Below are positions 1-64,000 of a stretch of DNA of 64,000 bases, one piece after another. The stretch covers positions 101,308,001-101,372,000 of the forward strand of contig OX597822.1 in the NCBI GenBank assembly GCA_951406725.2, given 5' to 3'. The stretch's first letter is position 1. Every line of letters starts with the position of its first letter. The translations under genes and the position numbers were made by a program. Below the pieces are notes generated by a model. The model did not search any database. It had not been told where the DNA came from and saw only the letters and a list, made by a program, of their open reading frames with translations. This DNA is from Octopus vulgaris (Eukaryota).

Positions 1-45
<45 letters not shown>

Positions 46-123
46 GTATATATATATATATGTATATATATATATGTATATATATATATGTATATATATA
101 TACATATATATATACATATATAT

Positions 124-1160
124 GGCCCGAAACCGTCGAGAAGCTTAACGAATTTCACACTCTTATAAATGGGCTCAACACAAACATTATTTTCACAATG
201 GAATACAGCCCTCAACAAATTCCCTTCCTCGACATCCTCATTAAAATTCACAACAAAAAAATAGAAACAGACATATACTACAAGCCCACAGACTCCAAGC
301 AATACCTCCCTTTCAATTCATGCCACCCTAGACACGTTAAAATTAACATTCCCTACAACTTAGCCAAGAGAATTTGCACTATAGTCTCCAATAAAAACAC
401 CCGTCTCTTACGTCTACAAGAACTCAAGGGCACATTAACAAGCAGGGATTACCCCACGTCACTAATTGACAATGGGATCCAACGCGCCCTAAAACTCAGC
501 ACGCAGGAACTTAGACGCCCTAAACCTGTTACATCGAAACCCCATACTCTACCATACATCTCTACACACAACCCCCTCAACAATGAAGCTTTTGACACCA
601 TCCTCCAGAACATTCCTGTATTACAAAAGGACCATAGAATGAACCAAATCCTCCTAACACACGAAATCATAAAGAGCAAAAGGCAACCCAAATCATTGAA
701 AACCATCCTAACAAATGCCAAAGTACAGCCAACCACAACAACTAAACCCACAGTAAACAAATGCAATAGACCCAACTGTGGTATATGCATCAACCTAATA
801 GAAGGTCCGGAATTCCTTTTTAAACAAGGACAACGTTTCACAGTAAAACACAACTTCACATGCGCATCAGAAAACCTAGTATATGTCTTAACTTGCTCGG
901 GATGTAATGAACACTACATAGGCCAAACAAAAAATAGCCTCCGCCAACGCATGACTGTCCACAGATCCCAAATAAAAATACAGGAATATAGAAAAATAGC
1001 ATTTAGTGCACATATTGATACCTGTGCCGCACAACTCCATCCCAATTTTAGAATCTTTCCCCTCTACAAATTTAAAGACAATGCCACTCATACCCAGCGA
1101 ATAACCATGGAATCCCACCTTATTAATAAATACAGACCACTTCTAAACACATGCCCCTAA
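124..1160 (+). CDS. Penelope-like element ORF, 5'-truncated: C-terminal RT (palm end/thumb), Cys-rich linker and GIY-YIG endonuclease
   Basis: Uninterrupted frame with PLE RT motifs ([27 protein letters not shown]), linker CNRPNCGIC and GIY-YIG motif [19 protein letters not shown]...LRQRMTVH...E...LN. The listed ORF start (60-123) is only (TA)n. Confidence 0.9.
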
Positions 1161-1639
1161 CACGAACCCACAACAAACACACTTACACCTGCACACACCC
1201 TACACACACCTTTACCCAGATATTAACACCATGACACACACAAATATATGGTTCCACACATACACATAATTGAATACGGGTGCAAAACATCCAACACTAT
1301 TTTTTGGAAATGGCTGTAAATATTGACTTCACACAAATACGTTGCTTCCCGATACAGGCACAAGGCCAGCAGAACTATAAATATTGAAAATTGTACCCAC
1401 ACACACACACATATATACACGCGCGCGCGCCCCAACATACATATAAACACACACACGCGCGCGCGCGCACACACATACATACATACAGCTCTCCCTGTTC
1501 TAAACGAACTTACTTATCCAGTCAAGCGGAAAATACACTCCCTAACTACGCGCTAAAAAGCTATTTAAAATATCCACATGACGTCTACTGACCAGCCTGA
1601 ACAATAAGAATTTTCAACAACACTATTTTCGAAAATTCT

Positions 1640-1853
1640 AAACATTCACGTGACCTCTTTATTATGGCCAATAAGAAATTTTAGGCGGGACACTAGCCAA
1701 ATTTTAACTTCTCTGGAGCCTTTTTTCTTACCCCAACACCAACTTCCATTCAAACATTCACGTGACCCCTTCATAATGACCAATCAAAATTTTAGGCGCG
1801 AAACCAAGCAAATCCAAAACAACTCTGGAGCCTCTTTTTTTCACATATAAGAG
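1640..1853 (+). promoter_or_regulatory. Putative internal promoter of the PLE pseudo-LTR: two copies of (CACGTG, CCAAT, E2F-like) plus TATA
   Basis: CACGTG at 1647 and 1759, CCAAT at 1668 and 1780, TTTAGGCGGGA at about 1680 and TTTAGGCGCGAAA at 1791, TATAA at 1846-1850. Period about 112 bp. Confidence 0.5.
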
Positions 1854-1983
1854 ACAGACTCTAATCTCTCTTTTATATTTTGATAAGCATAACAAATGCG
1901 CAACCGGTAAAAAAGAACTTTCACCTAATTAAATTACTTAAATTACTTCAATTATTTGTCAGCATTTTCTTCATTTCCTTTTT

Positions 1984-2247
1984 TATATATATGTATATAT
2001 ATATGTATATATATGTATATATATATGTATATATATGTATATATATATGTATATATATGTATATATATATATGTATATATATATGTATATATATGTATAT
2101 ATATATATGTATATATATATATGTAAATATATGCACATATATATATATGTATGTATATATATGTGTATATATATATATATGTACATATATTTATATATAT
2201 ATGTATATATATATGTATATATATTTATATATATATGTATATATATT

Positions 2248-2278
<31 letters not shown>

Positions 2279-2291
2279 TTATATATATATG

Positions 2292-2322
<31 letters not shown>

Positions 2323-2339
2323 ATATATATATATGTATG

Positions 2340-2379
<40 letters not shown>

Positions 2380-2471
2380 TATATGTATATATATATGTAT
2401 GTATGTATGTATATATATATATATGTATGTATATATATATGTATGTATGTATATATATATATGTATGTATG

Positions 2472-2504
<33 letters not shown>

Positions 2505-2601
2505 GTATATATATGTATGTATGTATGTATATATATATATATGTATATATATATGTATGTATATATATATATATATGTATGTATATATATATATGTATAT
2601 A

Positions 2602-2649
<48 letters not shown>

Positions 2650-2670
2650 ATATATATATGTGTGAGTGTG
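1984..2670. repeat. Long (TA)n/(TATG)n microsatellite
   Basis: Directly visible. Source of many spurious YI-repeat ORFs. Confidence 0.97.
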
Positions 2671-2995
2671 TATTCATGCATACACTCACACACATACATA
2701 CACTATCTCAGCAAAGGCTTCATAATATATTTAAAAAGAGGCATCTGTTACATTCTTTTATTTGTTTCAAACCCAACAGTTCACATTTGTTTGTCACAAA
2801 CTTGATTTATAACTTAGAGCACAGCAAAGCATCTTCGATACTTTGTTTAAAAAAAAATGTCCTCCACAGAAAACAAAGAACGTTTTCTTTCATTATTTAT
2901 GTTTTATCTAGTTAACCTTTTTCAGCATTTCACTACAATACACGTTTCATGTGGTGATGAAGAATGTTTGTCGAAGGCATTGCTATTGTGATGTA

Positions 2996-3380
2996 GGAGG
3001 CGCAATGGCCCAGTGGTTAGGGCAGCGGACTCGCGGTCATAGGATCGCGGTTTCGATTCCCAGACCGGGCGTTGTGAGTGTTTATTGAGCGAAAACACCT
3101 AAAAAAGCTCCACGAGGCTCCGGCAGGGGATGGTGATGTTCCCTGCTGTACTCTTTCACCACAACTTTCTCTCACTCTTACTTCCTGTTTCTGTTGTACC
3201 TGTATTTCAAGGGGCCGGCTTTGCCACTCTCTGTGTCACGCTGAATATCCCCGAGAACTACGTTAAGGGTGCACGTGTCTGTGGAGTGCTCAGCCACTTA
3301 CACGCTAATTTCACGAGCAGGCTGTTCCGTTGATTCGGATCAACCGGAACCCTCATCGTCGTAACCGACGGAGTGCTTCC
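2996..3380 (+). mobile_element. tRNA-derived SINE, family A (head GGAGGCGCAATGGCCCAGTGG...GGTTTCGATTCCC)
   Basis: Pol III A-box and B-box-like head. Near-identical copies at 25786 and 39347, and the same head reversed at 37587. Confidence 0.85.
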
Positions 3381-5525
3381 ATTTCCATCCATTGTGATGT
3401 CTTTATTTAGTAGCATCTTGTATGTGTTGTAGTAGGCTTTTTTCCTCAGCTCCAAGTCAATCCCGATTGAATAGATCTATCATTAAAACCTTTCCAGGCG
3501 TGATTAGCGCAGTTTTTATTGAAACATAATAAATGCATACAAAACTCCATTACTTTTACCTCCACTTTCATTTCTCTTACCTTCACTCCCCTTCGCTCAG
3601 GTTCTCTTTCCGACTATTTCCTCCGTGCGTATGAAGCCCACTTTGTCTTCTGCTTCTCATCAAATGCAGTCGGTTTCTCAAAATGGATATAAAACTCCGC
3701 TATCTTTCTTTCATTTCCCTCCATCACATACCCCGAGAGGAAGGACTTCGTCCGAAATTGTGGGTATTACACACCCCAGAGATATTTAACTAGTCTTTCT
3801 GTCGCTTGAAATAGACAGACAGATAGACAAAGACACACACACACACACACCACACATATCATTTACATGTATATTTTTGTATATGTATGTATATATTAAT
3901 CAACAGCCAATTTCTCAAAAATAAAGAATGTACATTTTTTTTTGCTGTTTTTCTTTTGTTTCTCATCCGTCAACTTATCCTGAAGAACGTTTCTGTGCGA
4001 AACGTCGCGCTTTCCACTCTTTTTCACTGTACTCTTTCTGTCGGTTTTTCCAACTATATTATCAAATTTGTTGTTACATTAAAAAGAAAACAACCTAAGG
4101 GTTATTTGACTGTCATATTCTTGTTTTACTTGAGTTAACCATCCGATTCATGTCACAGCGGTAGTGGCTGTGGCTATGCTGGCAATTTTGTTGTTTGTGA
4201 TGATGATGATAATTGCATTTATAATGTTGCTTTGTGAGAGTTTGTTGTGGTCGTATGGAAATGAGGAGGTAGTTACGTTTGGAAAGCGGCTAGGATTTGA
4301 GCTACTTCAGGGAGCAACGAACTTACACGTTGCAAGTTCTGGGGTCAGGTGACTCTTGTTGGCAGAACTCAGTAAGAACTCGTCATCAAAGTCACATACT
4401 AAGCTTTTGGTAGTAGGTACGTAAATGTGGCAATAATTATTAACGATAGACTTAAATTCATCTGTGCCATAAAAGATTGCAGGTCACCTAGCAATGGCTC
4501 TGATGAAAGTGAGGTTCCGTTTATATAAGTTCTATTGGCTACCGCTAGCTTGTTGAATAATTGTGCCAATCCTCCTTGTTATGTTCCAAAATACATGCTT
4601 TCATATCCGTAAATGCAGGAGCTCAAGCGTCAAACAGGGGCTGTAGAAAGATATTGAATTGCTTGTTAACATAGCGGTAAGATATTGGAGAAGAAGGCTC
4701 AGTAAGCGTAAAGAGTTTAGGACCTCGCGTATTGGTCCCTGCCCTTTGTGTGAGGGCGAGAAAAAGAGGAAATGAGGAGTTGTCTTTTGGTAAGTGGGTA
4801 AAAGTTGGTAAAAGCTGGAATTTAATGAACGAAGACAGATGTGAGAGGGTAAGAAGTTAGAGGTATGAGGTGAACAAAGGCTTCTAATCTTCCCCTCGGT
4901 TTTTCTCTCAATTCTTCTCGTTCATATATCATTTCCATTGCCATTCCATCTGTTCAGTTCTTTCTTGTCAATTCACAGACGATAACACCGGCATTTTGTC
5001 TGTTCCTCTCGTCGAAACGAAAAGCAAGGTTCGAATTGTTAGATACGGAACGACCCAAAGACTTATCGAACACCTCCATCGAAGTCTCCTACTGAATAAT
5101 TATTGCTGATCACTAGTTTCCTCGGGTTTAGATTTTATTTTATAATTATGTTACTTAGCTTGTGTTGCTACTCTCCTTCAACCTACTATTTTTGTTTGAC
5201 GAACTTGTAAAATCAACCATGAACATTGTCACTCATAGTACCATTTCCAGAGCTTCCATCCTCATCACACAAGAAAACGGTGCGTTAGAATATACTTGAG
5301 AATTTATTTCGTGGTATGCGAGTCTATTGCGATTCTCAAACTGAACTGCTCATATTTTCACCACATATTCAACATCACCTTCAGAAGCTAGAAGAAATCC
5401 AGCGTATATTGTAAGTAGTTACAAGGAATTGGACGATATGCATTAGCGATTTCCAACAATATGATATCATGAGTCTTGTATCCCCACTCATCTGTACATG
5501 CACACACACATACATACACACAACT

Positions 5526-5568
<43 letters not shown>

Positions 5569-5644
5569 TATACACTTCCATACATGCATATTTAGATATG
5601 TGTATGTGTGCGTATACATACGTACTTATAAACATATATACATG

Positions 5645-5685
<41 letters not shown>

Positions 5686-5696
5686 GTGTGTGTGTT

Positions 5697-5728
<32 letters not shown>

Positions 5729-6679
5729 TTTTAGAGTTGCAGAGAGTAATTGCGTCTAATTTCTTTATTTCATTGATCCTATCAGTACAACTGATAATGA
5801 ATTTACTATCAGTTCTTGGGTTTTTATTGACAAAACAACTACCAGCTCAAGAACGGCAAACTTTTCTATATATAGTTTCAAAAACATTGAACCAAAAATA
5901 AATCACTTTCGCAAATCTCCATGATTAAGATTCCTGGGTAAGTCTTAGAGGCACAACTCTTAGAAAATTTTATGAACGACAAACATTATATCTCTTATAT
6001 CTATGTAATCGATGCAAATCATTACAAGCTTTTCCGTGTGATTGCAAAATCTTATTTATTACAAGTTGTTCAAATTAACAATGCCTTCCTTGAAACTGGT
6101 TGCACATTTGTGAGTACATTGCTGATTTCCCACAGGAGTTAAATAAATATTTTCAGACTGTTTGTACATTGGATTGTGACATATGATAGCAAATCTTAAC
6201 TGTAATAATGTCTTTGTTTAATTTCGTTTATGCAAATAACAGTCTGTTGAATTTACCAACAGCTTAATTCAAAGCTTTCTATAAATAAATTAACCAGGTG
6301 CTACTGGACAACTTAAACAATCTTTAATCAAGAAGATAATTGTTCAATATGTTTCACATCGGCCATTTTACATTTTATATAATTTAAACAACTCTTCATA
6401 ACCAAACTCGTTTTAATCATCCCAGTAATTTTCCAGAATGTTTTTATTCACTCTCAAAGGACCTCCTCAAACACTCTTGATCAGATTACATTTGAATATT
6501 ACCGGTTTTAATGAGATCTTCACTTAAACATCCAACATTCTCTGAGGGTTTCCATGGTCTATTGAGATTACACTTTCAATAACGTAAAATTGTAAATTTC
6601 ATCTCTGCCAAATAAAATATAGGTTTCAAATTTTGGCACAACGACAGCAAGTTCCGTGCATGGTTTAAGCTGATAACAT

Positions 6680-6835
6680 CAACTCGAGTCCACAACTGGT
6701 ACTTATTTTCTAGACTCCCAAGTGATGAAAGGCAAAGTCAATCTCGGTGGAATTTGAACTCAGAACGTAAAGACGGACAAAATGTCGTTAAGTATTTCGA
6801 CTTGTGTGCTTAACAGTTCTAGCATCTCGCCGCTT
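6680..6835 (-). mobile_element. SINE family B (GGCGGCGAGCTGGCAG...GAGTTCAAATTCC), degenerate
   Basis: Similar to the copies at 14595, 27865 and 33924. Confidence 0.7.
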
Positions 6836-7074
6836 TTCTGTTGAATATAATTGTAATATCTATATTAATAAAAACGAAATTCTGTCTGATACCTCTGCAT
6901 CTCAGTCAACATTTGCTCTACATAGACATATCATAGCTTTTTGGAATCTAGGTTGATCCCAGGATTTAAAAATTGCTCTTCATTTGGTTCTTAAATATCC
7001 AGCATTGGGATCTGATTTAAATGCATTTGGTTTGTAATGTATAGCAGGTAAAGATGAAGTAATAGGCTTAAATC

Positions 7075-7275
7075 CTATTCTTGGGTCGATTTCTTCGAGT
7101 AAGACACTTTAAGGACTAAAACTCCCGGCATGCCAGATGATGTGCGCTACCAAGAAAAACCTAAACACCAAGAAACCTCCGTAATTTCTCTTGAAAGTCA
7201 TTCTGCTCGTATCATCTACACACAAACATATACGCACACATACACATATACATACATGCATATACATATATATGT

Positions 7276-7340
<65 letters not shown>

Positions 7341-7515
7341 TATACATATACGACGGGCTTCTTTCCGTTACCGTCTAACATATCCACTCACGAAGCTTTT
7401 GTCGGCCCGAGGCTATAGTAGAGGATACTTGCCCAAGGTACCACACACAGTGGGACTGAACCCGGAACCATGTGGCTAGTTAGCAAGTTACTTACCACAC
7501 AGACACTCCTGTGCC
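7075..7515 (-). mobile_element. SINE family C (GGCGCAGGAGTGGCTGTGTGGTAAG...GGTTCAGTCCC), internal (TA)n
   Basis: Reverse complement of the family C head at 7440-7515, as at 17195 and 38563. Confidence 0.75.
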
Positions 7516-7761
7516 TATATGTTAATTCCCACCAAATATGTTGGGAGCCACTATCCCTTCCTTGTTTTCTTGCACACACACAAACAAACACACATATACA
7601 CACATATAGATATATATGTATCAGTATGCGTGTGTATGTATATTTCATATATGTATATTTATATACACATATATATGCATGTACATATCTATATCTATAT
7701 CTATATCTATATCTATCTATCTATCTATAATTGTGTATAAATATATATATGTATATATGTG

Positions 7762-7840
<79 letters not shown>

Positions 7841-8837
7841 ATATATGTACATATATATTTAAAGGACAGTTTCAGAAAAGAAGACTTGAAGTGACACTAG
7901 CGCTTAACACCAAAGGAAAACGTCTACGGTAGTTGCTCCCAAACAGCTGAGCTACTTTCGACTATTGTTATCAACAACTGAAGGGTGTCACTCGTGTTCA
8001 TCCTGGCGAAACAGGAAGCAGCTTAGAACCACTTATAAAAAAAGACTTATGAGTAATGTTGATTGACGCATCTAGATGCATGTATACCTAGGCATACATA
8101 CTTAATGACGTGTCATTACATATACATATAATTGTATGCGCGTATGTGTGTGTAGAATTTACATACATGCATTTTTTTCACAACTAAGTTAGTAGACTTT
8201 CTGTTACTCAAACTATCATTTTTTGCCTCTATTAAAAACTTTTAAGTTTTCCTTCACCAAACCTCATGATATTGTTTCTAATAAATCTTGATTTTTATGA
8301 CTATACCAACTATGATGTCTCTCTGCACCCAGAGCCCTAGCCCTAACAGATACTACCCTCTGTTCTCTCAGCCTTATATATACATGGGATTTGATAAACT
8401 AGTCTATAAATTAAAACTGACTCCATAAAAACAAAAAGTCAGTGACAGGCGGAGTCTATAACAATTTATATCTTGAACATTCAGTAACATCTAAACTGGA
8501 GTGAGGCAGCATGTTCTTTGTCTATCTCCTTAATTTCTTGGAGATTTTTGGTACAATTATACTAATGTGCCCATCTGTTCTAATTTAATTAAATTCTATG
8601 TTTTTGTGCAGTTGGAGATTGCTCTGCATTTTAAATTGATGTAATGATTGCATTGTTCAATTAAATGGAGTTGCATGAAAAGATCGTACTGCATTACCTC
8701 TGATGGATATCCTTGTTGCTTATTTTGATTTTAATCACCTTACTTTGAAATTGTATGGATAATGCCGTACTAAATTCTGGTGCCTCAACTTAAGTACCAT
8801 ATTCATCTGCATCTAAATTTTTGCTGAAACCCTGAGT

Positions 8838-8905
<68 letters not shown>

Positions 8906-9244
8906 AATAATAAATATTAGGGAATGAATCCAAATTTAAAGGGAAAAATCAGATTTAGGGTTAAATCCAATTTTATAGTAAAATATTATATAATATAATT
9001 CGAGACAAAACCACTATTTTAAAATCAAACAAGGAAAGACTTAATCAATACATAAAATTTTAATATAAATTAAATAAACCGCCACTACAATTGTTTCATA
9101 TATATATATATATTCATATATAATACGTGTATATATGTGTGCTTGCGTGAGTGCATATATATATGTTGATTCGCCATGTTGATTCGCTAGCTTCTGCACG
9201 CATTTTTTCTTTCCTTGTTTCTCTCCGTGTTTCTTTTCTGTGTA

Positions 9245-9282
9245 TCTTTCTGTTGAAGAGCGTAGGCTCGAAACGTAAAAGA
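9245..9282 (+). ncRNA. Minimal type I hammerhead-like motif with variant core CUGUUGA (second copy at 11467-11504)
   Basis: UCUUU-CUGUUGA-A-GAGC(GUAG)GCUC-GAAAC-GUA-AAAGA: stems I and II pair, palindromic ACGU stem III. Confidence 0.6.
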
Positions 9283-9411
9283 CTTGTTTTATTTATATTC
9301 CTGAGCGCCATACTAATGCAATTGTTTGTTTGTATTCCACCTGCCTTCGTCTTTTGTTTATTTTCATAAAGCTTTCCGTTATATATATATATATATATAT
9401 ATATATACTAA

Positions 9412-9736
9412 AAAGGGTAAAGACACCCTTCGATCATGAAGGACAATGGGATTGCTGCAGCTAGAGAGATCCCCTCCGGGGCAAGTTTGTTTTTGCGGAA
9501 GGCCAGCGATCACCCATGCATATCAAACTTCCCTCCTCACGGGACCGATGTTACCCCCGGGAAGGGACAAAGGCCGATACAGCTTGGCACCAGTGGTGCC
9601 GCAGCTAATTTCCACAGCTGAATGAACTGCAACCAATGTGAAATAAAGTGTTTTGCTCAAGAACACGACACACAGCCCGACTCGGCAATCGAACTCAGTT
9701 ACCTCACGAGGTAACCACTGTGCCATGCGTCCTCAC

Positions 9737-9737
<1 letters not shown>
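9412..9737 (-). mobile_element. tRNA-derived SINE (A-related subfamily); duplicate at 11627-11952, relative at 22234-22505 (+)
   Basis: Shares the TTGAGCAA..CACTTTATTTCAC body and the CATGA.CGAAGGG.GTCTTTACCCTTT tail with the 22234 copy. Confidence 0.75.
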
Positions 9738-9774
<37 letters not shown>

Positions 9775-10045
9775 CAATAATAATAAAGGGTAAAATTAAT
9801 TAATAATTCCACCAAGTAGTATTCGGCATGTTAAAAGGACCATTTTCGGTAAACTTAAACAATATTTTTTTATAATTAGGAGTATAATTATAATTAGGGT
9901 TCAGCAAAAGATTTGCTTCACCACATACCGAACTTATAGTAGAAGAAAAAGCTAGGTTTTTTGGCTGCTATTTCTAAAGTTCGGTATGTGGTGAAGCAAA
10001 TTTTTGCTGAACCCTAATTATAATTATACTCATAATTATAAAAAT

Positions 10046-10081
<36 letters not shown>

Positions 10082-10168
10082 TACCGTGTTTCTGACGTGA
10101 AATTGCTACCCAGGTTTCGGTTAAACGAATTTTCCATGCTGACGATAAACATAGGATAATTCATTCAC

Positions 10169-10239
<71 letters not shown>

Positions 10240-10416
10240 AATCAAGGAACGGCCATAATAGGCCATTCACCCACTAGAAATAACAGCCAAAGCTTTAACC
10301 GCAAAATAACTTTAATTCCGTAAACCAGGAGAAAATTAAAAAAACATTTACCCTGTAATTTCTTATACGATGCAAAATTTATATTCTACAAAATTTTTTT
10401 TGCCACCCTATATTGA

Positions 10417-10453
<37 letters not shown>

Positions 10454-11056
10454 TATATATATGCGTGTGCGTGCGTATGTGTACAATGTATAATTATAAG
10501 TGTATATGTACGTGTGTGTTTAAGAGTGGGTGGTGGGTTATGCAAATGCATGATTGTGCTTTTGCTCGTGCCAGGCCAAACCAACACCTCAGAATCAAAT
10601 ATATGATCATCAGACTAAACAACCACATATTTATATCGTTAGAACGACATTATGAAATGTGTTTGTCCTTCCTCGTTTCTATGAATGATGCTTGAATGGT
10701 CGGACAAATACGTTCACATTATAATCACCACCACCCTGTGTCTATTGTAATAGTGATTACTTAATCATCACAGTTCTAGAAAAGAAAATTTAGGTTAATG
10801 AGTCCCCTTGAGATTCTCCATGTCATGGGAAGATTTGAACCGCCGACTACACTCTAACAAACCGATTGCCACTTTTGCTTTTGATGTAACGAGATTTAGC
10901 AGCGCCATGTTATCTGTTTATAAGCTTGTAGGCTGGCCTATTGTTAACTTTATTCGGCGTGCTTTGAAATTGTATGGATAATGCCGTACTAAATTCTGGT
11001 GCCTCAACTTAAGTACCATATTCATCTGCATCTAAATTTTTGCTGAAACCCTGAGT

Positions 11057-11126
<70 letters not shown>

Positions 11127-11951
11127 AATAATAAATATTAGGGAATGAATCCAAATTTAAAGGGAAAAATCAGATTTAGGGTTAAATCCAATTTTATAGT
11201 AAAATATTATATAATATAATTCGAGACAAAACCACTATTTTAAAATCAAACAAGGAAAGACTTAATCAATACATAAAATTTTAATATAAATTAAATAAAC
11301 CGCCACTACAATTGTTTCATATATATATATATATTCATATATAATACGTGTATATATGTGTGCTTGCGTGAGTGCATATATATATGTTGATTCGCCATGT
11401 TGATTCGCTAGCTTCTGCACGCATTTTTTTCTTTCCTTGTTTCTCTCCGTGTTTCTTTTCTGTGTATCTTTCTGTTGAAGAGCGTAGGCTCGAAACGTAA
11501 AAGACTTGTTTTATTTATATTCCTGAGCGCCATACTAATGCAATTGTTTGTTTGTATTCCACCTGCCTTCGTCTTTTGTTTATTTTCATAAAGCTTTCCG
11601 TTATATATATATATATATATATATAAAAAGGGTAAAGACACCCTTCGATCATGAAGGACAATGGGATTGCTGCAGCTAGAGAGATCCCCTCCGGGGCAAG
11701 TTTGTTTTTGCGGAAGGCCAGCGATCACCCATGCATATCAAACTTCCCTCCTCACGGGACCGATGTTACCCCCGGGAAGGGACAAAGGCCGATACAGCTT
11801 GGCACCAGTGGTGCCGCAGCTAATTTCCACAGCTGAATGAACTGCAACCAATGTGAAATAAAGTGTTTTGCTCAAGAACACGACACACAGCCCGACTCGG
11901 CAATCGAACTCAGTTACCTCACGAGGTAACCACTGTGCCATGCGTCCTCAC

Positions 11952-11989
<38 letters not shown>

Positions 11990-12262
11990 CAATAATAATA
12001 AAGGGTAAAATTAATTAATAATTCCACCAAGTAGTATTCGGCATGTTAAAAGGACCATTTTCGGTAAACTTAAACAATATTTTTTTATAATTAGGAGTAT
12101 AATTATAATTAGGGTTCAGCAAAAGATTTGCTTCACCACATACCGAACTTATAGTAGAAGAAAAAGCTAGGTTTTTTGGCTGCTATTTCTAAAGTTCGGT
12201 ATGTGGTGAAGCAAATTTTTTGCTGAACCCTAATTATAATTATACTCATAATTATAAAAAAT

Positions 12263-12300
<38 letters not shown>

Positions 12301-12387
12301 TACCGTGTTTCTGACGTGAAATTGCTACCCAGGTTTCGGTTAAACGAATTTTCCATGCTGACGATAAACATAGGATAATTCATTCAC

Positions 12388-12454
<67 letters not shown>

Positions 12455-12631
12455 AATCAAGGAACGGCCATAATAGGCCATTCACCCACTAGAAATAACA
12501 GCCAAAGCTTTAACCGCAAAATAACTTTAATTCCGTAAACCAGGAGAAAATTAAAAAAACATTTACCCTGTAATTTCTTATACGATGCAAAATTTATATT
12601 CTACAAAATTTTTTTTGCCACCCTATATTGA

Positions 12632-12668
<37 letters not shown>

Positions 12669-14152
12669 TATATATATGCGTGTGCGTGCGTATGTGTACA
12701 ATGTATAATTATAAGTGTATATGTACGTGTGTGTTTAAGAGTGGGTGGTGGGTTATGCAAATGCATGATTGTGCTTTTGCTCGTGCCAGGCCAAACCAAC
12801 ACCTCAGAATCAAATATATGATCATCAGACTAAACAACCACATATTTATATCGTTAGAACGACATTATGAAATGTGTTTGTCCTTCCTCGTTTCTATGAA
12901 TGATGCTTGAATGGTCGGACAAATACGTTCACATTATAATCACCACCACCCTGTGTCTATTGTAATAGTGATTACTTAATCATCACAGTTCTAGAAAAGA
13001 AAATTTAGGTTAATGAGTCCCCTTGAGATTCTCCATGTCATGGGAAGATTTGAACCGCCGACTACACTCTAACAAACCGATTGCCACTTTTGCTTTTGAT
13101 GTAACGAGATTTAGCAGCGCCATGTTATCTGTTTATAAGCTTGTAGGCTGGCCTATTGTTAACTTTATTCGGCGTGCACTTCCCACGTCTAGCTGTTATT
13201 TAACTCAAACTAGGAAATAATTAGTAGCTTTTGATCTGCTAATAGTTGATTTCGTTAATAGTGTATATAATTTAGCATTATCTACAGCGGAGACCCACAT
13301 TTAAAATTATCATTAAATATATTCGGCTACATGAAAACTTTTAGCCACCATCAATAATTCAAGGGGGGGACTATGGCAGTTGGTTCCGGTATTTTTCTCT
13401 CTATATATCTTTAGTTTGCGTTCTGCATTGTTGGACATATTCACTGTAAGAGGTGATGCGTTATATATAATGCATTAAACGACTTATCGTATAGTATCTT
13501 TTTCATTTTTAATAAGCTGGTTTAATATTTCTCTTCTATTCCCAAACTTTTTACATGGCGTCTCAATCTCTATCTCTATCTCTCTATTTCTGCCTCTATT
13601 TCCTTATTTTTCGTCTTTCTTACTCTTTCTCTCTTCTATCTCTTTGATAATCGTCTTTCTACAGAGGAAGGAAACATGAAGACTAAGTACTACAAAATGT
13701 AAAACACATTAAGATTTTTCTTCTAAGAATGAATCTCAATTGAGAATTTTCCTTTGGTTTCTAAATATATATTGGTTGTTGTTTCTTCAGAAAGACTTAA
13801 TGTTTTTTTTCTCGTTTTTAATAATATTATTGATTTAGAGAGGAAAAAAAAAAGGATGCTCAACCGTTCATTTGTTTGGTTCTCAATTGAATATATTCAG
13901 ATATTCACTGTTATTTTTCTTCATTTATTCCTTCAGATCATCTACCAACCATTGTGTTTGAACTTTGTATATATTTCATATACATTTAGGAGTTTTTGTT
14001 TAAAGTTCCTTTATTTTTCTTTGAAAGTTTTGAATTTATGCTTTGTTGCTTCTTTACACAAAGAAAACGCTTTATGTTGCCAGTGTATCAAATTTGTTAC
14101 ACATCTTATCTGGACATTAAATGTTCTTGTGTGTATTTTGTGTGCATATACA

Positions 14153-14184
<32 letters not shown>

Positions 14185-14594
14185 AATATGTATGTGTATG
14201 TGTGTGTGTTTTAATGTTTATATAGTTATCTAACTCACTATCCCTTTATTATATTTATATAGTATTGTACATGCGGTTACGTAGACTCAGGTAGCTGATA
14301 GTCAATATTGTTCATGTAAAAAAAATAAATTTATTGCCTACGTAAAAAATAAAATAATCTAAATAGACCAAACAGATCATCATGATCATCATCATCGTCG
14401 GCGTCGTCGTCGTCATCATCATCATCATTATCATACCAACATCACAAATACAGTAGTATCTCATAAATGTAATACAAATGTAATACAATGTAATACAATT
14501 GTATTGCGAACTGATAAATTATGAGAATACTTAAAAAATAAGAACTACAATAAATATTAGAGAAAAAGACCAATCATTGGAAGCATCATAAGAC

Positions 14595-14826
14595 CTATTT
14601 CTTTATTACCCACAAGGGGCTAAACATAGAGGGGACAAACAAGGACAGACAGGTATTAAGTCGATTAGATCGACCCCTGTGCGTAACTGGTACTTAATTT
14701 ATCGATCCCGAAAGGATGAAAGGAAAAGTTGACCTCGGCGGAATTTGAACTCAGAACGGAACGACAGATGAAATACAGCTATGCATTTCGCCCGGCGTGC
14801 TAACGTTTCTGCCAGCTCGCCGCCTT
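14595..14826 (-). mobile_element. SINE family B with ~15-bp TSD (AAGCATCATAAGACC)
   Basis: Full head and body. Direct repeat at 14581 and 14838. Confidence 0.85.
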
Positions 14827-15239
14827 GTGATGCTCAAAGCATCATAAGACCGAAACATTTTCTTTATTTTTATCTCTTGGTGTGAAGACAACCATTTCAA
14901 AACTTATTTTCTATATTTTATCAAAATTTCAGTTTTACAGAGCTTTTTTCATTTGTAAATACAACTGGAGGGAATTTTTGCCCAGTATTTGCATGGATAA
15001 AACCACTTAATTCAAGATCTGCTATTTGCTCTATTATATATATCTGAGACACGCATATCTGTTTTGTAGGACGAAAATTCCTCCGAGTTATTTTCGTGAA
15101 CCATATTTTTGATGCCGTTATAGAACAGCAAAGCAAATTCGCATTTCGAGATGTATAAAATGAACACCTTGCAATACATATATATATGAAGGAGGACACA
15201 AAAGAAACCGAAATTTCGCAATATTATTTTATTCAATTA

Positions 15240-16480
15240 GCGTTGCATGTTCACACTTTTATCGTCTTCAAAGTATTCTCCATTTGAAGTAATACTTCGG
15301 TCCACACATTTTCGAAACAGTCCTGGCACTCTTGTGAAGTGATGCCTTTTAATGCCTCCGTCGTTTATTTCTTCACCATTTCCACATCTAGAAAACTCTT
15401 TCCTTTGGGGATTTCCTTCATTCGGGGAACAAAAAAAAAGTCGCAGGCAAAAAAAAACATGCAAAAAAAGTCACAGGGAGCAAGTTTGGGTGAAAAGAGT
15501 GAGTGGGTAAACGGGGCCATGCCATTTTTGTTCAAAAACTTACTTACATTTAAGGCGGTGTGAACACAACCACTCTTCACTTTGCCACAGGTCGTGGAAT
15601 TTTCGTCTCACCGCGTCTCTCAAACGCTTCAGAACTGCCAAGTAAAATATTTGGTCAACAGTTTGACCAGGAGGAAGAAATTTCGCATCGATGAAACAAA
15701 TTAGTATCATCTTGACATTGGACTTCACTTGACTCGCTTTGGAGACATTGCATCCATTGACTTGATTGCTGTTTCATTTCCGGGTCGTAGCCGTAGTAGC
15801 AGCTTTCATCACCAGTGATGACTTTCGAAAGAAGGTCTAGATCAACTTCCAACTGTTCTTTCAGTTCACGACACACACTTTCAGTCGCGACTGCTTTTGA
15901 TCTTCTGTGAGTAGGTGAGGCACAAATTTTGCTGCAGCTCTTTTCATTCGCAACTCCTCGCTCGAAATTCATTGACAGGAGATCCAGAACACACCAGTCA
16001 TATCAGCAAGTTTATTAATTATTCGGCGACGGTCATCCAAGACCAGCTCACGAGTTTTCGTGATGTTTTCATTCGCTCTGGAAGTTGACGGTCGCCCTAA
16101 ACTAGTTTGGTCTTCAGGCGACAAGGACCAATCTTACAGCGTGAAAACCACTTGTAAACTTGTCCTTTTGCTCACGGCAGCGTCCTTGCAAGCTATTTAA
16201 ACCACGATAACTATTTCAGTCGCCGTTTTCACCAGCAGAAAATCGAATTTCAAGGAAGTACGCTGTTCCTTCGTGAAAACTATCACAAAAATCGACAAAC
16301 AGGGGAGAAGCACTGAAAACAAAAACCCACCACGGGGCGGTACGACTATAATCCACGACGCTAGTCGACTGACTGATGCCTGAGACTTACATAATGTAGC
16401 TTCTAGCGGCAGAAGCCTGGACTACAACGGGCTTGTTCCACGGAGAATGGTTCCAGTTACTTTTGGGGTATCCCCTCGTA
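15240..16480 (-). mobile_element. Decayed mariner (Tc1/mariner) transposon
   Basis: Fragmented ORFs with mariner motifs VITGDESCYYGYDPEMKQQSSQW, KSNVKMILICF, FLPPGQTVDQIFYLAVLKRLR and SPKLAPCDFF. TA-CGAGGGG TIR-like end at 16480. Confidence 0.85.
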
Positions 16481-16502
16481 TTGGATAGTAGAGGACAAAG
16501 CA

Positions 16503-16535
16503 GTAGCTACAACAACAACAACAACAACAACAACA

Positions 16536-16608
<73 letters not shown>

Positions 16609-16640
16609 AAAACAATAATAATAATAATAATAATAATAAT
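16503..16640. repeat. Compound (CAA)n(CTA)n(TAA)n microsatellite
   Basis: Directly visible. Confidence 0.95.
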
Positions 16641-17194
16641 CCTTTCTACTGTAGGCACAAGGCCTGGATTTTGTTGGGAGGGAACGATCAGTGTTATACT
16701 TGTACATAATTGATCGACCTCGAAGGGATGAAAGGCAAAGTCGACCTCCGCCGAATTTAAATACGGAACGTAGCGACGGGCGAAATACCAGAGTACCGAG
16801 CAGTGGATTGGAAGCCTTATCATCTACATGCTTCGTGTTGGTACAAAAGATGGTCTACAGCAAATATTCTTCTCAATAATACAGATTTGCTTGACCTTTA
16901 CCAGTTTAGCATGTCGCTTAGTGTCTGGCGACGTGTGCATCTCTAATCATGAGTAGGAATAGTCATAGAATTCTTTGGGGTTTGAATGATTTAACTCTCG
17001 GACCTTGGTTGTTTCGCACAGCATCCTTAAACAACTCTCATTCAAGGATCTATTGAGCGAGACAGGCTACTCAAACTGAAAAAAATTCTTACTGGGCTCC
17101 ACCTGCAAGGTTATGTGCTATTTATCTTAATATGAGATGCTACCGATTCTGCCAGCTCGCTGCATTAATCATAATAATAATCCTTTCTACAATA

Positions 17195-17545
17195 GGCGCA
17201 GGAGGGCTATGTGGTAAGCACCTTGCTTACTAACCACATGGTCATGGGTTCAGTCCCACTGCGTGGCATCTTGGGCAAGTGTCTTTTACTATAGCCTCGG
17301 GCCGACCAAAGCCTTGTGAGTGGATTTCGTTGACGGAAACTGAAAGAAGCCTGTCGTAGATATGTATATATATGTGTGTGTGTGTGTGTATGTATGTTTG
17401 TGTGTCTGTGTCCCACCAACATCGATTGACAACCGACGCTAGTGTGTTTACGTCCCCGTAACTTAGCGGTTCGGCATAAGAGACCGATAGAATAAGTACT
17501 AGGCTTACAAAAGAACAAGCCATGGGGTCGATTTGCTCGACTAAA
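17195..17545 (+). mobile_element. SINE family C
   Basis: Head GGCGCAGGAGGGCTATGTGGTAAG...GGGTTCAGTCCC. Body matches the 38563 copy. Confidence 0.85.
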
Positions 17546-18149
17546 TTTATCGACCCCAAACGAATGAAAGGCAAAGTCGACCTCTGCGAATGATGATAAT
17601 AATTCTTATTATTATCTCATGCTATTATCTCTTGTTTAATATTGTAACTTGAGAATGGAAACCTTTTACGCCTTTTGCTTTTTTCTGCTCTACTTATCTA
17701 TTCTACATATCTGGGATGATCAGCAGTAGCCGGTGATGGGTCACTTCGAAAGGATGAGTATAGTGTTGAAATCAGCATTCAGCAAAGAAATAGCGATAAC
17801 AATATGTATTACAGAGGGGAGTTAGAGAGCAAATTAGAAAAAGTGAATTAGAAATGTATCGTGCCTCACGTGACAGCGACTATAATTTCTTTAATGTCCT
17901 AAAGTGGTTTGCTTTGTCGGACCTACGGCGTTTCCTCTTAGACATTCAATGGCGGGGATTTGCTACTTGAGTCCAGGGAGATAAGAGCACTTACCTATAG
18001 AACTTTCTTTAACTGTCAATAGAAAGGGAAAACCAGAGGCGAAACTAAACTTAAGTATCTAATTTGATAAACAATTTCAGTTTTCGGCGAAGACATGGAA
18101 TACTGCAAAAATTCAATAACGGCAGCTGAGAATGTAATATGAAAGCGAC

Positions 18150-21140
18150 CTCAACTGCTTAATTTCCCAAGCTAACCTGTCATATCTCCTCAAAGACAAA
18201 CAGCATCTCGAAAGAGTCCAGAAGCTGGCTACCCGCATGGTTCAGGGTCTCAAAAATTTGTCCTATGAAGAAAGGCTGAGGACGCTCCACCTTTATTCTC
18301 TTGAAAGACGCCGCCGCCGTGGCGATCTCATTCTCGCCCACAACATTATAAGCGGAAAGTGTAACCTCTCGAAAGAGCTGTTCTTCACTCCTGCTCCAGA
18401 GCGCCGGCTGCGGGGTCATTCCGAAAAGCTCTATCTGCGACGATTTCATCTCAATCGAAGGAGAGGAGCTTTCTCCGTCCGGGTTGCGGATCCGTGGAAC
18501 AAGCTGCCAGACGAGATGGTGAAGATGCCGACGACCGCTTTGTTCAAAGCCTCCCTTGACCTCAAGTGGCCTGAACTCTTTACATGAACACCACCCTGTA
18601 CTTAACTCCATGTCCCCCTACATGGCCTTGCTATTTGCTTTTGAGCCAAATTAACTAACTAACTAACTAACTAACATATCTTATCAACTTTTCTCTCCTC
18701 CTTATTGCATACCTTGTTGTCAGCTGGGCATGCTAAATCTATGATCCAGCATAGTTTTTTTTCATTCTTAATTAATACTATGGCCGGCTTCCTATTCTCT
18801 ATCTCTTGGTCGCTCTGAATCATAAAATCCCATAAGATCTTTGCATTTCTATTTTCGACGATGACTTCAGGTTTGTAGTCGTACCAATTTTTTGCTCTGT
18901 CAAGTCCATACTTGTTGCAAAGTGTGCTATGGACAAGCCTGGCTATATTTTCGTGGCATCTCATATTCTTTCTGGGCTAGTGGAGTACATTGGCTGGCAA
19001 TATGCCATACGGTTTCACAATTTTGTCCACAGATTTAGCACTTATCACTTTCTGCTGTGTTGTCTATTCTGTATTTTATGTAGTTTGTTCTTAGTGCTTG
19101 CTCTTGAGCAGCACAGATTAGAGCCTCCGATTCCGGTGTTAACTCACTTTTAGTCATCCACAGCCACCTTTTATCTCTGTCTGTCTTATCTTCAACATCC
19201 TATGAAATTGTCCATGCATTCGTTTCTTTACCCACGTATTTTCAGTTTTTTTCGTTTTCAATTGCTTGTACAGTGCTTTATCTTTGCAATCTTTCATCCT
19301 ACACAAGCCTGACCTTCATACTTCTAATAATAGCGGTTTTGTGGTACTTTTTACATACTATGCAATGTTGTTTTCTTCTGATCTAATGTTGTGTTCGCAT
19401 CCAATAAGTCCTCTTACCCCTATTTTTCATGGTACATACAGTCTGTCTGTGTCACTTCTTGGGTGGAGTGTCCCATATCTAGTCAGCAACTTCATTGTCT
19501 TTCTGTTTAAGCTTTTAGTTCGTCTACTGTCCATGCGATTACCCCTACTCCATATCTAAGGAGTGAAACCGCCCAGCTTCAATCTTATTCTGTCCGTTTA
19601 ATTTCGATTTAAGGATCAATCTCAATCTGCGCAAGTACTCCACCTTAAATTTTTCTGTCATTTCTTTCTCCATCAATTTATCCATTTCCAAAATCCCCAA
19701 TTACTTAGCCCGTCTCTTCCATCTGCTTCATAACCGACCCCGACGGTATCGATAGCCCATCCATACATTTGACTTTTGTCTCTCTTCAAGACTAATACAC
19801 TACATTTTCTCTGTTCGAACTCCATTCTGATATCGACAATGAAAGTATACACCGTATCAACGCGGGAACTGACTTAGGCTTCATCTATACCATAAAGTTT
19901 GAGATCATCCAAGAATAACAAATGGTTGACTTTTTGTCGGCTGTTTTTGAATACATACCCATCTTTTGCTTTCCTCAGAATCAGTGTTAGTGGTATCAAG
20001 CACAGTACAAAGATCAGTGGGGACAGGCAGTGCCCCCTCCTAATTTCTACTGTCCCTAAACGTCTTCCGTATGCTGTCAGGTCCGTCCTCCAATTCACCA
20101 TACTTTTCCCAAGCAATCGCTCAATATTCGATGCAATACCAAATAGGTTCATACACTCTATAATGCAAGAATGTGGGATCATATTGTACGCCTTACGATA
20201 GTTGATCCATGATATGGCTAAGTCACTTTTCCTCCTCTTGCAGTTTTTAAGTACACTTTTGTCTATCAGATGTTGATCCTTGGTACCTCTGCACTTACGC
20301 TTGCAACCCCTCTGCTAATGTGGCAGGATTCAATTTGTCTCCAGATGTTCCTACATTGACTCTGCGTGTATTCAGTCAATAATTTCCACATAAGTAGCAA
20401 ACAGGATATCGGCCTGTAATTGTCTACCGTATTGTCTTTTTCGATGTTTTTCAAGCGCAGCACAGTCCTGCCCAATGCCAACCACTCTGGAGTTACTTGG
20501 TTGGCATTTAACACGGTGTTGCGTCGCGCAGCTTTTCTTGCATTATATTCACCAAATCTTTTGATCTAGTAGCCTTGAACTCCATCTGGTCCCGGGGCCT
20601 TGCAGTTGTTCATGTTTTTTGCTGATTTCCTTCACTTCCCTAACTGAAATGACTAGTTCTGCCTATTTTGGACAGACTACTGTTTGTTTCAGTTCTTGCA
20701 ACCATTCATCATCCTTCTGTGCTCCTTGTCTTTGCTCCAGATGTCACTCCAAAATCTTTGACTTTCAATGTTATCTGGTATCAACTTTTCCTCTGTACAC
20801 TCTCCATTTATTTCTTTATAGAATCAATTCTGATCTACTCTGAATAACCTATTCTGCTAGTTACCCTTCATTCTCTGGTCGTATCTTACCATTTTTGCTT
20901 TCTTTGCAACAAGGCGCTGTTTCAGTTCCTCCATTACTACATTCAGGCCCTTTCTTTCAATATTATACTTCATTTTCATTGCCTTGTATTGGTGTTCGCT
21001 TTTAAGCTCCCCTTTCTCTTTTCGGTCTAACACAGAAATGTTCTTTGAAGCATATCTAACCCTACCTGTATTCTTCTTTTCCACCATGGACCTTTCTTTT
21101 GTCACTCTCATCGTATTTCCTTTTCTTGATATCAACACCT
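18150..21140 (-). mobile_element. Decayed R4/Dong-clade non-LTR retrotransposon (RT plus restriction-like endonuclease)
   Basis: Fragments [41 protein letters not shown] and KILWDFMIQSD...KPAIVLI..CWIIDLACPAD (PD-(D/E)xK-type). Many stops and frameshifts. Confidence 0.85.
18181..18675 (+). mobile_element. 5'-truncated CR1/L2-type LINE 3' end with (TAAC)n tail
   Basis: ORF2 C-terminus (HLERVQKLATRMV..LSYEERL..LYSLERRRRRGDLI..RGHS.KL..FFS-like FSVRV..WNKLP), short 3'UTR, (TAAC)n tail, flanking CATATCT duplication. Confidence 0.88.
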
Positions 21141-21826
21141 ACGTTTTCCTATTCTCTCTCTCATGGTCGCTCTGAATCATAAAATCCCACAGGATCTTTG
21201 CATTTCTATTTTCGACGGTGCCTTCAGGTTTGTGGTCTTATCAATATTTTGCTCCGTCTAGTCCTAACCCAGCACACATAGATCATTGTAGACTTACAGG
21301 AAATTCTAATAGAAAAGTTGTGTTCGAAAAGATACTACAAAAAACATTCTACTTCTGTATGTCATCAATAAAACCGCCCTATAGAATTATGCTATTGTAG
21401 TCTTATTACTGGTGATTATCACTAGGTCAGCTCCGATCAACCAATCATATAAACAAAGGCGGTCTAGCCGTGACTATCCCGAATTTTACATACCTACAAT
21501 TAATTGTTGAGAGTTCTTCGTTTTTTTTTAATTATAAAATCCAATAGCTAACGTTTGATTTGAGAGGAATTTGGTACCTAATTTTTGCAAGCTGAGCCAC
21601 TGAGTACAAACTTCTCAGTTGGCGTGAGAAGTGGTTTCTGATGGATTATTATTGTATTATTAGTGCCGGGCCCCGTATCAGGCTTGACTGAGCAAACCTA
21701 TGATCAATGACGTACTCATCACGAATACTTTCTTCTTATGAACATAGTGTATATTCTACACTAGCGGTGTATAGCATAATAAATTGTAATTTATATAGTA
21801 ACGACCATTATTTCAACGATAAATAC

Positions 21827-21929
<103 letters not shown>

Positions 21930-21958
21930 GCTCTCTAACTCCCCTCTGCAATACACAC

Positions 21959-21994
<36 letters not shown>

Positions 21995-22164
21995 CAGCCG
22001 AAATTGCGAGGATGATCCGGTTCTTGACTGAAGATTGAAGGCTTCGAATGTCCCGTCCGTGTTTTTTGTATCGTCTTCTAAATGTTTTACGTTCTTCTCC
22101 CAGTTTGTATTTTTCTACATATAATATATAAATAAATATATATATATATATATATACATGTATA

Positions 22165-22231
<67 letters not shown>

Positions 22232-22503
22232 CACCGGGCTGGGTGTTGTGTTCTTGAGCAAGGCACTTTATTTCACGTTGCTCCAGTTCACTCAGCTGTA
22301 GAAATGAGTTGCGACGTCACTGGTGCCAAGCTGTATCGTCCTTTGTCTTTCCCTTGGATAACACTGGTGGCGTGGAGAGGGGAGGCCGGTATGCATGGGC
22401 GACTGCTGGTCTTCCATAAACAACCTTGCCCGGACTTGTGTCTAGGAGGGTAACTTTCTAGGTGCAATCCCATGGTCATTCATGACCGAAGGGGGTCTTT
22501 ACC

Positions 22504-22544
<41 letters not shown>

Positions 22545-22764
22545 CATATGCATGTATTTATATGTATATATATGTATATATATATATATATACATACATA
22601 TATATATTAGAGGGAAACCACTATGTGGACACCCATATGCTAGAAATAGATCCGCTACGGTCTCACCACCAAGAAATGTTCTCAAGAAAAAATTTAGGCA
22701 AAACAACCAAAACGTAATCGAGCAAGACAATATATATATATGAAAGAATGGAGTTGAACGACGA

Positions 22765-22884
22765 ATTAACAAAATTCCTTTATTTTCGACGTATGTTTCG
22801 AAGGCTGCATATTCCTAATTGCGAAGGAATAAGGAGTATATTATGCCGCTTTCTCATCAGGAAAAGCAAGGAACTTATGCCAAC
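22765..22884 (-). ncRNA. Type I hammerhead ribozyme (intact core)
   Basis: Reverse complement reads stem I UUUUC, CUGAUGA, stem II GAA.GC.GCAUA/UAUGC.GC.UUC, GAAAC-AUAC-GUC, GAAAA. Confidence 0.8.
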
Positions 22885-23044
22885 ATCATTGTTATATATA
22901 TAATTGTTATATATATATATATAATTGTTATATATATAATCATCATTGTTTAACGTCTGCCCTCCACGCCGGCATGGGCCGGACAGTTTGACTGGGGACC
23001 GGCAAACCAGGTAGCCACACCAGGCTCCAATCTGATCCTGCAAA

Positions 23045-23335
23045 GGTGATACTTTACAAAGAAATAACTACAGGGCTTTCAAACTGCTAGATCAGGGGAT
23101 GAAGGTCACGGAGGGGGTCATAGCCCAACTAATTAGGGAGAGAGTCTGCTTAGATGAGATGCAGTTCGGGTTTTGTGCCAGGTAGAAGCACCATTGATGC
23201 TATAGTCCTGGTAAGGCAACTGTGGAAGAAATACCTAGCCAAAGATAAACCCCTATACTTGGCTTTTGTTGACTTGGAGAAAGCCTTTGACAGAGACCCC
23301 GATCCCTCATCTAGTGGGCAATGCGGAAACTAGGG
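23045..23335 (+). mobile_element. RTE-clade LINE RT fragment
   Basis: Translates, with a frameshift, to MQFGF.PGRSTIDAIVLVRQLWKKYLAKDKPLYLAFVDLEKAFDR. Confidence 0.75.
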
Positions 23336-24320
23336 ATATATATGTATATGTTTGTGTGCCCATAGAAAATAGACATTTGATGATAATGATGATGATGATA
23401 TCCACTAAGCTTCTTTCCTCAGCCCACTTTATGAAACAGTTACAGACTGGATGCACCTAAGGATATTTTCTGTACATCTTGACTTCTGTAGCAACTTATG
23501 AACTTCCTATAGTTGGATGAATGTTGAACATATAAGACAAACTGCAATACACTGCACACGTTTGAACTTATTGACTATTGATCCACCATTTTTAGATCTT
23601 TCTTCCATACAGGCAAAGATTACAGAACTTTATCAAGGCAGATTTCTATGTCCAGATGTTCTTCCAGTCATCAACTCTTATTTGTTTTTCAACTGAGGTA
23701 TTTTTCATTTTAGTGTTAATCACAAATCCACTAAACTACAGAATATTTGTTCACTGAAGAAAGTAAACAATGTCACCGTTTTTTTTACTCATATTCATTT
23801 GTTTGTATACAAATACATGTATATGAGTAATCATATATCTCCTCTACAGCAAGAAATTTTTCAGTTCTGGCCCCTTCTCTCTCCCATAGCATAAAGCCAT
23901 CTCCTCTACTGTAGATTTATTCATACTATGCTATATATCAACCTCACTAGTGCTGGTGCCACAAAAAACAAAAGTACTCAGTACAAACTGTAAAGTGGTT
24001 AATATTAGAAAGAACATTGGCTCCCGTGCCAGTGGCATGTGAAAAGGACCATTCAAGCGTCATCGTTACTAGTGTCGCCTTACTGGCACATGTACCGGTG
24101 GCACGTGAAAAACAACATTCAAGCGAGGTCGTTGCCAGTGCTGCTAGACTGGCTCCTGTGCTGGTAGCACGTAAAAAACACCTTTTGAGCATGGTCGTTG
24201 CTGGAACTGCCTGTCTGGCCCACGTGCCGGCGTGGAGGGCGGACGTTAAACAATGATGATTATATATATAAGAATTATATATATATATATATATATAACA
24301 ATTATATATACAACAATGAT

Positions 24321-24440
24321 GTTGACATAAGTTCCTTGCTTTTCCTGATGAGAAAGCGGCATAATATACTCCTTATTCCTTCGCAATTAGGAATATGCAG
24401 CGTTCGAAACATACGTCGAAAATAAAGGAATTTTGTTAAT
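24321..24440 (+). ncRNA. Type I hammerhead ribozyme (intact core; predicted cleavage after C24417)
   Basis: CUGAUGA at 24345-24351, GAAA at 24406-24409, GUC at 24415-24417. Extended stem I (UUCCUU.GC.UUUUC / GAAAA.UA.AAGGAA and beyond) and a branched stem II. Confidence 0.82.
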
Positions 24441-24608
24441 TCGTCGTTCAACTCCATTCTTTCATATATTTAAATTAAAAACAAAACAAAAAAACATACA
24501 AATTTCCACACGAAAGCACGTAACTTCAAACGTGTCTTCTCTGATGTGAATTTGCTACCCAGGTATCAGTTAACCGAATTATCCATAACAAGATAATTCA
24601 TTCAACTA

Positions 24609-24667
<59 letters not shown>

Positions 24668-25785
24668 ATATATGATTTATAGGTTGAGGTTGTACAGTCA
24701 CGAAGCAGACCGGAAATATATTTGCAGTATATTCTTGCACTGGTTACCAGTAAGTGCACAATGTTTCATGAAGTGCGATAAAATCAATTACTTGTAGCTG
24801 GTTATCATAGCAATCATAAGTCAACATCTACCCATTTGAAAAATAATATGATGGGGAAGAAGTGTGGCAGATTCTTGCCTCTTCCTGAAGCAGCGATGAA
24901 GCAAATGAAATCTAGCACAATTGAGAACAGTAACCAAGTTTGATACTCCACAGATTTACTCGCGCTCCTTGACATTCCGAGGATTTTCTTTCGCTTCTAC
25001 TACAGTGCTCGCTTATTTGAAACAGTAATATTTAATCTATTTCATTATTGGTCCAGTATCTTTTATTACTTTTAATAAATAAAATCAAACAACTTAAACC
25101 TATGATTGACGATACATTATATAAATATACAGTAACATACTGTAGTATTTAATGTGTAACTGTTCTTATACTTAGTAATTTGAGTAGAATTGAAATGGTC
25201 TACTGGAGCCATTATTGGATTAGCATCTCGTAAGATTTAAGGTAAGATCCCATTTCGGATTTTTAATGGACAGTGCATTTATTTCTGCACGCTTCAGTAC
25301 ACTTTACCGAAGTTTGTGTCTTATCCTCTAGCATCGTAACTGCACTCCTCCTATTTCGGACAAGATTCAATTATATCCTGCTTAAAATAATACGAAACTA
25401 AAGTTATACACCAAATTTTAAGAATCTCTTGGGGCTACTATTTGTATTATCATACATGTTTTAGAGGCTTACATCGGATGATTGAGAGAATATGAACATC
25501 TCTATGTTATTTTTTAAAACTAAGATGGTCCTGACGTTTCTATATGCATTTCAGAATACTCTTGTTATGAATAAGTACAAGAGATGCTCTTTCTCAAAAT
25601 ATGAAAAGTATGGAGTTTTAAATTTTAAAAATATATTTGATAAAAAGATTTTAAAAACATTTTCTTCTGGTAATATATGCTGATTTCTTTAAACTCGTAG
25701 ACTCGGGGAACTAATACCAACTTTAGGTGTTTGCAGAATTTGAGAGTCTCCATTGCTATAACAAAATTGTTAATATTAAAGGAGT

Positions 25786-26152
25786 GGAGATGCAATGGCC
25801 CAGTGGTTAGGGCAGCGGACTCGCGGTCATAGGATCGCGGTTTCGATTCCCAGACCGGGCGTCGTGAGTGTTTATTGAGCGAAAACACCTAAAGCGCCAC
25901 GAGGCTCCGGCAGGGATGGTGGTGATCCCTGCTGTACTCTTTCACCACAACTTTCTCTCACTCTTACTTCCTGTTTCTGTTGTACCTGTATTTCAAAGGG
26001 CCGGCCTTGTCACTCTCTGTGTCACGCTGGATATCCGAGAGAACTACGTTAAGGGTACACGTGTCTGTGGAGTGCTCGGCCACTTACACGTTAATTTCAC
26101 GAGCAAGCTGTTCCGTTGATTCGGATCAACCGGAATCCTCGTCTTCGTAACC
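25786..26152 (+). mobile_element. SINE family A
   Basis: Near-identical to 2996-3380. Confidence 0.85.
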
Positions 26153-26887
26153 GCTTATAAAGGCATCAGTAGAAGTTCGTTTATTTGGTTAGGTTCCAGG
26201 TGTGACTTTGTTGGATCCAGTTGAAGATTATGGCAACCCATTCAATTCATTTGGATTATATGCTGAACCTCTTCTCTGTCAACTCGGTTGATAAGCTACT
26301 AAATTGAAAAACTGTATTAATTTAATCCAATGCTGGTTAGCTTTCGCACAGTCGGTAAATGTCTCATTTACGGATCTTTATTTCGGAACATGCATTTTTG
26401 CCTTCAATCAGAGTGTCCAGTGTATACCTCCCTTCATGACGAAATATTTGTCAGTTAATTCACCAGCTTCCTGGGCGAAGCCCTATAAGTTTTACTGAGA
26501 TATTTCTTCGAGATAAAATATTACGACTAGCACCGCTCCATAAGTATTTTTCTGTGAGGCTGTTTCAAGAGTATATATTAATTTATGACGAAATATGTTG
26601 TCTAAAAATGTTATATTGTCACTAATAATGTATGGCTACCTACACGTTTCTCTACACTTTTAGTAAATGGAATCATAAAAATTTGGAAGAACATTCCATT
26701 AATGAGAATAAGAGTTCTTTTTACATAGAAGTTATTTATTGTTACTTTCTCGGATAAAGAAAATTACATTTTCACGAGAATACCTTTTACTTGCTGCAGC
26801 GGATACCAACAGCAAAGTATAATCTTTAAGTTTCGCGTACTCTACTTAGCATGGGAAGTCACAAGTAATGTTTAATTTTTTAAAAGA

Positions 26888-27205
26888 CTCCGCCGGTTAC
26901 GACGACGAGGGTCCCAGCTGATACGATCAACGGAACAGCTTGCTCGTGAAATTAACGTGCAAATGGCTGAGCATTCCACAGACACGTGTACCCTTAACGT
27001 AGTTCTCGGGGATAATCAGCGTGACACAGAGAGTGACAAGGCTGACCCTTTGAAATACAAGTACAACTCATTTTTGCCAGCTAAGTGGACTGGAGCAACG
27101 TGAAATAAAGTGTCTTGCTCAAGGACACAACGCGTCGCCGGGAATCGAACTCACAACCTTACGATCATGAGCCGAATGCCCTAACCACTAAGCCACGCGC
27201 CCTCA
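26888..27205 (-). mobile_element. SINE family A variant (different tRNA head, same 3' body)
   Basis: Reverse complement has head GAGGGCGCGTGGCTTAGTGGTTAGGGC..GAGTTCGATTCCC and the family A 3' body. Confidence 0.8.
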
Positions 27206-27864
27206 CTAATGTTTATTTAAGTGAAATTAAAATAACCATAATGGGAAGAAAGAACATTAGCGTTAATGAAAGATACCTTGAAAAAGGACGAGAGAGAATT
27301 TCAGAAGTTCCAATGAGACCCAAAATTTTATGGAGATATATAAGAGACAGGTATGAGTTAGATTGTTGGAGAAAAACTCCCGGGAATGTTTCCATTCGGT
27401 TGTGTTTCTTCATCGGAGCATAGTCAATCCACAGCTACCTGTAACTTACAGCGACTAATATAAGTCGTTCTTGAGAAAATAATTCACCGCTCAAATGAAT
27501 TAAAATAATATTAACAGAAAGTTTCCAAAATGATTGTTTTTTTCACATAAAACATAGTTAAATGCAACCTAAAATATTTATTCTGATAAGTGAGATAATT
27601 TTTTATCAATTGAAATTACAGTGGTAATAAAAAGATATTTTACGCAAATGAAAATTACTTTCAAAAGTATCCAGGGAGAGAGTTCAAAAATTCTATTGCT
27701 TACAAATTAAATAGATGTATGCAGCTTAGAGAGAGAGAGAGAGAGAGATGGGGGAGCCACATATAAACTGAATGGAATTTTATAAATGTGTTATTTTTAG
27801 TTGATTTGTCATAACAATAAAATCAGAAGTAAAATTTTAGGTATTTTAATACTTTCGTTAACAA

Positions 27865-28112
27865 AGCGGCGAGCTGGCAGAAACGTTAGCGCGCCGGTCG
27901 AAATGCTTAGCAGTATTTCGTCTGCCGTTACGTTTTGAGTTCAAATTCCGTCGAGGTCGACTTTGCTTTTCATCCTTTCTGGGTCGATAAATTAAGTACC
28001 AATTACGAAGTGGGGTCGATGTAATCGACTTAATCCGTTTGTCTGTCCTTGTTTGTCCCCTCTATGTTTAGCCCCTTGTCCCCTCTATTGTTTAGCCCCA
28101 ATAAAGAAATAA
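27865..28112 (+). mobile_element. SINE family B
   Basis: GCGGCGAGCTGGCAGAAACGTTAGC...GAGTTCAAATTCC...AAAGAAATAAG. Confidence 0.85.
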
Positions 28113-28524
28113 GAATCGTTAACACGCCGGGCAAAATAATTAGCAGCATCTTGTTAATATTTCAGTAAATTATACACAGTAATATTTTACATTTGGGTAC
28201 ATTTGGGTACACTTATGTGATATGAATGCCTCAAAAACAAATATTAAATATACCTTTCGAGAAAGCTATCACATGTTCTCGATTAGTATTTTTCACTCAG
28301 TTCCTTTTTGAGATTCTGCCGTTTTTTTTGCCAAACCATAACGGTACAATGATCACCGTTTTCCTTGTAACAATAAGAAAAGATTCACACTAAATATGTC
28401 ACTTTTATGATTAAGAATTATCGTTCTGCCTCATATAAACGTGTCTGAGTAAAGTATACGTACATAAACACACACATACACACATATATATATATACATA
28501 TACATACATACATATACATACACA

Positions 28525-28592
<68 letters not shown>

Positions 28593-28593
<1 letters not shown>

Positions 28594-28953
28594 TAGCAAT
28601 ATCACCAGGTGTTGCTTGGGTTTGTTTCGACCCTTTAGAATTGAAATTTTTGAAAAGTAAAAATTTTGCATTATGCAACTTGTTATTCTCTTCAAGTGAA
28701 CATTTTTCCAGGTGAAATACACCGAAAAATGGTAACACAGCAGTCAAAAATCGTAAAAAATAGGGATTTTCATAGAAAAAAAGGACCTTTTTGATGTAAA
28801 TAATTTTTGGTGTTAACACGGTCCGATTTGAATTTTATCTCCTACAGAATGAAGAGCAATCCTTCTTCTATCATAGGGTCTCGAAGGAGATAGTGTTAGT
28901 TGAAGGCTACCAAACCTGCCACACACAGACAACTTCAGCTTTATATATATAGA
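28593..28953 (-). mobile_element. Non-autonomous Helitron
   Basis: Minus strand starts TCTATATATATAAAG and ends CCCAAGCAACACCTGGTGATATTG-CTAG, in an A|T site. Same termini family as 45611-45982. Confidence 0.7.
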
Positions 28954-30045
28954 TTTGCTTCACACTACTTTCCATCCTTAATAATGAAATTTGGTAGATC
29001 CAAAAGTTAAACACACAGACACACACACAGATACACACACAGACACACACACAGATACACACACAGACACACAAGTTGAGTTTTATATATACAGATTTCT
29101 CATCGGGGATTTCAGGGGAGAGTTTCAGGGAGTCGCTGGCGATGTATCGTGATGATCAAAAATCCGGCCTGCTAAAATTTGGTTAAAGTGATTCAAACTG
29201 CAGACTCAACGCAAAATGGTCACATTTAATTCAAAGCGTTAAAAATGTTATGAAAACAATTTGTATGTGTTCACAAAGTCCAAACGATTAATACGAAAAC
29301 ATCTTCCAGGCTACATCCCGAAAATTCATTTCTTTGCCGAATTTCTACAATGTTTACGGCGATTCGTTTTTATATCTTGATTTTTTTATTTTTCATGTAA
29401 TTTACGCATGCTTGCACGCGTGGTGAACACAGTTAACGTCAAACAGCTGACTGAGTAAAGTTCACTATTCAATGTATGGGATAAGGCCTAAACAAACACA
29501 TTATCGATTTTTGCACTTGCGAGATGAATTTCGGAACAGAAATAGCTTAGTTCAATTTTCATTCGCCTAAACTTTAAGTGGCCCATTTTTGGTGGCTCTA
29601 CGATTTGTTGGCTAGGAGATGTGCCGGGAAGTTAAACACACAGACAAACACAGACACACAAGTTGAGTTTTATATATATAGATATATATATATAAAATTC
29701 AGAGGATTGACCACTAAAAGTGGACAGCCTGTATGCTAGATATAGACGTCAAATTCGCCATTTTCCACGGAGAATATGTTCTCAAGAAAAAAATTCAGCT
29801 AAAACCAAAGCGTAAAAATAAGCAAGACAAATGAAAATGAAATATACATATATATGTATATATATATTTGAGTAGTTGAATGAATTATCTTATCAAGGAC
29901 AATTCGAATTAACCGATACCTGGGTAGCAAATTCACATAAGAAAAAACACGGTTGAAGTTACGTGCCTAGGGCATATATTACGTGCTTTCGTGTGGAAAT
30001 TTGTATGTTTGTTTTAAAAATATAAATATATGAAAGAATTCTTTC

Positions 30046-30108
<63 letters not shown>

Positions 30109-30205
30109 TATATAGGAGAAATTCACTCATAAATTTTTTTTTCAGTTCCAGAAAAAAAAAAATAGATCAAAACACTAACTACGATGCCATTAATAACAGT
30201 TAGGA

Positions 30206-30211
30206 TTTATT
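30206..30211 (-). terminator. Polyadenylation signal (AATAAA) of the neuropeptide gene
   Basis: TTTATT on + about 460 nt after the stop codon, followed on the minus strand by a GT/T-rich downstream element. Confidence 0.6.
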
Positions 30212-30668
30212 AGAAAAAAATTTAAAAATAAGGACATGAAGGAAAATGAAGCAACTGTGTTGGGAAAAAAATTGATAGAAACTTCAAAAGTCTTTCGCGA
30301 ACTTTCATTACTGGTATCGAACGCCAAAAACACAGTACTGTTTTCTTTCAATGCTCTCGCTGATTCAGACGTGGCTGTTGTGAATTGTTATCAGAGATGT
30401 ATTAAGAGTACATCTGTAGAAAGAGTAGATCTTTTACATTTCTGTTGATATTATTAGCAGTAAATAAATCAAAACAGAAGTCGAAGTTCTGAATGTATTT
30501 GGTAGTAAGTGTATGTGATTGTGAGAAAACTTCCTCTACTCTTGAAGGGATAATAAAGAAAGGCTTTGTTTTCAATTTTCGTCGAAACAGTATAGCAAAT
30601 AACAACTGTTCCTTAAGTTATTTTGTGTTAATCCATTCCACAGGGCAACATATATTGATAATGCTGTT

Positions 30669-33407
30669 TTAGTTTTTCAGGTCTGAATCACCACTACCTT
30701 GTTTTTCAGCTGATTCTGTTAAAAGCGCTCCACTTAACGAGTCAGATTGTCTCTTTCCATAATCAGGCATATATGCTCCACCTAACGTGTCAAATGGTCT
30801 CCAGTCACTATCCATGTCATATTGTTTCTTAACATTCCGCGGTATAAATGCTTTTCCTAACGATTCAAAATGTCTCTTTCCACCAGGCGGAGAAATTTCT
30901 CCCTCTAGCGTGTCAAATTGTCTCTTTCCACCAGGCGGAGTAATTTCTCCCTCTAGCGTGTCAAATTGTCTCTTTCCACCAGGCGGAGTAATTTCTCCCT
31001 CTAGCGTGTCAAATTGTCTCTTTCCACCAGGCGGAGAAATTTCTCCCTCTAGCGTGTCAAATTGTCTCTTTCCACCAGGTGGAAAAATTTCTCCCTCTAG
31101 CGTGTCAAATTGTCTCTTTCCACCAGGCGGAGAAATTTCTCCCTCTAGCGTGTCAAATTGTCTCTTTCCACCAGGCGGAGAAATTCCTCCCTCTAGCGTG
31201 TTAAATTGTCTCTTTCCACCAGGCATAAAAGCTCCACCTAACGAATCGAAATTCCTCTTTCCACCTGGCATAAAAGCACCACCCAAGGAATCGAAAGTAC
31301 GTTTTCCACCTGGCATAAATGCTCCACCTAACGAATCGAAAGTACGTTTTCCACCTGGCATAAATGCCCCACCTAACGAATCGAAAGTACGTTTTCCACC
31401 TGGCATAAATGCTCCACCTAATGAATCGAAAGTACGTTTTCCACCTGGCATAAAAGCTCCACCTAACGAATCGAAAGTACGTTTTCCACCTGGCATAAAT
31501 GCTCCACCTAACGAATCGAAAGTACGTTTTCCACCTGGCATAAATGCCCCACCTAACGAGTCGAAGTTTCTTTTACCACCTGGCATAAAAGCCCCGCCCA
31601 AAGAGTCAAAGTTTCTCTTTCCACCTGGCATAAAAGCACCACCCAAGGAATCGAAAGTACGTTTTCCACCTGGCATAAAAGCACCCCCTAACGAGTCAAA
31701 GTTCCTCTTTCCAACTGGCATGAAAGCACCACCCAAGGAATCGAAAGTACGCTTTCCACTTGGCATAAATGCACCCCCTAAGGAATCAAATGAACGTTTT
31801 CCATCGGAATCATCCAATGAATCAGCACTGCTCTCAGCAGATAGACGTCTTCCATTTAAGGAATGACATGAACGTTTTCCCAAGCAACCACTCGGAAGTG
31901 GTAAAATTCCTCCACCCAAGGAATCGAAAGTACGTTTTCCTCCTGGCATAAATGCACCACCCAATGAGTCGAAGTTTCTTTTTCCACCTGGCATAAATGC
32001 CCCACCTAATGAGTCGAAGTTTCTTTTTCCCCCTGGTGGCATAAATGCACCACCTAATGAATCGAAGTTTCTTTTTCCCCCTGGTGGCATAAATGCCCCA
32101 CCTAATGAATCGAAGTTTCTTTTTCCCCCTGGTGGCATAAATGCCCCACCTAATGAGTCGAAGTTTCTTTTTCCACCTGGTGGCATAAATGCCCCACCTA
32201 ATGAGTCGAAGTTTCTTTTTCCCCCTGGTGGCATAAATGCCCCACCTAATGAGTCGAAGTTTCTTTTTCCACCTGGCATAAATGCACCACCTAATGAGTC
32301 GAAGTTTCTTTTTCCCCCTGGTGGCATAAATGCCCCACCTAATGAGTCGAAGTTTCTTTTTCCACCTGGCATAAATGCACCACCTAATGAATCGAAGTTT
32401 CTTTTTCCACCTGGCATAAATGCACCACCTAATGAATCGAAGTTTCTTTTTCCACCTGGCATAAATGCACCACCTAATGAATCGAAGTTTCTTTTTCCAC
32501 CTGGCATAAAAGCTCCACCTAAAGAGTCGAAGTTTCTTTTTCCACCTGGTGGCATAAATGCCCCACCTAATGAGTCAAAGTTTCTTTTTCCACCTGGTGG
32601 CATAAAAGCTCCACCTAAAGAGTCGAAGTTTCTTTTTCCACCTGGTGGCATAAATGCCCCACCTAATGAATCGAAGTTTCTTTTTCCACCTGGCATAAAA
32701 GCTCCACCTAAAGAGTCGAAGTTTCTTTTTCCCCCTGGTGGCATAAATGCACCACCTAATGAATCGAAGTTTCTTTTTCCACCTGGCATAAAAGCTCCAC
32801 CTAAAGAGTCGAAGTTTCTTTTTCCACCTGGTGGCATAAATGCCCCACCTAATGAATCGAAGTTTCTTTTTCCACCTGGCATAAATGCCCCACCTAATGA
32901 GTCGAAGTTTCTTTTTCCCCCTGGTGGCATAAATGCCCCACCTAATGAGTCGAAGTTTCTTTTTCCCCCTGGTGGCATAAATGCCCCACCTAATGAGTCG
33001 AAGTTTCTTTTTCCACCTGGTGGCATAAATGCCCCACCTAATGAGTCGAAGTTTCTTTTTCCCCCTGGTGGCATAAATGCCCCACCTAATGAGTCGAAGT
33101 TTCTTTTTCCACCTGGTGGCATAAATGCCCCACCTAATGAGTCGAAGTTTCTTTTTCCCCCTGGTGGCATAAATGCCCCACCTAATGAGTCGAAGTTTCT
33201 TTTTCCCCCTGGTGGCATAAATGCCCCACCTAATGTGTCGAAGCTTCTTTTTCTATGTAGCACGTGCATTCCAATTGGTGAATATTTTACGGAATCTGAA
33301 AGCCTTTTATTCATATGTTTGCTGTGGGAATTCAAATAGGCTACACCGAATTCATCATTTTTCATACCTTCTGTCGGTCCCTTACCCATCGATTGTCGCT
33401 TCTCGTC
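30669..33407 (-). CDS. FCAP: Terminal coding exon of an FCAP-like (feeding circuit-activating peptide; pedal peptide/orcokinin-related xFDSLGG) neuropeptide precursor
   Basis: 912 codons plus stop after the acceptor ttttttaattgcag|GAC (phase 0). About 51 peptides bounded mostly by KR, most with a G-KR amidation signal. DSLGG core as in molluscan FCAPs. The listed TTG start is intronic and there is no signal peptide in this exon. Confidence 0.88.
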   Translation of the reverse strand, partial: DEKRQSMGKGPTEGMKNDEFGVAYLNSHSKHMNKRLSDSVKYSPIGMHVLHRKRSFDTLGGAFMPPGGKRNFDSLGGAFMPPGGKRNFDSLGGAFMPPGGKRNFDSLGGAFMPPGGKRNFDSLGGAFMPPGGKRNFDSLGGAFMPPGGKRNFDSLGGAFMPPGGKRNFDSLGGAFMPGGKRNFDSLGGAFMPPGGKRNFDSLGGAFMPGGKRNFDSLGGAFMPPGGKRNFDSLGGAFMPGGKRNFDSLGGAFMPPGGKRNFDSLGGAFMPPGGKRNFDSLGGAFMPPGGKRNFDSLGGAFMPGGKRNFDSLGGAFMPGGKRNFDSLGGAFMPGGKRNFDSLGGAFMPGGKRNFDSLGGAFMPPGGKRNFDSLGGAFMPGGKRNFDSLGGAFMPPGGKRNFDSLGGAFMPPGGKRNFDSLGGAFMPPGGKRNFDSLGGAFMPPGGKRNFDSLGGAFMPPGGKRNFDSLGGAFMPGGKRNFDSLGGAFMPGGKRTFDSLGGGILPLPSGCLGKRSCHSLNGRRLSAESSADSLDDSDGKRSFDSLGGAFMPSGKRTFDSLGGAFMPVGKRNFDSLGGAFMPGGKRTFDSLGGAFMPGGKRNFDSLGGAFMPGGKRNFDSLGGAFMPGGKRTFDSLGGAFMPGGKRTFDSLGGAFMPGGKRTFDSLGGAFMPGGKRTFDSLGGAFMPGGKRTFDSLGGAFMPGGKRTFDSLGGAFMPGGKRNFDSLGGAFMPGGKRQFNTLEGGISPPGGKRQFDTLEGEISPPGGKRQFDTLEGEIFPPGGKRQFDTLEGEISPPGGKRQFDTLEGEITPPGGKRQFDTLEGEITPPGGKRQFDTLEGEISPPGGKRHFESLGKAFIPRNVKKQYDMDSDWRPFDTLGGAYMPDYGKRQSDSLSGALLTESAEKQGSGDSDLKN
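30873..33245 (-). repeat. Coding tandem repeat, 45/48-bp units in three blocks (28 + 13 + 7 units)
   Basis: Block 1 is 33245-31932, block 2 is 31793-31209, block 3 is 31208-30873. Counted from the translation and checked against coordinates. Confidence 0.95.
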
Positions 33408-33923
33408 CTGCAATTAAAAAAGAATATTGAATTATAGACAATTCGAAGAGCCAAAACAAAAAGATCTATGAATGTATAATAATAAAAATCATTTAGATAG
33501 ACTGATTTGAAGAGGGAAAAATTACTTAGTTAAAGCGAAATATTTAACCAGTGGAATGATTATGTTGGCTGGCTTCTGCCTTTCTAAACCAGATAAGGTA
33601 CTTATCTGATATGGATTAATAGTATTTCCTCTAATATGTATAGAAATTGAATTGACAAGTTTTCAAAGACATGTCTGCAATAAACATTTGGAAAACAAGT
33701 ATATTAAGTTACCATTAAATCAATGCGAATTTCAGCCTGAGATAATTGACTACTTATGAGTAAATTATGCAATTACAGGCGGACATTCTCTGTGTCAAGG
33801 TCTACGTTTACAATAATATCAGTAACAACAATTTTGAAAATGCTCCTGTATTCCTACACACTCGGATTGAGGGCTTCAAATTATACGAAAGTAACAAGAC
33901 TGTGGTAATTAGAAATATTAAAG

Positions 33924-34343
33924 GAGGCGAGCTGGCAGAAACGGTAGCACGCCGGACGAAATGCATAGCCGTATTTCGTCTGCCGTTAGGTTCTGAGTTC
34001 AAATTCCGCCGAGGTCGACTTTGCCTGTCATGCTTTCGGGGTCGATTAAATAAGTACCAGTTACGCACTGGGGTCGATATAATCGACTTAATCCGTTTGA
34101 CTGTCCTTGTTTGTCCACTCTGTGTTTAGCCCCTTGTGGGTAGTAAAGAACTAGAAATAGGTATTTCGTCTGTCTTTACGTTCTGAGTTCAAATTCCGCC
34201 GAGGTCGACTTTGCCTTTCATCCTATCGGGGTCGATCAAATAAGTACCGGTTACGCACTGGGGTCGATATAATCGACTTAATCCGTTTGACTGTCCTTGT
34301 TTGTCCACTCTGTGTTTAGCCCCTTGTGGGTAGTAAAGAAATA
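33924..34343 (+). mobile_element. SINE family B, dimeric, with imperfect ~23-bp TSD
   Basis: One head and two bodies joined at AAATAG|GTATTTCG. GACTGT..TAATTAGAAATATTA on both sides. Confidence 0.85.
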
Positions 34344-35019
34344 GACTGTCATAATTAGAAATATTAGCAAACTTGACTAGTGTAGTGCCTCAAAGCAACC
34401 AAACATCCAGTGGCAGTGTGAAGATATTAACATGAAACTTGAAACTATGTTATACTCCAATGCACTTCATAACGATTTTATACAATTACACTATACTTAA
34501 TTTTTTTAACACTACAATATTAAATTCTCCTACTTTATTCGAGAAACAGAGTCCATCGGTATTTCTAGCCTGCAACATTTTCTCAGTAAGTGCCGAGTTA
34601 TCTATAAGCATATTTCTTCTAAAACTGATGGGTCAAAGCTATAACAAGTACTCGATCAATCTATGAAAAATGTCTATACAAAGAGTAACAATGTTTATAT
34701 AGTATTAAAGAAATGAACAAGTGTTTGTAATAGAGAAAATACTATTTTGTAGGTAATAAAAAAGATTAAGAACAATCTCTGTATGTTGTGTGTTTAAGAA
34801 GTTCGCTCCACAACGAAATAGTTTCTATTCAGTCCCACCGTTTGGGAACTTGGGCAAGAATATTGCACGAGAGCTCTGTCTCTGTAAACTATTATACTTG
34901 AGGAAGCAAGCGAAACTTATGTAATGCCAGCTTTAGGTCTTTTCAGAATCTGAGAATTTCCATTTCTATAATAAAACTGTTAATATGGCACCAATATATA
35001 CACCTCATGTATATATATA

Positions 35020-35248
35020 TTTCTTTACTACCCACAAGGGGCTAAACACAGAGATGAGAAACAAGGACAGACAAACGGATTAAGTCGATTTCATCGACTC
35101 CAGTGCGTAACTGGTACTTAATTTATCAACCCCGAAAGGATGAAAGGCAAAGCCGACCTCGGTGGAATTTGAACTCAGAACGTAACTGCAGATGAAATAC
35201 GGCTACGCATTTCGCCCGGCGTGCTAACGTTTCTGCCAGCTCGCCGCC
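35020..35248 (-). mobile_element. SINE family B
   Basis: Reverse complement of the family B consensus. Confidence 0.85.
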
Positions 35249-35304
35249 TCTGTCTCTGTAAACTAATATACTTGAGGAAGCAAGCGAAACTTATGTAATG
35301 GCAC

Positions 35305-35810
35305 TTTGAAGCTGGGAACACATGTTACAATCATCGTGTCAAAAGAGTACAAGATTCGGAGAAATGTAAGATTTTGTGGGACTTTCCAAACGGACAAGAA
35401 ATTAGAAAACAATAGACTAGGTATTACAAACATAGATAACGAATAGCGAAGTTGCTTACTTATCGAGCCATCATGACTATTTGATTCCAGGATCGTAAAG
35501 AAATCGGAAGAAAAACAGAAAAATACGATCCCCTAAAATTTGAAATACTTTTATAATAATTGGTGCGTTTGGAACAGTAAGCCAAGCTATAGACAATGGC
35601 TGAGGGAGATTGAAATACAATGCCCGGTAGAGATTCTACAGAAACTTTGTCTTTGAGGGACAGCAAAGATTATCAGGACGGTCCTAAGCACTTGAAAGAC
35701 TGCTGAAAACTTGAGGATACCAAAGGTTACAGGTAGTAACCCGCTACCCACATAAATCCTATCAGGAACAAGACCGAACCTAAGATAATAATAATAATAA
35801 TAATAATAAT
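35305..35810 (+). mobile_element. R4/Dong-like LINE 3' fragment with (TAA)n tail
   Basis: Decayed KILWDFP..KKLENNR, IIIGAFGTV and LQKLCL*GTAKIIRTVL motifs followed by (TAA)n. Confidence 0.65.
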
Positions 35811-36381
35811 AAGGTAACTAGAATGTGGAACCTGAAAACAGAAACAATTCCTATCATAGTAGGTGCATTAGGCATGATAAAAAAATATTATTATTACTAT
35901 TATTATTATCTTGATTTAGGATTGACCGTATTCGAGGTAGAATTAATGTGGTAGAATTTAGCAGATTACTCCCTGTAACTTGATATGTTTTACTTCATCT
36001 TTTCTTTATTTTTCTTCTTCATTTCGTAGGCCAATCCATACCATGTTCAAACCATTCTTATTCCTATAATCTATGGTTATGCTTTTCTTAATCCGAATTG
36101 ACATTTCCAGACACATGGCTTTGCATATATATATATAATATTAATTAGAGACAACACAAACAAAGAAAGACTTAATCCAATACATAAAATTTTTTATATA
36201 AATTAAATATAATAAAGATATCCACTACGATCGTTTCTTGTCACTTCTATTGACATTTCTTTGTTTGATTTGCATAATAGTGGTTTTGTCTCTAATTAAT
36301 ATTATATTATATTTTACTATAAAATTGGATTCAATCCTAAATCTGATTTTTCCCTGTAAATTTGGATTTATTCCCTAATAT

Positions 36382-36472
<91 letters not shown>

Positions 36473-37238
36473 TGTGCGTGTGTGAGTGTGTATCTTTGTA
36501 TGTATGTATATATATTTAATCTCAGGGCAGATTTTTAGGGATCGTTGTTTCTTTAGCTTTGAAGAATGGGAAGGTTGTTTTCCTTCATTGAGTCACTGGC
36601 TGTCTCTGGTTATGTAGGTACAATATTAAATATCTCCTTTACCACCTTGTGTCTTCGTTAAATATGTGGACCAGAAGTTTGCGATTAAAGTGATTCCTAA
36701 TGTTTTCTAGTCGTCTGTTATTTATTTTTTCAGCATGAATATTTAGGTTATTAGTATATCAACACATTTTCCAAAACGTTTCTTTTATTGCGTTCGTTGT
36801 ATTTTTGCCTATTTCATTTGACTTCTATTTTTTTTTTTTTTTTGAAAGTCTGACATTAGTGTAATTCACTTATCAGTTTCTTAATCTTGCAATGATACTA
36901 ATGTTATTAATTTGCTTCATTTCAAGATTTCGTTAGCGAAATTCCCTCGTCAGCATCATATATTAGTTCCTGATATAAAATCCTGTCTTCAACAGCTTTT
37001 AAGTATCATGTACAGCATCCGGTTTATCCTCCTCCTCCTCCTCCTCCTCATCATCATCATCATCATTATCACACATGACTATCATTATTATTGTTGTTTT
37101 TCGGTTTTCCTAATTTTATCTTATAGACTATAATCAGCTTAATTTTGCTCGCTTCTTAGTTTCTTTTCTTATCACATTCTCATTGCTTGTTGTCGTTGTT
37201 GATGTTGATGTTGATGATGTTGATGTTGAGAGAAGCGG

Positions 37239-37587
37239 TCTTCATCCAGTGAGAGAAGTCCGAAACGTGGTCCTTTGCTATTCGTAAGACCCGCAGAAGA
37301 GAAAGCAGGTCAACCCCCGACGACACCGAGAGCATCGATGGATGGATGAATGCGCATCCAGGCTCAGCGGTTGCGTAGGAAGTCGGGGGACAAGAAACAG
37401 GAAGAAAGAGTGAGAGAAACTTGGGGCGAAAGAGTACAACAGGGGTCGGCACCACCCCCTGCCGGAGCATCGTTGAGCTTTAGGTGTTTTCGCTCAATAA
37501 ACACACACAGCGCCCGGTCTGGGAATCGAAACCGCGATCCCCCGACCGCGAGTCCGCTGCCCTAACCATTGGGCCATTGCGCCTCCA
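37239..37587 (-). mobile_element. SINE with family A head and a different 3' body
   Basis: Reverse complement of the family A head at 37587-37440. Confidence 0.8.
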
Positions 37588-37811
37588 CTGTTAAAGCTGT
37601 ATTCGGGTAGTTTGTTTCTGTGGACAGAATGACTTGCAGGAACCCGTTATAATTATTTATTCTTTTGTGTAGTTGCTTGTTCACCTGTAACTTAGATAGG
37701 TGTTTACATCGATCAATGTTCATCGATTTTGCTATAACCTCTTTTAGTTTCCTTATTGTGAAGTATGTTTCTATTCCCTTTATTGTTCAGTTGGGGCTGA
37801 GAATATATAGT

Positions 37812-37849
<38 letters not shown>

Positions 37850-38255
37850 TCTTTTTACTCTTTTACTCTTTTACTTGTTTCAGTCATTTGACTGCGGCCA
37901 TGCTGGAGCACCACCTTTAGTCGAGCACCTTTAGTCTTTGTAAGCCCAGTACTTATTCTATCGGTCTCTTTTTGCCGAACCGCTAAGTGACGGGGACGTA
38001 AACACACCAGCATCGGTTGTCAAGCGATGGTGGGGGAACAAACACAGACACACAAACACATACACACACATACATATATATATACATATATACGACAGGC
38101 TTCTTTCAGTTTCCGTCTACCAAATACACTCACAAGGCATTGGTCGGCCCGAGGCTATAGCAGAAGTCACTTGCCCAAGATGCCACGCAGTGGGACTGAA
38201 CCCGGAACCATGTGGTTGGTAAGCAAGCTACTTACCACACAACGACTCCTGCGCC
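37850..38255 (-). mobile_element. SINE family C, full length
   Basis: Head at 38255, (GTAAAAGA)n tail at 37850. Confidence 0.88.
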
Positions 38256-38562
38256 TATATATATATATATATATATATATATCTTCATAGAAAAATACAG
38301 TGTACCTTTAAACACAAAAGAGATTACCATAATAGGACATCTGACTCACTAGAAAGAGCTATGAAGATTTTTAGTCAAATGTCCTATCATGGTAATCACT
38401 TTTGTGTTTAAATGTAAACTTTATTTTTTCTATGAATAATATATTGTCTATTGACTAAATTTTTTCCTTCTCGCTAGACTACTGGTAGCAAAGAATTTTT
38501 CTATAAATATTTTCTCTACTACCCTAAGATTTTTAAATGTTAATATATATATGTATATATAT

Positions 38563-38958
38563 AGGCGCAGGATTGGCTGTGTGGTAAGTAGCTTGCTAAC
38601 CAACCACATGGTTCCGGGTTCAGTCCCACTGCGTGGTATCTTGGGCAAGTGTCTTCTGCTATAGCCCCGGGCCGACCAATGCCTTGTGAGTGAAACTGAA
38701 AGAAGCCTGTCGTATATATGTATATATATATATATGTGTTTGTTTGTGTGTCTGTGGTTGTTCCCCTAGCATTGCTTGACAACCGATGCTGGTGTGTTTA
38801 CGTCCCCGTCACTTAGCGGTTCGGCAAAAAAGAGACCGATAGAATAAGTACTGGGCTTACAAAGAATAAGTCCCGGGGTCGAGTTGCTCGATTAAAGGCG
38901 GTGCTCCAGCATGGCCGCAGTCAAATGACTGAAACAAGTAAAAGAGAAAAGAGAAAAG
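38563..38958 (+). mobile_element. SINE family C, full length (inverted relative to the 37850 copy)
   Basis: Head GGCGCAGGATTGGCTGTGTGGTAAG and tail GACTGAAACAAGTAAAAGAGAAAAGAG. Confidence 0.88.
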
Positions 38959-39346
38959 ATATATATATATATATATATATATTGTTGATAGTTTCGATCA
39001 ATGATTGTCTTCACAATGTTAGATCTTAGATTTTTTCTCATTCGTATCTGGATATACAGTTGTGGCTGCGTATCTCGTTGAATGATTCGAACCATGGTTT
39101 TCTTTATCCTCATTCTGAATTTTAGTTTCTTTTAATGCTGTGTCCATTTTTTACTTTAATTTTCAACATACACCCTTTTCGCGAGTGTTTTTGTTTTTTT
39201 AATATTGTTGCTTATTAACAATCTCCGTACCTTTGCATATGTGTTCGACATAACATGTTTCTTCACTTCATTTTCTTTTCTATCCATTGCCCAGGAATCT
39301 CTTTATAACAATACAATGCTGTGTACACTACTTTAATGTTGATGGT

Positions 39347-39700
39347 GGAGGCGCAATGGCCCAGTGGTTAGGGCAGCGGACTCGCGGTCGTAGGATCGCG
39401 TTGTGAGTGTTTATTGAGCGAAAACACATAAAAGCTCCACGAGGCTCCGGCAGCGGATGGTGGTGATCCCTGCTGTACTCTTTCACCACAACTTTCTCTT
39501 ACTTCCTGTTTCAGTTGTACCTGTATTTCAAGGGGCCGGCCTTGTCACTCTCTGTGTCACGCTGAATATCCCCGAGAACAACGTTAAGGGTACACGTGTC
39601 TGTGGAGTGCTCAGCCACTTACACGTTAATTTCACGAGCAGGCTGTTCCGTTGATCGGATCAACCGGAACCCTCGTCGTCGGAACCGACGGAGTGCTCCC
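39347..39700 (+). mobile_element. SINE family A with TSD TAATGTTGATG
   Basis: 11-bp direct repeat at 39334 and 39701. B-box region deleted. Confidence 0.85.
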
Positions 39701-40509
39701 TAATGTTGATGACGCATGTCGTTAAAAACTGATTAGTGTAAAAGGAAATTTTAATATTTCTTTACGATTTTTTAGTTTGACTTTAGTTTTTTCCTCTTTG
39801 TGCCTGTTGAGATATTGTAATGCTTTGTCTGGTCTTATCTGGTGGATTCTGTAGTAGTTTCATTGGGTTTCAGAGATTATGCATCTGTGACCGCCTCTGT
39901 TATATCACTTTCATTGATTTGCGAAGGTTTATTTTTTTGTATGAAGACAGTTCTATTGCAATGATTGGGTTGTGGTCATCTTTTTATGTGTAGTCTAGTT
40001 TTTTTGTTTCTTTATCAATGTACATTTTTCAATGAGTTGAACAATTTTATTCATCTATTTTTAAAAAATCTTGTTTCTTATAAATCTCTTATATTCGCAG
40101 TAAAACTCTTCCTCATTTCTTTTCCACTTCTTCTCCACGTCTCATATTTCTCTTTTATAGAGATTGTCCGTCTGCAATATAATGTTGAAATATAAGTGGA
40201 ATGTAATAATTCAATGCAGCGCGTATTGAGTGACCGTTCTCTTTTAATTCCTTATTTAGTTTTGGACACTAATAGCGGTTTTTCTGTCCAGTATTTACTA
40301 CTTGAAACGAAAACATATATGGATCACATATTGCATTATTTTCACAATGTGGTTGCAATAATCTCTTGCTAGGTATTTAATTACAAATCCTCATTAGCTC
40401 TGACATGTTTTTGCGGTTGACTGATTAATCTGTGAAGGATTAAGAAAACAAAACCCTTTACTTTCTTTTACTAGTGCTTGTTCATTAGCAAGCCAGGTGA
40501 GCTAAAAAA

Positions 40510-40925
40510 GTGGCGAGCTGGCAGAAACGTTAGCACGCCGGGCGAAATGCTTAGCGGTATTTCGTCTGCCGTTACGTTCTGAGTTCAAATTCCGCCGACG
40601 TCGACTTTGCCTTTCATCCTTTCGGGTCGATTAAATAAGTGCCAGTTACGCACTGGGGTCGATATAATCGACTTAATCCGTTTGTCTGTCCTTGTTTGTC
40701 CCTTCTGTGTTTAGCCCCTTGTGGGTAATAAAGAAATAGGTATTTCGTCTGCCGTTACGTTCTGAGTTCAAATTCCGCCGAGGTCGACTTTGCCTTTCAT
40801 CCTTTCGGGGTTGATTAAATAAGTACCAGTTACGCACTGGGGTCGATATAATCGACTTAATCCGTTTGTCTGTCCTTGTTTGTCCCCTCTATGTTAGCCC
40901 CTTGTGGGAAATAAAGAAATAAGAA
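40510..40925 (+). mobile_element. SINE family B, dimeric
   Basis: One head and two bodies. Flanked by the ATTAGCAAGC.AGG repeat. Confidence 0.85.
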
Positions 40926-41116
40926 TTAGCAAGCGAGGCAAACTGTTTAGCGGTATTTCGTCCGTTTTAACGTTCTGAGTTCAAATACCATCGAGGTCGA
41001 CTTTGCCTTTGGTTATTTCGGGATCGATGAAATAAGTGCAAGTGGAGCATAAGGATCAATGTAATCGACTAACCCACTTCCTCAAAGTTTCAGGCCTTGT
41101 GCCTATAGTAGAAAGG

Positions 41117-41125
41117 ATTATTATT

Positions 41126-41158
<33 letters not shown>

Positions 41159-41159
41159 G

Positions 41160-41193
<34 letters not shown>

Positions 41194-41223
41194 GTTGTTG
41201 TTGTTATTATTGTTATTATCATC

Positions 41224-41259
<36 letters not shown>

Positions 41260-41410
41260 GTTGTTGTTGTTGTTATTGTTGTTATTATTATTATTATTAT
41301 TAGTATTGTTATTGTTGTTGTTGTTGTTATTGTTTTTGTTGTTGTTGTCATTGCTACTGTCGTCGTCGTCGTCGTCGTCATCATTTTCATCGTTGTTGTT
41401 ATCAATAATT
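41117..41410. repeat. Compound trinucleotide microsatellite (CAT/GTT/TTA/CGT)
   Basis: Directly visible. Confidence 0.95.
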
Positions 41411-42259
41411 AACGAGGTAAGAAAATTACAGTGATAATTTTCCCCATCACATTTTATGTTTATTGATATTATCGCTGTTTTACAAAACAGTAAGTTTATA
41501 GTAGTTTCTTAATGGGAACTAGCTTCCCATTAATAGATAAACACTACACACATTGCGCCTAATCCCCTTTCTGGGGTTACTTCTGTAATTAAGGCTTTAG
41601 CAATAGTATCAAAATCACCGAATGCATTCGGCTTTCATTAAATATTGAGTTAAGGAGGAAAAAAAAATCAAGACATGCATCTCTTTGAGCTGAATTAGTT
41701 GTGTAAATGTTTAAGTGTCTGATTTATGTGTTTGTATCCATATGTGAGTATACATAAATTTCTATTGATGTCTACTTGCATATATGTGCATGTGTGTATG
41801 TGTGTGTCTGTGCGTGTTTGCCTGCGTGTGTCAGTGCCCGTGTCTACGCGCATAGGTATATGTATATTTATGATGTGGATGAATGAATACTTACGCATAT
41901 GTACATCGATATATCTATGTACATATGCGTTTACACATAAATGTGTAACCCACAATTAAATATCCATTAATGCTATATCACTCGAAGAAATGAATGCACG
42001 AACATGATCTACTCGATATATGTGGTTACTACGGACTGTACTGCAATCATTCTAGGAATACGGGTTAGGATTTTACGAAACATGACTTGTCGAAACGGTC
42101 GTAGTGATTCATTAAAATATTTATAAATTCCATCCAAGGATGATTATTACTATTATTACTACATGATATCGGCAGTTAGCATCACTAAGCTGTAACCCAC
42201 ATAATAGAGAAGGAGATTTTATATGCATATTCAAATTGTTTTCCATAGATGAACTTAAA

Positions 42260-42309
<50 letters not shown>

Positions 42310-42547
42310 TTAATAATTAGGGTTCAGCAAAGATTTGCTTTACCACATACCGAAGTTTTTTTCTGTAGTATTTTACTTGAAGACACACGCGGATGGGCAG
42401 GGGAAGGTAAATGAACTTCATTCATATTTTGAATTCGGCGGTACTAACACTGAATATGATGTGTCTGATACCGTTAGGTGGAGAGATATGTTCAATTATT
42501 CCAGTACCCTCGAATTTAATATTTCAATATTTAATTATTGAGGAATG

Positions 42548-42628
42548 CCAAGCTGATGAGGAAAATGGTTGGTAAAGTATAATTCTATATTCTTTATACC
42601 GATCTAATTCCGAAACGCGCGTCCATGG
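42548..42628 (+). ncRNA. Type I hammerhead ribozyme (intact core; predicted cleavage after C42623)
   Basis: CCAAG, CUGAUGA (42553-42559), long stem II GGAA..UGGUUGGUA.AAG / CUU.UAUACCGAUC..UUCC, GAAAC-GCGC-GUC, CAUGG. Palindromic stem III and one mismatch in stem I. Confidence 0.75.
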
Positions 42629-43281
42629 ATGACCATATATTGATTGATTTTCGTTACTTTCCTCTGCCTGTGTGGATTGTTTTCAAGTATTTTGGTTTCT
42701 CTGGGAGAGTAGAATTCGGCATGAAAAAATGACCATTTCACGGTAAACTTAAGTAATACTTAATAATTAGGGTTCAGCAAAGATTTGCATTACCACATAC
42801 CGAAGTTTAGAAATAGCAGCCAAAACCTTAGCTCTTTCTTCTACTTTAACAAGGGACTCCCAGAGAAATTAAATTGACCTAAAATTAATTCTATTTAAAA
42901 AGTTAAGCTCTACGTATTACGTTTAAAGTTTTAGTTAACAGAATCCTTCGTTAAGATAAGTTATGTTTTTATTTTAAGAAATTTTTAAAAATGTTTTTTG
43001 ATTATTTATAATTAATACACGTATTTTTCTATACATATTTGATAATTAGTATAATTTAAGATAAGTACATTTATTGTATTATTATTTTAATATTATTATT
43101 TTAGACCTGATGAGTGACTATATTTTTAAATAGAATTAATTTTAGATCGATTAAATTTTAAATCGAATTGATTTTATTTACTATTTGTTGTTTATGTACT
43201 TTATTGATTTTTAGAATAATGTTTTTATAGTATATGTTTTCCATATGGTGTGAATAACATCTTTCATTATTGAATTGTTTA

Positions 43282-43615
<334 letters not shown>

Positions 43616-44636
43616 CTCAAACCCAGTACTTATTTTAAAGATTTATTTTGTTGATTTAATTATTTGGACAAAATGGTATTTATTGTATCCGGATCTTTTC
43701 CCAGACTGCTAGATACGAGGATTTAAACAAACTTCGATCATCAAGCTGTGGGGTGAGGTCGAACACAAAGACAGACACACGCACTCATACATACAGTCAC
43801 ATATGAAATAAATGTAATACCAGCAACTTCGTTTGTTTACTTATTACACTCACACATATGTAGTTTTCTTTTACTATGTTGGTAAGATATTGGTCGGCTC
43901 GGAGCTGAAGTGGAAGGCACTTGTCCAAGGTGCTCCGCTCTGGGAATGAACCTTAAATCGCCTGGCTGCAAAGTAAACTTTTCACCCAAACGCTCATACT
44001 TGCGCCCAAGTCACTTTCTCGGAACCTATTTATATCTCCTTCCAAAGATTGCAAGTGACGGTAACATAAGAGTGTCTATAAGAATGACACTTCGCTCACA
44101 ATTCCACATGAGAATACTTCTCACTAAGGCTAAAGACACACAGCTGTGACGTCCTGTGTCTCTATATTTATTAACTTATTCATCTCAGTCTCTCTTACTT
44201 GGCAATCTTGCATGAGGACTATATTTAAAGTAATGCCTCTTCACCTAGCATGATGACTTTTCAATCAATTATGGATTATTAATAATCATTGAGAAAGATT
44301 GTGATTTTAACTTTCATGCAATGTTTTCCTCAGAAAAAAAACTAAGGGAAATTATCATAAACAAAATCAGGGGAAATGCCATAATGCTTTTGAAATGGCA
44401 ATGAATGGGGTGCAGTTTAGATCACATAAGATACATTCGAACAAATAGCTCTGTATTGATTAGTTATTATGCAATTTCCTATCAATAGGCTAATTGAAGC
44501 ACATTAATTTCGATACACCTTTTTCGATAAAATCAGAAAAGTTTTAAACACATTAGAAGGCTCCTTCGAAATTCGGATTTCACGTATTATTTTGACCTTT
44601 TCCTATTCTTTTTATCAATCACTTTTTCTTTGACAC

Positions 44637-44711
<75 letters not shown>

Positions 44712-45610
44712 CGTACGTGCAGGTGTGTGTGTATTTATATATATTTTTATATTTATATTGACAAATTGCAAAATATTTTACTAATGGTGAATTTGAAGTT
44801 GACAGATCGATACCATAAAAAAATTGAAATTAGCTTCAAACACTGATTGTTTCAACTAATTAAAAATTGTGATCGTTTTAATTAATTAAAGCTATTTAGA
44901 AATCATATCATGTTAATTTAATACAAGGTATGACAGTTTTAATTAATGAAGTCATATTAGAACTTATTTTTAAAAAAATTAGTTTGGATCTAACGTCAAC
45001 TTGCTTCGTACATTACAATTTCACTTCTGTATTCAGAACTTGTTTCATGCAACACGTGTAATTAAAGATACTTAATTAATATAAAGTTTGCTTAAGTATG
45101 TCAGATATATTGGATATCCATCGTTGGACAAATTTGAGTCTGAATAGGTTTTAACTTCCATATACAAATTAAATATCATTGGAATTGCAAATGTTCAGTT
45201 GGGAAACTCATTAGTTTTATAATTCAGTGTTTAATACTAAAAGTAGAATCTTATTTACATAGTACACTTTACATGACACCCCTAATTACATTTACATGAC
45301 ACTCCTAATTGATATCACTTTTAGCAACACCAACCGCACTTCACTCCACCTCAAAAATCATTGCAAATGGCGTATATACAAGCAACCACCATATTGTCTC
45401 GTGAGCTGCACTGATTTTCAAGAACATTGAGCTCAAAACCATTTTTTGCATGGAAACGTAAGAACTTAGTCTCTTTCATCAGCACCATATCACATGCGTA
45501 CTATCTGTCAACGAACCTTCTAACATGTTATTAAATGCAATGAATTTAGAAAAATCGTAACACTAGTTATTTCAAGTTTTCGCCAATAAAGGCGATTGTT
45601 TTATAATTTA

Positions 45611-45982
45611 CTAGCAGTATCACCCGGCGTTGCTCGGGTTTGTAAGGGAAATAACTATAAAGCATTTTTAGAGAGTTATAGCCAAAAAATGGAAAAAAAT
45701 TATGGTAAATTTTTTTTTTTAGTTAAAAAGGTCGAGTTGCGTCCCCTAGACAGTCTGTGGTTTGTGTTTCTGATTCTCGACCCCATGTCGAATTTATCGA
45801 TTTTTTTCAGAACTGGGGGAACTTTTCAAAATTTTCGCTGCATTAGTTTTGAATTATGACATTGGGCTATGTGTGTGTCAAGTTTCATCACAATCGGTTG
45901 AAAGCCGTGGTCAGGGTGAGGGTACAACCTAACAGACACACAGAAACACACACAGACAAACTGCCGTTTATATATAGAGAGA
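45611..45982 (-). mobile_element. Non-autonomous Helitron
   Basis: Minus strand 5' TCTCTCTATATATAAACGG and 3' hairpin CCCGAGCAACGCCGGG followed by TGATACTG-CTAG. A|T insertion site. Confidence 0.75.
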
Positions 45983-46458
45983 TTTATGAACTCGTCGCCA
46001 TCTCTGCGCAGTAACATGAACAGCAGCCTACAACCTCCAGTTGACAAACATTATGTGTCGCCTCACTACGTTTTCTATATTTACAACAACGGTGTTTACT
46101 CATCTGCTTTAGACTGTTGTACAGCCTTCCTTCACACATCAGATGAGACACCAATCTCTATCTTACTTTCGTCACCACTATTCTGACTCACTCAAGACTC
46201 TGTGGTAAACATTTCCTGAAGAATTAATGCTCCTTAGATTCTCTTCCAATTATTCTCCTTTTCCTGCCAATAGTAACCTAGTGATTTCCAAACCTGACCA
46301 TCACATATACTGATCTCAGCCATCTTATAGCCTGAGGGAATTTTCGACAGGAGAAGGCCTGGGTGAAATTACCTATAAACTGTACACAACTGCACTTTAC
46401 GTTTTTCATAACTATGGTAATAATTATGCTCATACAAATGCGCGTGCGCAAGGGTACG

Positions 46459-46500
<42 letters not shown>

Positions 46501-47227
46501 TTATCGGTCATTTGTCATAAGTTACTATAAATGCGCCCTAAAAATATTTTGAGCAGTTACACTTTTGTATAGTGGAGTAACATTCTGCTGGTTATGACAT
46601 ATAACCGCCAGAAAGTTACCATTAGTTTCGTCGAAACGACAATAATCCTGCTGCGAATGCATTCTTGAAGTCAAAATGTGGAATATTTAGCTGCTGCTCT
46701 CCCCATTGTCACAGAGTGTACCGCAATAGGCCCCCACATGGTTTGTGCTTTATACCCTGGACTCGTCCTTTGGACCATCGAACCACGACCGTTGGGAGCC
46801 AGAACACATAACGTATGGTTTCCTATCCGACCCTCTATATGCGCTAATCCGACGCTCAACCTCTCGCACACAGGAGGCCGGAGTACATCCTATAAGCATT
46901 TACCCTACTCGCTAACGAACCGACCAACCAATTAGGGAAATTTTCGTATTGAAATTTCAGAAAAAAGGAAATATTTTGCTTTTTACGAAGCGTTATTATT
47001 AGCACCAACAAAAACACCTATTCCATGAGATAACGGCTACAGTTACTAGTAAGGGAGTTCCTAAAGGGTCAGTGACCCTGCTCTAAATGATGGCCAAATA
47101 TCACTCAAACTATTACTGTATCCAGTAAAGAAGGATACATTGGCATCATGTATAAAAAGGCAGGATGGGTACGGGTGGAACATATTTCGTTGTAAATCTG
47201 TTCAATCATGGCTGATCTGGGGTTAAA

Positions 47228-47488
47228 CAACAACAACAGCAACAACTACTACTACTAATACTACTACTACCACAAGTACTACTACAAGCACTACTACTCC
47301 TGTTACTACTACCTATGCTGCTGCCGTTGCTACTACTTCTACCACTACTACTGCTACTACTACTACTACTACGACTACTACTGCTGCTGCTGCTGCTACA
47401 ACTACAACTATTACTCATGCTACTACTACCACTGCTATTGCTGCTGCTACTACTACTACTACAAGAAGAAGAAGAAGAAGAAGAAGAA
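47228..47488. repeat. (CTA/CTG/GAA)n low-complexity repeat
   Basis: Directly visible. Confidence 0.9.
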
Positions 47489-47714
47489 TCCTTTCTACTA
47501 TAGGCAAAAAACCTGAAATTTGGGAGAAGGGGATAGTCGATTACATTGACCCCACTGCTCAACTGGTCCTTATCTTATTGACCCCGAAATGATGAAAGGA
47601 ATTTGAACTCAGAACGTAACAACGGACGAAATGCTGGTAACCCTTTTGCCCGACTTGCTAACGATTCTGCCAGCTCACCGCCATAGTAATAATAATAATA
47701 ATAACAATAATAAT

Positions 47715-48770
47715 GAAAACATTTAAGGAACAATATGAAGAAGCCAGAGTAAACAACTGGAAAAATGATGGGCAATACCTCAAAGAAATCGAAAGAAAAG
47801 ACAAAATCTGCACTTGAAGATGGCTAAGAAAGGGTGATCTGAATGGATGCACTGAGGCATTGATATGCAGCGCTCAGGAACAAGCTCTGAGAACTAATTA
47901 TACCAAGTTCTATATAGATAAGAATAGCGAATCACCCCATTGTACACACAGTTGACAACATAGCAGAAATGGTCAAAGATACAAAAACCACATGAAAACT
48001 GATACTGAAGAAGAAATGGAGAGAAAAATCACTTCACGGTCAATATCCTGCAAGACTTGACAGAGAAGAAGTAAGTCTAAGTAAAAACCAAGAACGGCTC
48101 AAAAGCTCTGAACTAAAAGCCAAAACAGAAGGACTGATTCTCACTGCACAAGATCAATGCCTGACAATAAACAATTACAATAACAAAATAATGAAAACAA
48201 GTCTCAACACCAAATGCAGAATGTGCAGCCAGTACAATGAGATAGTTGACCACATCATCTTGAGCTGTCCAGTCCTTGCCAAGTCTGAATATGTATACAG
48301 ACGCGACAAAGTAAGCAGTTATATCCACTGGACAATATATCAAAATTACAACATCAAAACTGACAGTAGATGGTACAAGCACGTGTCGAACAATGTACAA
48401 GACAACGGTCAGGCCACAAACATCTGGGATATACCGGTTCAAACCGACAAAGAAATAAAAGTTAATCGTCCAGACATAATAGTCAAGGATTGAGGAAAAA
48501 CAACTGCTTACTGATAGACATTGCAGTCCCTTCTTCTGATCAAAATATTGTCAAAAAAGAAGTGAAGAAATTGTCGAAGTAGAAAGGCTTCGAAATTGAT
48601 GTATTCAAAACGTGGTAAAAACAATACTAATGGTAACTGGAGCATGGGGGTTGATAGAAAATCATATGAGCAAAAATATAGAAGTTATATCTGCATCCTC
48701 AACACTACACACTGTCCAAAAAATAGCCCTGCTAGGAACAGCCCATATTCTACGTAAGACACTATGAATC
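47715..48770 (+). mobile_element. Stacked R4/Dong-like LINE 3' fragments (CCHC Zn-knuckle plus REL endonuclease)
   Basis: KCRMCSQYNEIVDHIILSC, NIWDIPVQTDKEIKVNRPDIIVKD..LLIDIAVP and VQKIALLGTAHILRKTL. Preceded by (TAA)n. Confidence 0.8.
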
Positions 48771-49607
48771 CAATGATAAAATCTAAACAAAACAACCCAC
48801 AAATACATGATACACTCTATACAATATTTACCCAGTGAAATAAACTCCCACCAGCAAGCTACAGAACCAAAGCATTGCTCACTCAACACACAATATAAGC
48901 AGTAACACAACAAAAGATGGGCTTCAGAAAATCTTCCGCTCAATTCCACAGATTTGCTTGACAGTTGTTTGACCTTAACCAGTTAAGCATGTCCCTTAGT
49001 GGCTGACGATATGTGCGTCTCTGATCACGAGCAGAAGTAGTTGGGGAGCATCATAGCCATGTGTTGAGAGGGATTCTTTGGGGTTTGAATAATTCACCTC
49101 TGGAAACATGGGCGGTTCGTTCAACATCATTAAACAAACCTTATTCAGAGGCCTTTTGAGCGGGATGGGTTACTCAACCAGAAGAAAATTCTAACTGGGT
49201 CCCACTTGCAAGGTCATGTGCTGTTTATCTTGATATGAGATCGCCATGTCGTGCACATATGGTTGTGATGCATGTGCCTAGTGTACCCTTATCAGACGGG
49301 TAGTCATGATGGGTATACTGGGCTTCGTATATTTTACCCCAGTGTCATATTGATGGCATGCACTGTTCTTTCTCTCTCTCTCTCTCAGTAATAATAATAA
49401 TAATAATAGTAATAATAATAATGATAATGATAATGATAGTAGTAGTAGTTGTAGTAGTAGTAGTAGTAGTAGTAGTAGTAATGATAGTTTAAGTTGAATT
49501 TAATGGAAAACTAGCTTACTCTTTTAATCGGTCTATGGAATTGTGATTTCGGCTTAAGAAACTTCAACAAGTGTTCTTCAAAAGCCGTGAAGAAAGTGAT
49601 AGAGTGA

Positions 49608-49611
<4 letters not shown>

Positions 49612-49674
<63 letters not shown>

Positions 49675-49745
49675 AAGACATGGGGCGAGTGGTGGTAAAA
49701 AACAGAGGGAGAGAGAGACAGACAGACAGAAAGGGAGAGAGAGAA
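49612..49745. repeat. (GA)n microsatellite
   Basis: Directly visible. Confidence 0.95.
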
Positions 49746-49789
49746 ATAGAGAGAAAGAGGAAATACATGTACTTTCAACAATAGGTTCA

Positions 49790-50130
49790 GAACAAAACGG
49801 GACATTGATGTGGTGAATAAGAAAAAAAAAAGAGAAAGATCATGTATTATAATCGACATAGCATTCCCCGGTGACAACAAGATCAATGTGAAAGAAGAAG
49901 AAAAAATAAACAACTATGAGGATTTGAAGTGAGGAATATGAAGGTTGCGGTCAATGAAGAGAGTAAACGCGATACCAATAGTAATTGGTGCACTTGGAAG
50001 CATCAACACTCAACTACCAGCATGGTTGAAAAAGATTGGTGCAAGTGTGAAGGTAGAGCACCTACAAATATCAGCATTGCTTGGAACTGCAAGAATTCTT
50101 CGCCGGGTTGTTGAAGCAAAACCAGTAAAC
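49790..50130 (+). mobile_element. R4/Dong-like LINE endonuclease fragment
   Basis: CIIIDIAFPGDNKINVKEEEKINNYEDLK and IPIVIGALGSI...LQISALLGTARILRRV. Confidence 0.8.
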
Positions 50131-50394
50131 AAGTGTCACCTTAGTCACTTTCCTTCATACCCAGCATTTTACTTCGCAACCACGAGAATTCGAACTGACC
50201 CCCAATGCACGCTGTTCGATTTTACCTTCTTTAAAATTGAATGAAATTTAATAGTAGTTTAGAATGTCTAATGGAATTCAAAATTATTTTTATGCATTTG
50301 TGTACATTTAAACTAATTAAATATTATTTTACAGAATAATAGAATTAAAATTTCTTTGATCAAAACACTTTCTAACATAGAAGTATTCAAAGAG

Positions 50395-51170
50395 GATTTG
50401 AGGCACAAAATGCTTTATGAGTACAAAAAAGGAAACTCTGTAGCCGCGAAACATACACTCAGTTTATAGGACTCGAAACATACACTCAGCCTATGGGAAA
50501 GAATGCTTGAATGAAAGAACTTGCAGAAGATGGTTTGCAGACTTCAGAAGTGGAGATTTCAGTCTTAAAGATGAAGATCGAACAGGACGTCCAGTTGAGT
50601 TTGATGATAAGCTCCTTAGGGCATTACTTGAAGAAAATTCTGCATTATCAGTTGAAGAATTGGCAATAAAGCTTAGATCAAACCATACAACTGTTCATCA
50701 TCATCTTCAAGAACTTTGAAAGGTTTCTAAACTTGGAAAATGGGTGCCTCGTGAATTGTCCGAAAGCAACCGCAAATCCTGAGTTGACATCTGATCTTCT
50801 CTCCATTCTCGTGAATTCATTTCACCCTTTTCGGAAAGACTTGTGACTGGTGACGAAAAACGAATCTTCTATCGAAATGTTAAACGTTTTAAACAGTGGC
50901 TTTGTAAAAGGGAAAAAGCGCAACCACAATCGAGAAGGGAACTTCATGGGGAAAAGATTCTTCTCTCTATCTAGTGAGATTGCAAAGGTGTAATTCACTT
51001 TGAATTATTATCACCTAATGCAATAATCAATGCTCAAGTGTACTGTCAGCAATTAGAGGGTTTGAACCAAGCTTTGAAGAAAAAAGACCCGCTTTAGTAG
51101 ATCGGAAAGGAGTGATGTTTTATCAGGACAATACGCAACCCCACACTGCAAAGATCACATCACAGAATAT
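50395..51170 (+). mobile_element. Decayed mariner transposase (Mos1/SETMAR-like)
   Basis: ERTCRRWFADFRSGDFSLKDEDRTGRP, WVPRELS, LVTGDEKRIFY, DCKGVIHFELL and QDNTQPH motifs, with stops. Confidence 0.88.
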
Positions 51171-52144
51171 CTATAGAAATTTTAACTGGTGTCATTTTAA
51201 TCATGTAATTGTACTAGGCGATGCTTCAGCATGGTCGTGGTCCAAAGACTGAATCAATTAAAAGAGTGAAAGAAATTATATAAACTCCGTGAGAACCGTT
51301 GCGTTGAATTCGCCATCCATATTCCATCATTGATTGAAATAAATTCACTTTTTCACAGACGGCGAAATTTTGGAAAAATCAGGAATGTTGAGGTGACACT
51401 TTCAGGTCTTGTTATTCCTATTATATAAATCATCGTATTTATAATCACTTTAGGAGATCCTTGAGTCTCCTAAGCAACAACAAAACAAAGGAACGAAATT
51501 GATTGGTTGTTGCATATAACTTACGAGTATTAGATAAATATTGAATCTTTGTTCTATTATATGAAACATTCATTTAGCAAGGAACATGGACGAATATGTT
51601 TTGATGTATGGAGCAGTCAATTCTTGTGGTTCTTTGAATGCGAACAATCTTGTACGTATTCCTATGTGTAATTCTAACCGGATTCTAAGTATTATCCAAC
51701 AAAATATTTAACATTTAACCGTGCTATTATTCAGCAATAACGCTGTTGTTTGAATTCTATCAGTTCAACTTCTAGATTAATGGGATTGCTTTTAACGCAG
51801 ACAGGCATTTGCATTCACAACAAACAAATAATAACTGTGCAAAGTTTCGTTGATTAATAAATCGTAAATTAACACATCTGTATATTAGTCAGACAATAAG
51901 GGTGTTAAAGTGATGCCGTACATCACAGTTGACAGACTAAAACAATTCAAAAGTTATTATACCTAAGTGCATGCATGACTGTGTGTTTAAGAAGCTCTCG
52001 TATAACCCCATGGTTTTAGTTCAACCCCACTGCGCGGCTCTTTGGGCAAGTATTTCTGCTATTACCCAGAGTTGACCAATATAATATAATATGTAAGTGA
52101 AAGTCACATCGAAAAAAGTGTGGAATCCTGTTTTATATAAATCC

Positions 52145-52540
52145 CTTTCTATTCTAGGCACAAGACCTGAAATTTTGGGGGAGGGGCCAGTCGATTAGAT
52201 CGACCCCAGTACACAACTTGTAAATTAATTTATCGATCCCGAAAGTATGAAAGGCAAGGTCGACCTCGGCGGAATTTGAACCCAGAAGGTAGCGGCAGAC
52301 GAAATACCTATTTCTTTACTACCCACAAGGGGCTAAACACAGAGAGGACAAATCAAGGACAGACAAACGGATTAAGTCGATTATATCGACCCCAGTGAGT
52401 AACTGGTACTTATTTAATCGACCCCGAAAGGATAAAAGGCAAAGTCAACCTCGGCAGGATTTGAACTCAGAACGTAAAGACAGACAAAATGCCGCTAAGC
52501 CTTTCACCCGGCATGCTAACGTCTCTGCCAGCTCGCTGCC
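52145..52540 (-). mobile_element. SINE family B, dimeric
   Basis: Two bodies and one head on the minus strand. Confidence 0.8.
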
Positions 52541-52566
52541 TACATTTATATATATATGTGTATAAA

Positions 52567-53109
52567 TCTATTATATAAAATCCGTTCTGTCTGTGTGTGT
52601 CTTCTAGGATCTCGGGCATCCTCTATCCGATTGCGCTCAAATTTGATATGTAGACACCGACGGTATCAGGGGTTGTATAAGACTTGAAAATTGCAAAAAT
52701 CGATTCCAGGTGAGAATACGATCGATAAAGTCGTGGGAACGTGCAATTGTACGCGCAAGTATATCAGCTGTTGCGATCGATACTACGCGTACGCGAGAAA
52801 AATGCACGTGCAGTTTGCGCAAAAAAAGCCTGCTGCCTTGAAATAATGCCACAAAATCCAGTATATTTAAGAGACTAAAAATGTAAGATGTAAAAAAGAG
52901 ATATTTTCTTTAAACTTGGCATGAAGGAGGGAAATACTATTTGGTTTCTCAAGAAGTTCTTTTTTGCTTTAACTTCGTATAATAAAACCCCAAATTTTAT
53001 TGAAATAAAGGCATGCTTAATTATTTTTTAATGAAAAGAAAACACTGATTGCTTTTTATTCAGCAGATATGATTCAGCACCGTCCATTGGACGGGGCGGC
53101 GTTTTGCTA

Positions 53110-53110
<1 letters not shown>
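52567..53110 (+). mobile_element. Non-autonomous Helitron
   Basis: A|TCTATTATATAAAA start, 3' GC hairpin CCGTCC-ATT-GGACGG, then CTAG|T end. Confidence 0.8.
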
Positions 53111-53159
<49 letters not shown>

Positions 53160-54465
53160 GCGCGTACAAATATGTGCGCGCATGCATGCGTGTGGCGTGT
53201 TTGTCACCCACATCACGCATATCAAGCGGTTCTAACTTGTTTTACGCCCTACAACTTAATAATTCCGCTAAGGACCGATAAAATAACTACCATCTTTGAA
53301 TAACGAATACTGCGCTCGCTCTATTCTTCCCTAAACTGTGAAGTCGGTGCGGCTCTATGGCTACAATCCAATGACTGAATCAATTGAAAGATAAAAGATA
53401 TAAATTAACGACAGATCCGATTCAGACATATATCGTCTCTATAACATTGCCATTGAATGACACTTTCATTTCGTGATGCAATTACAATGAAACAACTGAT
53501 AGATTTCCTTATCTTATACATACACAAAATTCCATACTCATTAAACTTATCATAAATAAACAACTACTTTATTGAATGTGGTCCATACTTGTATATATAG
53601 TTCAACCAAGAGGAACTTTTAACATGTTTCTTGTCATGACACAATAAGAACCTGAACTCTTTAATGCATAGCAAAGAAATATTGGTCTGTATTACAATAT
53701 TTGCCTGTGAATCTATCGGTAAATTAAATACGGGACCGACTGAAAGGTACGTAGATTTAACAACTGACAGTTAAGTGTCTTGCTCGTGGATATAACTGAA
53801 AGCTGTATCCAGGCGATGAACTACGAATCAGCCAACTTTGGGTTGTTTCTCCAGTATTCTATCGATTCTGTAACCAGTAGCTGTACTTTGCATTAGTGAG
53901 ATTATTAGCAAGCCTCCGTTTGTAACAAGATTTCCAAGCAAATATTGACTTCCCTGCGATTAATAAATAATATTTACATTACAAGATTACCGGATACTTC
54001 TATATTAAACATGAGAAATATTGATACTTATCAAATAAAATATAGAGATTCGTTAATCCAGTCTAAGACAGCAATTATATGCTAGTTCTCGTTTAGTATT
54101 TTAAACAAAGAGTTAGTCTTACTGCCTGCACATTTAAACATATATAAGTCCTAAAAGAATAATTTGATAACGATGTACTTGTAAGAAAATGTTATTTTAT
54201 CATAGCAAATTAGACGTGTTTAGCATTGAGATGACTGAAATCTTTTGTGAAAGCTATTTTCTTTTCTAGTAGCCTTGAAGCAGAAGAAAAAAATTAACAC
54301 CGATATATTCCATTGTCCACTCAGAATATTTTCTTATTCTTTGTTTTCTCATAACGTTCGTATCTCCCTCCCTCTGTCTGCCTGTCTCTTTGTCTTACAC
54401 ACTCATACACACATGTATGTATGTATGTATGTATGTATGTATGTATGTATGTATGTATGTATGTA

Positions 54466-54514
<49 letters not shown>

Positions 54515-55798
54515 TGTATATGTGCGTTTATTTATGCACGAGCGTATCTATACATATGCATATTTGTATTAGTAAAACTATTAATGGATACATAAACACT
54601 ACAGAATATGCTGAAAGCTTTTATCTACCGATCGTACTTCTACCTCATCTCTTTCTCTCTTATTCTCTCTCTCGCTCTCCTCTCTCTTTATAAATATAAA
54701 TGTGTATGAATGTGCATATATATATATATTTCATAAGCATATACACACATAGATTGTAATTAGATAAATGTGTTTCGGAAGTAAATACCCAAAGAGAATC
54801 GGCCACCTAAAATTCGTAGAAAGTGGACCTAATATCATTGTTTGCACCCTATTTCCGAGTTTAAGGAAGTTAATTCCAGCTTAACGAATGCAAGATAACT
54901 TTTCCTCGAAACTTGCCAATAAAATAATTTGAGTTTCTGTTCATTCATTCATTCCGAGCTGTTTTATACCAAACACTACGTGGCTGATAGTGTAATACGA
55001 CTGGCTATAGAGAAGTTCTATAGTTTTACACCGCCTGATGAGAGATACAGTGATCGAAACAGATACAGAAAACTATATGACGTAAGATCACGTAAATGTC
55101 CTCTATGATCGTATATCTTAACTTAATTTCTTTCTTTCTCTTTATTCTTTCATAATGTCATAGATTAAATTATTCCTAACTTAAAAAAGAAACACTTTTG
55201 TGAATAGTAACACTTTAAGATAAATTTTAGTGTATTTTGTGCACTGCATATGTGTTATGACTGTGTATATTTCCTACAAGAAGGTCGAATCCATGCAGGA
55301 GGTCGTTTACCATCGAAAGATAGATACATCTATATAGATATTTTTTTTTTTTGTTTTCCATACATTCATCCGTTCTGGACACTTCGTATTTAACTCCAGG
55401 TCATAGACAGCCTTATACTGCTCACAGACGGTTATATTCTTTTTGTTGCACCGCCTGAGAGTTGCAATTCTCGGAACTGAACATGTTGTAACGTAGGATT
55501 TGCTACCGCCATAAATATTTATTTTCTATATCGCTTCAGAAGTTGACTTTGGTTTAGTATTTCCAATTTAGATAAGTCGTAGTCAATTTAATTCATAATA
55601 TAGGTGAAAGCGTGTTACCCAATTTCATTAAAAATATCTCACTAAGATGACATGTGACATACCACGCAGTGTGCACACTTGCTACAGATATTCACACACA
55701 TTATATCTCTCCTGGCTACATGTGAATGGATGTGTCACAGAGATTTACTTTTTTAATAAAAAAGCATTGCTTTCGCTAATTCAATATATCATCATAAA

Positions 55799-55852
<54 letters not shown>

Positions 55853-56010
55853 GTTAATCCAAACTATATATAGGCTTGGCGCCTGTATAAGACTTCCTGC
55901 TTTGTCTCAGCGTTCTTTATCTTCCTTTTCTTTTTCTACATCTGTACTACAATGCTTCAAGCGAGCTACAACCTTCTTTTATATATATATACATATACAT
56001 ACATACGTAC

Positions 56011-56105
<95 letters not shown>

Positions 56106-56473
56106 TATGTTATGGAGATCTAGCTGTTTAGAAACTCCTGATTGTTGTCAGTCACTGCATCACAACTCAAGGTTTGTGTTAACTAGCAACAGTATAAGAA
56201 AAAGTATCTGTTTTAGCTGAGTGTAAATATATATATAAAGGGCAAATACCCTGAAACATGTCTGCAGATGTCTGACCAGCAAGGGGAAGCGGCTGACCTC
56301 CTCTGTTCGAAGGTTATAATGAACACAGGTTCGTGTGTCATATAGCTAGCTCGAGGCGATGGCCTCTTGGAGCTAATCAACGACAGCTTTAGTCTTATAT
56401 TTATGGACTACCATTGTAGCTTGGCGATAACTATTAATATCCAGTATCCTTTAGAGAGACTTAGAAATTTTAA

Positions 56474-56565
<92 letters not shown>

Positions 56566-56638
56566 AATGTATACACGTCGAACTCTCGCCATTTGTGTTG
56601 TATATCGAAATATTTAGCTAATTATAGATACTAGTGAA

Positions 56639-56639
<1 letters not shown>

Positions 56640-56674
<35 letters not shown>

Positions 56675-57005
56675 GCTGCTGCTGTTACTTCCAGCACCAT
56701 CACTAGCACTACTACAATCAAACCTACCATAATCTCAACCAGCAGCGCTACTTCTACTGCTGCTACTCCTACTACGGCCAGCATCATAGCTACCACCAGT
56801 ACTACAACCACAACATGTACCAGCACTAGCATAATTACTACCACCACTATCAACACCACAACTACCATCGCCACCAGCACCAGCACCAAACCACCACCAC
56901 CAACACCAGCACCACCAGCACCACCAAAACCACCACCACCACCACCACCACCATTCTTGCAAAATTACTACTACTAAAATACATCTATTATCGCTTCTGT
57001 ATCAG

Positions 57006-57063
<58 letters not shown>

Positions 57064-57064
57064 G

Positions 57065-57141
<77 letters not shown>

Positions 57142-57203
57142 GACGACGACGACGACGACGACGTCTACTACTACTACTACTACTACTACGACGACGACGA
57201 CGT

Positions 57204-57240
<37 letters not shown>
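56640..57240. repeat. (CTA)n/(CCA)n/(CGA)n microsatellite block
   Basis: Directly visible. Confidence 0.95.
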
Positions 57241-57243
<3 letters not shown>

Positions 57244-57673
57244 TAGCGATACTAAAACTGCTACTATATTTCCTGGCTACAGAGATTCGTAGGGATAGTA
57301 TTCGTCACCAGTTTGCGCTGTGTTAAGCAGAGATGAAAAGACACTCGTAACCATGGAGAGCGGTGACTATGTATTAAACTTGACTTTTAAAATTGAATGT
57401 TATGAGTCAGGCACAAGACGTTAACAAAAATAAAAGTCTTAGCTCATGAACACGATGTAACAGCAATAAAACATGTCAAATGCAAGCGAAAGTGAGCAGC
57501 TGAATCGAGAAATTATTGCGTTTGCAAGAGGTCTGGATACAAATCTTGTTTAATTCATTCGATAGATGAGACTGGTTCAGTTGCGATTATCTTGTATTTG
57601 TTTTACTGTAGCAGAATGTCTAATGGCATGATGAACGTTTATTGCGAATTAAAACATGTCTTTAATAGTTAAT

Positions 57674-58453
57674 CATTTCTACTCTAGGCAAAAGACACAA
57701 AATGTTTGGGGAGGGGGGGGCAGTCCATTAGATCGACCTCAGTACGCAGCTGGTACTTAATTTATCGATCACGAAAGGATGAAAGGCAAAGTCAACCTCG
57801 GCGGAATTTGAACTCAGAATGTAACGGCAGACGAAATACCTATTTCTATTTCTTTACTACCCACAAGGGGCTAAACACAGAAGGGACAAACAAGGACAGA
57901 CAAACGGATTAAGTCGATTACATCGACCCCAGTGCGTGACTGGTACTTAATTTATCGAACCCGAAGGGATGAAAGGCAAAGTCAACCTCGGCGGAATTTG
58001 AACTCAGAATGTAACGGCAGACGAAATACCTATTTCTATTTCTTTACTACCCACAAGGGGCTAAACACAGAAGGGACAAACAAGGACAGACAAACGGATT
58101 AAGTCGATTACATCGACCCCAGTGCGTAACTGGTACTTAATTTATCGAACCCGAAGGGATGAAAGGCAAACTCGACCTCGACGGAATTTGAACTCAGAAC
58201 GTAGCGGGAGAAGAAATACCTATTTCTTTACTGCCCACAAGGGGCTACATACAGAGGGGACAAACAAGGACAGGCAAACAGATTAAGTCGATTATATCGA
58301 CCCCAGTGCGTAACTGGTACTTATTTAATCGAGTCCGAAAGTATGAAAGGCAAAGTCGACCTCGGCGGAATTTGAACTCAGAACGTAACGGCAGGCGAAA
58401 TACGGCTACACATTTCGCCCGGCGCGCTAACGTTTCTGCCAGCTCGCCGCCTT
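57674..58453 (-). mobile_element. SINE family B, tetrameric, with 18-bp TSD
   Basis: One head at 58452 and four ~184-190 bp bodies. ATGTCTTTAATAGTTAAT at 57656-57673 and 58454-58471. Confidence 0.88.
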
Positions 58454-59980
58454 ATGTCTTTAATAGTTAATGAGAAAAAAAAAAACGAGTGAAGCAAGCG
58501 AACCTTGAGCTATATCAACGAATTCAATACAGCGCATTAAGGATATCCATATATTTAATATAGTTGAGAAATAGGTACTAGATATTAATCAACTTTGGTG
58601 GAGCTGGTATAGACTTGTTTAAAACTCAGTCGAATAGACTGCGGTTGTATTGATGAAATGAATTGATAAATCAGAAATCAGAATCATGAATTGACAAAAT
58701 TGGAGGTTTTAGTCATTGGCTTGACTAATAAATTACAAATGGTTTACTCAGCTGTATTCGTCTCTACTTATCAAAATGTACTATAGTGTAACCTGTCATA
58801 TAACGCATAGCTTTGGAAGTATACTTTTGTCACTGTGGGTAATATCAAGAGATATGGTGTACATAAGATAATTATAATTTAACTTTTATCTAATGTATTG
58901 GTGTTTATCGAAAATGATGAAATGAATACAAATTTACAAAAGAAATATTTGTTGTATTAAAATAAAATTAAATAAAACTAATTTCTCGTTTGAATAACTT
59001 CTCATATTGTCACTCTGTCGTCTCCTCCTCCTCCTCTATAGTTTTCTTTAGTTTTCTTCATTGTGAGTAGCATTCTTCATTGCTTGCTACTAAGCCAAGT
59101 ATAAGCATTCATACAGCACCTCTCATGTTAACTATTTGTATCTCAGTTACTCTCTCTCTCTCTCTCTCTCTCTCTCAATCTCTCTCTCTCTCTCCCCTGT
59201 GTCTCTATACACTATGGAGAAATCAATCTGGCAACCAATGAACGAACCAACAATCAACGAACCGGCTATTATTATGTAGAGGTAATAGTGTATTTTTCAG
59301 AAAACAACAGTACATTATGATTATAACTGGCCATCATCAAGTAGTACTTCGAAGTGAAGAGGCGCTTGAACGCATTGCAAGTGCTTACACATAATAGTCG
59401 CGTAAGGTTACGCAATACTACCGTGCAAGTTACATCACATCTGAACTGAAACAAAATCAAGAATCATATTGGACAGAAAGGATATATTATGTCACATGGT
59501 AGAAATATCGCATGGGTTGCATAGAAGTAGATCAAGAAGGAGTATGAGAAAGATCGCTATAGCACCAGCGAATATTTACATAAAAAATCGTTCTGTTTAT
59601 AGGATTTCAAGCTAACGGACTCCGATTTTTAGAAGATGAAAACGTATTTTGTTCCCTTCAGATATTGGCTAAACCCTTTTAATTCCTTGCTGCCAAGTTT
59701 GCATATCAAGCGCAAACGGTTATATTTCTATATTTGCAGGTCTTTGATAAAATATCTACTCCAAAATATAGCCTTTTAGTATTTTTTCAAAAGTTACGTT
59801 AATGAACACAATGGCGTAAATGGTGGTATTTACGCCAATGAAATACTTCATAAGCAGGAGTATCAAAATCAGCATGAGAGTATTGAATATATTTCAAGTC
59901 TGTCTATCTCTCTATCTATCAGTCCCCCTGTTTGTCTGTCTCCTTCACACACACCCTCTCTCTATCTCTCCCCCCCCCCG

Positions 59981-60029
<49 letters not shown>

Positions 60030-60145
60030 CATATATATATAAAGTTAATCCAAACATGAAAACATAAAGAGAAAACACAACAACGGGAGGACGTGGAACA
60101 AGTATAGTGTTATTAGACGCTCAGGAAAGAAAAGAAAGAAGGAGG

Positions 60146-60180
60146 ATTTAACGTTTCGAGCGGAGCTCTTCGTCAGAAAC
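60146..60180 (-). ncRNA. Minimal type I hammerhead motif
   Basis: Reverse complement: GUUU-CUGACGA-A-GAGC(UCC)GCUC-GAAAC-GUU-AAAU. Confidence 0.68.
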
Positions 60181-60380
60181 ATAGAAAAAGGAAAGATCCA
60201 AGGAAGGGAAGACGGAGGAAAAAAGATCGCCAACGATACACACTTCGTATTTAACTCCAGATCCAAGACAGCCTTATACTGCTCACGGAGGGTAATATCC
60301 TTTTTGTTGCACCGCCTGAGAGTTGCAGTTCTCGGAACTGAACATGTTGTAACGTAGGATATATAAATATATATAAATAA

Positions 60381-60450
<70 letters not shown>

Positions 60451-61449
60451 ATGTATATATATGTATATGTATATATATAAATATATGAATTTTATATATA
60501 TAAATATCGGTAACGGCTACCAGATGCTATTATATATTACGACATCTCCTTTTACTGAATATACATGTGAAAATCCGCAAACATTTGTCGATTAAAAACG
60601 AAAGACCTTGAATTCCAGAACAGAAAATAAACAGGCTTTCTTACAAATCACTGCAATGTAACACACATTATGGCAATAACGTAATGCGAAAGTAGCTCTA
60701 TTCATGCATGTCGTCAGGTGAGTAGAGTCTAAATCACTGCTAGACTATTAGTTTCTCTTTGAAGGTATAAAACGAAGAGTAACTAAGGATGATCTAACAG
60801 TTCTTTGACCTGACGACGTGCAGCTATTATTGTATCATGATAATGCAGTAATGTATGTAATTTATGTAACTCACAGCCATTACCAGTTGAAACAGTTGTA
60901 GTAATTTGTAATAAAACCTGTTTATTGAATCCTCTTGTTTTAAAATGCTTTTCGTAGATTTTGTATGTATGTATGAATGACCGGAGAGAGAATGAGAGAG
61001 AGAGAAAATAAGAGAGAAAGATAGAGAAACTGAAAGAGAAAGAAAGAAAGAATGACAGAGAGAGAGAGAGATATCTATGTAGGTAGTTAGCTATCTGTCT
61101 TTCTCTCTAGCTATCCCTCACTTCTCACTTTTCGCTTTGTGTTACATACATGTGTACATGTGTGTGCATTTCGCTGTATGTATACACGCATGTCTACATT
61201 TTTCTTTAATTTCTACCGGTTTATGTTTCCCGTAACAACTCTAGTTGTGTGCTTGTTTTCCAATTCGTCGCTCCCCTTAGTTACTGACCTGACAACGGGT
61301 GAGATCAATGTGCATGTGGAGAGTGAGTAATATCTTCTAAATGACAATAAACTAATTCTATATTCATCTATTATTTTGCTGTGCTATGTAAACCATCTGC
61401 ATATACGCTAATTACTCGAATAACATATACTGTATATGTATATATACAT

Positions 61450-61523
<74 letters not shown>

Positions 61524-61570
61524 ATATATATGTATATATGTATATATATATGTGTATATATGTATATATG

Positions 61571-61605
<35 letters not shown>

Positions 61606-61730
61606 GTGTGTGTGTATATATATATATGTATATATGTATATATGTATATATATATATATATACATACATAAGCATATGTTGTTGAAGTAATTAGTCTACC
61701 TACATAGCTATGTATATGTAGACACACGCA

Positions 61731-61780
<50 letters not shown>

Positions 61781-61946
61781 AAGATGTGTGTGTATGTGTA
61801 TATAATAAATTCCATTAAAACACCTCGTTCGTCTTCATCGTTCAGAGAAAATCGTCTCGCTGAACAAATCTAAACGCCTACGTAGGCATGCGCACTAGCA
61901 CACAGACAAATTCACTCGTTCTTATATACGCCTACACACACTCAAA

Positions 61947-61990
<44 letters not shown>

Positions 61991-62326
61991 CACACACATG
62001 TACACACACATACACACACACGCACAATGCCTTTGTTTGGGTTCCTCCACTCATTGATTGAGTCTTTGTCGGTTTCATACAAGAAGAAAAAAGGAAATCA
62101 AGTAATTAAATATATAAAATCAACCCTATAACAGGAATGGAATTTTATTGCTGAGTGTCATAGCGATGTTCGGTATGTTTTGCGTATATTTTAGACCTGC
62201 TCAAGCCCATCTCTTTTCAGATCTGACCAAAGTCGACCAAAGTCGATTTCTTTTTGAAGAAAGTCAGGAACTGAGAGGAAGACAGAGAAGACTCGACACC
62301 AGCACAGGAATGGTATTTTATTTATC

Positions 62327-62560
62327 AGCGAGCTGGCAGAAACATTAGCACGCCGGGTGAAATGCGTAGCCGTATTTCGTCTGCCGTTACGTTCTGAGTT
62401 CAAATTCCGCCGAGGTCGACTTTGCCTTTCATCCTTTCGGGGTCGATAAATTAAGAACCAGTTACGCGCTGGGGTCAGTATAATCGACTTAATCCGTTTG
62501 TCTGTCCTTGTTTGCTCCCTCTGTGTTTATCCCCTTGTGGGTAGTAAAGAAATAGGTATT
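62327..62560 (+). mobile_element. SINE family B
   Basis: Family B head and body. Confidence 0.85.
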
Positions 62561-62775
62561 TTATTTATCGACAACGGAAAGATTGACAGCAAAGCTGACC
62601 TGAGCAAGATCTGAACACAGAACGAAAGCTAACAGAATGATTACTGTAATCTAACTGACGTCCTCATGACTCTACCAACCAGCCACTTTAGGTCCTACAC
62701 ACAAACTTTTTGGGTGTATATATATATGTCAAGCAGTAGTGAGGGACACACGCACACATTGGCGCACATACACAG

Positions 62776-62834
<59 letters not shown>

Positions 62835-62889
62835 AATCTATCTATCTCTTTCTCTCTCTATATATATATATGTATATATATATATACAT

Positions 62890-63176
<287 letters not shown>

Positions 63177-64000
63177 TATCAAAGCCATAGCAGAGATTAA
63201 TATTTTTCTCTGGCAAAGTCACTTTTGTTATCCTGGATCAGGCCTAACAATATTGTGAACACAGGAGAAACTTCAGAATAGCGAGAGACTGGTTCGGCTA
63301 AATATAATATATGACGTAATATAATATGAAATAAATATGATATGAAATAAATATGATATGCATATATACGTGTGTGTGTGTTTGTGGGTGCGCGCGGAAG
63401 TTTGGCGCCAGTTTCCTGAGATAAACATACTCTTTATAAATTCATCATTTATAATTTACATCTGAAATACATTTTACCAATCCTGTGCAGTGATATCTCT
63501 TGAATCTATTCATGTTATTCTCCATAATGCCTTAACATCCTATACGACGACTGAAAATTATTGAGTAAGCACTTATTTAGATGCTTAATATATTTAAGTG
63601 GGGAATTAGTAATTGGTAATAGAGATGCTGCAGAAGAATCATGGAGACTATACGAAATTCCTAATTTGAATCCCGATCCAATGTGCACCTTAGGAGAACA
63701 ATTGTAGTGTACTTTCAAAATCTTCTAATGATTTTTCTTTTACACAAGGAAAGTTCCTTGAGTGTATGTAAGGCATCTTTCCCTTGTGAATGCTTACACT
63801 CTATATGATTTAATGTTGCTAAGATTTCAAAAGGGAGCCTTTTTGTAGATAGAATTTGTATGAGCCTACACCTGCTTGTCGGTTTCATATAAAAAGAAAA
63901 TAAATAAATGAATAAATGCAACCCTCTAACAGGAACGGAATTATATTATTGAATTAAGAATGCGTTACTCAAAGAACCCGTAAGTTACAAATAAATTAAG

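What the first reader, a model, noticed from the sequence alone, without database searches (positions are those of the whole stretch)
22736..24469. Pair of intact long-stem hammerhead ribozymes in inverted orientation bracketing a 1.2-kb composite cassette
Seen: ~250-bp inverted arms (22736-22986 and 24211-24469), each containing a (GAT)n-tailed retroposon end, a TA tract and a complete type I hammerhead (CUGAUGA, GAAA, GUC, roughly 20-bp stem I with an internal loop, stem II with a nested hairpin). The spacer holds an RTE RT fragment and unrelated DNA. Inference: a transcript of either strand would carry a self-cleaving end and could fold back into long dsRNA, consistent with a retrozyme/PLE-derived unit that captured or inverted neighbouring DNA. 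These are the best-formed ribozymes in the window and are larger than typical minimal PLE hammerheads.
Basis: partly seen in the sequence, partly recalled or inferred. Interest (0 to 1): 0.75.

Follow-up and report, generated by a model that had tools for sequence, protein, structure and literature searches.

The report
Penelope insertion carrying edited intron RNA
The two mirror-image ribozyme motifs are the usual paired ends of a common Penelope-type jumping gene and are predicted to be folded off, but between them lies a 1.3-kb copy of an intron of a mitochondrial-ribosome gene from another chromosome, with a cluster of A-to-G changes that is likely a scar of RNA editing, so an edited host transcript was likely written back into the genome.

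Summary
The inverted arms and both hammerhead motifs are real, but they are not a retrozyme. They are the ends of a high-copy Penelope-like retroelement (RT plus C-terminal GIY-YIG). Head-to-head pairs with one short and one tailed arm are its normal insertion product: 44 of the first 100 listed copies are in such pairs. Both ribozymes are predicted inactive here (2-bp helix III, broken loop-III palindrome, arm-to-arm hairpin). The unusual part is the spacer. It is a copy of an MRPS22 intron on another chromosome (7% diverged), bounded by the arms, in pre-mRNA sense with the left ribozyme. Both arms share a genome-unique junction and a rare loop mutation, so both came from one chimeric template. 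The captured retroposon tail carries 9 A>G changes in 28 adenosines (11 in 336 elsewhere; permutation p 1e-4), inside a predicted intron duplex: likely an ADAR scar. Best reading: capture of an edited host pre-mRNA by the Penelope RT. The donor chimera is not in the assembly, and ages leave room for a two-step route. Host capture between Penelope ends is published; this scan also noted it, and an A>G scar, in other genomes.

The parts
22729..22739 (.). Left TA tract, likely the insertion target; a target-site duplication cannot be read
   Evidence: Sequence; family ends abut TA tracts
22740..22888 (-). Short arm: 5'-truncated pLTR end of the Penelope-like family with type I hammerhead (core 22860-22854, predicted cut after C22788), no tail
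22889..22939 (-). TA/AACAAT stutter junction between the PLE stub and the host retroposon tail; repeated in the right arm and found nowhere else
   Evidence: 2 matches in the genome, both arms
22940..23041 (-). (GAT)n retroposon 3' tail copied from the MRPS22 intron, with 9 A>G changes on the RNA-sense strand (22960-62, 22967, 22970, 22979-80, 23000, 23038)
23042..23337 (+).
   Evidence: 6379 candidates
23338..23944 (-). Low-copy intron DNA; the only full-length paralog found is G000:C6 (85% BLAST identity, 6.4% substitutions)
23945..24225 (+). SINE-like repeat with 66-bp units, shared with the C6 intron; C6 homology stops here
24226..24261 (+). Second, truncated copy of the G-rich tail, joined to the 66-bp unit through a 6-nt microhomology (about 20 nt of looser similarity)
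24262..24316 (+). Second copy of the TA/AACAAT junction
24317..24466 (+). Long arm: pLTR end with type I hammerhead (core 24345-24351, predicted cut after C24417)
24467..24610 (+). About 140-nt PLE 'tail', which in full-length copies is the sequence just 5' of the ORF
   Evidence: L110
24611..24673 (.). Right TA tract, likely the insertion target

Best explanation
This is one head-to-head insertion of an endonuclease-positive Penelope-like element whose two arms were likely reverse-transcribed from one chimeric RNA, an MRPS22 intron transcript that likely had been A-to-I edited and ran into a short PLE stub. Shown: family identity, short-plus-tailed arm geometry, intron origin of the spacer, shared unique junction and loop mutation, A>G cluster. 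Inferred: the PLE protein nicked both strands of a TA tract and primed two cDNAs, one at the short and one at the long start site of the stub. The short-start cDNA ran about 1.5 kb through ribozyme, junction, edited tail and intron. The long-start cDNA stopped after about 390 nt, and the two 3' ends joined by microhomology at 24225-24230. The donor chimera (a PLE stub in the TA tract beside the tail, in an MRPS22 allele or in an earlier copy of the intron) is not in this assembly. The ribozymes were passengers, were not cut in the template, and are predicted inactive now; the locus is likely inert. My confidence by step: PLE pair 0.95, one shared template 0.85, ADAR scar 0.75.
For: Family: 1032 candidates, 1722 exact 25-mer matches, RT and C-terminal GIY-YIG ORFs upstream of the motif. 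Geometry: 17 other head-to-head pairs in 26 loci, 16 of them short+long, inner gaps -15 to +49 nt; 22 pairs among the first 100 listed copies (counted by hand); the 8 widest of the 22 hold only PLE body and are all short+long. Source: C6 homology runs from the TA tract to the right junction and not into the flanks. Flanking C6 exons match MRPS22 (E 1e-7 and 4e-14), and pre-mRNA sense equals the sense of the left ribozyme. One template: junction pattern 2 of 2 genome matches at the arms; loop-III C in both arms, 0 of 40 other scored copies, 9 genome matches in all; five A>G changes are in both tail copies. Editing: 9 of 28 A against 11 of 336 (Fisher 2e-6; sliding-window permutation 1e-4; the three other transition types p 0.12-0.68). 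Other tail copies have mean 1.0 and at most 4 A>G (27 copies). The G-rich tail 24-mer is unique. In the folded C6 intron the tail pairs with an inverted tail 1.4 kb upstream, and all 9 sites lie in or at bulges of that duplex. 0 of 9 changed A have a 5' G against 5 of 16 unchanged, the direction PMC5625713 reports (too few to be significant). Contigs of other runs hold the window-type spacer (organisms A, B, C, D) and the G-rich tail (A, B, C) at 0-2% difference.
Against: No donor chimera was found. Ages fit only loosely: arms differ at 5 of 239 columns, while unique spacer DNA differs from C6 at 36 of 566 (Fisher p 0.013). The gap shrinks if only window-lineage changes are counted (9 of 459, against 18 on the C6 side; p 0.29 versus arms). 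0 of 69 PLE alignment rows show a comparable A>G burst, so edited templates are not usual for this family. Two of the nine A>G sites abut the stretch that resembles the 66-bp unit and could be conversion (7 of 26 remain, p 8e-5). The RT fragment, which has another inverted partner 3.5 kb away, shows no A>G excess. No listed contig spans the cassette, and the one piece over the right junction has under 31 letters on one side. Covariation of the ribozyme stems is not above control.
Confidence: 0.62

Rival explanations
1. Two RNA passages. A non-LTR RT first retroposed the edited intron RNA from its own (GAT)n tail to another locus. A PLE stub later landed in the TA tract beside it, and the PLE then moved that chimera here. 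The scar would come from the first passage and say nothing about the PLE template. This differs from the best explanation only in when the editing was fixed.
For: The copy ends exactly at a retroposon tail, the natural priming end for a non-LTR RT; spacer-C6 divergence is about three times arm-arm divergence; several indels separate the two copies.
Against: It needs a further lost locus; polarised window-lineage changes are compatible with the arms' age.
Confidence: 0.2
2. Local origin: the intron copy was already at this site, and a PLE insertion added the left arm; the right arm was completed by template switching onto the left junction, with loss of DNA to the right.
For: The age gap; both arms stop at a 5' truncation point seen in 3 other copies; the stutter junction looks like repair synthesis (my inference); earlier scan notes describe DNA patches at PLE junctions.
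Against: C6 homology ends exactly at the right junction and does not resume in the flank; the right arm has a tail that the left lacks, so it is not a plain copy of the left; short+long is the single-event norm.
Confidence: 0.12
3. One reading: a retrozyme-like unit whose two active ribozymes release a self-cleaved or circular RNA and which can move as a cassette.
For: Core nucleotides are intact in both arms; PLE ribozymes can be protein-assisted (PMC11167929), so folding models may understate activity.
Against: The motifs lie on opposite strands, so one transcript has one ribozyme and no monomer is released; the cassette is single-copy; the loop-III palindrome is broken and the arms pair with each other.
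Confidence: 0.04
4. Assembly artefact.
For: TA tracts flank the unit; no listed contig spans it.
Against: The arms differ from each other; the geometry matches the family norm; spacer and left tail pieces occur with 0 differences in another run of organism A and with 1-2% in other organisms.
Confidence: 0.02

Closest known systems
EN+ Penelope-like element insertions with inverted 5'-truncated pLTR, one-sided tail and (TA)n bias (PMC8557442, passages read; PMC11167929, parts 1-2 of 4 read)
   Same: RT plus C-terminal GIY-YIG ORF, hammerhead in the pLTR, inverted truncated copy, tail on one side, two 3' ends matching two RT start sites, AT-rich targets.
   Different: The tail is about 136-160 nt, not 30-40 bp; the space between the arms is host intron, not element body; no CX2-5CxxC linker before the GIY-YIG in the copies read.
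Host DNA framed by Penelope pLTRs in Adineta vaga (PMC3846280, passages read)
   Same: Non-element sequence, including intron-containing DNA, carried between pLTRs in trans; microhomology joins.
   Different: Here the donor intron is identified, the chimeric junction is present twice, and the cargo has a strand-specific A>G cluster. That paper favoured an antisense, self-primed template; the scar here is on the sense strand.
Minimal type I hammerheads of metazoan PLEs (PMC4209133, parts 1-2 of 4 read)
   Same: 1-2 bp helix III with palindromic loop in the family, large helix II, dual motifs on opposite strands 100-700 bp apart already reported, low monomer activity.
   Different: Longer stem I (20 bp) and a nested hairpin in stem II; no unpaired base between position 9 and G10.1; palindrome broken at this locus.
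Non-LTR retrozymes (PMC7229834, passages read; bioRxiv 10.64898/2026.07.22.740005, part 1 of 5 read)
   Same: Type I hammerhead, PLE kinship.
   Different: Those are same-strand tandem repeats of 150-450 bp that yield circular RNAs; this is a single-copy inverted pair from a coding PLE.
ADAR hyper-editing of inverted repeats (PMC5625713, passages read)
   Same: Clustered A>G in a duplex of neighbouring inverted repeats, G depleted upstream; very high in octopus.
   Different: That work describes RNA; here the pattern is fixed in genomic DNA.

Membership tests
EN+ Penelope-like element (C-terminal EN) | Single ORF with RT and C-terminal GIY-YIG endonuclease in the family | tested here: met
   ORFs of 555-741 aa with YRDD RT motif and C-terminal GIY-YIG-type motifs upstream of the ribozyme. 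Pfam GIY-YIG only E 0.0055, below the curated cut-off; no Pfam hit for the longer ORFs; 666 homologs at E<=1e-20 without informative names. Motif names are partly recalled.
EN+ Penelope-like element (C-terminal EN) | pLTRs, direct and inverted, with tail on one side | tested here: met
   L110 shows inverted short pLTR, direct pLTR+tail, ORF, pLTR+tail; 16 of 17 other pairs and 8 of 8 wide pairs are short+long.
EN+ Penelope-like element (C-terminal EN) | Hammerhead motif in the pLTR | tested here: met
   Core present in both arms and across subfamilies.
EN+ Penelope-like element (C-terminal EN) | Telomerase-like RT phylogeny | tested here: inconclusive
   A 30-sequence profile found no PDB match at E<=1; no tree with reference PLEs was built.
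Neptune clade | CX2-5CxxC linker upstream of GIY-YIG | tested here: not met
   No such cysteines in the ORFs read. The resemblance of the RT to Neptune is recalled, so I do not file it there.
Non-LTR retrozyme | Same-strand tandem repeats, each with a hammerhead | tested here: not met
   Opposite strands, two copies, single-copy cassette.
Non-LTR retrozyme | Abundant linear/circular monomer RNA | not testable with these tools
   Only contigs were laid; they cannot show RNA ends or strand.
Active type I hammerhead | Conserved core C3-A9, G12-A14, UH | tested here: met
Active type I hammerhead | Stable helix III as monomer or through a palindromic dimer | tested here: not met
   2 bp; dimer duplex -2.1 against -7.0 kcal/mol in the family.
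Active type I hammerhead | Covariation of stems | tested here: inconclusive
   93.7% of cells paired, 2 of 38 pairs with two-sided change; 41-147 of 500 shuffles reach the observed values.
Active type I hammerhead | Self-cleavage after C17 | not testable with these tools
   Needs in vitro transcription.
ADAR hyper-editing scar | Strand-specific clustered A>G | tested here: met
ADAR hyper-editing scar | Located in a predicted dsRNA | tested here: met
   Intron MFE pairs the tail with an inverted tail upstream; 6 of 9 sites paired, 3 in bulges of that duplex.
ADAR hyper-editing scar | 5' G depletion | tested here: inconclusive
   0 of 9 against 5 of 16; too few sites.
ADAR hyper-editing scar | Same sites edited in present-day donor RNA | not tested
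   Needs raw RNA and DNA reads of one individual.

The most novel reading that the evidence does not exclude
A Penelope RT copied an unspliced, ADAR-edited host pre-mRNA twice from its two internal start sites in one event. The locus would then be a fossil showing that head-to-head PLE insertions arise by twin priming on a sense-strand nuclear RNA, and that germline A-to-I edits in host transcripts can be fixed in the genome by PLEs.
Probability: 0.4. Interest if true: 0.7.

Novelty: new variant of a known kind. Interest (0 to 1): 0.48.

Why it matters
How PLEs form inverted ends and keep introns is still open; PMC8557442 asks for mechanistic work, and PMC3846280 suggested an antisense template. 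A cargo with a known donor, a duplicated chimeric junction and a strand-specific editing scar reports on the template's nature (RNA, unspliced, sense strand) and points to a genome-wide test. It would also show editing in germline nuclear RNA feeding back into DNA. It is one locus with no sign of function, and the ribozyme pair itself is ordinary.

Tried and rejected
Rfam scans gave no hammerhead match. Covariation on 24 distinct copies was not above control. A donor with the same junction was sought and not found. A G-rich tail subfamily was rejected: 7 matches of the AGGG form against 5221 of the AAAA form, and the 6 others lack the remaining A>G changes. Spacer-wide editing was rejected: outside the tail A>G 11 and U>C 12. 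Editing bursts in PLE bodies: none in 69 rows. Clade naming by Pfam, homolog names and PDB failed. No RNA holder was listed, which is no evidence on expression. One guessed-RNA run with a small share gave 31-58-nt contigs within one letter of the G-rich tail; these cannot be assigned to this locus. No empty-site joint appeared among the listed joints (338 not shown; TA tracts break contigs). A target-site duplication cannot be read in TA tracts. A host gene in the window: 80 of 87 ORFs scanned gave transposon domains and one sub-cut-off hit only; short exons would be missed. Six paper searches (listings only, apart from the papers named) showed no title describing an editing scar in PLE-captured host RNA or this family. 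Subscription papers are not covered and I opened no supplements; the family lists of PMC8557442 and PMC4209133 could hold this family.

Full report
Observation. The arms are real: 22729-22986 and 24211-24476 align at 94% over 266 columns. Each holds a (GAT)n retroposon tail, a TA/AACAAT stretch and a type I hammerhead core, with the predicted cut after C24417 and C22788. Rfam has no hammerhead match here. The window is G000:C9:101308001-101372000 of a 2.8-Gb animal genome.

The ribozyme belongs to a Penelope-like family. The 156-nt piece has 1032 candidates, and a 25-mer of it has 1722 exact matches. [quoted passage not shown] Copy L110 has the published layout: inverted short pLTR, direct pLTR with tail, ORF, pLTR with tail. 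Copies end either at a short site about 50 nt after the cut or about 136 nt further on, both in TA tracts. Pfam support is weak (E 0.0055; none), so the assignment rests on motifs and architecture. The clade is not determined.

Inverted pairs are the norm. In 26 other loci, chosen as best BLAST matches, 17 hold a head-to-head pair: 16 short+long and 1 long+long, with inner gaps of -15 to +49 nt. Among the first 100 places listed on C1 I count 22 head-to-head pairs within 5 kb and one tail-to-tail neighbour. The 8 widest of the 22 contain only PLE body and are all short+long. The window has a short left and a tailed right arm, so 22740-24610 is one ordinary insertion unit. Inverted pLTRs with a one-sided tail are described in PMC8557442 (passages) and PMC3846280 (passages), two RT start sites in PMC11167929 (parts 1-2 of 4), and opposite-strand ribozyme pairs in PMC4209133 (parts 1-2 of 4).

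Ribozyme state. The catalytic fold is 3.9-4.8 kcal/mol above the MFE and makes up 0.4% and 0.06% of the ensembles; a family copy scores equally low, so this is not special to the locus. Helix III has 2 bp. The family loop is an 8-nt palindrome suited to a dimer; both window arms break it (0 of 40 other scored copies do), and the dimer duplex falls from -7.0 to -2.1 kcal/mol. In a cassette transcript of either strand 113-114 of 115 ribozyme positions pair with the other arm. Covariation over 24 distinct copies is not above the shuffled control. Activity is untested; PMC11167929 found a PLE ribozyme that needs the protein.

The spacer. The low-copy part has one full-length paralog, on C6 (40 of 132 candidates scored). 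Homology runs from 22905 to 24228 and not into the flanks. The C6 stretch lies between two consecutive exons that match MRPS22. Pre-mRNA sense is the window minus strand, the sense of the left ribozyme. Substitutions are 87 of 1207 columns, with several indels. The right boundary is a 6-nt microhomology between a 66-bp repeat unit and the second tail copy.

One template for both arms. The junction pattern has two genome matches, the two arms. The loop-III variant has 9 genome matches; the 7 others lack this junction. Five A>G changes in the tail are in both copies. The right arm has a tail that the left lacks, so it is not a plain duplicate of the left. The simplest account is a chimeric RNA (intron, tail, TA, PLE stub with long tail) copied twice from the two start sites. 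This step is inferred; no donor chimera is in the assembly.

The A>G cluster. Against C6, 9 of 28 sense-strand adenosines in the tail read G, against 11 of 336 in the rest (Fisher 2e-6). A sliding-window permutation gives p 1e-4; the other three transitions give 0.12-0.68. Outgroup tails assign 8 to the window lineage; 27 other tail copies have mean 1.0, maximum 4. It is not a subfamily. In the folded C6 intron the tail pairs with an inverted tail 1.4 kb upstream; 6 of 9 sites are paired and 3 sit in bulges. None of the 9 has a 5' G, against 5 of 16 unchanged sites, the direction reported in PMC5625713 (passages) but not significant. Against this reading: two sites could be conversion from the neighbouring repeat (7 of 26 remain, p 8e-5), and 0 of 69 PLE rows show such a burst.

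Age and reality. Contigs of four runs hold the window-type spacer with 0-2% differences (organisms A, B, C, D) and the G-rich left tail in A, B and C, so the copy predates their split. A contig of organism B covers 24188-24254 with one difference, but has under 31 letters on the tail side and does not count as a bridge. No listed piece spans the cassette. The arms differ at 5 of 239 columns; unique spacer differs from C6 at 36 of 566 (p 0.013). Polarised, the window lineage has 9 and the C6 lineage 18 changes in 459 columns, and 9 of 459 is compatible with the arms (p 0.29). A one-passage route is allowed but a two-passage route is not excluded.

Comparison. Host sequence between pLTRs is described in PMC3846280. 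Retrozymes are same-strand tandem repeats (PMC7229834, passages; bioRxiv 10.64898/2026.07.22.740005, part 1 of 5), which this is not. Earlier unreviewed notes of this scan report host DNA between inverted Penelope arms in sharks and an A>G scar in a Penelope body in a ray; I had reached both readings before that call and do not count them as support. Six paper searches listed no title on an editing scar in PLE-captured host RNA; supplements were not opened.

Verdict. The ribozyme pair is ordinary and likely silent. The cargo is a traceable, likely edited host intron, a new variant of known PLE capture. Interest 0.48.

Noticed in passing
L042, L110, L135-L142; window 24467-24610: The family's tail is about 136-160 nt, several times the 30-40 bp given for other PLEs; it would mark two RT start sites far apart.
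   Followed up: partly
window 24317 / 22888; L002, L003, L023: Several copies are 5'-truncated at the same point, at the base of the ribozyme's long stem I, which may be an RT stop or an RNA 5' end.
   Followed up: no
L113-L127, alignment A3 columns 35/82: Older subfamilies have a perfect 6-bp base of stem II, while the youngest subfamily has an A-C mismatch there.
   Followed up: partly
window 29842-30045 and 10080-10170 (repeated at 12310-12451): Tail-only remnants of related PLE subfamilies in TA tracts, without a ribozyme core.
   Followed up: partly
window 22610-22729 and 29671-29830: Two copies (72% identical) of another short TA-inserted element, each directly left of a PLE piece.
   Followed up: no
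window about 8800-10500 and 11050-12700: A tandem duplication of about 2.2 kb, judged from repeated microsatellite patterns; real or assembly duplication not checked.
   Followed up: no
window 3-1157 (+): 385-aa open frame with a GIY-YIG domain (Pfam E 8e-7), probably another PLE family.
   Followed up: no
window 30865-33253: 2.4-kb minisatellite of 45/48-bp units.
   Followed up: no
L108-L127: The PLE ORF has a long asparagine-rich insert between RT and endonuclease, as described for Adineta Penelope elements in PMC3846280.
   Followed up: no
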